A stretch of 63,077 nucleotides of DNA, filler included, from Octopus bimaculoides (taxonomy: Eukaryota): the NCBI RefSeq assembly GCF_001194135.2. It is 5 parts of 5 records of this genome, joined end to end, with 100 filler letters (N's around TTAATTAATTAA, not from the genome) between each part and the next. Parts side by side here need not be neighbours in the genome. Positions count along the whole stretch, not along the records: positions 41,558 to 60,315 come from NC_068998.1; positions 60,416 to 63,077 come from NC_068989.1; 3 more parts are not named here. One strand, 5' to 3'. The notes under the pieces are model-generated. The model was not told where the DNA came from. It saw only the letters and a program-made list of their open reading frames with translations, and did not search any database. Position numbers and translations under genes: made by a program. Numbering within the stretch: the first letter of the stretch is position 1; each line of letters opens with the position of its first letter. This document shows, piece after piece, positions 1 to 63,077 of the stretch.

Positions 1-1358
1 TATATATATAAATTCACATATGAATCTTCATTCCGAATATTCAATTTCAAAATATGTCTTCAAACATTTTCTTTTTTCTTTTGAATCTTCTTTATACTTC
101 CACCTTCCTATTTTGATACGAAGCCACACCAGCGAATATTCTTCCCTCAACTTAGCGTCATTATCAGCAAGACATTGATCTATACTTAAATATGTCTAAT
201 GCTAAAATATTCAGTCAAATTAGTCGACTGTTTTTTTGAAAAAAACATCGATCTGTTTATGTGTAGTCCTGTAGAGAAAATTGTATTCGTGGCCGTTCCC
301 GTTTTGAAAATAGCAACAACAAAGAAGTTTATATTTTTTATTTCAAAGACAGGCAGACATTGAATTAATGCATTCCTTTGAGTCGAAGTTGTTTTCTCAA
401 GACGGGAGTATCCTATGAATTAGAGGAATGTACTTTGAATATTACGTTTTGTCATCCGGTTCAGAGATTTTCAACGTTCCTGATAAAATCATTTAGAGCC
501 AGTTTTTCAAGAACTTCTAAATCTAAATGAATTAATACACGGAGAAGAATGTTTAAACTGCCATACCTTGATAGAATGTCAGCTAGTGTATAACTGAAAG
601 ATATTCGTTTCATATATATAATTATGCTTTTGGTACGTTGATGGGACCAGAGTTAGAATCATTAATCAAGAACAATGCACAATAAACATAACTTACCGAT
701 ATTTACCTTTTCTTGTTCTTTATTTCTTGTCTTGGTTGTCATTTGCACATTGATCGGATCTTAGAAATGTTCCCTTGAAAGCAGACCGACTCTTCTAACA
801 AATGCTGGCTAAACAGGAAAAGATGTACCCGATAGAGCACACGAGAAGAAAACTTGCCGCTGAATATGCAATCATGCACGCAATGGTCTACACCTAACTA
901 TAAAATAACTGTTGAAAAATATTGTATTGTAGAAATAATTGTCAAATCTTATGGATATTGTAACTATTTTATTCTCAGTTTTTGATACACTTTTTATCAA
1001 TAACTGAGTATTAATTACTGTATCTACACTAACATCCATGACTTGGATTTAAAATACACCCTACAAACAATCATCCGCTCTCACGTAAATCATGCACGTT
1101 TCTTTTCAGACGTAAATTTATCTTCCCTTGTCTCTGCTGTTCATCTCAACATTTTGTTTCCAAGCTTTCTTTTAATTGCCTTGATGTAAGATGGCCATCT
1201 GATCTGCCCATATCTTGCGTCACTAATATTGATTTCAACAACGACTCCCTAGTTGTTCAGACAAGAAGTCTATCTTTTCCAAGTCTAAGTTCTTTTAGAT
1301 CACGTCAAACTTCAATAATCACTTCTTTCAATTAATGTACCTATATCACCATATCCCT

Positions 1359-1363
<5 letters not shown>

Positions 1364-1456
<93 letters not shown>

Positions 1457-1480
1457 CTCTCTCGCTCTCTCTCTCTCTCT
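1364..1480 (+). repeat. (CT)n microsatellite
   Basis: Long CT dinucleotide run, directly visible. Confidence 0.98.
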
Positions 1481-1746
1481 CCTTTATCTCTCACTGTAAT
1501 TCTTTCTCTCAAATCTCATCTCTTTCTGATTTCCATAATTCAATATATTCTGCACCACTCGCATGCCGAATCTGATTTTGTAAAATGCTGATCACTTGCT
1601 CTACTTATCTCAAAATACTCTTTTATGTCAACACATATACGCATACCTGACCGTCATATATAGGCGTGGAGACAAACACAGCACAAAATGCCATTATAAA
1701 CTTTCTCGACATCAAACCCAGGCCCCACACATACAAACACACAAAC

Positions 1747-1779
<33 letters not shown>

Positions 1780-1970
1780 AATGTATGTATGTATGACAGA
1801 GCAGTCTTTGCCATCAAAGTGACACTGGGGTAAAATATACGAATCCCATTATACCCATCATGACTACCCGTCTGATAAGGGCACACCAAGCACATGCATC
1901 ACAACCATATGTGCGCGACATCGACACCTCATATCAAGATAAACAGTATGTATGTATGTATGTATGTATG

Positions 1971-2178
1971 TATAGACAAGTGCTGAAAAGTTCCTGGCAT
2001 TGGGTAAAGAAAATAGAGGAGGATCAGTTAATTATGATTTTATTCAACATATTCGCCTGCCAGATTCACATATTAGAGCAATGTGTCAGTTGTTCTAATA
2101 ACTCTGGAAATGTGGGCCTCCGACCAGGCCTTTCGCCACACCCACAAAGCCAGGAAGATTTCAGCACTACCTCTTATA
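1971..2178 (-). mobile_element. Mariner-derived MITE
   Basis: Imperfect TIRs (gtgctgaaaagttcctggc / gccaggaagatttcagcac) with TA at the ends; the minus strand retains the transposase C-terminal codons NLAGEYVE*. Confidence 0.75.
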
Positions 2179-2866
2179 TGGACGCACACATTGATATTCA
2201 TGCATAGATCTTATGCATATATTTCATTGCAAACCCGTTTGCATACATAGTCTTAAATAGTAATTTTTTTGCGTATACTGAACATGTACTGCACGTACCT
2301 ATATGCCATACAGGCTCGCAAGCTCACATATATCAGAAACAGATAGCGAGAGAGAAAGAGAGATTAATGCAGGGAGAGTTCGTGACAGACAGAGCGAGAA
2401 CGGGAAAAAGAGAGAGGAAGATACGAGGGGTGAATGTCTTCTCATTTAAAACATCTTTTTGTTTTTGCCTTCTTCTTTATCTTCTTTCTTCAACTTCCTC
2501 TTCAAAATCTCCTTCTCCTCCAGTTAACTTCTAATTTGCAACCACGATACATGTTCCTCTATAAATTCGTCACTATTTTCTTTATATACTTCTGTGCGTC
2601 TCTGTTTGCGTATGTGAATGTATACACGCGTATTATACGTGCGTGCGGGTATATATTTATTTTTGCCTGTTTGTTTGTTTGTGTGTTTGCGTATGTTTCT
2701 ATGTATTTGAGAGTAATTTTCTTTGTACACGTGTATATATATGCGTGGGTATAGTTATGTGTGAGTATATTCATATATACATACATACACACATATACAC
2801 ACACACATTTATATATACGTATGTGTATGCTATATATACATACATACATATGTACATATACGCAAC

Positions 2867-2937
<71 letters not shown>

Positions 2938-3173
2938 ACATATAAGTTTGTGTGTGTCTCAGTTGTCAGCATATGTATGTGCATATGTGTGTATGTTTCT
3001 ATGTGCATGTTTGAATGTAAAGAAGTCGATAGGGAGGAAACTGACTGTTACATGGATGTGGGTTGTGCGGGTCGAGTAATCATGTTTTGGTTGTTTTTCT
3101 TGTTTTACTTTATGCATTTTCCTCCTGTTTTATTCCACTACCTTTTTTTTTTAGGTTTACATTTAATTTAATC

Positions 3174-3746
<573 letters not shown>

Positions 3747-3756
3747 ATCATAATCA

Positions 3757-4064
3757 AAGGCGGCGCGATGGCAGAACCGTTAGCACGCCAGGCGAAATGC
3801 TTAACGGTGTTTCGTCTGCCGCTACGTTCAGAGTTCAAAATTCCGCCGGGGTCGATGTTGCCTTTTATTCTTTCGGGATCGATAAATTAAATACCAGTTG
3901 CGTAATAGGGTCGAACTAATCGACTGGCCCACTCCTCCAAAATTTTCAGGCTTTGTGCCTATAGTAGAAAAAATCATTATTATTATTATTATTATTATTA
4001 TTAATCGTAATTGAAGGCGGTGAGCGGGTAGAATCGTTAGCAAGCCAGGCAAAAATGCTTAGCG
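3757..4064 (+). mobile_element. tRNA-derived SINE family A: full copy plus a second head fragment
   Basis: A-box-like tggcagaaccg and B-box gagttcaaaattcc; (ATT)n tail; second head aaggcggtgagc at about 4014. Confidence 0.85.
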
Positions 4065-5640
4065 TTATGTGCATGTTTCCTTGTATGTATGGAGCCGTGA
4101 CGAGTGTGTAGGAAACTTAGGCTTTTGATGACGGGAAGAAAAGTGAGAAGATGGAAAAGACAAGGAAAAGTTATTTGAATAGTCTAATGCGATCGACGGA
4201 GGACGAACATGTGTATGCTTATGCGTGTGTATGTGACTGTCTGTGTGAGCGTGAGTGTGTATGTGTGTATGACGCGAGAGAAAAATGAATGTTTAATTGA
4301 AAGAATTTACGAACGAATAAATTTATGAATAACGTGTTGGATAGCAGGCTGATTAGCTGGATAGGTGGTTGGATACATGTCTCGATAAATGGACAAACTA
4401 AGAATTGATTATTCTTTGAATTCTAATTCTCAAATAAGAAATATTCTTTTAAAAAATACTCGCAAATAAATAATCCATCAACAGTAATTTGACGTTTTTA
4501 AAGATATATATATATATATATTGTATATTTTGTTTAAATAAATTGCAAGAATTCTCTGGATAAGACATAGTGTTCATTCATTGGCAACCATTCTGTTCTT
4601 GAGGAATGATGCTCAAGTGATTTAAGACGGATAGTAATATTACACGGCTGTTGGACAAGATATTCATTTAAAACTGCACATAACAGGAGCTGTGTTAGTT
4701 ATTGTTCTTATAATTATTGATGATGATATTTACGATAAAGATGATTACAATGATGAAAATAGTAACGAATATCAGCATATCTTTTGTTTTTGTTATTGTT
4801 TTGGTGTTATATTTGTTGCTGGTTTCATTCACATCGGGGAGGTAAGCGGTTCAACGGTATGTTCTATGTTTTGTTTTGGTTTTGCATTTTTAATGAATTA
4901 ACAATACTCTACAGGTATGTGTGCAGTATCTAATAGTGTTAATTTCTGCATTTTCTGTAAATTTGTAAACCTTCGAGTTTTGGGCTTCGTATGTGTTTTA
5001 ATGGTTTTATTTATAACCAGTGTACCTCTTATTAGAGACATTGTCTCCGTTTTCAGCCCTCTACATTCTGTACATCTCTATTTTCAAACTTGAGAAAATT
5101 TATCCATTGTTTTGAAATATAAATTATCATATGATGGTCTTGATAGTTCGATAAGGAATAATTTTCTTTTGGTGGTGTCCTTTGTAAGAACTTCAGGTCG
5201 TCTACTCTCAACCTTCTAGTCTGTATGGGCATGCATAGCCCACTTTACGTTTGCTTTGTATTTCATTGAAACATTTCCTGTTGCATATTCTAACGTCACT
5301 TTTCCGTTATTACTTTAAAATGCTACATTATTTTCTTGTCTGAGAAAACCAAGGACAGCAGTTTTGTTCCAATATATCTGTCTGTAACACTTGTGTTTCT
5401 TCTTTTGCGTGTATTGTGTAACCTCCACTTGAGATGGTGCTTACATCCCGTACATACCTACATTCTTGCTTCATCTACACTCTCAAATAAAACACAGTCG
5501 ATCTCTACACCAGAAGAAAATGCGTAACAATATAGTATGTGGTTAGTCATAGCACTTGATTTAAATATATCGATTCAGGTAATCTGGTGGTACTCATAAA
5601 AAAGTTCCTTAATGTATCATTCTTCAAAACATACAGAATA

Positions 5641-6076
5641 TATTCTTTTCTACTCTAGGTACAAGGCCCGAACGTTTGGGGGAGGGGACCAGTCGATTAG
5701 ATCGACCCAGTACGCAACAGGTACTTAATTTATCGACCCCGAAAAGATCAATGGCAAAGTCGACCTCGGGTGAATATGAACTCAGAACGTAAAGACAGAC
5801 GCAATACCGCTTAGTATTTCGCCCGGCGTGCTAACGTTTCTGCCAGCTCGCTACTTTTATTCTTTTCTACGCTACGCACAAGACCCGAAATTTTGAGGGA
5901 GGGAGCCAGTTGATTTGATCGACTCCAGTGCTTAACTGGTACTTAATTTATCGACCCCGAAAGGATGAAACGCAAAGTCGATCTGGGCGGAATTTGAACT
6001 CAGAACATGGAGACAGACGAAATACCGCTAAGCATTTCGCCCGGTGTGCTAACGTTTCTGCCATCTTGCCGCCTTA
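5641..6076 (-). mobile_element. SINE family A head-to-tail dimer
   Basis: Two ~217-bp copies (5641-5857, 5858-6076) matching the reverse complement of family A. Confidence 0.9.
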
Positions 6077-7435
6077 CATATAGAATACATTGTACGATAA
6101 AGTGTGTAAAAGGTCATAAACGAAAGAGAGAAATAGTTTAACGGATTTTTATTTAACAATAAGAAAATTCTAATAATCACAATAAATTGTTTCATAACTT
6201 AAAAACGTGCAAATAATTCATATTATTATTTTAACAATAAATATGCATACCGGCATAAATCCAAAATGCAAAATGCAAAATATCCTTCGAAATAATACAG
6301 GATTATTTAATTGTAATTAAAGATTTTAACATAGGCACAAGGTAAATAATTGTGTGTCAGAAAAAGTTGATTAAACTGATGTAAGTTCTCGACAGTTTCT
6401 TTCTTTTACAAACCCAAGAAAGATAAGCAGCAATCGTGATCAGGGACATATTTTAATGTAGAGCCTAAACTGTTGTAATTACATTCCGAAACGAAATTTA
6501 GCCCGATGCTTACCAGAAATTTGTCCCGACTATAATAGTGGATGTTTAACGTAGGTAGAAGACCATAACATTCAGATGAAGTGGTGGCGGTGGGGGAGAT
6601 ATTAGTCAATTATATTGATCCCAGGAGTTATTTATTGTATGGCTCCTCAAAAATTAAGTCGCAAGTTGTCGTCGGCGATATGCGAACGCAGAACCTAAGG
6701 CGTGTTAACTAAATCTTGTAACGCAATTTATACAGTACTGTGTGAGCCATTCTGGCAGTCCTTGGCCCTTAATTGAAAGCAACAACAATAACAATAATGA
6801 TACTAAGAAGAAGAAGAATGAGAAGACAAAAGATAGAAAGAAAGAAAGGAATAAAGGAGGAAAGAAAGAAATGAAGAAAGAAAGAAATGAAGAAAGAAAG
6901 AAATGAAGAAAGAAAGGAAGAACAACATAAACAGCAATAGTAATATTAAATTTTCATTAAAAGAAACTAAACAAGATAGTTGGGGAAAAAAATCTCAATT
7001 TAATAAATATCAAAGAACCATTTTTAGAAATAATATCCGTAATCCTTCCATTCTCACCCCCCACCCATACTTCCAATATGAAGTACTGCTATTGGTTAAA
7101 ACAGTTTAATAATACAGATCGTCATAATTTTTTTTTCTTCTTTGCTAAATATAACTTGGAATTTATTTGGCTTCAAAACTGCACTCGACTACCTCCTTTT
7201 TTTGTTTTGTTTTTTCGAGAATTTCACTATCTTTACCCATAGCCTTCACTCTATCTCTCTTGTTCAATCAGTCTTACTCTTGGCATTTTTGTCTACATAT
7301 TTTTCTCGGTTTTCCTTTGAATCTCTCTCTTTCTCACTCTATTTCTCTCCCATGCATCTCCCCATCTTTTTTTTTATCTATCTATCTTTCTGTCTATCTA
7401 TTTAACTATCTATCTATATATATATATATATCTAG

Positions 7436-7494
<59 letters not shown>

Positions 7495-7594
7495 TTAGGG
7501 ATTAAAATCCAAATTTAATGGTAAAAACTCAATTGAATTCAATTTATTAAAGATTAAAATTAAATTAAGTTTCACGGTATGAAATATAAATATA

Positions 7595-8319
7595 TAGTTC
7601 TGGTTACGAAGAAGATGCTACGCGCAAATTTCATATCTGCGCATTTTCTGATTTTCATTCAAATCGTGCGGCACCATTTGTCGAGTGTTTTTGATTTTCC
7701 GATCGCATGCAAAGGGTTGCTGGCAGTTTTTTGGCTAACTAGAAGTTCATTTGCCAGTCCTCGAGCGAGTGCTTTTATTGGATCTCTCTCAATGATGGTC
7801 TTTAATTGACTGCCATCGATGACAGATGGGCGTCCACTGCGCTCACGAATTTCAAGGCTTGTGTCTTAACTAGAAATGGTTTAAATCATTTCCGAGCCGA
7901 CTACTCACTGGTCATTTCCTTACCAAACGTATCGTTGATATCGCGTGTAGTTTCATCTGATTTACGTCTTTTTTTGGTTTTCAGGTGAATAGTAAAATTG
8001 CTCGAATATCGCGCTTTGACTGTTCCATTTCAGATTATTGTATCGACGGTGAAAAAAATATCAATGTTAATTTATTGATTCATATATATCCATAGGTGCC
8101 CTACCATCTTGCACTCACTCACTCCAAAATATCTATTAATCATATTAATACTATTATTAGCACATAATAAAGAACTGTGATCGTCAGACATGTCTATGTC
8201 TGAATTATCAGACAACTGCAAAAGAAAAAAAATGTTTTTAAAAATTTCAAAAGTCCACAAAAATTCGGTACAAATTCTTCATGGTTCAAAACGTCGCTTC
8301 CTTTTTACTCAACCTGATA
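7595..8319 (-). mobile_element. Mariner transposon, 5' half, degraded
   Basis: TIR-like tatcaggttgagtaaaaagg at the 8319 end; ATG at 8028 gives MEQSKRDIRAILLF...ERSGRPSVID...GKSKTLDKW(V)PHDL (HTH region and WVPHEL-like motif) with stops and frameshifts. Confidence 0.85.
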
Positions 8320-8682
8320 CAACAATTATTGCATGCGCCGGCATTATGACCACAAACACTATTACCAACACCATAAAAACCACTTCCACTATAACACCAC
8401 CACCACCAACAACAACCAGTAACACTAAAAGTTATCATTACTGCATTCAACATCATCCTAATCACTTTTATAAACCACCACTGATACAATTACCACTACA
8501 CATAGCCCCACTACCACTACCACCACTACAACCTCGGCCACGAAATCCACAAGCACGACAAGTACCAGCACCGGACTGACCCCAACAACTATTACAATAT
8601 CAGCACCATCCATATTAACACCTACACCACTACAACCGCTACAAATACTACCAACTATAATATAACCGTAACTGCTCTTAAC

Positions 8683-8712
8683 CACCACCACCACCACCAC
8701 CACCACCACCAT

Positions 8713-8756
<44 letters not shown>

Positions 8757-8820
8757 GTACCACTACTACTGCTACTACTATCATTACTACTACTACTATT
8801 TCCACTACCACCACCATCAT
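8683..8820 (+). repeat. (ACC)n/(ACT)n compound microsatellite
   Basis: Directly visible. Confidence 0.95.
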
Positions 8821-9220
8821 GAAAATACCACCACCACAACCACTACAACTATTCCTCGTACAACCATGAACACTAAANNNNNNNNNNNNNNNNNNNNNNN
8901 NNNNNNNNNNNNNNNNNNNNNNNNNNNNNNNNNNNNNNNNNNNNNNNNNNNNNNNNNNNNNNNNNNNNNNNNNNNNNNNNNNNNNNNNNNNNNNNNNNNN
9001 NNNNNNNNNNNNNNNNNNNNNNNNNNNNNNNNNNNNNNNNNNNNNNNNNNNNNNNNNNNNNNNNNNNNNNNNNNNNNNNNNNNNNNNNNNNNNNNNNNNN
9101 NNNNNNNNNNNNNNNNNNNNNNNNNNNNNNNNNNNNNNNNNNNNNNNNNNNNNNNNNNNNNNNNNNNNNNNNNNNNNNNNNNNNNNNNAGTGGCAGGTTA
9201 TCAATGGGTACACAACGCAG

Positions 9221-9262
<42 letters not shown>

Positions 9263-10074
9263 GTGTGTGTGTTTGTTCATGTGTGCTGACGTGTGTTTCT
9301 ATGTACGTGTAGATATATGTTTGTATGTGTGCACTTTTCTGTTTTGTATCTCCGCGTCTCCGTGTCGCTGTCTTTATTTTTTACAAAATATTTTGCGTGC
9401 GCCTTTCTGTATGTATTCGGCTGTATGTGTGAAGGTGTATTGGTCTTCTATATGTCAGTAGTTACATGTTAATTACAAGCGTATTCCTGTGTCTATTTGT
9501 CTGTGTATTACTGGGAATGTCTGTACATGAGTATATGTTTGTGTTAATGTGTGTCTGTGTCCGTGTATGTATCAATCTATCAGTGTTTATATATGCTCGT
9601 GTGTATATGTATTATTGTCACTGTATGTAACAACAGATCACTATGTGCGTGTTTGTGTGTGTGTGTGTGTTTGTGTGTGGGTGTGTGGGTGAGTGTGTGG
9701 GTGTGTGTTTGTGAGAGAGAGAGAGACATACTGCTGCCATGTAAACGTATGTGGGAATATATATATTTTTGCTGTTTCCGTATATGTATTTAAATTGCGT
9801 ATATACGTACATATGTATATGTATATATCAAAATGCGTATACCTCTGTGTGTGTGTATAATGGACAACCTGCGCTATTGGTCCGCTATGTGTGTATAATT
9901 ATAACTATGCGTCTGAATGTATGTTTGACTGTATGTATATATGTATGTTTGTGTTTGCGTTTCTATGAGTATATGTATATGTTAATTCGTAAATATTTGT
10001 GATCCTGCGAATATATTTTTCTATAATAATGTATGATGTTTATGTGTTTGTACTGAGCATATATACTCAATCAT

Positions 10075-10200
10075 AACGAAGTGGCTAAAAAGCTCGCTCC
10101 GCAAACATGAGGCCTTGGTTTTGATACGTTTTGCGTCGTAAAGTCATCAGGAAGTGTCTGTCTACATATCGTCTGTCGATACGCTACTTGTGAATAGAGT
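10075..10200 (+). mobile_element. Highly degenerate tRNA-SINE (family B-like head)
   Basis: gaagtggctaaaaagctcgc...ggaagtgtctgtctac resembles the family B head and core. Confidence 0.4.
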
Positions 10201-11029
10201 CAAATAGAGAGTAACTGTTTTAAAGTCAGTCGGGTGGATTGTACCTCTAATTCAAAGGTACATCCTTTACAAACGCTGTTTCATACTAATTATATTAACA
10301 ATCCACATGTCTATACTTAGTTCTGTACACATTAAAACAATGGTTACTTGGTTGAGATGATTGAATAAGTAAATAAGTTTTATTGAAACCATTGGAGTTC
10401 TATTAAGTTTGCACAAGTCTGACGAGTAATCAATCCTTACACGTTAATTTACAGGTCAATTTAACGACTGTGGATTTCTGAATGTCGATCGGTAAAACTG
10501 ACGTGAGTGAATGTGTGATTTCGATACCTACATGTGTTTACATCAAGATCTGTGTACATCTCTATATGTTTGCTCTTCGGTGTGTATATTTGACTATTTT
10601 GTAAATATGTGTAATCATCTGACTGCGAGTGAATGCCCATATGCATTATAATGAATATATTTCTGTATATGCAAAGTGTTGTTATGCTGAGTGTAGATTT
10701 CGTGGTGTATATCTAGCTATTTCTAGGAAGATGAGTTGTAAATATATATGATCGCATAAATGAGTGTTTATGCGTGATTCCAAGTATATATATGCGATTG
10801 TCGCACTATATATATATATATCTATATGAAAGTATGTATGCCTGCGAATCTTTCTAATCTACGTATGATTGCATGCATGAATATATGTATATAGGCATGC
10901 ATGTATTATGTATTTATGCATGTATGTATGTATATATGTACGTATGTGTGTGTGTAAGTATGTATGTATTTATATATGCATGTATGTATTTATGTATGTA
11001 TATATGAATGTATGTATGCATGTGAGTAT

Positions 11030-11540
11030 GTGTGTGCGTGCTACTGGTAACATGGAACCCGGTACAACCTGTTGCATGGTTGGGTTGTCGGCGACTAAAC
11101 CGGCACCGCCAGCCGGCTAACCTGGTGAAGAGGGTTGCTAGACACCCAGCAGGACTAAAAACAAAACATGTTAAAAGGCTGGATCCAGCAATACGACTAT
11201 CCAGCAATAGCACGGCACACAGAAATTCCAGGACGGTGTCCGGCGTGCTGGGACGTCACTGGGAGTGAGGCACCCTTTAGCTCTTTCTGGAGCATTTCTC
11301 TAGTAGAAAGCTACTCTGATATAAAACCATATATGCAGGGAATGCCATTGGACATTTTGCGGATCATTTGCTTATGCTTGAGATCATGGTGCTCTATAAC
11401 CCTGAGCCTGCAACTCATATTGGCACCAGACATCTTGTCCCAGCTCGTCTCTGGATGATGTCAAATGAGTGGAGAAGGTCTATGAGGTGTCGTGCAAGCC
11501 CTATTGGACCCAAACCTTTGCACCGGCATTGCTGACATTT
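11030..11540. mobile_element. Probable retroelement remnant (possibly RTE-like 5' UTR)
   Basis: GC-richer island between (ATGT)n tracts; no clear protein motif. Confidence 0.3.
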
Positions 11541-11593
11541 TCCTTTACACGTGAATTGCTTCTCTTTTTTTTCCAGATATATATTTAGATCAC

Positions 11594-11636
<43 letters not shown>

Positions 11637-12659
11637 TGTATGTGTGTATGTATGTATGTGTGAATGTATGTATGTATGTATGTATGTATGTATGTATGTA
11701 TGTATGTTCGTATGCATGTATGTATATATGTATGCATGTATGTATGTATAAATTTCTAGTGTGTTAGGAAAGTATTTGTGTTTGTGTGAGTGAGTAAAAA
11801 CGGTTGAGTGTAGATATATGGGTGTGCTCATGACGGTCCATTTTCCATCTGTCCATTTTCATAAGCAGCCCATACTTAAAACAGAGAACCAAGTTTGCAG
11901 TGGAACACAATACTTCTCAGTGACTTTGATTAGCACAGAACTTCAATAATTCCTACGCTGTAAGGAATTTACGAACGACAAAACTAAGCAAGTTTAGAAA
12001 GAAAAAAGAAATTATAATGAATATAATTCGCAAGGATTTTGGTGTGCATTTGATGCTGTTTAATTCCTAAAAGAGATTGATAGCGAGATTGATCAAATTA
12101 TTGTCGTAGTGATTAAATAATTGATGGATTAGTAGCGAACCTACGACATGCGAAGAATAGGACTTAAGTGCGAAAATAAGTATTTTTTTTTCTACTTTCC
12201 TTCAATGAATACATGCACATGTAAAAGTATTAATGTGTGTGTCTATAATTATTATTATTAATTAATAAATGATAAAGAAATCATCATCATCATCATCAAC
12301 AACATCATCGTCGTCGTCCTTATTATTATAATAATAATAATAATAATAATAATTATTATTATTATTATTATTATTATTGGTATTATATAAAGAAGTTCCA
12401 TTCGGATCCATGCATCGTTGTAGGCTTCTTACGGACATCTAGCACGTCAGACTCAGTGTATATGTATGTATGTACGTATGTATTTATGTATGTATGTATG
12501 CACATATGTATATATGTATGTATGTATAAATATATAGATATCATATATATATATAATATAGTCATACATATGTATATGTTTATATGTGCATATGTGCATA
12601 CGATTTGTGTGTGTGTATATATATATGTATATGTATACGTATATATATTGTGTCCTTTA

Positions 12660-12840
12660 TTTTCTACTTGTTTCACTCCTAAGTTTGCACCAGTGCAGGG
12701 GCACAACCTTAGTCGGAGAAATCGACCCCAGAGCTATTTTTAAGTCTGGTGTTTAAAATATCCGTCTCATTTTCCGAACTTGGGGGACGTAACAAATCGA
12801 TAGCGGTTGCTAAGCGATGGTGGACAACAAAGAAAACAAG
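12660..12840 (-). mobile_element. SINE family B 3' portion, degenerate
   Basis: aaatcgaccccag...ggttgctaagcgatggtgg, similar to the copies at 13625 and 50432. Confidence 0.6.
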
Positions 12841-13624
12841 GCACACAAACACACGTACACATGCAAACACATACCCACACACATACACACATATACAAAC
12901 TCCTACACGGGCAAACACACAGAGGCACACGCACGTACACACACATGCACACCCACGCACGCACACACACGACACACACAAGCACACAAACACAACCACA
13001 CGCATACACACACACGTGCATATCCATACACACGCAGATATATATCTATATAGATGTGTGTGTGTGTCTTTGTACATATGTGTGTATGTGTGTTTAATCT
13101 AAAAAGCGTGACCCTTATGGCTTTTAAAATAAATGCCATTTTAGTCTAATAAACAACAACAACAAAAAAGATTTTTGTACGCAAATTTTACCAGATGCTT
13201 CCATTAATCGTAACGTTATTATACAAAGCTATTTCTGGAAAATGAAAAATAAAGATGGATTCAATGCTGAAGGACATTCTGCATATCAGTTGCCTTTCGT
13301 ACCTTTCAATACAGAACTCATGAATATACCATTTTCAATGGCGTTTGTTTTAATATGTATTATAAAAGAAACTAACCGCTTCTGAATACGAAAGTGTCCT
13401 CTACGTTGTTTCATGCAAACACTATACGCAACTCGTCTGTATAACTTCTACGGATAAGGCTAATAATATCTTAATATTATCATATGTCTATGTCGTAATT
13501 ACAAAAGATGATAGTAAAAAAACTGACGTTGTTAGGACCGTAGTGTGTGATTAGATAGCAATTTGCTTGCTGTTTGTAAATGGTCGACGCACATACTTAT
13601 ATGCATAAGGTAGAAGGGTGTTAT

Positions 13625-13829
13625 ACTCTCTTTACTCTTTTATGTATTTTACTTGTTTCAGTGATTATACTGTGGCCATGCTGGAGCACCGCTTTTAGTC
13701 GATCAAGTCGACCCCAGGACTCATTCATTGTAAGCCTGGTACTTATTCTATCGGTCTCCTTTGCCGAATCGGTTGTCAAGCGATATTCGGGGGACAGACA
13801 CAGACACACAAACGTATGCACACACATAC

Positions 13830-13906
<77 letters not shown>

Positions 13907-14250
13907 NNNNNNNNNNNNNNNNNNNNNNNNNNNNNNNNNNNNNNNNNNNNNNNNNNNNNNNNNNNNNNNNNNNNNNNNNNNNNNNNNNNNNNNNNNNNNN
14001 NNNNNNNNNNNNNNNNNNNNNNNNNNNNNNNNNNNNNNNNNNNNNNNNNNNNNNNNNNNNNNNNNNNNNNNNNNNNNNNNNNNNNNNNNNNNNNNNNNNN
14101 NNNNNNNNNNNNNNNNNNNNNNNNNNNNNNNNNNNNNNNNNNNNNNNNNNNNNNNNNNNNNGACACTTGCCCAAGATGCCATGCAGTGGGACTGAACCCG
14201 GAACCATGTGGTTGGTAAGCAAGTTACTTACCACACAACCACTCCTGCGC
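13625..14250 (-). mobile_element. SINE family B with CORE-like motif and internal (CA)n, split by a gap
   Basis: Head at 14162-14250 (rc caggagtggttgtgtggtaag...gggttcagtccc...cttgggcaagtgtc, resembling the MIR/CORE motif); 3' part at 13625-13800. Confidence 0.85.
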
Positions 14251-14359
14251 CTATCTGAGTAAAAATTTTATTTCTGTTTCTGACAACTCAAGGGACATCG
14301 TGGAGGTACACTTTTGGGCTTATTGTGTGCGTGTGTCTATCTGGCTACATGCGGGCGTG

Positions 14360-14401
<42 letters not shown>

Positions 14402-14974
14402 TGTATGTGTCTGTAAGTGTGTACTTATGTGTGCGAGTGTATTTGCACCTATATGTGTGTACGTGTATGCGTCTGTGCGTGTGTGCGTGCGCGCGCCTAT
14501 GTGTGTATAAGTGCACGTGCACGTATGTGTGTATGTGCATGCCTGTGTGCTTCTGTGTGCATGTGTTGCGTGTGCGCGTGAGTGTGCACGTGTATGCGCC
14601 TGCACGCACGTTTCGAACCCGAAAGCCTGTTTAATGTACACTACACTACACTGATGATGTTTAATACAGCGATACATCTCGTTAGTTATTCCTTGCCTAT
14701 AAATTTGCCGTTTTCCAGCTTTTCCATCAGAATCTTTAACAATTATCGATAGGTTTTCGGTTTGTTTCTCAAAATAATCAAATTAAATTCAAGTATTGAT
14801 GACCACCATTCAGATCAGCACTACTTAGGATAGTTATTAACAAACTTATCATTGCGGCATGTTAGCAGCGAATTTGTTTTCTTAAATAACTTAATTATAA
14901 TGAAATTTTAGTTTAACCCGTTTCAGACACACGGTGTTTTGGAACGTGTAGCAAAAAACACCATTTTTTGTTCT

Positions 14975-15410
14975 ACTAGATTACATCGACCCCAGTGCTC
15001 AACTGGTACTTGCTTTACTTTATCGACCCCGAAAGTATGAAAAGTAAAGTCGACTCTGGTGGAATTTGAACTCAGAAAGTAAAGACGGAATAAATGCCAC
15101 TAAGCATTTTCTCCGGCCTTCGAATGATTGGGTCAGATCACCGCCTTAAGAACATGTGAACATTACGTTTAGAAACTCTTTAGGATAGAAGACATCCTTT
15201 TCTACTCTAGGCACAATGCCCGATATTTTGGGGGAGAGGGCCAGTCGATTAGATCGACCCTAGTACGCAACTGGTACTTAATTTATTGAACCCGAAATGA
15301 TGAAAGGCAAACTCAACCTCGGCGGAATTTGAATTCAGGACGTAAGGACAGAAGAAATACCGGTAAGCATTTCGCCTGGTGCGCTAACGTTTCTGCCAGT
15401 TCGTCGCCAT
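14975..15410 (-). mobile_element. Two SINE family A copies
   Basis: About 14975-15149 and 15196-15410; tttgaactcagaa (B box rc) present in both. Confidence 0.85.
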
Positions 15411-15659
15411 AAAAGGATAGAAAACATCGAAGGCTGACCAGTGTTTTTACATACAAGTGTTTAGATTACGGTTTCGATTCCTTGCAAAGTCGGTATTTAA
15501 TTAAGCATCAAAATAACCTCTTGCTTTTTGTCAATTGCCACGCAAGGTGAAATAAGTAGCAATTATATTTATTGGGGTATCAAATCAATCAATCCCCACT
15601 TTCCGATAATAGAATGGTTTAGAATGGTTGATCTAATACCACCTTTAGATTCACTGCTG

Positions 15660-16155
<496 letters not shown>

Positions 16156-16642
16156 AAAAATAGTAATAAACAAACAAACAAAATAATGTGGGAAAGAGGG
16201 GGAGAAGGGGAGGGAAATATGCCATGAGAATAAGTTGTAGGGAGAGGAGAGAAGCGGTGCCTGGTGTTGCTATTGATGGGATTGCTCTGGGTTTTCTTTT
16301 TTATTAAGAAACATGGGATACTTTTTTTTATTTATTTTCTTTAATTAGTCAAAAACGGTAGTTTTGGTGAATAAGTATGCGTGCGTTTGTGTATGGATAT
16401 ACATATATATATTTGTGTCTGTGTACACAAATATTGGTGTGTCTCTGTTGGTGTGTGTGTGTTGGTGCGTTTGTGTGTGTGTGTGTGGGTGTGTATATAC
16501 ATGAGTGTGTGTGAATGGGTGTATGTGTTTGTGTGAGTAAGTACCTTGGTGTATGAAGCCTTTCGCACATTATGTATGTTAAGTGCATTTGCATATATGC
16601 GCCTTTGTGTGTAGTCATGTGTTGCTATGTGTGTGTGTGTGT

Positions 16643-16679
<37 letters not shown>

Positions 16680-18472
16680 AGTGCGTGTTCATTTCGTATC
16701 GTCGTTATATTTTTTAGCATATGAATTGAGTGGGTATATCTGCGTATGCATGTAATTAAAACAACGTGTGTTTACATGCATGTGTGCGTGTGTGTGTGTG
16801 TGTGTGTGTTAGTGTGTGTGTGTGTGTGTTCCTGAATGTATGCATGTGTGTACGTTCGAGTCTATGTGTACATGTGTATGGAAACATACATACATACATG
16901 CATACATATACACACACATTCAAATGTGTGTGTGTTTGAGTGTACGTGTGTGTTTGCGTGTATGTGTGTTTTTTGCATGTATGTCTGTGTTTCGTTGGGG
17001 TTTTTTTACGTGTGATTATTTTCATATGCATTATTGTAGGTCTTCGTGTGTGTGCTTGCGCATACATGTTCATATATGAGTGAAATTATCGGTGAGTGCG
17101 TGGGTGGGTATGTTCGCATGTTTGTGTACATACATATGTGTGTGTGTGTGTGTGTGTGTGAGTGTCTGTGTGTGTGTGGGTAAGTGCGTGTAGTGGAGCT
17201 GGAGTAGGGAGGGAGGGTGGGGTACGGTTTGTGAAAAAATAATGGAATGGAGTGATGACTGCAACGTTACTTTCTTTAGAAATGTTTACGTCGTTGCCAA
17301 TTTTTTTTCTTTATTTTCTACATCAGCTAGCCTACCCCCCACCCTGCTATTACACACCCACCATCGTTTGAAAAAAAAAGCAAACAAACAAACAAATAAA
17401 CAAAATCCATGAAGAACATGAAAAGCAAAAAAACTCTAAAAACACAAATTCGACAATAAAAAGGAAAAAGTTAAACCGCCATTTTTTTTTATTTGTTGCA
17501 ATGATGAAGATAATATAATTGCTTCTGTTATATGTTCTCTTTCTTTCTCTCAATATCAAACCCCTCTCCTAATGGGATGTTGTAACAATCATGCATTTAC
17601 TAACATCCATTTTGAGCTGCAAATCGAGAATACTAGATAGTAATTTCAGCGTGCCGTTTTCACCGTTGTTTGTTCTAGACATTATGAGAGGCACCGTATC
17701 TTATACACTAATTAATATCAATATCATTTATAGCTATTGTTTATATTTATTGTTTATACGTATTGTTTATACTTATTGTTTATATGTATTGTTTGTACGA
17801 TATCCAACTTTCTGTTTTCAACGTCGTTGTACTTTGTTAGTTTCCCGATCTGCTGTCATGCTATGATTTATTCTGAATGGACCAAGATGGTTGTCATAGT
17901 ATAGACATTCGGTCCTCTGTATGATGAATATGAATGGAAAGTTTGCTTTGAGTTCCTTGTCAATCTGGACTGGCGTATCTGAGATTATAATAACCAATTC
18001 GTTTATCCAGTTTGGTACAATCTTCAGCCATTTTCTTTTTCGTCATATGGTACAGTAGCCTTATCTATTGACTCAGGCTTTGCAAGTGATAGGCAGCTTG
18101 AACTCAACTCATCTCCTCAATTGTGCTGTTGCAGTACATAGAAAATATCCCTCTGCGTTAGTTATACTCGTCAAATAATCATTTGCCGCTAAGCTATGAT
18201 ATTCTTGCCCCTAATGCCACACAATTCATATCTGATCTAAGTCCTATTCTTGATTTCCATTTTCACTTGTTACTCTCTATTGGATCTTGCAAATCACAGG
18301 TCTCTCAATGACTTATTTCATGCGTCATTGTTTCCACGTTCTTCTGCAGTAAACTTTGGAATTCTGTTATTTATTTTTAACCGCTTACTGAGCGTTTCAG
18401 GAGTTTCACTATTAACCATTGCAATTATTATGTTTTTTATAATATTTAGTTTAATCATATATTTTAATTATT

Positions 18473-18546
18473 AAGGTGACGAGCTGGCAGAAACTTTAGC
18501 ACGCCGGGCGAAATACTTAGCGGTATTTCGTCTGCCTTTACGTTCA
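18473..18546 (+). mobile_element. SINE family A head fragment
   Basis: aaggtgacgagctggcagaaactttagcacgccgggcg. Confidence 0.85.
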
Positions 18547-18781
18547 TTTTTGATAAAAGAAAATTGTGAAAGACGATTTACCAGCCCTGACCATGAATGC
18601 ATTCATATACATGCATATACATGTATGCATGTGTGTATGTGTGTTCGACTGCGTGTATATATGGTTGTGTTGGGGAAATACAGGAGGGGTATATGTCTTC
18701 AGATACACATTGTTTATGTGAATGGGGTCGTTTGAAGAATACGAAAAGGAAAAGAACCTCAGAGGGACAGGTTGAAAAACA

Positions 18782-18994
18782 ATGATGATGATGATGATGA
18801 TGATGATGATGCTTATGACGATGTTGATGATGATGATGACAGCGCAATGACGACAAAGATGACTACGATGTTGATGACGGTGATGAAAATGATGAAGATA
18901 ATAATAATGATAATGGTTCTTATGATGGCAAAGATGATGACGATGACGAAGATGCTTACAAGAACGATGAAGATGACGACGAGCACAACCGTGA

Positions 18995-19031
<37 letters not shown>

Positions 19032-19173
19032 CAACGCCGATGATGATGATGATGATGATGATGATGGCAATGATGATGATGATGACGACGGCGATCAAAC
19101 GTGAGTGCGGCGGTAATGGATGGGAAGGTGAAATAAAAGTAACAGCCTAAAGTGTATTTCATTTTTGTTTTTG

Positions 19174-19210
<37 letters not shown>

Positions 19211-19319
19211 AAAATTTATGACTTTTCCTGTCGGAGAAAAAGTAAAAAGAAATTGAAACGTTTCTAGGGAAATGCAAAATGAAATTCATGCTGATGCTGC
19301 AGCAGTGGTGGTGGTGGTG

Positions 19320-19385
<66 letters not shown>

Positions 19386-19546
19386 TTGGTATAATGATTC
19401 TTATCATTACTTTCCAATACTAATAGAGGGAATGTCTCGCAGAAAGTTTATTATAAACAACAGCAATAACGAAACAATCAACAACCGAAATAACAACATA
19501 ACTATCGATGTGTTGGCTATAAAGCTGTGATTATCATTATTATTAT

Positions 19547-19630
<84 letters not shown>
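18782..19630 (+). repeat. (GAT)n, poly-T, (TAC)n and (AGT)n microsatellite cluster
   Basis: Directly visible; produces false poly-D/Y/T ORFs. Confidence 0.95.
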
Positions 19631-19752
19631 AGTAGTGAGGATGACGATGATGATGATCGTGATGATAAATTAAAATACAACTTGGCTGTGATTCTTCACA
19701 TTTATGTTCTATTCTTTTCTTTATTATAATCGATATTATTAGCACAGAATGT

Positions 19753-19807
<55 letters not shown>

Positions 19808-20843
19808 ATACATACCTGTAGAAAGATGTATGTGCATACAGAAATATATAAGTAAAGATATAAACACACACACACACACACGCGCGCACACACACATATA
19901 TGTATATGTATAGACAGATAGATAGATAAATAGATAGATAGATAGTTAAAGAGATAGATAGATTGATAGATAGATAGATACTATGTTCCACATATGTGTG
20001 TGCGTGCGAATACGAATGTACGTACACACACACACACATATATACATATAAATATACGTGTGTGAGTGTGTGTGTGTGGGGGGTGTATATACACACAAAG
20101 TTACAGTCACATGCACACATACACATATACACAGACACGCACACACAAACATACAAATACACACGGATATATATGAAGTTACATCCAGGGAAGAAAGAGA
20201 GAAGGAGAAGGAAAAATTAGTTATTCATAAATTTTTTTCTCTTAAAATTTTCCATATCAATTGTTCCAATATTCCTTTCATAATATTTCATAATTTACTG
20301 AGATTTTTAAGAATATTTACAAACTTTTTACTGTTTTTATTTCTTTAAATGTAGTTAGATTTTAAAATTATTCTTCGTCTTTGAAGGATTTTTGTATTCC
20401 CTTGATAAAATCGGATATTATTTCTCTTCTACATTTTCCGTTTTATTTTATTATTCATTTTTATTTTGATGTAATTAAACAGCAAACTCTTTTTATAATA
20501 TCTAATTTATTCAGTTTTCTTAGAAGATATGTTTCTATCTACCACTTCCAAACTCTGCTTCTATCATCGACGCCTTCAGAAATTTTCTATAACTTTATAA
20601 TCTCTTTTTACATAATTTTCTCTCTTTCTATTTCCATATATATATATATACATACCCTCATACCTGTCTATCTATCTACCAATATAGATATGAGTATGTT
20701 TAGACGCCTACTCACACACACACTTGTACATGGGTATATATATNNNNNNNNNNNNNNNNNNNNNNNNNNNNNNNNNNNNNNNNNNNNTTAATTAATTAAN
20801 NNNNNNNNNNNNNNNNNNNNNNNNNNNNNNNNNNNNNNNNNNN

Positions 20844-20882
<39 letters not shown>

Positions 20883-20948
20883 TACATATGTATGTGTATG
20901 TATATATATGTGCATATATATTTATATATATATGTATGTGTATATATA

Positions 20949-21061
20949 TAAAGAATAAAATGTTTTGAATGGTACAACAATGCACTATAATAGAAACAAT
21001 GGGCTATATACCTGTTGTATTATAGTGCATTGTTGTACCATTCAAAACTTTTTATTCTTTA
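20949..21061. repeat. Near-perfect fold-back adjacent to (TA)n
   Basis: 43-bp arms with 1 mismatch and a 25-nt spacer. Confidence 0.95.
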
Positions 21062-21537
21062 CAAACAATACACAATGCTTCAAGCGAACTACAATACTCT
21101 CCTGTGTATATATATATGTAAATATGTATATATGTATGTATATACATATGTATATATGCATATATATATAAGCATATATATATGCATATATGCATATATA
21201 TGTATATATGCATAAATATATGTGTAAATATGTATATATGTGTATGTATATATACGTATGTCTATATTTATATATNNNNNNNNNNNNNNNNNNNNNNNNN
21301 NNNNNNNNNNNNNNNNNNNNNNNNNNNNNNNNNNNNNNNNNNNNNNNNNTATATATATATATATATATATTTATTTATTTATATAAGGGCTAGCTACTTG
21401 ATAAATTCTTGTAAGAGAGTTCATCCTATTATTGAATTTATATTTATATATATATGTACACATATATATAGATGCTGGTATCAGACATTGAGAATGAGTG
21501 CTCAAAACCTCATTGGTGGATATTCTGTATTTGCAGT

Positions 21538-21736
21538 TTAACAAGGCTACCCATAGTTTCATGTAATGATAGATCTCTTTACAGTTTTTGAGTATACCAC
21601 ATGGGAATGTCAAAAGTTGTCTCCCTTTTGGATGAAAATACCGAATGGAGATGAGTACCCACGTTCACATGTCGTACACCTGAAAATTGTCAAAAAGATC
21701 TCTCTCCTTACATAAAACCATTGGTAGCCTTGTTAA
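21538..21736. repeat. Diverged fold-back element
   Basis: ttaacaaggctacc... / ...ggtagccttgttaa; arms ~75 bp, spacer ~50 bp. Confidence 0.8.
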
Positions 21737-22350
21737 CGTACAAATAAAGTATAATATATATAAAACATATGTATGTGCACACGTGAGTGTGTGTAGAAAT
21801 ATATATGTATGTGTCTGTTTCTTATGTAATGTTCACAAAAATAATTTCTATTATTGTTGCTTTTTAGGGTTATTGAAACAAGAAACCTTGGGTGAATCTG
21901 CCTAAGTCATTTCTTTGTTTTGAAACAATGGATTCTAGCTTTCTCGTTGCTAGCACATGAAGAGAAAGCTGGCATAAAAAGTCACAGAAGCTTTGTCAAG
22001 AAATCTTACTGGTTTATTTTACTGTTGTTGCTGTAATTTGTAATATACTTTGGTTAATCTGATTTTGGTTGTTGTTTTATTTTTTTTTGTTGTTGTTATT
22101 GCCCCCCTTTTTTCTATCCAGTCCTTCTGTTTCTCTTCTATTAGTCAGACTGTCAATCACTTTGATGTGTTGTCACTGTGACATTTGCCTACATTTTGAT
22201 GATGTTTGTAGACAAGGGTTTAATTTTGAACATCATTAATAAATCTTGAGTGATTTGCCCCTGGCCCTGATCTAACTATATGGATAACCAGGTCCTTCAC
22301 TTTCTACCTAACAAGCATTAAATAGAAAACTAACATCCACACATTACATA

Positions 22351-22405
<55 letters not shown>

Positions 22406-22429
22406 ATCATTATTAATATTATTATCATT

Positions 22430-23623
22430 AAGGAGGGCAGCGAGCTGGTAAAATTGTTAGTATGCTTAGCAACAATTTGTCTTTTTTGTATTCTGTGTTC
22501 AAATTCTGCTGGGGTTGACTTTGCCTTTCATTCTTTCGGGGTCGATAAAATGAGTACCAGTTGAACACTGGGGTTCGATTTAATTGACTTGGCCCCTCCT
22601 CCAAACTGCTGGCCTTGTGCCAAAATCTGGAACCTATTATTATTAAGGTGGGTGGCAAAATTCTTAGTGATGTTTTGTNNNNNNNNNNNNNNNNNNNNNN
22701 NATTATTATTATTATTATTATTAATATCATTATTAATATTATTATCATTAAGGAGGGCAGCGAGCTGGTAAAATTGTTAGTATGCTTAGCAACAATTTGT
22801 CTTTTTTGTATTCTGTGTTCAAATTCTGCTGGGGTCGACTTTACCTTTCCACCTTTTGGGGTCGCTAAGATATGTACAAGTTGAATCCTGGGGTCGATGT
22901 AATTGACTAAACTTCTCCCCCCCCCACAAATTACTGACCTTGTATCAAAATTTGGAGCCATTATTATTAAGGTGATGAGCTGGTAGAATTGTTAGCATGC
23001 CAGACAAAATGCTGCTAAGCATTTTGTCTATATTTACATTCTGAGTTCAAATTCTGCCAAGGTAACTTTGCCTTTAATCATTTCGGGGTTGATAAAATAA
23101 GTACCAGTTGAGCACTGGGGTTGATGTAATTGACTGACTCTCCTTTCACTCCTTAAAAATTTCAGACCTGCTACCTATAGTAAAAAGGGTTATTATTATT
23201 AAGATGAGCTGGCAGAATCAATAGCACGTGGGGCAAAATGTTTTGCGGTATTTCGTCTGCCGCTATGTTCTGAGTTCAAATTCCACCAAGGTCGACTTTG
23301 CCTTTCATCCTTTCGGGGTCGATGGAATAAGTACTAGTTATGCACTGGGGTCGATGTAATTGACTTAATCCCCTCCCCCAACCTGCCCTTGTGGCAAAAA
23401 TTTGAAGTCATTATTATTAAAGTGATGACCTGGCAGAATCATTAGCATGTCTGACGAAATGCTTAACATTCTGAGTTCAAATACAACCGGAGACAATTTT
23501 ACTTTTCACCCTATTTTGGGTTGATAATAAAAAAGCACCAGTCATGTACTGGACTTGATGTAATCAACTTGCTCCCTTCTCCTCCCTTAACAAATTGCTG
23601 GCCTTGTGCCAAAATTGGAACCA

Positions 23624-23655
<32 letters not shown>

Positions 23656-24112
23656 GGCAATGATCTGGCAGAATCACTACCACATTGAACAAAATGCTTA
23701 ATAGAATTTCTTACGGCGAGCTGGCAGAAACGTTAGCATGCCAGACGAAATGCTTAGTGGTATTTCGTCTGCCGTTACGTTCTGAGTTCAAATTCCGCCG
23801 AGGTCGACTTTGCCTTTCATCCTTTCCGGGTCGATAAATTAAGTACCAGTTACACACTGGAGTCGATGTAATTGACTTAATACCTTTGTCTGTCCTTGTT
23901 TGTCCCCTCTGTGTTTAGCCCCTTGTGGGCAATAAAGAAATAAGAATTTCTTACATCCTTGAGGTTCTGAGTTCAAACTCTACCAAGGCCAAGCTTGCCT
24001 TTCATCCTTTTAGAATCAATAAAATTGTACCAGCTGCAATTGACTAGCCCCCCCCTCCTCCCTCCTGCCAAAATTTCAATCCTTCTGCTTATAGTAGGAA
24101 CAAGTATTATTC

Positions 24113-24145
<33 letters not shown>

Positions 24146-24352
24146 GGCAGTGAGCTGGCAGAATCGTTAGCTCGCTGGGCGAAATGCTTAGCAGTATTTC
24201 ACCTGTCGCTGTGCTCTGAGTTCAAATTTCGTTGAGGTCGACTTTGCCTTTCATCCTTTTGGGGTCGATAAAATCAGTACCAGTTATACACTGGAGTCAA
24301 TATAATCAACTAGCTCCCTTCAAAATTTTCAAGGCCTTGTGCCTAGAGTAGA

Positions 24353-24391
<39 letters not shown>

Positions 24392-24631
24392 TATTATTAT
24401 TTAGGTGGTGAGCTGGCAGAACTGTTAGCATGCTGGGCGAAATGCTTACCGGCATATTGCCTGCCACTATGCTCTGAGTTCAAATTCCGCCGAGGTCGAC
24501 TTTGCTTTTCATCCTTTTGGGGGTTGATAAAATAAATACCAGTTGAGTACTGGGGTCAGTCCAATCGACTTACCACCTCCCTGCCAAAAAAAAAAAAAAT
24601 AATTCCAGGCCTTGTGCCTATAGTAGAAAGG

Positions 24632-24671
<40 letters not shown>

Positions 24672-24955
24672 GGGTGGGGAGCTGGCAGAATCGTTAGCAC
24701 ACTGGAGGAAATGCTTAGAGGTATTTCGCCGTTGCTATGTTCTGAGTTCAAAAGGAGAATTGTTAGCATGCTGGGTAAAACGCTTAGTGGCATTTCGTCA
24801 GACTATACATTCTGAGTTCAAATTCTACTGTGGTCAACATTGCCTTCCATCCATTTGGTGGGGTCGATAAAATAATACCAGCTGTGAACTGGTTGATGTA
24901 ATCAAGTAGTCCCATGCCCAAAATTTCAGGTCTTGTGCCTATAGCAGAAAGGGTT
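22430..24955 (+). mobile_element. Head-to-tail array of ~12 SINE family A copies or fragments
   Basis: Heads at about 22430, 22645, 22750, 22969, 23201, 23419, 23654, 23715, 24144, 24403, 24671 and 24756, mostly joined by (ATT)n. Confidence 0.92.
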
Positions 24956-25335
24956 ATTATTATTATTATTATTATTATTATAAGAATTAATAATAGAAAA
25001 TGGTAAAGATGTTGGATGTGGTAATGCATCATATTTGATGCTATATAGTATCTACTTTCTTAACTCACTTCTCAGACTTCAAATTCTCCCAGGGGTAGCT
25101 TTGTTACAGTGTCTCTGGGATTAATGAAATAATTGCTAATAAGTATATATGAGAAAGTCAAAAAGGAATCAACTCCACCCTCTAATCATTCTATCACTCT
25201 TGGGGCCTACACTTCTCTCCTTGAAACAAAACAAAAAAGAAAAGAAATTGAAAAAGAAAAAAAACTATAGAAAAAGTCCTTATTGTTATTATTTGTTGGT
25301 CTTTGAAAAAAATTGTAACAGGTTTTGTAGAGAAG

Positions 25336-25375
<40 letters not shown>

Positions 25376-26899
25376 AAGTGAGGTTTGTTATACTGAAAGA
25401 AGATTACAGCTAAATATTTTCTGTCAGTTTTTAATACTGATAGAATGCAATACTGCCCTCGGTAAAAATACAATGTTTAAAAAAAAAATGTAATGAAATG
25501 TTACAGTGTTTTCAGTATGGTAACGAGTACAGGCTTCACATTGTTCCTAGTAAAAAATTAGGGCCAATTATTGCTGTTGCTAGTCATATCTTTAAACTGC
25601 TATCAGTATTGTCTGTAATATTTATATCAGAATGAGTGATCATAGACTATTTTGCTGCTTTGTAATAAAACTCTTTCATCGGGAACATTTCTTCAAGTGA
25701 GATCTGTTATTGATCCAATTGTTAAATTTTCATGTGACATTTGTAATATATCTTAGAGGCTGCAAGTTAAATTCTTGTGTGTGAATAATCTCTCTCTCTC
25801 TGTCTCTCTGTCTCTCCGTCTCTCTCTTTGTTCATTTGGCTGGAAATTTAGTGCAAAGATAAGTGCATTGGACAGGTTACTTTGTGCTAGTTTGATGTTG
25901 TATATTTGTGAGTTCTAAATCCTGCCAGGGTCAGTTTAGCTTTTCATTTAGCTTTTCTGCAAAGTTGGTAAAGTGAATTATTCATCAAGGAATTTTGCTA
26001 AGAGAGACAAAAAAAAAAAAAAGAAAAGAAAATGTTTGTCTTGAAGGTTTTATTTTACTTACTATATATATTTTTTTTTTGCTGGTTAGTAATTTTAGTA
26101 GTGGTACAGTTAAATATATCAGATAAAAATATGTTAATCCCTTTGAGTCATTTTTAGGCTTCAAGGATTTTTTATTTAATATACTTGAAACCAAGTATAT
26201 TAACCAAGAGGTTAAACAATTTTATAAAAGTACTCGTAAATGGTGTTCTGGAAACAGACACACAAACACACACATGCTCACACACACACATATGCATTTA
26301 ATGCATATTCACTCGTATATATACACACCCTCATACTCACACTCTTATAATCATTAAATAAAAATGTGTTAATTGTTATTATAAAAAAAAAACAACCCAA
26401 ATATAATTGTAAAGAGAAGAGAAAAGTTGACACATGATGAAATTAAAAGCATGGAAATCCTTTTAGTGGATTCTAAACACATTCACACATTCACACATAC
26501 ACATACGTACAGACTCATACATTCATATAAGTGGGGTTTGAAATGCACATACACACATTCATATGTTCATACATACACATGTATTCTCTCAACCACATAT
26601 ACACTCCGATACTCATACCCCAGCCACTCAGTTAATCAGTGAACATTAAAAAAAAAATGTCCCTTGATTGTTAATTTTAAAAGAATATACTTGGAAAAAG
26701 AAATAAATAAAAAAAAAAGAAACATTTAAATGTAAATACAGTCTTGTTTTCTTTTTGTTCAAGGAGTGAGAATTTGAATTAAAAAAAAAAATTTACAAAA
26801 ATTAGACTTCTTTTAGAAAATATTTTGAATGGTTTTCACCATTCTCAAGAATCAATAGGATCGGTGATGAAATAAAATGCAAACATTGGAACTGAATCA

Positions 26900-27126
26900 G
26901 ACGAGATCAAGAAAGCGATTGTATGGTGGCACTAAAATGACAACGCGACTTGGCCAAGAGCTGTAGGGCACCCTAAAACCATATGGCGAAGGACCACTGA
27001 GACAAAGAAAGGAGATGAGAAGGGTGGAGAAGCTGGAATGAGACCAGGACAGCGGCGGAAAACGGAGCTGGCTGGAGAGATCGTGTTGTGGCCTTATGTG
27101 TGTCATGGTATGGAGGGAACTAACTA
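26900..27126 (+). mobile_element. RTE-clade LINE 3' end
   Basis: GHPKTIWRRTTE...GWRSWNETRTAAENGAGWRDRVVALC matches the RTE ORF C-terminus. Confidence 0.75.
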
Positions 27127-27264
27127 AAGGAATTTTGAATTTTGACTCTGCATCTCATTGAATAATGAAAGTGAATGGACAGAGATGATGAACATGTGTG
27201 TGTGTGTGTGTGTGTGTGTACACACGTGCATGTGTGTGTGTGTACACACGTGCATGTGTGTGTG

Positions 27265-27656
27265 TGTGTGTGACTATATTGTAGAGAAGCTTGTGGTCTT
27301 GCGTTCAGTCCCACTATGTGACACCTTGGGCAAGTGTCTTCTACTATAGCCCTAAGCTGACCAAAGCCTTCAAGTGGATTTGGTAGACAGAAACTGAAAG
27401 GAACACTGTGTGTGTGTCTTTGTCTTGAAATCATGTAATGGTTGTAAACATGCATCACCGTCATACAAGTGATGACGTTCATTTCTTGTCTTCTGTGGAA
27501 AACATGTCTGACCATGGGGAAATATTTCCATGCTTGGATACAGGGAAAGGTTGGGAGTAGGAAAGGCATCCAACCATCGAAAATCTAAACTCAACAAATT
27601 CTGCCTGGCTCATGCGAACATGGAAAAATGGACGCTAAATGATGACGATGATGATT
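27265..27656 (+). mobile_element. SINE with family B head and RTE-type tail ending in (GAT)n
   Basis: caccttgggcaagtgtcttctactatagcc core; tail catgcgaacatggaaaaatggacgctaaatgatgac. Confidence 0.8.
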
Positions 27657-27669
27657 TTTATGTTTGAAT

Positions 27670-28030
27670 GTGGAGGTGCAATGGCCCAGTGGTTAGGGCA
27701 GCGGACTCGCGGTCATAGGATCGCGGTTTCGATTCCTAGACTGGGCGTTGTGAGTGTTTATTGAGCGAAAACACGTAAAGCTCCACGAGGCTCTGGCAGG
27801 GGATGGTGGCAAACCCTGCTGTACTCTTCCACTAGAACTTTCTCTCACTCTATCTTCCTGTTTCTGTTGTGTCTGTATTTCAAAGGCCCAGCCTTGTCAC
27901 GCTGAATCTCCCCGAGAACTACGTGTCTGTGGAGTGCTCAGCCATTAGCACGTTAATTGTACGAGTACGCTGTTCCGTTGATCGGATCAACTGGAACCCT
28001 CGTCGTCATAAGCGACGGAGTGCCACGACG
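27670..28030 (+). mobile_element. tRNA-derived SINE family D
   Basis: A box tggcccagtggtt and B box ggtttcgattcc; highly similar to 62741-63077. Confidence 0.9.
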
Positions 28031-28061
28031 TGTATGTACGTATGTAGGTATATGTTTTTTC

Positions 28062-28281
28062 TGAGTGGTTGGCGTTAGGAAGGGCATCCAGCTGTAGAAA
28101 CTATGCCAAATTAGACTGGAGCCTGGTGTTGCCATCCGGTTTCACCAGTCCTCAGTCAAATCGTCCAACCCATGCTAGCATGGAAAGCGGACGTTAAACG
28201 ATGATGATGATGATGATGATGATATTTATATATATCATCGTCATATCGTCATCATTCAACGTCTATCTTCCATGCTGGCAT
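28062..28281. mobile_element. Two RTE-tailed SINE 3' ends, tail-to-tail
   Basis: + tail catgctagcatggaaagcggacgttaaacgatgatg; - tail catcattcaacgtctatcttccatgctggcat, which runs into a gap. Confidence 0.75.
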
Positions 28282-28983
28282 NNNNNNNNNNNNNNNNNNN
28301 NNNNNNNNNNNNNNNNNNNNNNNNNNNNNNNNNNNNNNNNNNNNNNNNNNNNNNNNNNNNNNNNNNNNNNNNNNNNNNNNNNNNNNNNNNNNNNNNNNNN
28401 NNNNNNNNNNNNNNNNNNNNNNNNNNNNNNNNNNNNNNNNNNNNNNNNNNNNNNNNNNNNNNNNNNNNNNNNNNNNNNNNNNNNNNNNNNNNNNNNNNNN
28501 NNNNNNNNNNNNNNNNNNNNNNNNNNNNNNNNNNNNNNNNNNNNNNNNNNNNNNNNNNNNNNNNNNNNNNNNNNNNNNNNNNNNNNNNNNNNNNNNNNNN
28601 NNNNNNNNNNNNNNNNNNNNNNNNNNNNNNNNNNNNNNNNNNNNNNNNNNNNNNNNNNNNNNNNNNNNNNNNNNNNNNNNNNNNNNNNNNNNNNNNNNNN
28701 NNNNNNNNNNNNNNNNNNNNNNNNNNNNNNNNNNNNNNNNNNNNNNNNNNNNNNNNNNNNNNNNNNNNNNNNNNNNNNNNNNNNNNNNNNNNNNNNNNNN
28801 NNNNNNNNNNNNNNNNNNNNNNNNNNNNNNNNNNNNNNNNNNNNNNNNNNNNNNNNNNNNNNNNNNNNNNNNNNNNNNNNNNNNNNNNNNNNNNNNNNNN
28901 NNNNNNNNNNNNNNNNNNNNNNNNNNNNNNNNNNNNNNNNNNNNNNNNNNNNNNNNNNNNNNNNNNNNNNNNNNNNNNNNNNN

Positions 28984-29014
<31 letters not shown>

Positions 29015-29018
<4 letters not shown>

Positions 29019-29187
29019 AAAAATGTATAGTAAATACACAAACGAAAAATAAAAAAAAAACGTATAACGTATAATTGAGTGCACAAACAGACGGGAGACA
29101 GACGCAGAAGGTCCGTCTGTTTGTGTACTCAACATACGTTATACGTTTATTACTTTTCGTTTGTGTATTTACTATACATTTCTTCTC
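29015..29187. repeat. Fold-back element following (TA)n
   Basis: ~78-bp arms, 18-nt loop, a few mismatches and indels. Confidence 0.9.
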
Positions 29188-30229
29188 TTATTAAGTAACG
29201 GAACGCAACGCACCCTGGCTTTTCTTAACAGTAAGTTATATATATATATAAAAAATTAAGATTCCATTGAATTAGGTGCTTAAATTGAGGTATCTTGCTT
29301 GGTTGGTGTAATACACACACCCAAACAATATTAATTGAATATTGAATATCAAGACTTTGTACAACGCAACCCAGCTAAGAGAAGATATCCGCTCTTGGTA
29401 ATTCAGGTAATTCAGATATGTACTTTTTATAAAGATACTTTCTATAGTATTTCCAAAGAGCTGATTCCAAGTTAGGTGAATAAAATATAAATGAGTTACT
29501 CATATTTTATTTACCTATATAACTATGCGTCCTGCCCAACTCTTCGAAACGCCGGTGTTAAAACGGGGGTAGCTGATGAAGGAAAATGTTCTCTATGTGG
29601 CGTGTGTGTTTTCTGTGCTCTGGTTATTATTATTTTCTTGTCTACGTTTTGTTTGCAATGTCCTGTACCCAGATATGCACCTATATATACAGGTAGACGT
29701 AGGTATGCACATGCCTGTACGTATATATATGCATAAATGAAATAAATATTTGTAAAAACCTTTGAGCAATGCAGGTTAGGCGTTCGCAATATATATATAT
29801 ATATGATTACATTAAATGAAAGCAAAGAAAAAATATATATTATACTACATAAGTTAACACTGCTATAATATATTAAAAAATCAGTAATACATCAATGCTT
29901 TTTGTCATAACACTCTCATATAGCCTGCAGATAATAACGATTTCCTAAATTGCTTATATCTTTCGCGTTCTTCTACGTGAGAAAGGGAATTTTCCCCACG
30001 AAATATTTATTACAAGGCCATTGAACAGCCTATGTAAGATATTACAATATATTTCTCTCTCTCTCCAGTTTTTAGTAACCCTCTCCATATTTTGCATAAA
30101 TTCTCATTTGCATTGCTCAAGCGTTTTTCTCCCCTCAAATATCTCATTTACAGACGTTATAATGCCTTAGGTTCTGACCGTTTTTAAACGAAATCTTTCA
30201 ACGCCTCCTTGAACACACCTGAAACGTAA

Positions 30230-30557
30230 CAGTTAAAACTTTGGTGTTGCTTCTTTGTACCTGACTAAAAATAGATTTATCTTTCATTCCGGTTACCTTT
30301 TATTGACATTTGAAATGGATAATCAAAAAAGTTTCATATTCGCGTTGTAATGCTTTTCTTTTTTTTTTCAAAAGGAGAAAATGCTGCAAAGATTTACAAA
30401 AACATTTGTGAAGTTTTTGGTGATGATGCTGTAGGTGATTCATCTGTTCGAAGGTGGTTTGCAAAATTTGAAGCTGGTGAGTTTAGTTTGGAAGATGACA
30501 GTCGCAGTGGAAAACCTTCAGAATTGGATGAAGAGGTTTTGAAGGCAAAAATCGAAG
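30230..30557 (+). mobile_element. Mariner transposase N-terminal HTH fragment
   Basis: KGENAAKIYKNICEVFGDDAVGDSSVRRWFAKFEAGEFSLEDDSRSGKPSELD. Confidence 0.9.
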
Positions 30558-30648
30558 ACCGATAAAATAAGTACTAGGCTTGTAAAGAATAAATCCTGGG
30601 GTCGATTTGTTCGACTAAAGGCGGTGCTCCAGCATGGCCGCAGTCAAA
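30555..30648 (+). mobile_element. SINE family B 3' portion truncating the mariner fragment
   Basis: gaccgataaaataagtactaggc...gctccagcatggccgcagtcaaa, then a gap. Confidence 0.85.
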
Positions 30649-31071
30649 NNNNNNNNNNNNNNNNNNNNNNNNNNNNNNNNNNNNNNNNNNNNNNNNNNNN
30701 NNNNNNNNNNNNNNNNNNNNNNNNNNNNNNNNNNNNNNNNNNNNNNNNNNNNNNNNNNNNNNNNNNNNNNNNNNNNNNNNNNNNNNNNNNNNNNNNNNNN
30801 NNNNNNNNNNNNNNNNNNNNNNNNNNNNNNNNNNNNNNNNNNNNNNNNNNNNNNNNNNNNNNNNNNNNNNNNNNNNNNNNNNNNNNNNNNNNNNNNNNNN
30901 NNNNNNNNNNNNNNNNNNNNNNNNNNNNNNNNNNNNNNNNNNNNNNNNNNNNNNNNNNNNNNNNNNNNNNNNNNNNNNNNNNNNNNNNNNNNNNNNNNNN
31001 NNNNNNNNNNNNNNNNNNNNNNNNNNGTCATGAGTGCGACACCTTAATCAGGGAGTTATGTACCCCCACAT

Positions 31072-31112
<41 letters not shown>

Positions 31113-31400
31113 CAGAGAGAGTGTATGTGTGAGTGAGAGAAAGTGGTGTGTGTTCATATTGTGTGTGTATTTATGTATATATCTGTAAATGTACTAATAT
31201 ATCCATCTGCGTGTGTGTGTATATATGTATATTTATATAGCTGTGTGTGTCTGTGAATACATATTCTGACGATCGGAAACATGAAACTCGATGTTACGAT
31301 CGATGAAATTTTTAGCTTCTCATAAATATAAAACTCTACATCTCGTATTGTGTATTCTTATATTTCTTTCTCGTTGGCGCAGTTTTTTGTACTAAAGCGT

Positions 31401-31478
<78 letters not shown>

Positions 31479-34400
31479 ACGCACACACATATGCACACAC
31501 ACACACACACACTGTTAATTAAGATTACCTGCGGCGTTCGTTGGTGAACAGTATGTCTACAGTTACCACTCTAAATTGTGTACCTCACTAATGGAATTTC
31601 TGTCGTGTTTCTCTTGATTCGACATCTTTGTTTTAGTTTCAGCTGTAATGAATGGTATTTTGTTGTTGTTATTTAACCCCCGGCTAGCAATGATGGAGCT
31701 GACCTGTGATCAAACGTTTTCCATCGAAGACCATTCTCTGTCTTTTATTCAAATTCTGTATCTAAAGCTACATTTTTCAATATGTTTCAAAAATAGAGTA
31801 GCTTATAATTTTAACTGCTATATCTAGCAAGGCGAGTGGTTATATAGGGGATGGATCGTGTTGATATATGAGAAATATATGATCGAATTGGCTTTAAAGA
31901 GACTTGTGTTGGTCGGCATCGGCAAGATTGGTATTCTTTAACTAATTCGATAAGAAGAGTACAATGAGCAGCTTAGAGGATCTAAAGCTCCGCTGTCTCT
32001 CATTAATTTCTTTCCGGTCAACTTTTCCCTGAAGAATGACTCTGTCCGAAACGTTCTATTTCCTACTCCAAACGGCAAGTTCACTGAACCCTTTATCGAT
32101 TTTACTACATACAAGTAATGATGTGTATGAAGAGCCGCAGAGAGACAAAACCCCCGTATTTTCGATAATTTTTTTTCCCTTATCATCTTCCATTATTTTA
32201 TTTCATTTATTTATTTATTTATTTATTCAACATTGGGTTTCATGGTAATATTCCGGAAGAATTATTTCATTACATCGCCAATACATAAGGGATCGATCAA
32301 ACTGATAAAATTTAAGCTTTAGATCTCTTGCTCAAAGGAATCGAACGAATCAATAAAGTAATGATGCGCTTGCGATAGAGCAAAAGTTATTAAATTTTAC
32401 TTTTGTCTGTTGTTTTTCCATTTCATTATTGTTTGCTGGGGCGGTGGTGGCAGCGGTGGTGGTGGTGGTGGAGTAAAGGGAAGGACACTAATAAAGATTA
32501 GAATGGAGTAAAAGAAAAGAACCTATCAAGTTATCAATTTGTCCCTAACGTCATTTTAAAATATTAAATTGGTTTGTGATTTGGATAGCACTATAAGTCA
32601 GAGACGAACAGACAGACAAATGGAAAGAAACAATAGCAGAAGAGTGCACTCTATGATACTTTGAGTGCTGTGTACTGTTACGGTTCTAGCTTGTGTCCAG
32701 TCGGAGTGTGTCCACCCTTCCACTCCCCTTAAATTTTTTACTGAGGAGATAAGATTCGCTGATGTTTAATCGGAATCTTTAAAAATTTTGTTCAGCTACC
32801 GGAATTTTTTCAAATTTTCGCCAGATTTTTGTCAAAGTTTCTTTACTTACGTAGTTTTGGATGCTAAGAACGAAAGTTCCACTCATGTTTTTGTTTTGAA
32901 TTAATAGCAGAAAAGTTACAAATTTTCAAAGTTGTGTAATTTTAGTCAATCAGAAGCTTCCATTGCTGACATACCGGAAGTAGCTGATGTCTGTCGCCGT
33001 GGGAACAGCATACAAACATGGCTGAAACAAATGAAGACGAAACCATTACTTGGTCTCTCCACCTATTAGAAAAAAACAGCCAGATGTTCCTTGAACCGCC
33101 GTAACTACGCTTAAAAAGCAAGAAAAAAAAAGAACAACACATTGTGCCGCAGCACCGTTTATTTCGTTGCTTGAGGCAGTCGCAAGTGCTCTCTGCTAAA
33201 TTAAAGCCAGTTTCCACAGATGTAATCTTTTATCGAACTTACGATTCTTGAAACACTAGATACCAAGAAGTTCAATGTTGATAGCTACAAACACCAAAAA
33301 TATCCTCTTCCTCCTCGCCCTCGCACTCCTCCTCCTCCTTCTCATCTTAATAAAAACAAATTCCTCAACTTTGGTATTCATTCATTCATAACGAGGAGAA
33401 GAGTTTTTTGCGTTAATAACAAGCTGATTCGGTATCGGTTTCTCCTAAGCTCTCGAACGCATTGGCCAGAAAGTTCATGACACTGGTTTCTGTTGCAGTT
33501 CTCTCCAAATCCGGCCTCTCTCATGTCAGTTATGCAGATTTTGTTCTTCTGTTTCTTTTTCATTCCGTTGGTGTTCATTTCATAACTGTTTTAGAATGGC
33601 GTCGTTCAGGTTGTCGGAGTAAATGACTTGCTCGTGTTAGTCTTCATTCTACGATGATGTCGCTTGGAGGTCTTGAGTTGGCTGTTTTCAGAATGTCTTC
33701 ATTTGTTATATGGTCTTGCTAGTTACATTCTCAAGCTTCTTTGGTGGAACACACTGATCGGCACCTGTACTAACCAGACTTTATTATAGTGAAGTTCTCG
33801 CCCCTTGTTTTCTCTTAATAAAAGGAAAACAAAAATGTAGAAAACCCCACCCCAACAAACAAAGCAAAAACGAGAGTAAAAGTGTGTGCGGGATATTTTA
33901 TTATACAATTTTATATAACGAGTTAATTCATTTGTTGTACTTCATATTTCGATCACATTTATTTACTGAATATAATTTTGTTAATGTAAGGTAATATGGC
34001 GATCACCCAAATTCTATTTAATATTTATTTGTGCTTGAATTTTGATATGAATTTTGCTGCAAGTTCAATAATTATATCTGTTTATCAGTCATTAGTAAAA
34101 CTCGAGGACGTTTGAGGTTTACAGAGATTGATGTGCATCGAGACTGTGTTCCGAGTATCATAAAAGGCAAACTGATGATTTTTATTATAAAATGTAAATT
34201 TATGGATACTTCCCTTCTTCCTTTGATTCAGTAATAGAAATAATATTTGTAGAAAATTTGACATAGATAGAAATAGAAGGTCATTAGTAGTATCACAGCC
34301 TGAACGTTCATTCTTGAAAAATATGTTAATATTTTATTGCTATTAAGGCTGTAATCTCGACTCAAAGGTTTCACAGTTGATTTAGTCAAAATAAATTTTC

Positions 34401-34972
34401 TGCACAGAAAATAATCATTCTGAAACATTATTTAGCAGCGTTCATTCCTTCATAGATAATTGTATTTGAATCAACTTAAATCATCATGAATGATCTGCAT
34501 AAAATACTGCGTTGGTTTTACTAGTTTTACATTCAATGTTTTGAAGTATGACTGTTGATCTAAAATCATATTTAACCTGTTGTATTCGGGATCTCCGGAA
34601 TATGGTTCCAGTGCATTTATAGAATATATTTCTTGGGAATAACCTAGAGAGAAATATTAAACGCTGGTTTTAGTTTATATCTTTTCATCAATGAAACAAG
34701 TGTGGCGTGTGCGCATGTGTACTATATCGTTTATTTCTTGTGATTGAGTTAGTTTTTGCTCGAAATGAAGAGTAGATAAAACAGCCGCCAGCTGATGAAG
34801 GGTCGTTCTTTATGTTACTTGTCTTGTTTTCCATTTGTTTCTTTCGTTGTTTGGAAAAAAGTTCGTATTCCATGTTTTTGTATTTTGTATTTCATGTTGT
34901 TTACGTTTTATGACGTCCTGTACCCATATATGCATATGTATATTCATATATATGTAAGTATGTACATATATG

Positions 34973-35031
<59 letters not shown>

Positions 35032-36614
35032 ATGTGTGTAAAAATATATATATATACATACATACATGAATTAGTTGATTTTGAAAACGTCGTAAGTGAT
35101 GAACGCTTGATTGAAATTGCAGCGACTAGGATGCATAATTGCATACAAAGCAATGTGCAGTTGCTGCAGTAGAAACATATGTTGGTCCGGGTTATATATG
35201 CTGTAGAAAACTTTTTAATAAAAAAAGTTTTCGATGTGAATAAACCTCCATTCTCCTCTTGGTTTTGAATTATAAATATATATATATAATAATGGCTGTC
35301 CACTCGTGCACTGACCATTAAGAACATTGATCACCCAGACAAAATTATATTTTACATTTGTTACTAATGAGCCCAGCAGCTCTTGATGGGCATACCCGTT
35401 CGCAGAATACTGCAGACGAAACTTGCCCCGTTCACTAAACGTAAGCCGCTTGCTTAAGTGCAGCATGTGGAACGCATGTCTCTTCACAAATACCCACTTC
35501 ATCAATAATGCACACTCACACTCACACACACGCACAAATGAGGCAAACGAGTGCACACTTAACTAGAAAAGGTAAAGGTAACAAAGGAAATGTGTGACCG
35601 TCGAAGCTTTGCTGTTGTGGGCCGCGAGTTTGGTGTGAATGAATTTACCAAAGTGCATGGAGATGATTCATTTATCAATGTGTTATTTTGAATAATCTCC
35701 GTTATACCGTGGATAGATGTGTATGAATAAGTTAATCAGAGATGTCGAGAGTGAGTGTAATAGCTCGATAAATATAGCATCAATGAAAGTATAATTGGGT
35801 AACATAGAATTCCTCTTACCAACTGACCTCGTACTCCAAACACCGACAGCTATATTTCCCTCTCTCACTATTACTCAATTACTCTTACTTGTATTCCCAA
35901 CTTACTCCTTCATATATCTCTATAAATAAGTTAATGCCACTGTCTATATATCTTATTTTATTTTACACACGTTTGCATGTTATTCGAAACTCAATTAACT
36001 GTCATCAATTTGACGGATGTTATGCTAGTATTCTCTAATATTCTGACAAATATCTAAATAACTTGTATAAATAATTTCTAAGAAAACCATTACAGTCTGA
36101 GGAAAATAGCAGTGGTTTGTGTCAGCAAAACATGTTCAATTAAGTTCTGATCTCAGGACATACACTTCCTATTTTGTGAACTTTACTCGACAGAAATTAA
36201 ATAGATTGCATTTCATAAATGAACAAGATTAAGTTTCATAAAGTTCTATTCATCAGACTGCGTACATATTGATCGTATCTCAAATTTTCTGAGATCACGA
36301 CATTCAATATTTTTCTCTAATCACTTGGTAGTGTTGAAAGGGAATGGCTGGAAACTGGAGCTAAATACTGACAATTAAGAATTTGTGGAAGAGACTGGAG
36401 ACATTTACAGATTTACATTTAAATTATGCGTGAATGCTTTCATTTTTGCAACATAAAATATTGTTGAACTGTGGCCAATTGGAAAGCCTCTGCGTAGTTA
36501 TATGGCTTGATAGAAATAGAAGCCAAATCTCCTTCAAATTAAACCCACGCCGAAAACTTACATATTTATTGTAAGTTTATACGGCTCCAGTTGTTTGATT
36601 TCTTGTACATTTGC

Positions 36615-36647
<33 letters not shown>

Positions 36648-36747
36648 NNNNNNNNNNNNNNNNNNNNNNNNNNNNNNNNNNNNNNNNNNNNTTAATTAAT
36701 TAANNNNNNNNNNNNNNNNNNNNNNNNNNNNNNNNNNNNNNNNNNNN

Positions 36748-36798
<51 letters not shown>

Positions 36799-37032
36799 CA
36801 CATACACACACACATACATACATACATACATATTACATATTCGCAGCAGACGATTCCTTTGAAACTACCCAAGGTTTTCACATTTCTCTCGTCATTGCGA
36901 CTAGTCAGAAGTAAATTCTGGAATTCTGCTCAGTATAAAGAGTCCTTCTAAACTTACGCACGCACACACTCACACACACACACATATAGATAGATAGATA
37001 GATAGATAGATAGATNNNNNNNNNNCACACAT

Positions 37033-37093
<61 letters not shown>

Positions 37094-37794
37094 CAGATAG
37101 ATATGACATTGGTTCTGAGAAACGAAGAATTCCGACTTCGGATTTCTTTTCGGTTGACGTAATAATACTGGTGAGGTTCTGTTCACATCAAAACAGAAGA
37201 GAAATATGTTGTACACGCTTCTTTAAAAAAAAAAAAAAATAATAATTTTTCTACTCACTGTTTGGCCGAATGTTTGCAGTGTTGTTGAATTCAGCTGCTG
37301 CCGCAGAATACTAAATCTGATATATCAATCGTTACTTTATGCATTTGGTGACGTATGTACACTCACCGTGGAGGGGCTCTGTTAACATTATCAACACATG
37401 AATTAGCGCAAAAACACACGCATCTAAATGTACGTTAAATCAAGCACCTACTCACATATGCGAAAAATAGAGGAGCGATAGTGAGAGAGCGAGCGAAATT
37501 TGAGAGCTATAATGTGAGATGGGGAGGAAATAGGCTATACGAAAATATAAACAGAAAGCGCTTTTACTGGCCTGAAAGCGGTTGGGAGTGTATTACACAG
37601 GTTATGTAAGAGTATAGAAAGTTTAATTGAAGTGTTTATAAAAAACAATGATTTTACAATAGCATTTATTGGCCGGGATAACATTAATTTGTTATAACTT
37701 CATGGAAATGTTAGCTAAAATGGATGAAAGTCTGTCCCGCGTTTAAGTATAATTTTGTTGTTTTTTATTACTTTTTTTTTATTTTGCAGATGAA

Positions 37795-37826
<32 letters not shown>

Positions 37827-37838
37827 ACAATAATAATG

Positions 37839-37880
<42 letters not shown>

Positions 37881-37883
<3 letters not shown>

Positions 37884-38370
37884 CAAAAACTGAGGCAGAA
37901 CTGGACAGCCTAGTCCAGTCTGTGCGGATTTTCTCCAGTGATATTAAGATGGAGTTTGGACTTTCAAAATGTGTTACGATGATTATGAAACGAGGAAAGC
38001 TGGTGAAATAATGAAGGTAATTCAACCTCAATCCAGTTATGAATACCTGAGAATACTTTGGGCAGATGGAATCAAACACAATGAAATGAAGAAAGAGACA
38101 AAAAGAGAGTACCTGCGGCGAGTAAGTAAAATATTTCTTCAAAGCTAAATGCCAGAAATATAATGTTGGCAATAAACTCGCGCGCAGTCGCAGTAGTTTG
38201 GTATGGCGCTGGAATCTTGAAGTGGACAGAGGAGGAACTAAAGGAGATGGACAGGAAGTCAAAAGAGCTTCTAATGATGCGTGGAACCCATCATCCACGT
38301 GCGGACACTGATCGGCTATACATGAAGAGAGTAAATTGAGAAAGAAGACTGATAAATGGGTGAGACTGCG
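37881..38370 (+). mobile_element. R4/Dong-like LINE fragment (RT end and thumb)
   Basis: TKTEAELDSLVQSVRIFSSDIKMEFGLSKC...DRKSKELL...HPRADTDRLYMKR; begins directly after (AAT)n. Confidence 0.85.
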
Positions 38371-38384
38371 GTTTCCATGGCGTA

Positions 38385-38543
38385 TATAAATCCAGTCCGT
38401 TGTAGGATTACTCGTTTCTGCCTACTCTGTGGACTGGAGCAATGTGAAATGAAGAACATAACGGATTGCTCGATCCTGGAATTGAAACTACAATCTGTCG
38501 ATCATGAGTCTAACACCTTAACCACAAAGCCACGCGCCTCTAC
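38385..38543 (-). mobile_element. tRNA-derived SINE family C, degenerate
   Basis: rc gtagaggcgcgtggctttgtggttaagg...ttgctccagtccac. Confidence 0.65.
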
Positions 38544-38895
38544 TCTTCATGATAAAGGAAGCAGACAAATACATAAGAAAAACAAAGCAAATTGAAAGAA
38601 AAAAAAAGAACAAGATGATTGAGATTAATATTTTATAGAATAAATATTTTATAGAATATAAAACATAGTTTTGATCAGATCTTTTTTTCTTTTCTTTTTA
38701 TTTTCCTCTCAACATCATCCATTGTTGTATTCTTGCATGCATATAGCGTCCCAAATTTCGTTCGAAGTTGGAAATTCAATATTTAAGCAAAGCGCAATTC
38801 CGTTCATTTTTTTATCATAATTTATTTCTTGATCATAAGGCCCCTTCCATAATGTTACGGAACATTAATAACTATAAATAACATTATATGATGTA

Positions 38896-39085
38896 TAACG
38901 CCGGACAAAATTCTTAGTGACATTTCCTCCGACTTTACGTTCTGAGTTTAAACTCCGACAAGGATGGCTTTGCCCTTCATCCCTTCGGGATCGATCAAAT
39001 AAGTACCAATTTAACACTGGGATCGATGTAATCGACTTAACCTCTCCCCGAAATTGGCGGCCATTGTGCCAAAATTTGACACCAA
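38896..39085 (+). mobile_element. SINE family A, degenerate
   Basis: ttctgagtttaaactcc...gatgtaatcgactt...ccattgtgccaaaatttga. Confidence 0.8.
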
Positions 39086-39883
39086 TGTTATGTATAACGG
39101 CTGTTTACTTATGTCCGAAGAAGATATTTACATACTAACGTTAACAAAACCAGCCCAAAAATTTTAGCTTCAATTAGGCTTACGCAACACCTCAAACACT
39201 TTTCTATTTTATTGTCAGGATCCACAGACAATCCGAAGAAAATGCTTGGTATCAATAAATATCTGTGACCCCATGCTGTGGAAGTCTCCCAATATTCTTC
39301 TGGCGCTGAAAATTCCTGGTGCTAAACGATTCTCTGCACAGTGTGCATTATTATCAGAGCAATCCTCTACAAGAATCATGCTATAGCAAAAGCCAAGTTA
39401 TGCCTCATTTTGCAATTGGCTTCAAACACGCCGGATACCAGCCCGAAATTTCTAAATCACTACGTTATGGTTAAATAACCATAGACCCTTCGCTGGTTTC
39501 ACTTTCTCATTTTGACAGCTTTTTTTTGTGTTTTTTTTTTGCTCTCCTAGGTTTCAAGCAAACCTCATCAACAGTTTAAGCGAGTAGAACAGCCTGTTTT
39601 ACCGCTGAAGACGACTAAGTACTGCTACATGCACTGTATTATATGTAATATGTTTTAAGCCTTTATTCTGTTTATTGTTTTGTTCCTCGTCCGTCCACTA
39701 ACGGTCTCGTTTCGTAATGTTTTGGTCCCATTCCCAGAAAAATTTTTGCCGCTGCCTCCAGAGTAGCAGCAATCTTATCGATATTGGCTGAAATTGCGTT
39801 CGACCTTTCTGACCGCTAACTGATGAGGTGTTCGTGAGCTTCTGTGCTCTCTGTTCGCCTGTATATTTAGTATAGTTCGTTTG

Positions 39884-39889
39884 TTTATT
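39884..39889 (-). promoter_or_regulatory. Candidate poly(A) signal of the SLC17 gene
   Basis: AATAAA on the minus strand ~145 nt past the stop codon; the region is AT-rich, so this may be chance. Confidence 0.3.
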
Positions 39890-40032
39890 TACTACACGTT
39901 TTGAAAAATTATATATATATATATAATTTATATATATTTAATTTTTTACCTATATATATAGAGTAGAATATTATGTCTGATAAAATTCAGAAAGAAAAAA
40001 GTTACATAAAGTGGAATACATGGAAATAACTT

Positions 40033-41457
40033 TTATGCATACTGCTTTAGATTTTGTGATTCTTCCTCATTCGAAGAACGATTACTTGGTATTTCTTGAG
40101 ATTTAGCCCATTCCTGTACATCTCCACTCGCCAATATCGCAAACATTATCGTTCCAGATACAGAAAGTGCCGCACACAAAGCTAAGACAATTTGCCATTC
40201 TTCTTGTGTCCCATCAGGTGTAAGAGCTTTGGATGATATTGGAGCCAAGAATCCGGGCAATGAACCAAAAGTGTTGGTAATGCCGATCAATACACCAGCG
40301 TATCTAGGAGCAATGTCCACGTGATTGACATTGAAGCCGCCAATGTAAAATGCTAAGCAGATACCCGTGAAGAGGAAAAGAATGCCGGCCAGAGTTATTT
40401 GGTCACAGTCAAGGAATCCTATAGCAATCAGCAGTGACGCTGAGCCAAGGAAACAAATACTCTGAAAGAGAACTCGTACAGAGCGCGTTGAAAGATAATT
40501 CTTTGAACGCAAAATATCTGCAAACCTTCCACAGAATTGCACAGCCGCGAACTGTCCAATGAACGGAGCAGAAGACATTAAACCATTTGATTTCGCATCG
40601 ATATTTAATGCTTCTTTCATATATAAAGGCAGAAGCAGCTGGAAAGAAATAATCGTCCAATTGTAAAATGTGTGAGCAATTATAAGAGCCCAAACGGCGG
40701 GAGTAGTCATAATTCTCTTCCATGGCACGCTCTTAACTTGGCCTTTGTGTATTATAGTTTTGTTTAAATAAGAACGTTCTTCTTCGCTGATAGTTGGATG
40801 GACATCTGGAGTATCAGAAACAACATAAAACCACACACAACTAAACACTAACGATATTCCACCAAATATATAGAATATAGAACCCCATCCATTGTCAAAG
40901 CCATAAACGCAAAGGAAACCAGAAATTGACAAACCCACAATACTACCGATTAATAAACCAGAGAAAGAGACTGCAACCAACACACTATTTTCTAATGGCG
41001 GAGCCCACCGTCCCCACAGGGATAAGACAGCAGGACACATGGGCCCTGAGACCAGACCTGTAAGTATCCTCAATACAAGAGTAAAATAACCACTAATTCG
41101 TGTTAGACTTGGGTGGAGAACGGTCAGGACAGAAGCTGAGAATATGGAAGCCCCCATAACTTTCTTTCCACCATATTTGTCAGCTAATACACCGCCAAGA
41201 AGGTTAGTCACAATGTAGCCATAATAGTATCCAGCCAACATGTTTGATTGTAGAGTATTGCTCCATTCGAACTCTCCTTCAAAATTTTCTCCATTTGATG
41301 TACGATTGTCTAAACGAGAACAGTGTTCGTTATCTAGAGTACGGTCGACTTCATCAATTGTACGATTGGGTGTTTTCAACATACAAACTAACGACATACT
41401 CAGGTCTACACGTAAAGTCTGCATGAGAAGCAAGGTGAAAAAGCTAACATAGCATAG
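40033..41457 (-). CDS. SLC17A5-like: SLC17 sialin-like MFS anion transporter; single coding exon as visible; 5' end in gap
   Basis: Uninterrupted ORF, open for 8 more codons (LCYVSFFT) up to the gap; motifs LRVDLSMSL, YYYGYIVTNLLGG, WAPPLE, VPWKRI..PAVWALII, NHVDIAPRYAGVLIGITNT; NRT sequons in loop 1. Confidence 0.95.
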   Translation of the reverse strand, partial: LCYVSFFTLLLMQTLRVDLSMSLVCMLKTPNRTIDEVDRTLDNEHCSRLDNRTSNGENFEGEFEWSNTLQSNMLAGYYYGYIVTNLLGGVLADKYGGKKVMGASIFSASVLTVLHPSLTRISGYFTLVLRILTGLVSGPMCPAVLSLWGRWAPPLENSVLVAVSFSGLLIGSIVGLSISGFLCVYGFDNGWGSIFYIFGGISLVFSCVWFYVVSDTPDVHPTISEEERSYLNKTIIHKGQVKSVPWKRIMTTPAVWALIIAHTFYNWTIISFQLLLPLYMKEALNIDAKSNGLMSSAPFIGQFAAVQFCGRFADILRSKNYLSTRSVRVLFQSICFLGSASLLIAIGFLDCDQITLAGILFLFTGICLAFYIGGFNVNHVDIAPRYAGVLIGITNTFGSLPGFLAPISSKALTPDGTQEEWQIVLALCAALSVSGTIMFAILASGDVQEWAKSQEIPSNRSSNEEESQNLKQYA

Positions 41458-41557
41458 NNNNNNNNNNNNNNNNNNNNNNNNNNNNNNNNNNNNNNNNNNN
41501 NTTAATTAATTAANNNNNNNNNNNNNNNNNNNNNNNNNNNNNNNNNNNNNNNNNNNN

Positions 41558-41609
<52 letters not shown>

Positions 41610-42949
41610 CACTTTTCCTTCGGTTTAGTCTATATTTTCATGCTTGCGTTTTCAAATACAAGCCCTTATTTCCATTTCCAAGCAAAGGATAACATATATT
41701 GCACTGTTTTCATCGATGTACGAAAAATGTAAACAAACGTATGCTCGCGCACACACTTTCACACACGTATACACGCATACAAGCACACACACACGCACGC
41801 ACACATACACACACATATATATATATATATACTCATACATATTGATGCACCTGTGCATGTGCATAAACACCTATATATTGATACATCTATATATTGATAG
41901 ACCTATATATTGATACACCTAACATGTACATAAACACCTATATATATATATATNNNNNNNNNNNNNNNNNNNNNNNNNNNNNNNNNNNNNNNNNNNNNNN
42001 NNNNNNNNNNNNNNNNNNNNNNNNNNNNNNNNNNNNNNNNNNNNNNNNNNNNNNNNNNNNNNNNNNNNNNNNNNNNNNNNNNNNNNNNNNNNNNNNNNNN
42101 NNNNNNNNNNNNNNNNNNNNNNNNNNNNNNNNNNNNNNNNNNNNNNNNNNNNNNNNNNNNNNNNNNNNNNNNNNNNNNNNNNNNNNNNNNNNNNNNNNNN
42201 NNNNNNNNNNNNNNNNNNNNNNNNNNNNNNNNNNNNNNNNNNNNNNNNNNNNNNNNNNNNNNNNNNNNNNNNNNNNNNNNNNNNNNNNNNNNNNNNNNNN
42301 NNNNNNNNNNNNNNNNNNNNNNNNNNNNNNNNNNNNNNNNNNNNNNNNNNNNNNNNNNNNNNNNNNNNNNNNNNNNNNNNNNNNNNNNNNNNNNNNNNNN
42401 NNNNNNNNNNNNNNNNNNNNNNNNNNNNNNNNNNNNNNNNNNNNNNNNNNNNNNNNNNNNNNNNNNNNNNNNNNNNNNNNNNNNNNNNNNNNNNNNNNNN
42501 NNNNNNNNNNNNNNNNNNNNNNNNNNNNNNNNNNNNNNNNNNNNNNNNNNNNNNNNNNNNNNNNNNNNNNNNNNNNNNNNNNNNNNNNNNNNNNNNNNNN
42601 NNNNNNNNNNNNNNNNNNNNNNNNNNNNNNNNNNNNNNNNNNNNNNNNNNNNNNNNNNNNNNNNNNNNNNNNNNNNNNNNNNNNNNNNNNNNNNNNNNNN
42701 NNNNNNNNNNNNNNNNNNNNNNNTATTATCTGTATCCCCTGTTTATACATGTTCGTTTAATTTGTTTTTATTTATTTGTTCATGTGTTTATACCTACTAT
42801 TTTTGTATTTAATTTAATTTTGTTAACGTATGTAGTTATTTAATTCCATTTGTTTATCTGTGTATTGTATTATATTTTTTTCATATTGTTATCAGTTTAT
42901 GGGGATTTTATTGTCATATGTTGTGGTTTGTTGGGGGTGTGTGCTAGTG

Positions 42950-43980
42950 TTTCATTCCAGTTTCCTATTCAGGCTAGGTTTATCTTCTATTATGTGTGTA
43001 GCTTTTGTAATTTGTCTAAGCGCTGCATCTGTACTGTGTGGACAAGATTTTAATTTCTATGTTGTTGAGTGAGTCTCCGTGTTCCTGCTCAGCGTACTGG
43101 TACAGAACTGATGAGTTTTTCTCTTCCTTAAGTTCCCTCCAAAGTCCATTTACACGCTCTCCTATGCTCCGTGCCGTTTCCCCTGTGTACGTCGTTGTCT
43201 TGTTACTGCATCGTCCCTCTGTACATCTTATACTATAGACCACATTTCTGGCTTTACAGTTTGTTTGTGGGCTAAATCTACATACAGTACAGTTCCTATC
43301 AGTGCAGGGAGTTCTACTAAAAGGGTAGGTTCTACCGATAAGGGATTTGATAGGGTTGCCTGACCTTTCAACAACCTTAATTCTTAGCTTAAGTTTGTCT
43401 AGGGCCCTTCTAAAGCGGTACGCCAGTTCGCCTCCAGGGGTGGTGTCGACGAACATGACGCTCTGGTATTTGTGGCTATCATACCATGAGTTGGCCTTCC
43501 CTCTTTTTCTTCTTAATCTTTTCAATGGTGTTCCATGACTTGCTCCTATAAAGTGGGCAAACCCCATTCCTATCGTAACGATTGATAGTTTCAAATTTCC
43601 TCATAGCTCCTTTGTATATTCTGAACCATTTTTTATGGCTGTAACCTGAGAACTGCATGCGGTGAACGAAATGTTGTATATGTCTCTTTAACTCTGTAGG
43701 GTTGCACACGCGAGACACATTTTGCATTACTCTGACGAGGTCTGCCATCAATATATTGATTTTGGCACTGTCCGCGATAGCTGAGTTCCGGTGGATAAGG
43801 TATTTGGAGGCCATAGTTTTGGCATAGTGTGAATGAAGGATTCGGGTTTTATTATTCTCAGTTTCCAGCCAAAGTTCTGTATCTAGTACTGGTAGTCTAT
43901 GGTTAGGGTGTTTAGTAGGGTAGTCTATCGTGACCTTAATACTCTGGTGGATGATGTTAGCTATTTGCTAACGGCCATAG
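42950..43980 (-). mobile_element. Penelope-like element: RT end, thumb and GIY-YIG (Neptune/Naiad-like)
   Basis: TIDYPTKHPNHRLPVLD, HYAKTMASKYLIH, Cys linker PCTDRNCTVC, VVYSIRC..C..TYTGETARSIGER; about 2 frameshifts. Confidence 0.88.
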
Positions 43981-43984
43981 TCAT

Positions 43985-44447
43985 CATGGACTTGCCGCAT
44001 CAGCGCAACATCAGAACCATACCGTGCCCGACTCTCAGCCCGGATTTGAACCCAATCAAACACCTGTGGAATGAAATCCAGAGACGGCTAAATCAGGTGG
44101 TACCAAGGCCGACAACTCGTATGGAACTTGAGACAGCTTTCGTCAGAGTGTGGGCATAGGTGCCAATGGCTTTTGTGAACCGCCTTATCCACTCCATGTA
44201 CTGACGGTGTATGGCCGTTTTGAATAGCCAGGGAGGGCATACATGGTATTGAACATTTCATGCCCTACAATCTCGATGTGCTGGATCCGCCCACTAACAG
44301 AACGCATGACAGCGACCCATTACTGTGGTTAAAATGCATCCAAGAAATTGACTTTATCAGATTTATCAAAATTTATCTCTGACATAATGAAATTAAAACA
44401 TATTTCACAGTCACACACGTCTCGCGTTTCTTTTGCGGTTCAGTGTA
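43985..44447 (+). mobile_element. Tc1-like transposon 3' end
   Basis: SPDLNPIKHLW...GGHTWY* and right TIR ending ttttgcggttcagtg followed by TA (44446-44447). Confidence 0.92.
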
Positions 44448-44804
44448 TATATCAGTTTCTTTTGCAAAGTGTCTTGAATGCGAATGTAACTATAAAAGAT
44501 AGCTCATAATGCATTAGGTTAAGGGAAAAAGTCTTGAACGAAGAAAAGATGGACAGCCGCTCCCGAGACTCGAACTGCGTATTTATTGTAACGGACGGTC
44601 GCAGCACCATTATATCAAAGTAACTCTCCGACTTTCTGCAGCCCAAATTCTAATCTTAGCTGGAAAAGAAGTTTGTTTACCATATTCTGCCCAAGAGGTT
44701 TTCTTTTAACCCAATGTACAATAGGCAATAATCTATAGCAACATTCACATACAAGACTCTTCGTAAAAGAGACTTATTTTTATATCTCTTCTGCAAAAGT
44801 TACA

Positions 44805-44843
<39 letters not shown>

Positions 44844-45939
44844 TATCTGCATGGATATGTCTATGCATATAAGTAAATTTCCATTTCCGACGCTGACTCC
44901 TCCCGCCCCAACTTTTTGGTTTCGAAGTTATTACGTAGTAAGTAAGACGCAAATTGGACTAGAAATGAAAACGACAAAGCACACCAGTATTTCCGCATAT
45001 TTTATTTTTTAAAATCAATTTCTCATTTTCATCATTTACGTCTTTCCTTTAGCCTAAATAAACTATTTGAAAAAATCTGTTTCTGAAAACCTGATATTCT
45101 TACATTCTTCTGCAGTGTCTAATACATTGTAGATATAACTGAGTGCGAATTCGTATGAGTGTGCATATAGCTGAATCACCTGCACCCCTTGGTTTATAAA
45201 CTTTGTGCAACTTTGGTATAAACTTGGTAGAAATCATCCTACTCTGTGTGCACACATTCACGTACATACAATCGCTTGTATGTATTCAAGTTAAGAATTA
45301 AAATGGATAGAACGAATCTAGTCGTCTCTGACAGCGGGCTATGGATTTAAAAATTCTGGGACATACCCTCGCAATATGCAACAATTCGGTGAAAATTCAG
45401 TCTTTGATTACAAATTTTGTCTTTGATTTGGAAATCGAGAAGCAAAATAACTTGAACGCTCTGACTTCAATGTCGTTGGGGTGTTAAAGTCTCTCAATTT
45501 GTGACAAACTACGTCATTATTCAAAGATCACTATTATTATAAAAGCGCAAACAAAATAATGAAAAATAATTATTATTCAATGCTGCCAAATAATTGACCA
45601 TGTATAAGAGAGATACAGTTTTCGTGTATTCTCATAAAAAAACGATACTTTCGTCTTGTTATAGTGATAAATTAGATGCGTTACACAAAAATTCTAGTGT
45701 TTAGAAAAGTCGTCTTATTGATTTCACATTTTTTGTACACGTAATAAAAACGGGTTTGTAATCAGTCGACTATGCTAGTAACTTTCGTCGGGAGTAGTTG
45801 TGATAATCGTTTTGTTCAGCATTTTAGAAGTTTAAATTTTCTAATCGCCAGAAACCTTGCGAGAAATGCTTACAAGATTATCTGCATGTCTTTATAAAAG
45901 TGGGTGGATGCTAGAAAGTATGTGCGTTTGTATGTAGGT

Positions 45940-46250
45940 ACGTATGGAGGAGACCCCCTTCGGTCATGAATGACCACAGGATTGCATCTAGAAAGTTACC
46001 TTCCGAGGCACAAGTCCAGGCAAAGTTGTTTATGGAAGGCCAACAGTCATCCATGCATATCAGCCTCCCTCTCTCCGGTACAGCTTGGTACCAGTGACGT
46101 CGCAACTCATTTCTACAGCTGAGTTAACTGGAGCAACGTGAAATTAAGTGTCTTGCGCAAGAACACAACACGCAGCCCGGTCCGGGAATAGAACTCACAA
46201 CCTCATGATCGTAAGCTCGACGCTCTAACCAGTGAGTCATGCGCCTTCAC
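45940..46250 (-). mobile_element. tRNA-derived SINE family C
   Basis: rc head gtgaaggcgcatgactcactggttagagcg...gagttctattcccgg; core ttgctccagttaactcagctg. Confidence 0.8.
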
Positions 46251-46329
46251 TAAACGTATACATACATACAGACATAATACATACATACATACTTACATGC
46301 GTGCGTGCTTTTGTGTGTGTGTGTGCGTG

Positions 46330-46378
<49 letters not shown>

Positions 46379-47104
46379 TTGTTTGTGTGTGTGTGTGTTT
46401 TAGTGAGAGGCAATTCTATATTGCTGTTTTGGTTACTAAACCATGAAAATTTATCTTTACTCTTTGAGATGACAGAAAATACTTCTGTGTTAATTTGGCG
46501 GGAATTTGTATAGCTTAGATTACTCGACAGTGTCTGATCCATCTGAGGATTGCAGGGGTTTCATGTAATTTTACTGTTGCAATCACGCTTGTACAGCAGA
46601 TGAAAATCTTTAATAATAATGTTTATTCGTTTTATGATCTTGAGATTTTTAAGAGAATATTTTCCTTCAAAACAGCTTTGGACTGCAATCGTAATAGGTT
46701 TTTTTTTTCAATGTATTTTAAGTTTCAAGCATCTAGATGACTAAAGAACACATCTCTAAAGCTCTTCAGGCATATGATTCTTATTACGCCTAAAAACCGT
46801 TGACATTCTTGTAGATATTAGCAGTTTCGGTAGATGTTTCTAAACAGTAAATGACTTCGTATGAATGTTATATAATCACAATAATGACCTTATCGTATCC
46901 ACTGCTTACTACATGCTACATGATATAAAGGTAGTAACAAATTCAATTATCATAAAACTCAATTTACAAAGAGATTAAATGTGATTATCACCAATTTTTA
47001 ATATTGACTATAAAATTAAAACAAAAAAGTAAGAAGACTTATATAAAATAAAAAAATTAAAGACGAGAACACATTAACTTCTTCTTTGAAGCTTATTTCC
47101 TTCT

Positions 47105-47784
47105 AAGTTAATACAATAGGTCTAAATCAGACCGGACTAAACTGTCCATTTCTGCCTCACCTTTTGTGAACTTCAAGTCATCGATGAATAGTAGGTAGTT
47201 AAGTTTCCCCTCACCATTTCCCAAATCGTACCCCAATTTTGTCTTCTGCAGTATTTCACTCGAGGAGATCATTCCTAGCACAAAGATCAGTGAGGATACA
47301 CTGTACCCCTGGAAGATTCCTCTCCTGATTTTCACTTCTCCTCATACTTGATTTCTTGCTGTCAATTCAGTTCTGCAACATTTCATAGTTCTATATAAGG
47401 CATCTCATATTTTCTGCTACTCCTTACATTTCTGTACCTCTTGTTAACCAAGATGAGATATCAAATTGTATACTTTACGATAATCAATCCAAGCCATGCT
47501 CGCATTTATGTGGTTTCTCTTGCAGTTTCTGATAATTAGTTTATCAATTAACAGCTGATCTTTCTTTCTGCGGCTCCTCTTTCGGCACCCTTTCTGTTCA
47601 ATAAGTAGCAGCCCACTTTTTTTCTAAGTATCCATACAGTTCAGCGTGTCCAAAGTACCTGATAATAGTTTCTACACGTTATTGGTCGAAAAGTTGGATA
47701 AAATATCCTTTTCAGTATCCTAGGCACATAACGTTTTCCTCTTTATCATCATCCAGCTGAGTACTGTGCCTTCCTGCGAACACT
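47105..47784 (-). mobile_element. R4/Dong-like LINE RT fragment
   Basis: EQKGCRK, DQLLID, MAWIDY, RGIFQG, LLFIDDLK motifs, degraded. Confidence 0.88.
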
Positions 47785-47796
47785 TTATTATTATTA

Positions 47797-47861
<65 letters not shown>

Positions 47862-48318
47862 TGATGGAAACTCTCAGCTTATTTTGCTGGATATTATGGA
47901 AAGTGTCAGCTGTCTACAGCCAGCAGACTAAGATGACACTTGTCTACAGGTCATGCTTCAAGATCCCTGCGAAGAATTCTTGCAGTTCCAAGCAATGATG
48001 ATTTTTGTAGGTGTTCTACCTTTACATTTGTACAAATCTTTTTGAGCCATGTTGGTAGCTGAGTGCTGATAATTCCAAGCGCGCCAGTTACTATTGGTAT
48101 CATCTCTTCATTGACCACAACCTTCGTATTTCCCTCTTCAAATCGTCGTAACTGTTCAGTTTTTCTTCTTTCTCTTTGATCCTGTAGTCACTGGGATATG
48201 CTATGTCAGTTATCATGCATGTTCTTTCGCTTATTTTCACCACAACAATGTTCGGTTTCCGATGTCTGGTCAGGTGATCGCACTGAATCATTGCATCCCA
48301 CAGATTTTTGCAATTTTC
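47862..48318 (-). mobile_element. R4/Dong-like LINE, second family: RLE domain and 3' UTR
   Basis: HRKPNIVVV..TCMITDIAYPSD..KEKEEKLNSYDDLKREI...LGTARILRR; (AAT)n tail. Confidence 0.88.
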
Positions 48319-48336
48319 ATTAGTATTATCATTATT

Positions 48337-49987
48337 TCTCTTTATCACAGGTTTTGTTGGAGCTTCTGGAGTCTTGCATACATAGCAGGTTTGCTACCTA
48401 CAGCCTACGGTACCATGATATCCGTTCTTTTCTGCTAATACTTTCCTGGTTATTCTGGCCATGCTAAGAAGACAAACCTTTTGTAACAGTTCTACTGGAC
48501 ACTCTATTCTAATTTCCTTTATATTTTCCTTGATGCCTTCTGATATTGTTCCCAAGGACACAATAATAATTAGCACTATCTTCACCTTCTTCATTTTCCA
48601 TAGCCGGGCTATTTCGTACTTAAGAGGGTTTTATTTATCTATTTTTTATCTTCCTTCTTGACTTTTCGTGGGTGAAAGGGGCATGAAATATCAACAATAT
48701 AGCACATGTGGTGCATCTTGTCCACCACCAGTGTCCTGTCTGTTATGCTCTGGCACCTGATCTGTTTGGATTGGGAAATCCCAGAGGATTTTGCTAGTCT
48801 CCGACTTCGCCACTCTCTTCAGTTTGTGCTCATAACACGTCTTGTCTCTCTCTAGCTCCCACTTTTCGCACAGTTTCCAATGTAGCACTTTCGCTACCTG
48901 ATCGTGTCACCATAACTTGTAGGGGTTTGGGTCAAATCGAGGGCATTCGTTCATGATATGGGTAATGGGTTCATCCACTCTATTGCAGATGTGAAACAAC
49001 GGGGACACTTGCTCCTTCCTAAGGTTGACCCTCCAGTTCGTGGCCAAAGTTTGGTCTTGTGTTGCCAGTATAGTGCTCTCGGTATCTTTTTTTAATGTTC
49101 CCTTTCATCAGCCAATCCCACTTATTTTTTCCAGCAACTTCTGTTGTGGCTGCTTGGAACTGATTGTGTAGTCCCTTCTTGCATAATTCTTCTTCAGTTA
49201 CTTTTTGCACTTCTTCCTTTGTTTTTCCTTTTTTCTCTGCTTTCAATACTCCCCCGTTCCTAACTACCACTAGCAAGATTTCCTTACTTTGGGCTAGATA
49301 TCTCATTAAGCTCTCGAGTTCGATACGCCAGCAGTTTTCCACATTTATCTTCCTCCATTTGCTCTCTTCATGTATAGATGATCAATCTCCGCACGTGGAT
49401 GATTGGAACCATGCATCGGTAGAAGCTTTCTTGACTTCCTGTCCATCTCCTTTAGTTCCTCCTCGGATCATTTCAGGATTCCAGCGCCATACCGAACTAC
49501 TGCAACCGCGCGCGAGTTTACGAGTTTATTGCCAAAAATATGTTTCTGGCATTTAAATTTTAAGCCAATAATTTTCTCACTCGCCGCAGGTACTCTCTTT
49601 TTGTCTTTTCCTTCATGTCATTGTATTTGATTCCATCTGCCTCAAATATTTTCAGGTATTTATAACTGGACTGAGGTTGAATTGCTTCATCATTTCACCA
49701 CGTAACAACCTTATGCCTTCTGTCCTGAAAAGCTTTCCTCGTCCCATCACCATCGTAAGACATTTTGAGAGTCTAAACTTCATCTTAATACCATTGGAGA
49801 AAATCTGCACAAATTGGACCAGGCTGTTCAGTTCTGTCTCAGTTTTTGTGAATAGGTCGGCTATGAATAGCAAGTGGTTTAGTTTTCCCTTACCTCTTCC
49901 CAGATCATAGCCCAACTTTGTTTGCTGTAGTATTTCACTAAAGGGCATCATTCCCAGCACGAAGATCAGTGAGGAAACACTGTCGCC
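48337..49987 (-). mobile_element. R4/Dong-like LINE, 5'-truncated (RT end, CCHC, RLE, 3' UTR)
   Basis: GDSVSSLIFVLGM, LNHLLFIADL, (C)xxC..THIMNEC knuckle, HDQVAKVLHW, ILWDFPIQTD, LLQKVCLLSMARI. Confidence 0.92.
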
Positions 49988-50431
49988 ACTGACTCATCTC
50001 CTCCCCAAAATGGCTGCCCTTGTGGCAAAATTTGAAACTATTATCATTATTATTATTATTATTATGGCCGTCAGCCTGGCAAGCCTCGCTTGATCTCGTT
50101 CAGTGGATTTTATGAAGAAAAATACATAATACGTTTTATTTGCACCCTTCAAGTTTTATCATCGTGGACAACAGGTTAATTGCTATCGAGTGGTGAGTTT
50201 ATTTTCCTGTTTGGTCCCCCACTTTTGGGGGACAGGTCAATCGATTTTGTTTTTCAGTCATAGTTGTTTGCATTTTCCCTATCCACATGGAGAAAACAAC
50301 AAAACACAGTGACGCTGATATGTGAGAGAGGGGGAGAGAGTGAGGAGCGTCACCAAACGTCAGTAAGAGAGAGTGCGAGAGTGGCAAACGACGGAGCGCT
50401 AGAAAAAAAATACAGAACGACAGCTGTATAT

Positions 50432-50640
50432 TTATTCTTTTTTTTGTCTCAGTCGTTTGACTGCGGCTATGCTGGAGCACTGCCTTTAGTCAGGCAAATC
50501 GACCCCAGGACTTATTCTTTGTAAGCCTAGTACTTATTCTATCGGTCTCTATTGCCGAACCGCTAAGTGACGGGGACTAAACACACCAGCATCGGTTGTC
50601 AAGCGATGTTGGGAGGACAAACAGAGACACACAAACATAT
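50432..50640 (-). mobile_element. SINE family B 3' half
   Basis: Matches 13625-13800 and 30555-30648. Confidence 0.9.
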
Positions 50641-50696
50641 ATATATATAGATATATATAAGAATTTAAGGAATGGAGAAAACGCATGTTATAATTG

Positions 50697-50795
50697 CATA
50701 CTTTATTCCTACATATGTTTCAAAGGATTACAACCTGTGTGATCCATAGGGATCTTTGATATTAAAATTGTAACCTTCTCATCAGGGAAAGCATG
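50697..50795 (-). ncRNA. Type I hammerhead ribozyme in a (TA)n-anchored element
   Basis: CUGAUGA and GAAA cores intact; 11-bp stem II; palindromic stem III ACAUAUGU; GUA triplet; stem I of 4 bp + UAA bulge + 6 bp. Confidence 0.85.
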
Positions 50796-51676
50796 GGAAT
50801 CATCTTAAACGTAAGACATTATGACCGATNNNNNNNNNNNNNNNNNNNNNNNNNNNNNNNNNNNNNNNNNNNNNNNNNNNNNNNNNNNNNNNNNNNNNNN
50901 NNNNNNNNNNNNNNNNNNNNNNNNNNNNNNNNNNNNNNNNNNNNNNNNNNNNNNNNNNNNNNNNNNNNNNNNNNNNNNNNNNNNNNNNNNNNNNNNNNNN
51001 NNNNNNNNNNNNNNNNNNNNNNNNNNNNNNNNNNNNNNNNNNNNNNNNNNNNNNNNNNNNNNNNNNNNNNNNNNNNNNNNNNNNNNNNNNNNNNNNNNNN
51101 NNNNNNNNNNNNNNNNNNNNNNNNNNNNNNNNNNNNNNNNNNNNNNNNNNNNNNNNNNNNNNNNNNNNNNNNNNNNNNNNNNNNNNNNNNNNNNNNNNNN
51201 NNNNNNNNNNNNNNNNNNNNNNNNNNNNNNNNNNNNNNNNNNNNNNNNNNNNNNNNNNNNNNNNNNNNNNNNNNNNNNNNNNNNNNNNNNNNNNNNNNNN
51301 NNNNNNNNNNNNNNNNNNNNNNNNNNNNNNNNNNNNNNNNNNNNNNNNNNNNNNNNNNNNNNNNNNNNNNNNNNNNNNNNNNNNNNNNNNNNNNNNNNNN
51401 NNNNNNNNNNNNNNNNNNNNNNNNNNNNNNNNNNNNNNNNNNNNNNNNNNNNNNNNNNNNNNNNNNNNNNNNNNNNNNNNNNNNNNNNNNNNNNNNNNNN
51501 NNNNNNNNNNNNNNNNNNNNNNNNNNNNNNNNNNNNNNNNNNNNNNNNNNNNNNNNNNNNNNNNNNNNNNNNNNNNNNNNNNNNNNNNNNNNNNNNNNNN
51601 NNNNNNNNNNNNNNNNNNNNNNNNNNNNNNNNNNNNNNNNNNNNNNNNNNNNNNNNNNNNNNNNNNNNNNNNNNNN

Positions 51677-51711
<35 letters not shown>

Positions 51712-51730
51712 GTGTGTGTGTGTATATGTA

Positions 51731-51761
<31 letters not shown>

Positions 51762-51879
51762 GTGTGTGTCTGTGTATGTATCTGTATGTGTGTGTATGTG
51801 TATGTGTATATGTATGTATGTGTATGGATATGTGTGCATGTGTAAGTATGTCTGAGGGGGGTGCATGTATGTTTGTAAG

Positions 51880-51924
<45 letters not shown>

Positions 51925-52093
51925 ATATGTGTGTGTGTACATGTGTACAAATCTACGTATATGTAAGCATGTATAATTGTGTATGTATTTGTATAAAGCC
52001 ATATATATATATATGGGAGAATATACAAATAATAACAACAGACGAGGACAGGTGGTGTAAATAACAAAAGGATATATTATATATATATATATA

Positions 52094-52254
52094 TACGACG
52101 GGCTTCTTTCAGTTTCCGTCTACCAAATCAACTCACAAGACTTTGGTCGGCCCGAGGCTATAGTAGAAGACACTTGTCCACGGTGCCACGAAGTAGAACT
52201 GAACCCAGACCCATGTGGGTGGTAAGCAAGCTACTTACCACACAACCACTTCTG
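52094..52254 (-). mobile_element. SINE family B head
   Basis: Matches the 14162-14250 head and core. Confidence 0.9.
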
Positions 52255-52497
52255 TTGAAAAAAAGAACAAAATATACAGCAGGGCCAATTTTTTCGAGAA
52301 AAATCTCTTAGAAGATCTTCAGGAAAACAACAGCTCCGTTTTCGACAACATTGTTCGAAATAAAAACAGCAATTTCGAAAGTTTAAACGATAAGAGCCCT
52401 TTCGTTAGCAAAGCGATGGACGATGCAAGTACAAGTAACAACACCAGCAACAACAATAACAACAACAGCAACAACAACATCAGCAGCACCATCTGCT

Positions 52498-53813
52498 GTG
52501 GGTCCGCAGCTCGACACCTGGAAAGGCAGGCCCATGCCGACCAACAGCGTTGTGGGGCGCTGGACGGAAGGACCGGTTAAGTTGCTTGGGGTCTGGTTCA
52601 GTCAGACCTCCAGGTGGATAAGAACTGGGGTGAGGTGACATATAGGGTGGCCAGTCTCACCCAGAAATGGGCCGAGAAGAAGCTATCCCTAAAAGTCGGG
52701 CGGAGGTGGCAAATGCGTACATCGCATCTGTTATATACCACCCTCTGACTGTCGTCCCTAGCTCCGATTCGTAGCTGAACGGGCTGGTGCGCTTGCTCTT
52801 CTGCTTCCTGTGGAAGGGACAGGAACCGCTTGTCAGACAGCTGCGTGGAGGACTGGGCATGCCGTGGCTGATAATGCGCAGACATGCACTCTGGCTGCAA
52901 CATCTCCAGTGATACCTTAATGATGAGCATGAGTGGTCGCTGTGTGTTAGACGCACTCTTCCGGGGCTCGTCTCCTTGACAGAGCTGCAGTCCTGGATCA
53001 GGCATAGACCGAGACAGCGCATTTGGCATCTAGAGTGCTTCCAACAGCTCACAGCCCTCAACCAGTTGGACAGTGCAGTCGTTGGAAGTTCCACCTTGGA
53101 GTTCTATAGGTGAATAGTGTAGGACAAGAGCGACGATGTTCTCGGAGAGTTTCTGGGTGCTGAGAGGGATCAACTTGTTGGTCTCTTCCAGAGGACTTTC
53201 GGGCCGGGGCCTATGGATAACTTCCAGAAATCCCTGGCCTGGCAGTGCTACCGGGGGACTCAGCCGGTTCGGGATAAGCTCCACAAGCACGGGTGTGCAG
53301 TCATATAGTCTTGTCTGAGATGCACGCAGAGCGACGAAATGGTTCTGCATGCGAAAGAGGTTGTGTGGTGGACGCAATTGAAAGGGTTGAAGACGGGCAC
53401 CTTCCTCTTCGGCCAAAGCCTCATTGACTTTTTCAGCTTGCACCTGAAAAAGTGGAAAGTGGAGTTGTAGAGGGAGGTGTTGTTACCCAACAAATTTGTT
53501 AAAAGGTGGGTGAATATGACAAGGATGACCCGTGTGAATGAGCCTATTCTAAGTGTGCACCTGTAGGCCGGATGGGATGGAGAGGAGAGGGGTGCCTACC
53601 TGAGGTGCCTTTTGTGTTCGGAGGTCCAAAGTGTGTGTGGTTTTTTGGTCACCTCGGTGGAACTCTCCCTTATTGGGGATTACATTGTTTGTTTAATTTT
53701 ACTTGTTAATTATTATATTTATTTTTTTGCTGTTTACACGCCTTTTAACCCCACTATCTCTGACCTGTATATCATCTCTGTATATTGTGTTCGGCCCTTG
53801 TGGCCAATAAAGA

Positions 53814-53818
<5 letters not shown>
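52498..53818 (+). mobile_element. L1/Tx1-like LINE 3' portion with (ATT)n tail
   Basis: PVKLLGVWF, GGLGMPWL, SLAWQCYRG..PVRDKL and C-x2-C..H (zf-RVT-like); 3' UTR with aataaa; frameshifted. Confidence 0.82.
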
Positions 53819-53858
<40 letters not shown>

Positions 53859-53865
53859 CATTATC

Positions 53866-54035
53866 AAGGCGGTGAGCTGGCAGAATCGTTAGCACGCCGG
53901 GCGAAATGCTTAGCGGTATTTCGTCTGCCGCTCCATTCTGAATTCAAATTCCGCCAAGGTCGACTTTGCTTTTCATCCTTTCGGGGTTGATAAATTAAGT
54001 ACCCCAAATTACTGCCCTTGTGGCAAAACTTGAAA
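53866..54035 (+). mobile_element. SINE family A, internally deleted, directly after the LINE tail
   Basis: aaggcggtgagctggcagaatcg...; followed by (CTT)n(ATT)n. Confidence 0.9.
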
Positions 54036-55744
54036 TTCTTCTTCTTCTTCTTCTTCTTCTTCTTCTTCTTCTTCTTCTTCTTCTTCTTCTTCTATTATTA
54101 TTATTATTATTATTATGTAGCTAACATATGCGCACCCACACATTCACTTAAAGTAACTGAAAATATATTCCATTCAAAACCAATTTCTTCATATTTAAAA
54201 TAATAAGTTCTTTTAAAAAATTAGTCGAGATTGAGATTTTTTCTTTCAGCAAGTCCTTTCCAAAAATAGCCTGAAAATAATTGAAACTATATTTCATTAT
54301 AAAATAACTTTTTATCGCTTAAAAAAGGGAGGAAATTAGACGATGTTATGTTTCGATGAATTACTATGTTGTTTATAAGTATTTCAACGAATGTCTTTCT
54401 ATATATTTGATGTCGACTAATATATTCCTGTTCAGTCTGTCTTGTATGTAATTTGTCACTCGAACGATCGATCTCAACGAATTTGTATTGCCTGCAAGTT
54501 GTCCTTCGATCAATGTGCATTTGACCAATGTGTTTTTGGTTCATGTACCTTATTCCCACTTGAAACACTATATACTGCCTGTTATGGGAAATAATGCAAT
54601 AGACTGAACGTCAAGATTACACGAAGTTTAAATAGAATTAGTGGTTTAAGTCAAAATAGTGGAGCAGATTTATTTTGCTTGCATAGGTTTTGTGACAGTA
54701 CTTGACTTCAGCTTTTCAACCTTAAAAGGAAGCACGTACATAACTAATTCTCAGTAAGGAATCTATGTTCATATGGTACCTGTTATATGTTAGGTGGACT
54801 GCGCTAACAAGTGTTATGTGTCTAAATAAATAGTTCAGTACTGGTGTCAGAGAACTTCTACATTTGTTGTTGATAATTTGCGTTCTACAATTGCAATAAC
54901 AATAAGGCAGAATCACCACAGTAACATCAAGAAATCCAGGGCGATATATGGGAAGAAGAGGTGCGTTAATACGAACAAATATAATGAAGAAAAGTAAACA
55001 GCTGATGTGTAAGTGCAATCTTAATGAGCAGTAATATTTGGTTGAACAGGTGAAGAACAAATTCGTATATTAGGGCGAAACAGAGACTGAGGTGGTTGTG
55101 ACCTAACATTGACCCGTGAATATTGAGTCATATGAAGTGTATATCATTTGGGTGATGTGTGACATTGAATCATGCTTATTTAACTGTATAATATGCATGC
55201 TATCTCAGTGGGGTTATATGGCAATGAAACATTGACAATAAAAAAATCACTGAACTAACTAAAAATTATCACTCGCCGTGAGCACTAAACCATAGTCGAC
55301 GTTCGATTCTCGTTTGAGATTGAGGCAAAACCAATTGCTCCACACTCTTTTTCGAAAATGAGGAATTACTCCTGATATCCTCGTATCTCAGCTAACGCGT
55401 AGCGAAGCAACTAGAAAGATTGCTTGACCATGAGCAAGCATGGTCTCCCTTTGTCGGACACTTATTTCTACAGTTCTTTCTCTTGACGAAGCTTCAGTTC
55501 TAGATCAAGTGAAAACCAAGACGCCGATCAGTGTTCGGCGCTCACAGCCTTCTACTAGTTTGGTGTGGTATTCAATGGAGGACTAGCAGTAGAATAGGAA
55601 AGAGCGATGGTTTCTTTTCAATCTGCTTAACACGTTCTCTCCGAATTTCATTTTTATCCTTTTCTCCTTTTCTAGCTTTGATCACCTGTTTTATTTTCTA
55701 TGTTGTTCTGCAAATAATCAAGTAAGCTGTTTCGTTTCATCTGC

Positions 55745-55936
55745 AAACTCTATTCCACACCAATTAAGCGTTTTTCACGCCGGTCTCTTTTCAAGTACAA
55801 CCGGCTGATATCAGCTTTAAGATGGCTGGTTCTGCATATAGTCAACAACTTTCTAGTTTTTCTGTCAAATTTCTGAATTTCGCCTTTTACCCAATCCACA
55901 ATTTCGGTGCGGTAACGATTCTGCCAGCTCTCCGCC

Positions 55937-55938
<2 letters not shown>
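55745..55938 (-). mobile_element. Chimera of a SINE-A head and an R4/Dong ORF fragment
   Basis: aaggcggagagctggcagaatcgtta fused to RYRTEIVDWVKGEIQKFDRKTRKLL..ADISRLYLKR. Confidence 0.75.
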
Positions 55939-55973
<35 letters not shown>

Positions 55974-55976
<3 letters not shown>

Positions 55977-56221
55977 TTCCTATCATAGTAGGCGCATTAG
56001 GTATGATAAAAAATATTCAGATAAATACATAACAAAAACACCAGAACTAACAAATACATATAACATACAGAAAATAGCACTCCTAGGCACTGCACAAATC
56101 CTACGTAAAACACTTTCAATACAGTAACCATAAGAGCATCACAGCAAACCACAGCACATACCCAAGGCACACAAAGCTGCGCTCGGTAGTACAATGAAAG
56201 CACGTTATAAAAATAAGACTA

Positions 56222-56277
<56 letters not shown>

Positions 56278-56586
56278 TAATAATAATAAAGATGAAAAAT
56301 ACAATCCCTTAAAATTACAAGAACTTGGAATATGAAGATTGTAAACGTTGTGCCTATAATAATTGGAGCTGCAAGCCAAGATATAAACAAATGGTTGAAC
56401 GAGATTGGAATAGAATGCCCTGTAGAGCTTCTACAGAAGGTTTGCCTGTTAGGGACAGGAAAGATTATAAGAAGGATCTTAAGCACTTGAAAGTCTATTG
56501 AAAGATTGTGGATACCTAATGTTACAGGTAGTAATCTGCTACCCACATAAATTCTACCAGGAATAAGAACGCACCTGAATCAAAAC
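55974..56586 (+). mobile_element. Two head-to-tail R4/Dong RLE C-terminal fragments joined by (AAT)n
   Basis: IPIIVGALG..IQKIALLGTAQILRK* (55974-56224) and VPIIIG..LLQKVCLLGTGKIIRR* (56288-56586). Confidence 0.85.
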
Positions 56587-56658
56587 AATGATAATAATTA
56601 TCATCATCTTCATCATCAATTTATTACTATTATTATTATTGTTGTTGTTGTTATTATT

Positions 56659-56875
56659 AAGGTGGTGAGCTAGCTGAATTGTTTGCACGTCGGGCAAAAT
56701 GCTTAGCGGCGTTTCGTCTGTCTTTACGTTCTGAGTTCAAATTCCGCTTAGGCCAACTTTGCCTTTCATCCTTTCGGGGGTCGATAAAATATGTACCAGT
56801 TGAACACTGGGTTCGATGTAATCGACTAATCTCCTCCCCCGATATTGAGGGCCTTGTGTCAACATTTGAAATCAC
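56659..56875 (+). mobile_element. SINE family A
   Basis: Full-length match to the other copies. Confidence 0.9.
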
Positions 56876-56903
56876 CATCATCATCATCATCATTATTATT
56901 ATT

Positions 56904-57232
56904 TGGTTTGACTCAGGTTCGGTTTTATTCTTGGTAGAATTTATGAGTGTAGCCGGTTTCTACCTGTAACCTTAGGTACCCACAAGTTTTCTGTAGTCAT
57001 TAGAGTGCTTAGGACTCTCCTGATAATCCTTGCTGTCTCTAAGAGACAAACTTTCTGTAAGAGCTCTGCCGAGCATTCTATTCCAATCTCCTTCAGCCAT
57101 TTGTCTATATCTTGGCAACCTTTACAGTTCACATACTCCAAAAATTCTTCCCATTTCAAATTTTAAGGGATTGTATTTTTTTTGTTTTTCTTCCTCTTTT
57201 TTTTTACGATCTTGGAATCAAACAGGCATGAT
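56904..57232 (-). mobile_element. R4/Dong RLE C-terminal fragment
   Basis: EIGIECSAELLQKVCLLETARIIRRVL; same family as 56288-56586. Confidence 0.85.
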
Positions 57233-57299
57233 GGGTTGATTAGTAAGCACATTTGTTGTTGTTGTTGTTGTTGTTGTTGTTATTATTATTATTATTATT

Positions 57300-57460
57300 A
57301 AGGTGGCGAGCTGGCAGAATCGTTAGCGCGCTGGACGAAATACTTAGCTGTATTTCGCCCGTCACCAAAATTTCAGGCCCCGTGCCTATAATAAAAAGAT
57401 CAACTTAATAATTATTAACTTAATAATATTATTAAGATTATCATTATAACAATTATTAAC

Positions 57461-57499
<39 letters not shown>

Positions 57500-57730
57500 G
57501 TAGTAGTAGTAGTAGTAGTAGTAGTAATGTTTACTTTAAGATGGCGACCAGAATCTTTACTGCGCTTAACAAAATGCTTACTTTCTGATGTCAAATTCCG
57601 TCGAAGTCGACTGTATAATTTTTTCCCTTTCGAGATCAATGAAATACGTACCAATTGAGCACTGAAGTCAATGTAATTGACTCGCCCTCCCCTCAAGTTA
57701 CTGGCCTTGTGCCTATATTAGGAACCATTA
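57300..57730 (+). mobile_element. Two SINE family A copies (deleted 57300-57400; degenerate 57538-57730)
   Basis: Head and tail motifs present; separated by ATT/AGT repeats. Confidence 0.8.
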
Positions 57731-59229
57731 TTTTTATAATTTCTCTTTAACATTTCTTTCTTTAAATTGTCATGTGACACTAATGGATTAGTAGTTCCGC
57801 TGAAAACTTTCAATGTGGATGACAAAACATGGATTATATAATGTCTAATATAGTTTTACGTGTAATGGTTTTACTGTTTTTGTGAATAAGGAAAATGCTA
57901 CGTGAATGTAGAAAAATCAACCAAACTAAGTGGAATATCAATAAGAATAAAATAAAAAAGTCGAAAGAAGATTTACAGAGCGAAGTTATTAGTTACAGAG
58001 AAATACATGATACACATGCATCATCATATTGTTTGGATAGTTTTTCAGATTGGTAGAAAGTGCGATATATGAGTATAAGAAAATCAGAGATGAGAAACTA
58101 ATGCATATCCTTGGATAAAGATTAAGAAATGAACGAAACTCGCACAAATCTAGAGGGGTTTATATTAATTTCGAACTTAGCCATACGATCTAAAGTTTAT
58201 GAGATTTCTCCTGTGGCGACAGGCTGAACATGTGCAATGCTGATGCTTTTGCAGTAGATGCTGCAAAGCAGTTTAGTGTTGTTCGACACCGTTAGCTGTA
58301 ATTTTTTCTGTGGCAATGAATAACTGAAGAAATTAATATATTTTAGACACACGCTCAATTTTGCAAATCGAAGTGGGCACGTAGATTTTTTCCAATCGGT
58401 TATGTTATCACAGTATTGTGATATTTCTGCATATTCTGACATTTTCTAAATTCGGTGTTGTTAGAACACCAAACACGTTAAGTTAGATATAAAGATTGTC
58501 TTTTGGTATTAATATTGCTTTCGTCGATAATAATTATTTTTAATAAGCTTGCAGGCTGTTTGCGACATCGTGCCTGAAGAGTCACTGTAGTTCTATATAT
58601 CGTTGGCAGTGAAATTTGGGTGGTATGTGGCGAGCAGGTACCCGTCGCTGAGAGACGTAGTATGTCTAAACTACGTGATCTGGCAGTTCCGGGGCTCATA
58701 GCAGACGATTCCTGATTCTCAAGGCAAATATCGCAGTATTCGGTGTTGTAACAAAACATTCCAGTTCAATTGGATATAACATTAACTATTTACGATTTGT
58801 GCGACTATGGAAATCGATTTATCATGTTCATTTGTACGTATTACACAGGGTGTTAAACATATATATAAGTTTTCAACGATTTTCATCATTAGAAAATGCT
58901 TTTATTATGGCAGAAATCAAACGCTTAATTCATTAAGTTGTGACTAAATTTAGCCATTCTCCTTGGAGAATATACGTATAAGTTTTCGAAAAAAAAGAAA
59001 AAAAAGAAAAGTAGATTCACTAAAAAGTTACACCTATCGATCTATTCTTGCAGAAGGTCGTCATAGATGTTTATATATCAATTTTTTTTTTCATATTGAA
59101 GATCAGCCACCCAAGGTTCATATGTTGACAGGGTCCTCATTTGTGATGAAACTGAGTAATGTCTTACCTACTGTTATCGAGTATCTATTCAAACGAGTTC
59201 TGGAATGGTTATGCGATTAAGAATTTCGT

Positions 59230-60295
59230 TTAAATATAATCTTGTGAGTATCAACGAGCCATATGTTTCACTACGACAAATGCCGACAGAACAACTGTAG
59301 TTAATCAACATGCGATCTGCAGGGAGGAACTCAACGTACTGATGGTGCATACCGACCACAGATAACACTGTGGGATGCACACTCCCACTGCTCCATCAAC
59401 GACATCAAAACATGCTTGAGAACCTGTGTGTTATACGAAGTAGTGTGCAAGAAATGTGGGGCATCCTACAAAGGTAGCACTATCAGGAAACTGCAGGTCC
59501 GTATAAAGGACCACATGCACACGGATACTTCAATAAAGAAACACCCTAGGAAATGCCAAACCCTGAATTTCAAAGTCTCCATCTGGGCAATTCAACGCAA
59601 CGGGAGCCCCCCTCTGTCACACACTTTATAAACAAATTGGGACCAGCCATTAACAAGAAGAAACTACACAAAGCAGGCTGGTTTCTATAGCAACACCAGT
59701 CTGTGCATGTTACCTTCCTCCTTTCTCCCCACCTCCTTCCTCCCCACTTCCTCCCCTCACACACACCTGAGCAACGACTTTTTCCACCTACCGCTTTTAA
59801 CAAATGTCCTGAAGAAGGAGTCTTCACCACGAAATTTAGAAATACAAGGTAAACTGCAACTTTATTTTGTTTTCTTTTCTTTTTGTAGTTTACTTGGTAC
59901 TTTCTCGCATTGTTCCGGCTTTACACAACAACCTTCTTTAATATATTTTCATATGAACTTCAATGAGGACAAAATGAATATTCGCATCAGACTAACTAAA
60001 ATTTCCCAAGCACACAAGAACCGGCTTGTAGATGAAACTTCAGATTAGAAACTCAGGGGACTGAGGCAGCTTTCTCACTTCTGAAGAGTTCCAATACAAA
60101 CACTTCTGAATCGCGTAATAACAGCAAGTGCAGGATTCTTTATAACCAGTGATAAGTTGTCATTACATTCATCACTAAGTTCTTTCACTGCAACCACAAG
60201 TTTTGTCATTGCAATCACCTCGGAACTGATTCAATTGAACTAACTCTCAGTCGTTTCAATACAACCGAAACTACAGAGTTGTTTTAAACACCACT
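59230..60295 (+). mobile_element. Penelope-like element: GIY-YIG 3' end, putative pseudo-LTR and possible restart
   Basis: CLRTCVLYEVVCKKCGASYKGSTIRKLQVRIKDH (GIY-YIG); decayed ctgaaga..gaaa at 59809-59835; following segment only tentatively assigned. Confidence 0.7.
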
Positions 60296-60415
60296 GATAT
60301 ATATATATATATATANNNNNNNNNNNNNNNNNNNNNNNNNNNNNNNNNNNNNNNNNNNNTTAATTAATTAANNNNNNNNNNNNNNNNNNNNNNNNNNNNN
60401 NNNNNNNNNNNNNNN

Positions 60416-60452
<37 letters not shown>

Positions 60453-60983
60453 TTGCCCACTGACTTCGAAACCCTATGATGGAAGATTGTATGATTTTTA
60501 ATATATTAGGCCTCCTGGCTTCTTTTCTAGGCCATGTTTTCTTTCCTATTCCCGCTTCCTTTTGTTTATTTTTTGGACACTTTTGTATTCATTCTAATGA
60601 AGCTCAATGTTCTAGTTCGAATATCCTATGAAGATGAAGAATATTATTTTTGCAATTCTTTTGTAGGCACTGACTGACATCGGAAGCAGAAATGGCCATA
60701 AGAATTGTTATGTCACATAAATGTTATGTCGTGTTTTGTATTAAATAATAAGCTACAGATGTGGTCCAATTGATTTGTTTGTTGATCTAAAGTTTTCTCC
60801 ATTTTCTTATTATTTAAATTTGATTCCTGATCAACTTTTGTTTATTCTGTTGTTACCTGTACTCTATGAGCATAGTGTGCCTGTATACCCATGCCCAGGG
60901 ATAGCACGGATAACTGATACTGATGGTAAATTTGGATATTCAATCCCTAGTTGGTTACTATAGCCACTAACTCTGCTTACCTT

Positions 60984-61019
<36 letters not shown>

Positions 61020-61175
61020 TATAATGCAAGAGAGTTAGGGGTTGAGGATTCAACCCATTGAGGGATAGTATCTATCTAATATACTGCTGGGAGGGTACCC
61101 AATTATTGTTACACTAGTGTTATACCAAGTGTAATAAGTGGGTGCGGGTAAAAGGGGGTTATTTTACCCTAAATT

Positions 61176-61308
61176 TATATAGCAATAAGAAAATGGAGGA
61201 GAATATGCGGTATCTATTGACTTGCAGACAGTGTATAATTCAATGGAATACACTGGTCTGCAAGTCGATGGATACCGCATATTCTCCTCCATTTTCTTAT
61301 TGCTATAT
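61176..61308. repeat. Near-perfect fold-back ending in (TA)n
   Basis: ~60-bp arms with 2 substitutions and 1 indel. Confidence 0.95.
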
Positions 61309-61416
61309 ATATATATATATATATTGAATTAGAGGTTAAAATAACCTCATTAAGGGACAGTAATATCCAATGAATTACTGGTTCATTGCCTGGTATTTTT
61401 TGTGAATAATAATATT

Positions 61417-61826
61417 CAAAAGATAATTTAGAAAATGGAGATATAGCATTAATATAATTTATTATCTGCAAAAGATTAAATTACAATAAATAAATTATTA
61501 TATTAGGCAAAATCTCATCAGAAGGGTAGGAAAGATATACCATTAGGTTATTAGGTGTTGTGTTTTCAAATCATCTTAGCAGGCTTATACCAATTATTAG
61601 CTACAAGATAATATTCAGTCTGCTGAAATGATTTGAAAACACAACCCCTAATAACCTATCAGTATATCTTTTCTACTCCTCTGATGAGATTTTGCCTAAT
61701 ATAATGATTTAATTATTGCAATTTAATCTTTTAGGCTAAATTGAAAAAGCTGTAAGAGAATATGTTGGATTTTTGCAGATAATAAATAATATTAATGCTA
61801 TATCTCCATTTTCTAAATTTTCTTTG
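61417..61826. repeat. Long fold-back element carrying a hammerhead motif
   Basis: Arms 61417-61585 and 61617-61826; the right arm has an extra ~42 nt. Confidence 0.93.
61668..61762 (+). ncRNA. Type I hammerhead ribozyme, one stem III mismatch
   Basis: CTGATGA 61681-61687; 12-bp stem II with one U-U; GAAA 61743-61746; A-AGCT-G-TA; stem I is weak. Confidence 0.65.
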
Positions 61827-62059
61827 TATATATATATATATATAATCAGTCAATGTGTAGTTGAAGAGGAACCAGAAGATGAAAACGAAGCCTTCCATTG
61901 ACTCTCCTAGGAAAAAACATTAAAAAAAGCTCAGGAAGTATCATTTATGTAAGGTTCCATCTCCTCATTACATTTCAGTTCAGACTCTTCTCCCATGCTA
62001 TCACCATTATAGTAATTGCTGCATTCGTATATTAACAATACTTGTTATTGTGTGCAGTA

Positions 62060-62410
62060 CATTGATGTAATTAAGTTTGCTTCCTAACCACATGGCTTCA
62101 AGTTCAATTCCACTGCATGGCACCTTGAGCAAGTGTCTTCTTCTATAATCACAGGCCAACCAAAGCCTTATGAGTGGATTCTGTAGATGGAAACTGAAAG
62201 AAGCCTCTTGTGTGTGTGTGTGCCTATTACTGTCTCCTTGTTTTGACATTGTGTGGCAGCCGTGAGCATCACTGTCTTTCTTTTTCAGTTTTCCAAGGCA
62301 TGTTTGATCATGAGGAAATATTCTCTTTTTAAAATCTGGTTTTCATTCTATCAGTCTTTTCTGGGGAACTGCTCAGTTACAAGGATGGAAATGAACCAGC
62401 ATTGGCTGTC
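62060..62410 (+). mobile_element. SINE with family B head, same variant as 27265-27656
   Basis: catggcaccttgagcaagtgtcttc core; body similar to the 27265 copy. Confidence 0.75.
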
Positions 62411-62454
62411 AACAAACAACATTGGCTATATGATGGGCTTCTGCACAGTCTCTG

Positions 62455-62535
62455 CCTACAGGGCTGTAGGAGAAGACACTTGCCAAAGGTGCCACGCAGT
62501 GGGATTGAACTAGAAACAACCACACAACCATTGAT
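62455..62535 (-). mobile_element. SINE family B head fragment
   Basis: gaagacacttgccaaaggtgccacgcagtgggattgaac. Confidence 0.75.
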
Positions 62536-62740
62536 GAAGCAATATTGATACTTAATTGTCAATTTTGTGTTTTTCAGAGAAATCCAAAGAAAATGATGGG
62601 TGTGTGTGTGTGTGTGCATAAAACAATGTGAGGGAGTATAAAATATTAAGAATGTGTGTGCGTGTGTGTATCATAAACATGTGTATGCATATTGCATTTG
62701 TGTATGTATGGATATATCACATGTGTATGAATATGCTTAC

Positions 62741-63077
62741 GTGGAGGCGCAATGGCCCAGTGGTTAGGGCAGCGGACTCGCGGTTTCGATTCCCAGACCA
62801 GGCGTTGTGAGTGTTTATTGAGCGAAAACACCTAAAGCTCTACGAGGCTCCGGCAGGGGATGGTGGCGAACCCTGCTGTACTCTCTCACCACAACTTTCT
62901 CTCACTCTTACTTCCTGTTTCTGTTGTGCCTGTAATTCAAAGGGTCAGCCTTGTCACGCTGTGTCACGCTGAATATCTCCAAGAACTGCGTTAAAGGTAC
63001 ACGTGTCTGTGGAGTGCTCAGCCACTTGCATGTTAATTTCACGAGCAGGCTGTTCCGTTGATTGGATCAACTGGAAC
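62741..63077 (+). mobile_element. SINE family D, runs off the window end
   Basis: Highly similar to 27670-28030. Confidence 0.9.

What the first reader, a model, noticed from the sequence alone, without database searches (positions are those of the whole stretch)
50659..61826. Candidate (TA)n-anchored retrozyme-like system
The two hammerhead elements differ in sequence but share architecture: long stem II with inner hairpin, G10.1-U11.1 closure, AC-NNNN-GU palindrome and GUA triplet. They also share a downstream end motif abutting (TA)n: ctccattccttaaattct-TA, ctccattttctaaattttctttg-TA, and ctccattttcttattgc-TA in the 61176 hairpin; the 20949 arm ends similarly. I infer a family group of non-coding, self-cleaving retroelements that use TA tracts, form inverted junctions, and borrow Penelope RT. 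I do not know whether this variant has been described.
Basis: inference. Interest (0 to 1): 0.75.

Follow-up and report, generated by a model that had tools for sequence, protein, structure and literature searches.

The report
Truncated Hydra-type Penelope ends, not retrozymes
The hammerhead-bearing repeats are cut-short tail ends of three protein-coding Penelope-type jumping genes sitting in TA repeats, a known arrangement rather than a new non-coding parasite, though the youngest family lacks the cysteine motif proposed to aim such elements at TA repeats.

Summary
The observation mostly holds, but the retrozyme reading fails. The hammerheads at 50659-50829 (A) and 61630-61826 (B) and the 61176 hairpin (C) belong to three abundant repeat families. 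Walked upstream, each runs through a 2-3 kb microsatellite-rich UTR into a GIY-YIG endonuclease ORF. For A and C this is seen in single loci that contain assembly gaps; for B through interrupted loci. RT pieces of A and C carry Hydra-clade motifs. Copies are variably 5'-truncated, no head-to-tail dimer was found in 455 loci, and 38 of 39 back-to-back pairs have one short and one tailed end, as known for Penelope-like elements. The CTCCATT end motif is modestly significant in A, B and C (p about 0.002-0.009) but not in the 20949 hairpin, which ends an unrelated Penelope-like family. Departures from published Hydra elements: long UTRs, 130-170-nt tails, long stem II, and no CxCX5C linker in family A, despite purifying selection, recent activity and TA targeting. 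Earlier scan notes reported truncated Hydra ends in this genome and a cysteine-less linker in other genomes.

The parts
50659..50829 (-). Family A 3' end (short end, no tail) of a Hydra-type Penelope-like element; 5' side cut by an assembly gap
   Evidence: 28 of the listed matches are 100% identical over 171 nt, the window's own copy included; 1,736 candidates, 40 scored. Linked to an EN ORF in L286.
50706..50789 (-). Type I hammerhead of family A; core at 50785, 55-nt stem II, palindromic stem III, predicted cut after 50710
50671..50677 (-). CTCCATT end motif, 19 nt before the short end
50638..50658 (.). (TA)n target tract at the A short end
51677..52013 (+). Internal piece of the family A 3' UTR, opposite in orientation to the A end and stopping at an internal TA run; likely the inverted partner of the same insertion across the gap
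   Evidence: the pairing across the gap is inferred
60984..61023 (.). (TA)n tract at the C tail end
61020..61234 (-). Family C left arm: about 60 nt of 3' end plus the 155-nt tail
   Evidence: 95% to L212
61236..61303 (+). Family C right arm, short end; truncated downstream of the hammerhead
   Evidence: linked to EN ORF in L173 and to an RT-EN ORF in L212
61304..61323 (.). (TA)n tract shared by the C short end and the B tail end
61324..61585 (-). Family B left arm with tail; internal deletions remove the 3' half of the hammerhead and part of the tail
61580..61826 (+). Family B right arm, short end; hammerhead 61681-61754 with C15.2 changed to A; CTCCATT at 61804-61810
   Evidence: EN link via L337, L357, L318
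61827..61844 (.). (TA)n tract at the B short end
20949..21103 (.). Family D inverted pair (short left arm, right arm with a tail of about 43 nt): end of an unrelated CCHH-type Penelope-like family, not part of the A/B/C group

Best explanation
A, B and C are variably 5'-truncated 3' ends of three protein-coding Penelope-like retrotransposon families with Hydra-clade protein motifs, most sitting in (TA)n, and each insertion likely arises when the element's own RT-endonuclease cuts a TA tract and starts reverse transcription from both cut ends. SHOWN here: the link of each end to an endonuclease ORF; two preferred 3' end points per family (short end and tail end); back-to-back pairs with one end of each kind; TA flanks; no fixed 5' end. 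INFERRED by analogy with the anole Poseidon element (PMC11167929): the two end points are the two internal RT start sites, and a dimeric protein extends both target strands; both cDNAs usually stop early and are joined head to head. INFERRED and untested: CTCCATT helps position the inner start site; TA runs inside the long UTR serve as extra priming sites; the hammerhead cuts as a dimer or with protein help. An intact hammerhead need not be carried by the inserted copy.
For: C: L173 holds EN C-terminus, UTR (one 290-N gap), hammerhead, end motif and (TA)n on one strand. L212 holds a partial upstream pLTR, the tail and then a frameshifted RT-EN ORF, the partial-tandem layout. A: L286 holds EN, UTR (two gaps), hammerhead, tail and (TA)n on one strand; an A-family RT piece lies in L332. 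B: EN and B end on one strand in L337 with nested insertions between, EN joined to the B UTR in L357, EN inverted beside the B UTR in L318. Pairs: 39 of 40 same-family neighbours point 3' outward, none head-to-tail; 38 of the 39 have one short and one tailed end (32 full tails, 6 partial), and the 39th is the window's B, whose left tail follows a deletion. Strict TA flank: A 41 of 51, B 21 of 36, C 35 of 43 gap-free ends, background 4.8%. 5' ends: in tail-selected A copies they range from under 30 to 307 nt upstream, and 15 of 23 gap-free copies stop short of the hammerhead core. Protein motifs match Hydra sequences read in the supplement of PMC8557442 and the nearest database proteins.
Against: No intact full-length ORF was seen for any family, and every linking locus has gaps or nested insertions. 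No B-family RT was recovered, so B's clade rests on the endonuclease. No tree against a named PLE reference set was built; Pfam gave no significant match. B 5' ends cluster mildly: 7 of 29 at 197-209 nt. Published Hydra elements are mostly under 3 kb with short stem II, unlike these. C and D pairs were fetched with hairpin queries, so the share of inverted copies is inflated; tail-selected samples show a detectable inverted partner in 5 of 30 A and 4 of 29 B loci.
Confidence: 0.9

Rival explanations
1. Non-LTR retrozymes: short non-coding monomers, self-cleaved from tandem transcripts, circularised and copied in trans by a Penelope RT.
For: Type I hammerheads with palindromic stem III; most copies are short and ORF-less; retrozymes are reported to derive from pLTRs (bioRxiv 10.64898/2026.07.22.740005); unchecked scan notes report true tandem units elsewhere in this genome.
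Against: No same-orientation pair of A-D ends in 455 loci; no monomer length; each family leads upstream into its own ORF.
Confidence: 0.04
2. Mixed origin: autonomous elements exist, but a share of the short copies, B above all, comes from a short non-autonomous derivative of about 205 nt plus tail, mobilised in trans.
For: 7 of 29 tail-selected B copies start 197-209 nt before the short end; many loci also start about 12 nt before the query.
Against: The other 22 B copies spread from under 26 to 695 nt, and A shows no cluster. A local RT stop would give the same cluster.
Confidence: 0.12
3. Foldback or MITE-type DNA transposons with terminal inverted repeats inserted at TA.
For: The 61176, 61420 and 20949 structures look like TA-flanked hairpins.
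Against: Arms are unequal by a fixed tail, junction positions vary, many copies show no inverted partner, and the families carry EN (and for A, C, D also RT) ORFs.
Confidence: 0.01

Closest known systems
Hydra clade of C-terminal EN+ Penelope-like elements, including Hydra-1_Obim (Craig et al. 2021, PMC8557442)
   Same: Single RT-EN ORF; RW and DKT motifs; no CCHH; CxxC and CxH around the EN end; CxCX5C linker in B and C; hammerhead in the 3' end; (TA)n insertion; 5' truncation; inverted copies; tail at one end only.
   Different: UTR 2-3 kb and microsatellite-rich (C element about 5.5-6 kb against 1.1-3.0 kb for the consensus sequences in the Hydra sheet, some incomplete); tails 130-170 nt against 30-40; stem II 53-105 nt against short stems with 3-10-nt loops; Asn-rich insertions in the ORF; family A lacks the linker cysteines. 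The listed Hydra-1_Obim hammerhead differs from A, B and C.
Poseidon element of Anolis (Frangieh et al. 2024, PMC11167929)
   Same: Two 3' end points bounding a tail; AT-rich targets; both target strands used; hammerhead cleavage not needed for insertion in vitro.
   Different: Different clade; there the RT start sites lie 111-118 nt inside the ORF with a short tail, here the C tail ends about 150 nt before the ORF.
Minimal hammerheads of metazoan PLEs (Cervera and de la Pena 2014, PMC4209133)
   Same: Short palindromic helix III predicted to need a dimer; enlarged helix II; mostly single motifs or opposite-strand pairs from truncated PLEs.
   Different: Helix II there is 6-8 bp; here it is a 45-105-nt domain with inner hairpins, in 10 or more families (families told by eye).
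Metazoan non-LTR retrozymes (Cervera and de la Pena 2020, PMC7229834)
   Same: Type I hammerhead, low GC, Penelope machinery.
   Different: Retrozymes are 150-450-bp tandem monomers without ORF, expressed as circles; A-C are truncated ends of coding elements with no tandem units.

Membership tests
Non-LTR retrozyme | Type I hammerhead | tested here: met
   (motif and covariation only; cleavage not assayed)
Non-LTR retrozyme | Head-to-tail tandem monomers of 150-450 bp | tested here: not met
   0 same-orientation pairs in 455 loci; 0 of 40 neighbour pairs
Non-LTR retrozyme | No protein coding | tested here: not met
   ORFs upstream in A, B, C
Non-LTR retrozyme | Abundant circular RNA | not testable with these tools
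   Only assembled contigs of runs guessed to be RNA were offered
EN+ Penelope-like element | One ORF with RT and C-terminal GIY-YIG EN | tested here: met
   C in L212, broken by frameshifts; A as RT and EN pieces in L332; B EN only
EN+ Penelope-like element | pLTR with hammerhead, partial tandem, inverted 5'-truncated copy, one-sided tail | tested here: met
Hydra clade | RWK motif and DKG changed to DKT | tested here: met
   A RVRWI and SDKT, C RIRWR and SDKT: RW kept, K varies; not seen for B
Hydra clade | No CCHH in EN; CxxC and CxH at the EN end | tested here: met
Hydra clade | CxCX5C linker (families B and C) | tested here: met
   L342, L226, L215 and others
Hydra clade | CxCX5C linker (family A) | tested here: not met
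   0 of 33 translations at 71% identity or more have more than one Cys there; 29 have none. A is therefore filed as a Hydra-derived variant, not a typical member
Hydra clade | Insertion into (TA)n | tested here: met
   A 41/51, B 21/36, C 35/43 against 4.8%
Hydra clade | Generally short, under 3 kb (descriptive) | tested here: not met
   C ORF about 2.7 kb plus UTR about 2.5-3 kb
Hydra clade | RT falls in the Hydra clade on a tree | not tested
   Named reference sequences were readable in the supplement only; comparison was by motif

The most novel reading that the evidence does not exclude
An octopus radiation of long Hydra-type elements has evolved kilobase microsatellite UTRs, 130-170-nt tails and a conserved long-stem hammerhead. 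Its youngest lineage (A) targets (TA)n with no zinc-finger linker, so targeting resides in the nuclease core or in RNA-target pairing, with CTCCATT acting as a shared signal that sets the inner RT start site.
Probability: 0.4. Interest if true: 0.55.

Novelty: new variant of a known kind. Interest (0 to 1): 0.35.

Why it matters
The claim of a new non-coding system falls, and thousands of hammerhead hits here should be annotated as Penelope-like ends. What remains useful: (1) family A is a natural test of the proposal that the cysteine linker aims these elements at microsatellites; (2) the one-short-end, one-tailed-end rule in 38 of 39 pairs is genomic support, in two further clades, for the two-start-site mechanism shown in vitro for one element; (3) the long-stem hammerheads would likely be missed by descriptors with short stem II; (4) UTRs full of TA and TG runs may help spread microsatellites in this genome (inference).

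Tried and rejected
Rfam scan of the window: no hammerhead family among the best 150 of 192 matches shown; those are mostly microRNA models on simple repeats. The repeat finder was swamped by microsatellites. Pfam: nothing at the curated cut-off for 14 proteins. PDB sequence search: nothing below E 1.7. RNA: no RNA holder listed; 4 runs laid were contigs only and showed two opposite-strand joints and no go-back joint, which is no evidence on expression, cleavage or circles. CTCCATT as a universal signal: with up to 1 mismatch it occurs within 200 nt after the hammerhead in 11 of 30 pattern loci, near my rough chance estimate of about 9; support is limited to its fixed place in A, B, C and, by eye, one or two further families. 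The A, B and C 3' regions do not otherwise align above shuffle level. Family D as a member of the group: rejected. A fixed 5' end for C, suggested, vanished when flanks were read. The EN upstream of the B copy in L244 is a separate insertion. Look-up of earlier notes by the A sequence found nothing.
Full report
SETTING. The window is a pack of five stretches (joints near 20744, 36648, 41458 and 60316), so the finding is not one locus. Hammerhead A lies on G000:C18 (L012, L256), hammerhead B and hairpin C on C9, the 20949 hairpin (D) on C8. The two best database relatives of the ORF found below are named Octopus proteins, so the host is probably an octopus.

OBSERVATION. Both hammerhead motifs, their long stem II and the CTCCATT motif 19-23 nt before (TA)n are present. 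The window's B copy has lost C15.2 (25 of 27 B copies keep it), its left arm lacks the 3' half of the ribozyme, and the window's C copy has no ribozyme. The architecture is common and real: 2,933 exact pattern matches against 12 controls, with stem II and stem I paired across families far above partner shuffles (101 of 120 and 90 of 120 cells in the first 30 matches). The longest string shared by the last 30 nt of A, B and C is CTCCATT; 175 of 20,000 dinucleotide shuffles and 44 of 20,000 draws from the elements' own 3' regions reach that length. The motif was picked by eye first, so this is modest. With D added the shared string is 5 nt, at chance level.

FAMILIES. First-look candidates: A 1,736, B 493, C 1,123, D 1,878; 40 were scored each. 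A is young: 28 listed matches are identical over 171 nt, the window's copy included. Most B copies are 87-94% identical to the window's. Each family ends at one of two points: a short end just after the motif, or a tail end about 165 (A), 130 (B), 155 (C) or 43 (D) nt further on. With a strict flank-only test, (TA)3 follows 41 of 51 A, 21 of 36 B, 35 of 43 C and 26 of 72 D gap-free ends, against 735 of 15,398 random positions; 23 gap-adjacent ends were set aside.

WHAT LIES UPSTREAM. Family C was walked in three steps to an endonuclease ORF. L173 shows EN C-terminus, 2,973 nt of UTR (with a 290-N gap and a duplicated segment), the hammerhead, the motif and (TA)n on one strand. L212 shows the 3' half of the hammerhead, the motif, the tail, about 150 nt of leader and a 2.7-kb RT-EN ORF broken by frameshifts: the partial tandem of Penelope-like elements. 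Family A was walked in three steps to L286, where a truncated EN, UTR, hammerhead, tail and (TA)n lie on one strand across two gaps; N-terminal and RT pieces lie in L332. Family B is linked less directly: L337 has EN and B end on one strand with a gap and nested insertions between, L357 joins an EN piece to the first 46 nt of the B UTR probe (87%, E 2e-9), and L318 has the EN inverted beside the B UTR. Family D leads within about 330 nt to a different RT-EN with CCHH-type residues; its clade was not determined.

NOT RETROZYMES. Metazoan retrozymes are tandem monomers of 150-450 bp expressed as circles (PMC7229834, passages); the 2026 preprint counts as active only units with two consecutive hammerheads. 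Here no same-orientation pair occurs in 455 loci. Of 40 distinct neighbour pairs within 1.5 kb, 39 point 3' outward and 1 inward; 38 of the 39 combine a short and a tailed end. In copies chosen by the tail alone, 5' ends spread continuously: 15 of 23 gap-free A copies (of 30) stop before the hammerhead core; B shows a mild cluster, 7 of 29 at 197-209 nt, which I cannot explain and keep as a rival.

CLADE. Craig et al. define Hydra elements by RWK, DKT, no CCHH, a CxCX5C linker, CxxC and CxH motifs, canonical hammerheads and (TA)n insertion, and describe 5' truncation, inverted copies and a one-sided 30-40-bp tail for PLEs generally. A and C meet the RT motifs; A, B and C the EN motifs. Their sequences follow the Hydra proteins shown in the supplement motif by motif (by eye). 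One octopus Hydra family is published (2,507 bp, short-stem hammerhead); its hammerhead differs from A, B and C.

MECHANISM. In the anole element RT starts at two internal sites that bound the tail, both target strands are cut and extended, a dimer is predicted, and hammerhead cleavage is not needed for insertion (PMC11167929). I infer the same here: the protein cuts a TA tract, one end primes at the inner site and the other at the outer site, both cDNAs stop early and join head to head. Both end points abut TA-like bases in the element itself, and the window's inverted A piece stops at an internal TA run, which suggests pairing with the target; the anole work found no homology at the start site, so this step is uncertain. 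The palindromic stem III suggests dimer cleavage (PMC4209133, passages); untested.

WHAT IS UNUSUAL. (1) Family A has no linker cysteines: of 33 translations at 71% identity or more, 29 have none and 4 have one, whereas B, C and most other families keep four. Its EN is under purifying selection (15 stop-free, gap-free copies of the 30 loci fetched; dN/dS 0.15 between subgroups at dS 0.83, 0.14-0.22 within). So the lineage likely stayed active without the motif, which was proposed to mediate microsatellite targeting. Trans-mobilisation of A ends by another family is not excluded. (2) UTRs of 2-3 kb, tails of 130-170 nt and stem II of 53-105 nt exceed the published Hydra values. Searches for prior description found none of these points in the held library, which lacks most subscription journals and Repbase. 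Earlier scan notes, unchecked, report truncated Hydra ends in this genome and a cysteine-less linker in two other genomes; I had found both before reading them.

PAPERS SEEN. bioRxiv 10.64898/2026.07.22.740005: parts 1-3 of 5 (abstract to discussion); its supplements were not seen and may list related families. PMC8557442: passages, section 11, supplement parts 1-2 and searched passages. PMC11167929: parts 1-2 of 4. PMC7229834, PMC4209133, PMC13282606 (no mention of hammerhead or Hydra in the main text): passages. Others: search listings only. The labels twin priming, MITE, Dong/R4 and Poseidon-type EN are recalled and come from no call.

VERDICT. Real and abundant, but a known kind of element with a few undescribed traits. 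Interest 0.35; new variant of a known kind.

Noticed in passing
G000 genome-wide (L366-L395): At least 10 further repeat families (told by eye from the first 100 matches) share the long-stem-II hammerhead with palindromic loop 3; 3 of 30 loci have Hydra-type EN fragments within 1.5 kb.
   Followed up: partly
window 59383-59850: Fragment of a CCHH-type GIY-YIG ORF (35% to the family D EN) followed by a minimal hammerhead core at 59809: another Penelope-like end.
   Followed up: partly
window 43641-44027 (-): Weak match to the family D RT (E 7e-5); likely another Penelope-like fragment.
   Followed up: no
window 56375-57116: 214-nt inverted pair holding a reading frame that resembles the C-terminal nuclease region of Dong/R4-type LINEs (label recalled), flanked by (TAA)n runs.
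   Followed up: no
L337 (G000:C7:52015000-52024900): A family B copy carries nested insertions of family D, another Hydra-type family and a SINE inside its UTR: the TA-rich UTRs act as targets for other elements.
   Followed up: partly
L350 and L384: A more distant lineage (38-52% identical to A) also lacks the four-cysteine linker, so the loss may be old.
   Followed up: no
L212, L248, L249, L335: Long Asn-rich, (AAT)n-like insertions between RT and EN in families A and C.
   Followed up: no
L460: A family A tail copy whose 5' side abuts telomere-like (CTAACC)n repeats.
   Followed up: no
family B loci L486-L514: Mild cluster of 5' ends 197-209 nt before the short end, about 60 nt upstream of the hammerhead core; unexplained.
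   Followed up: partly
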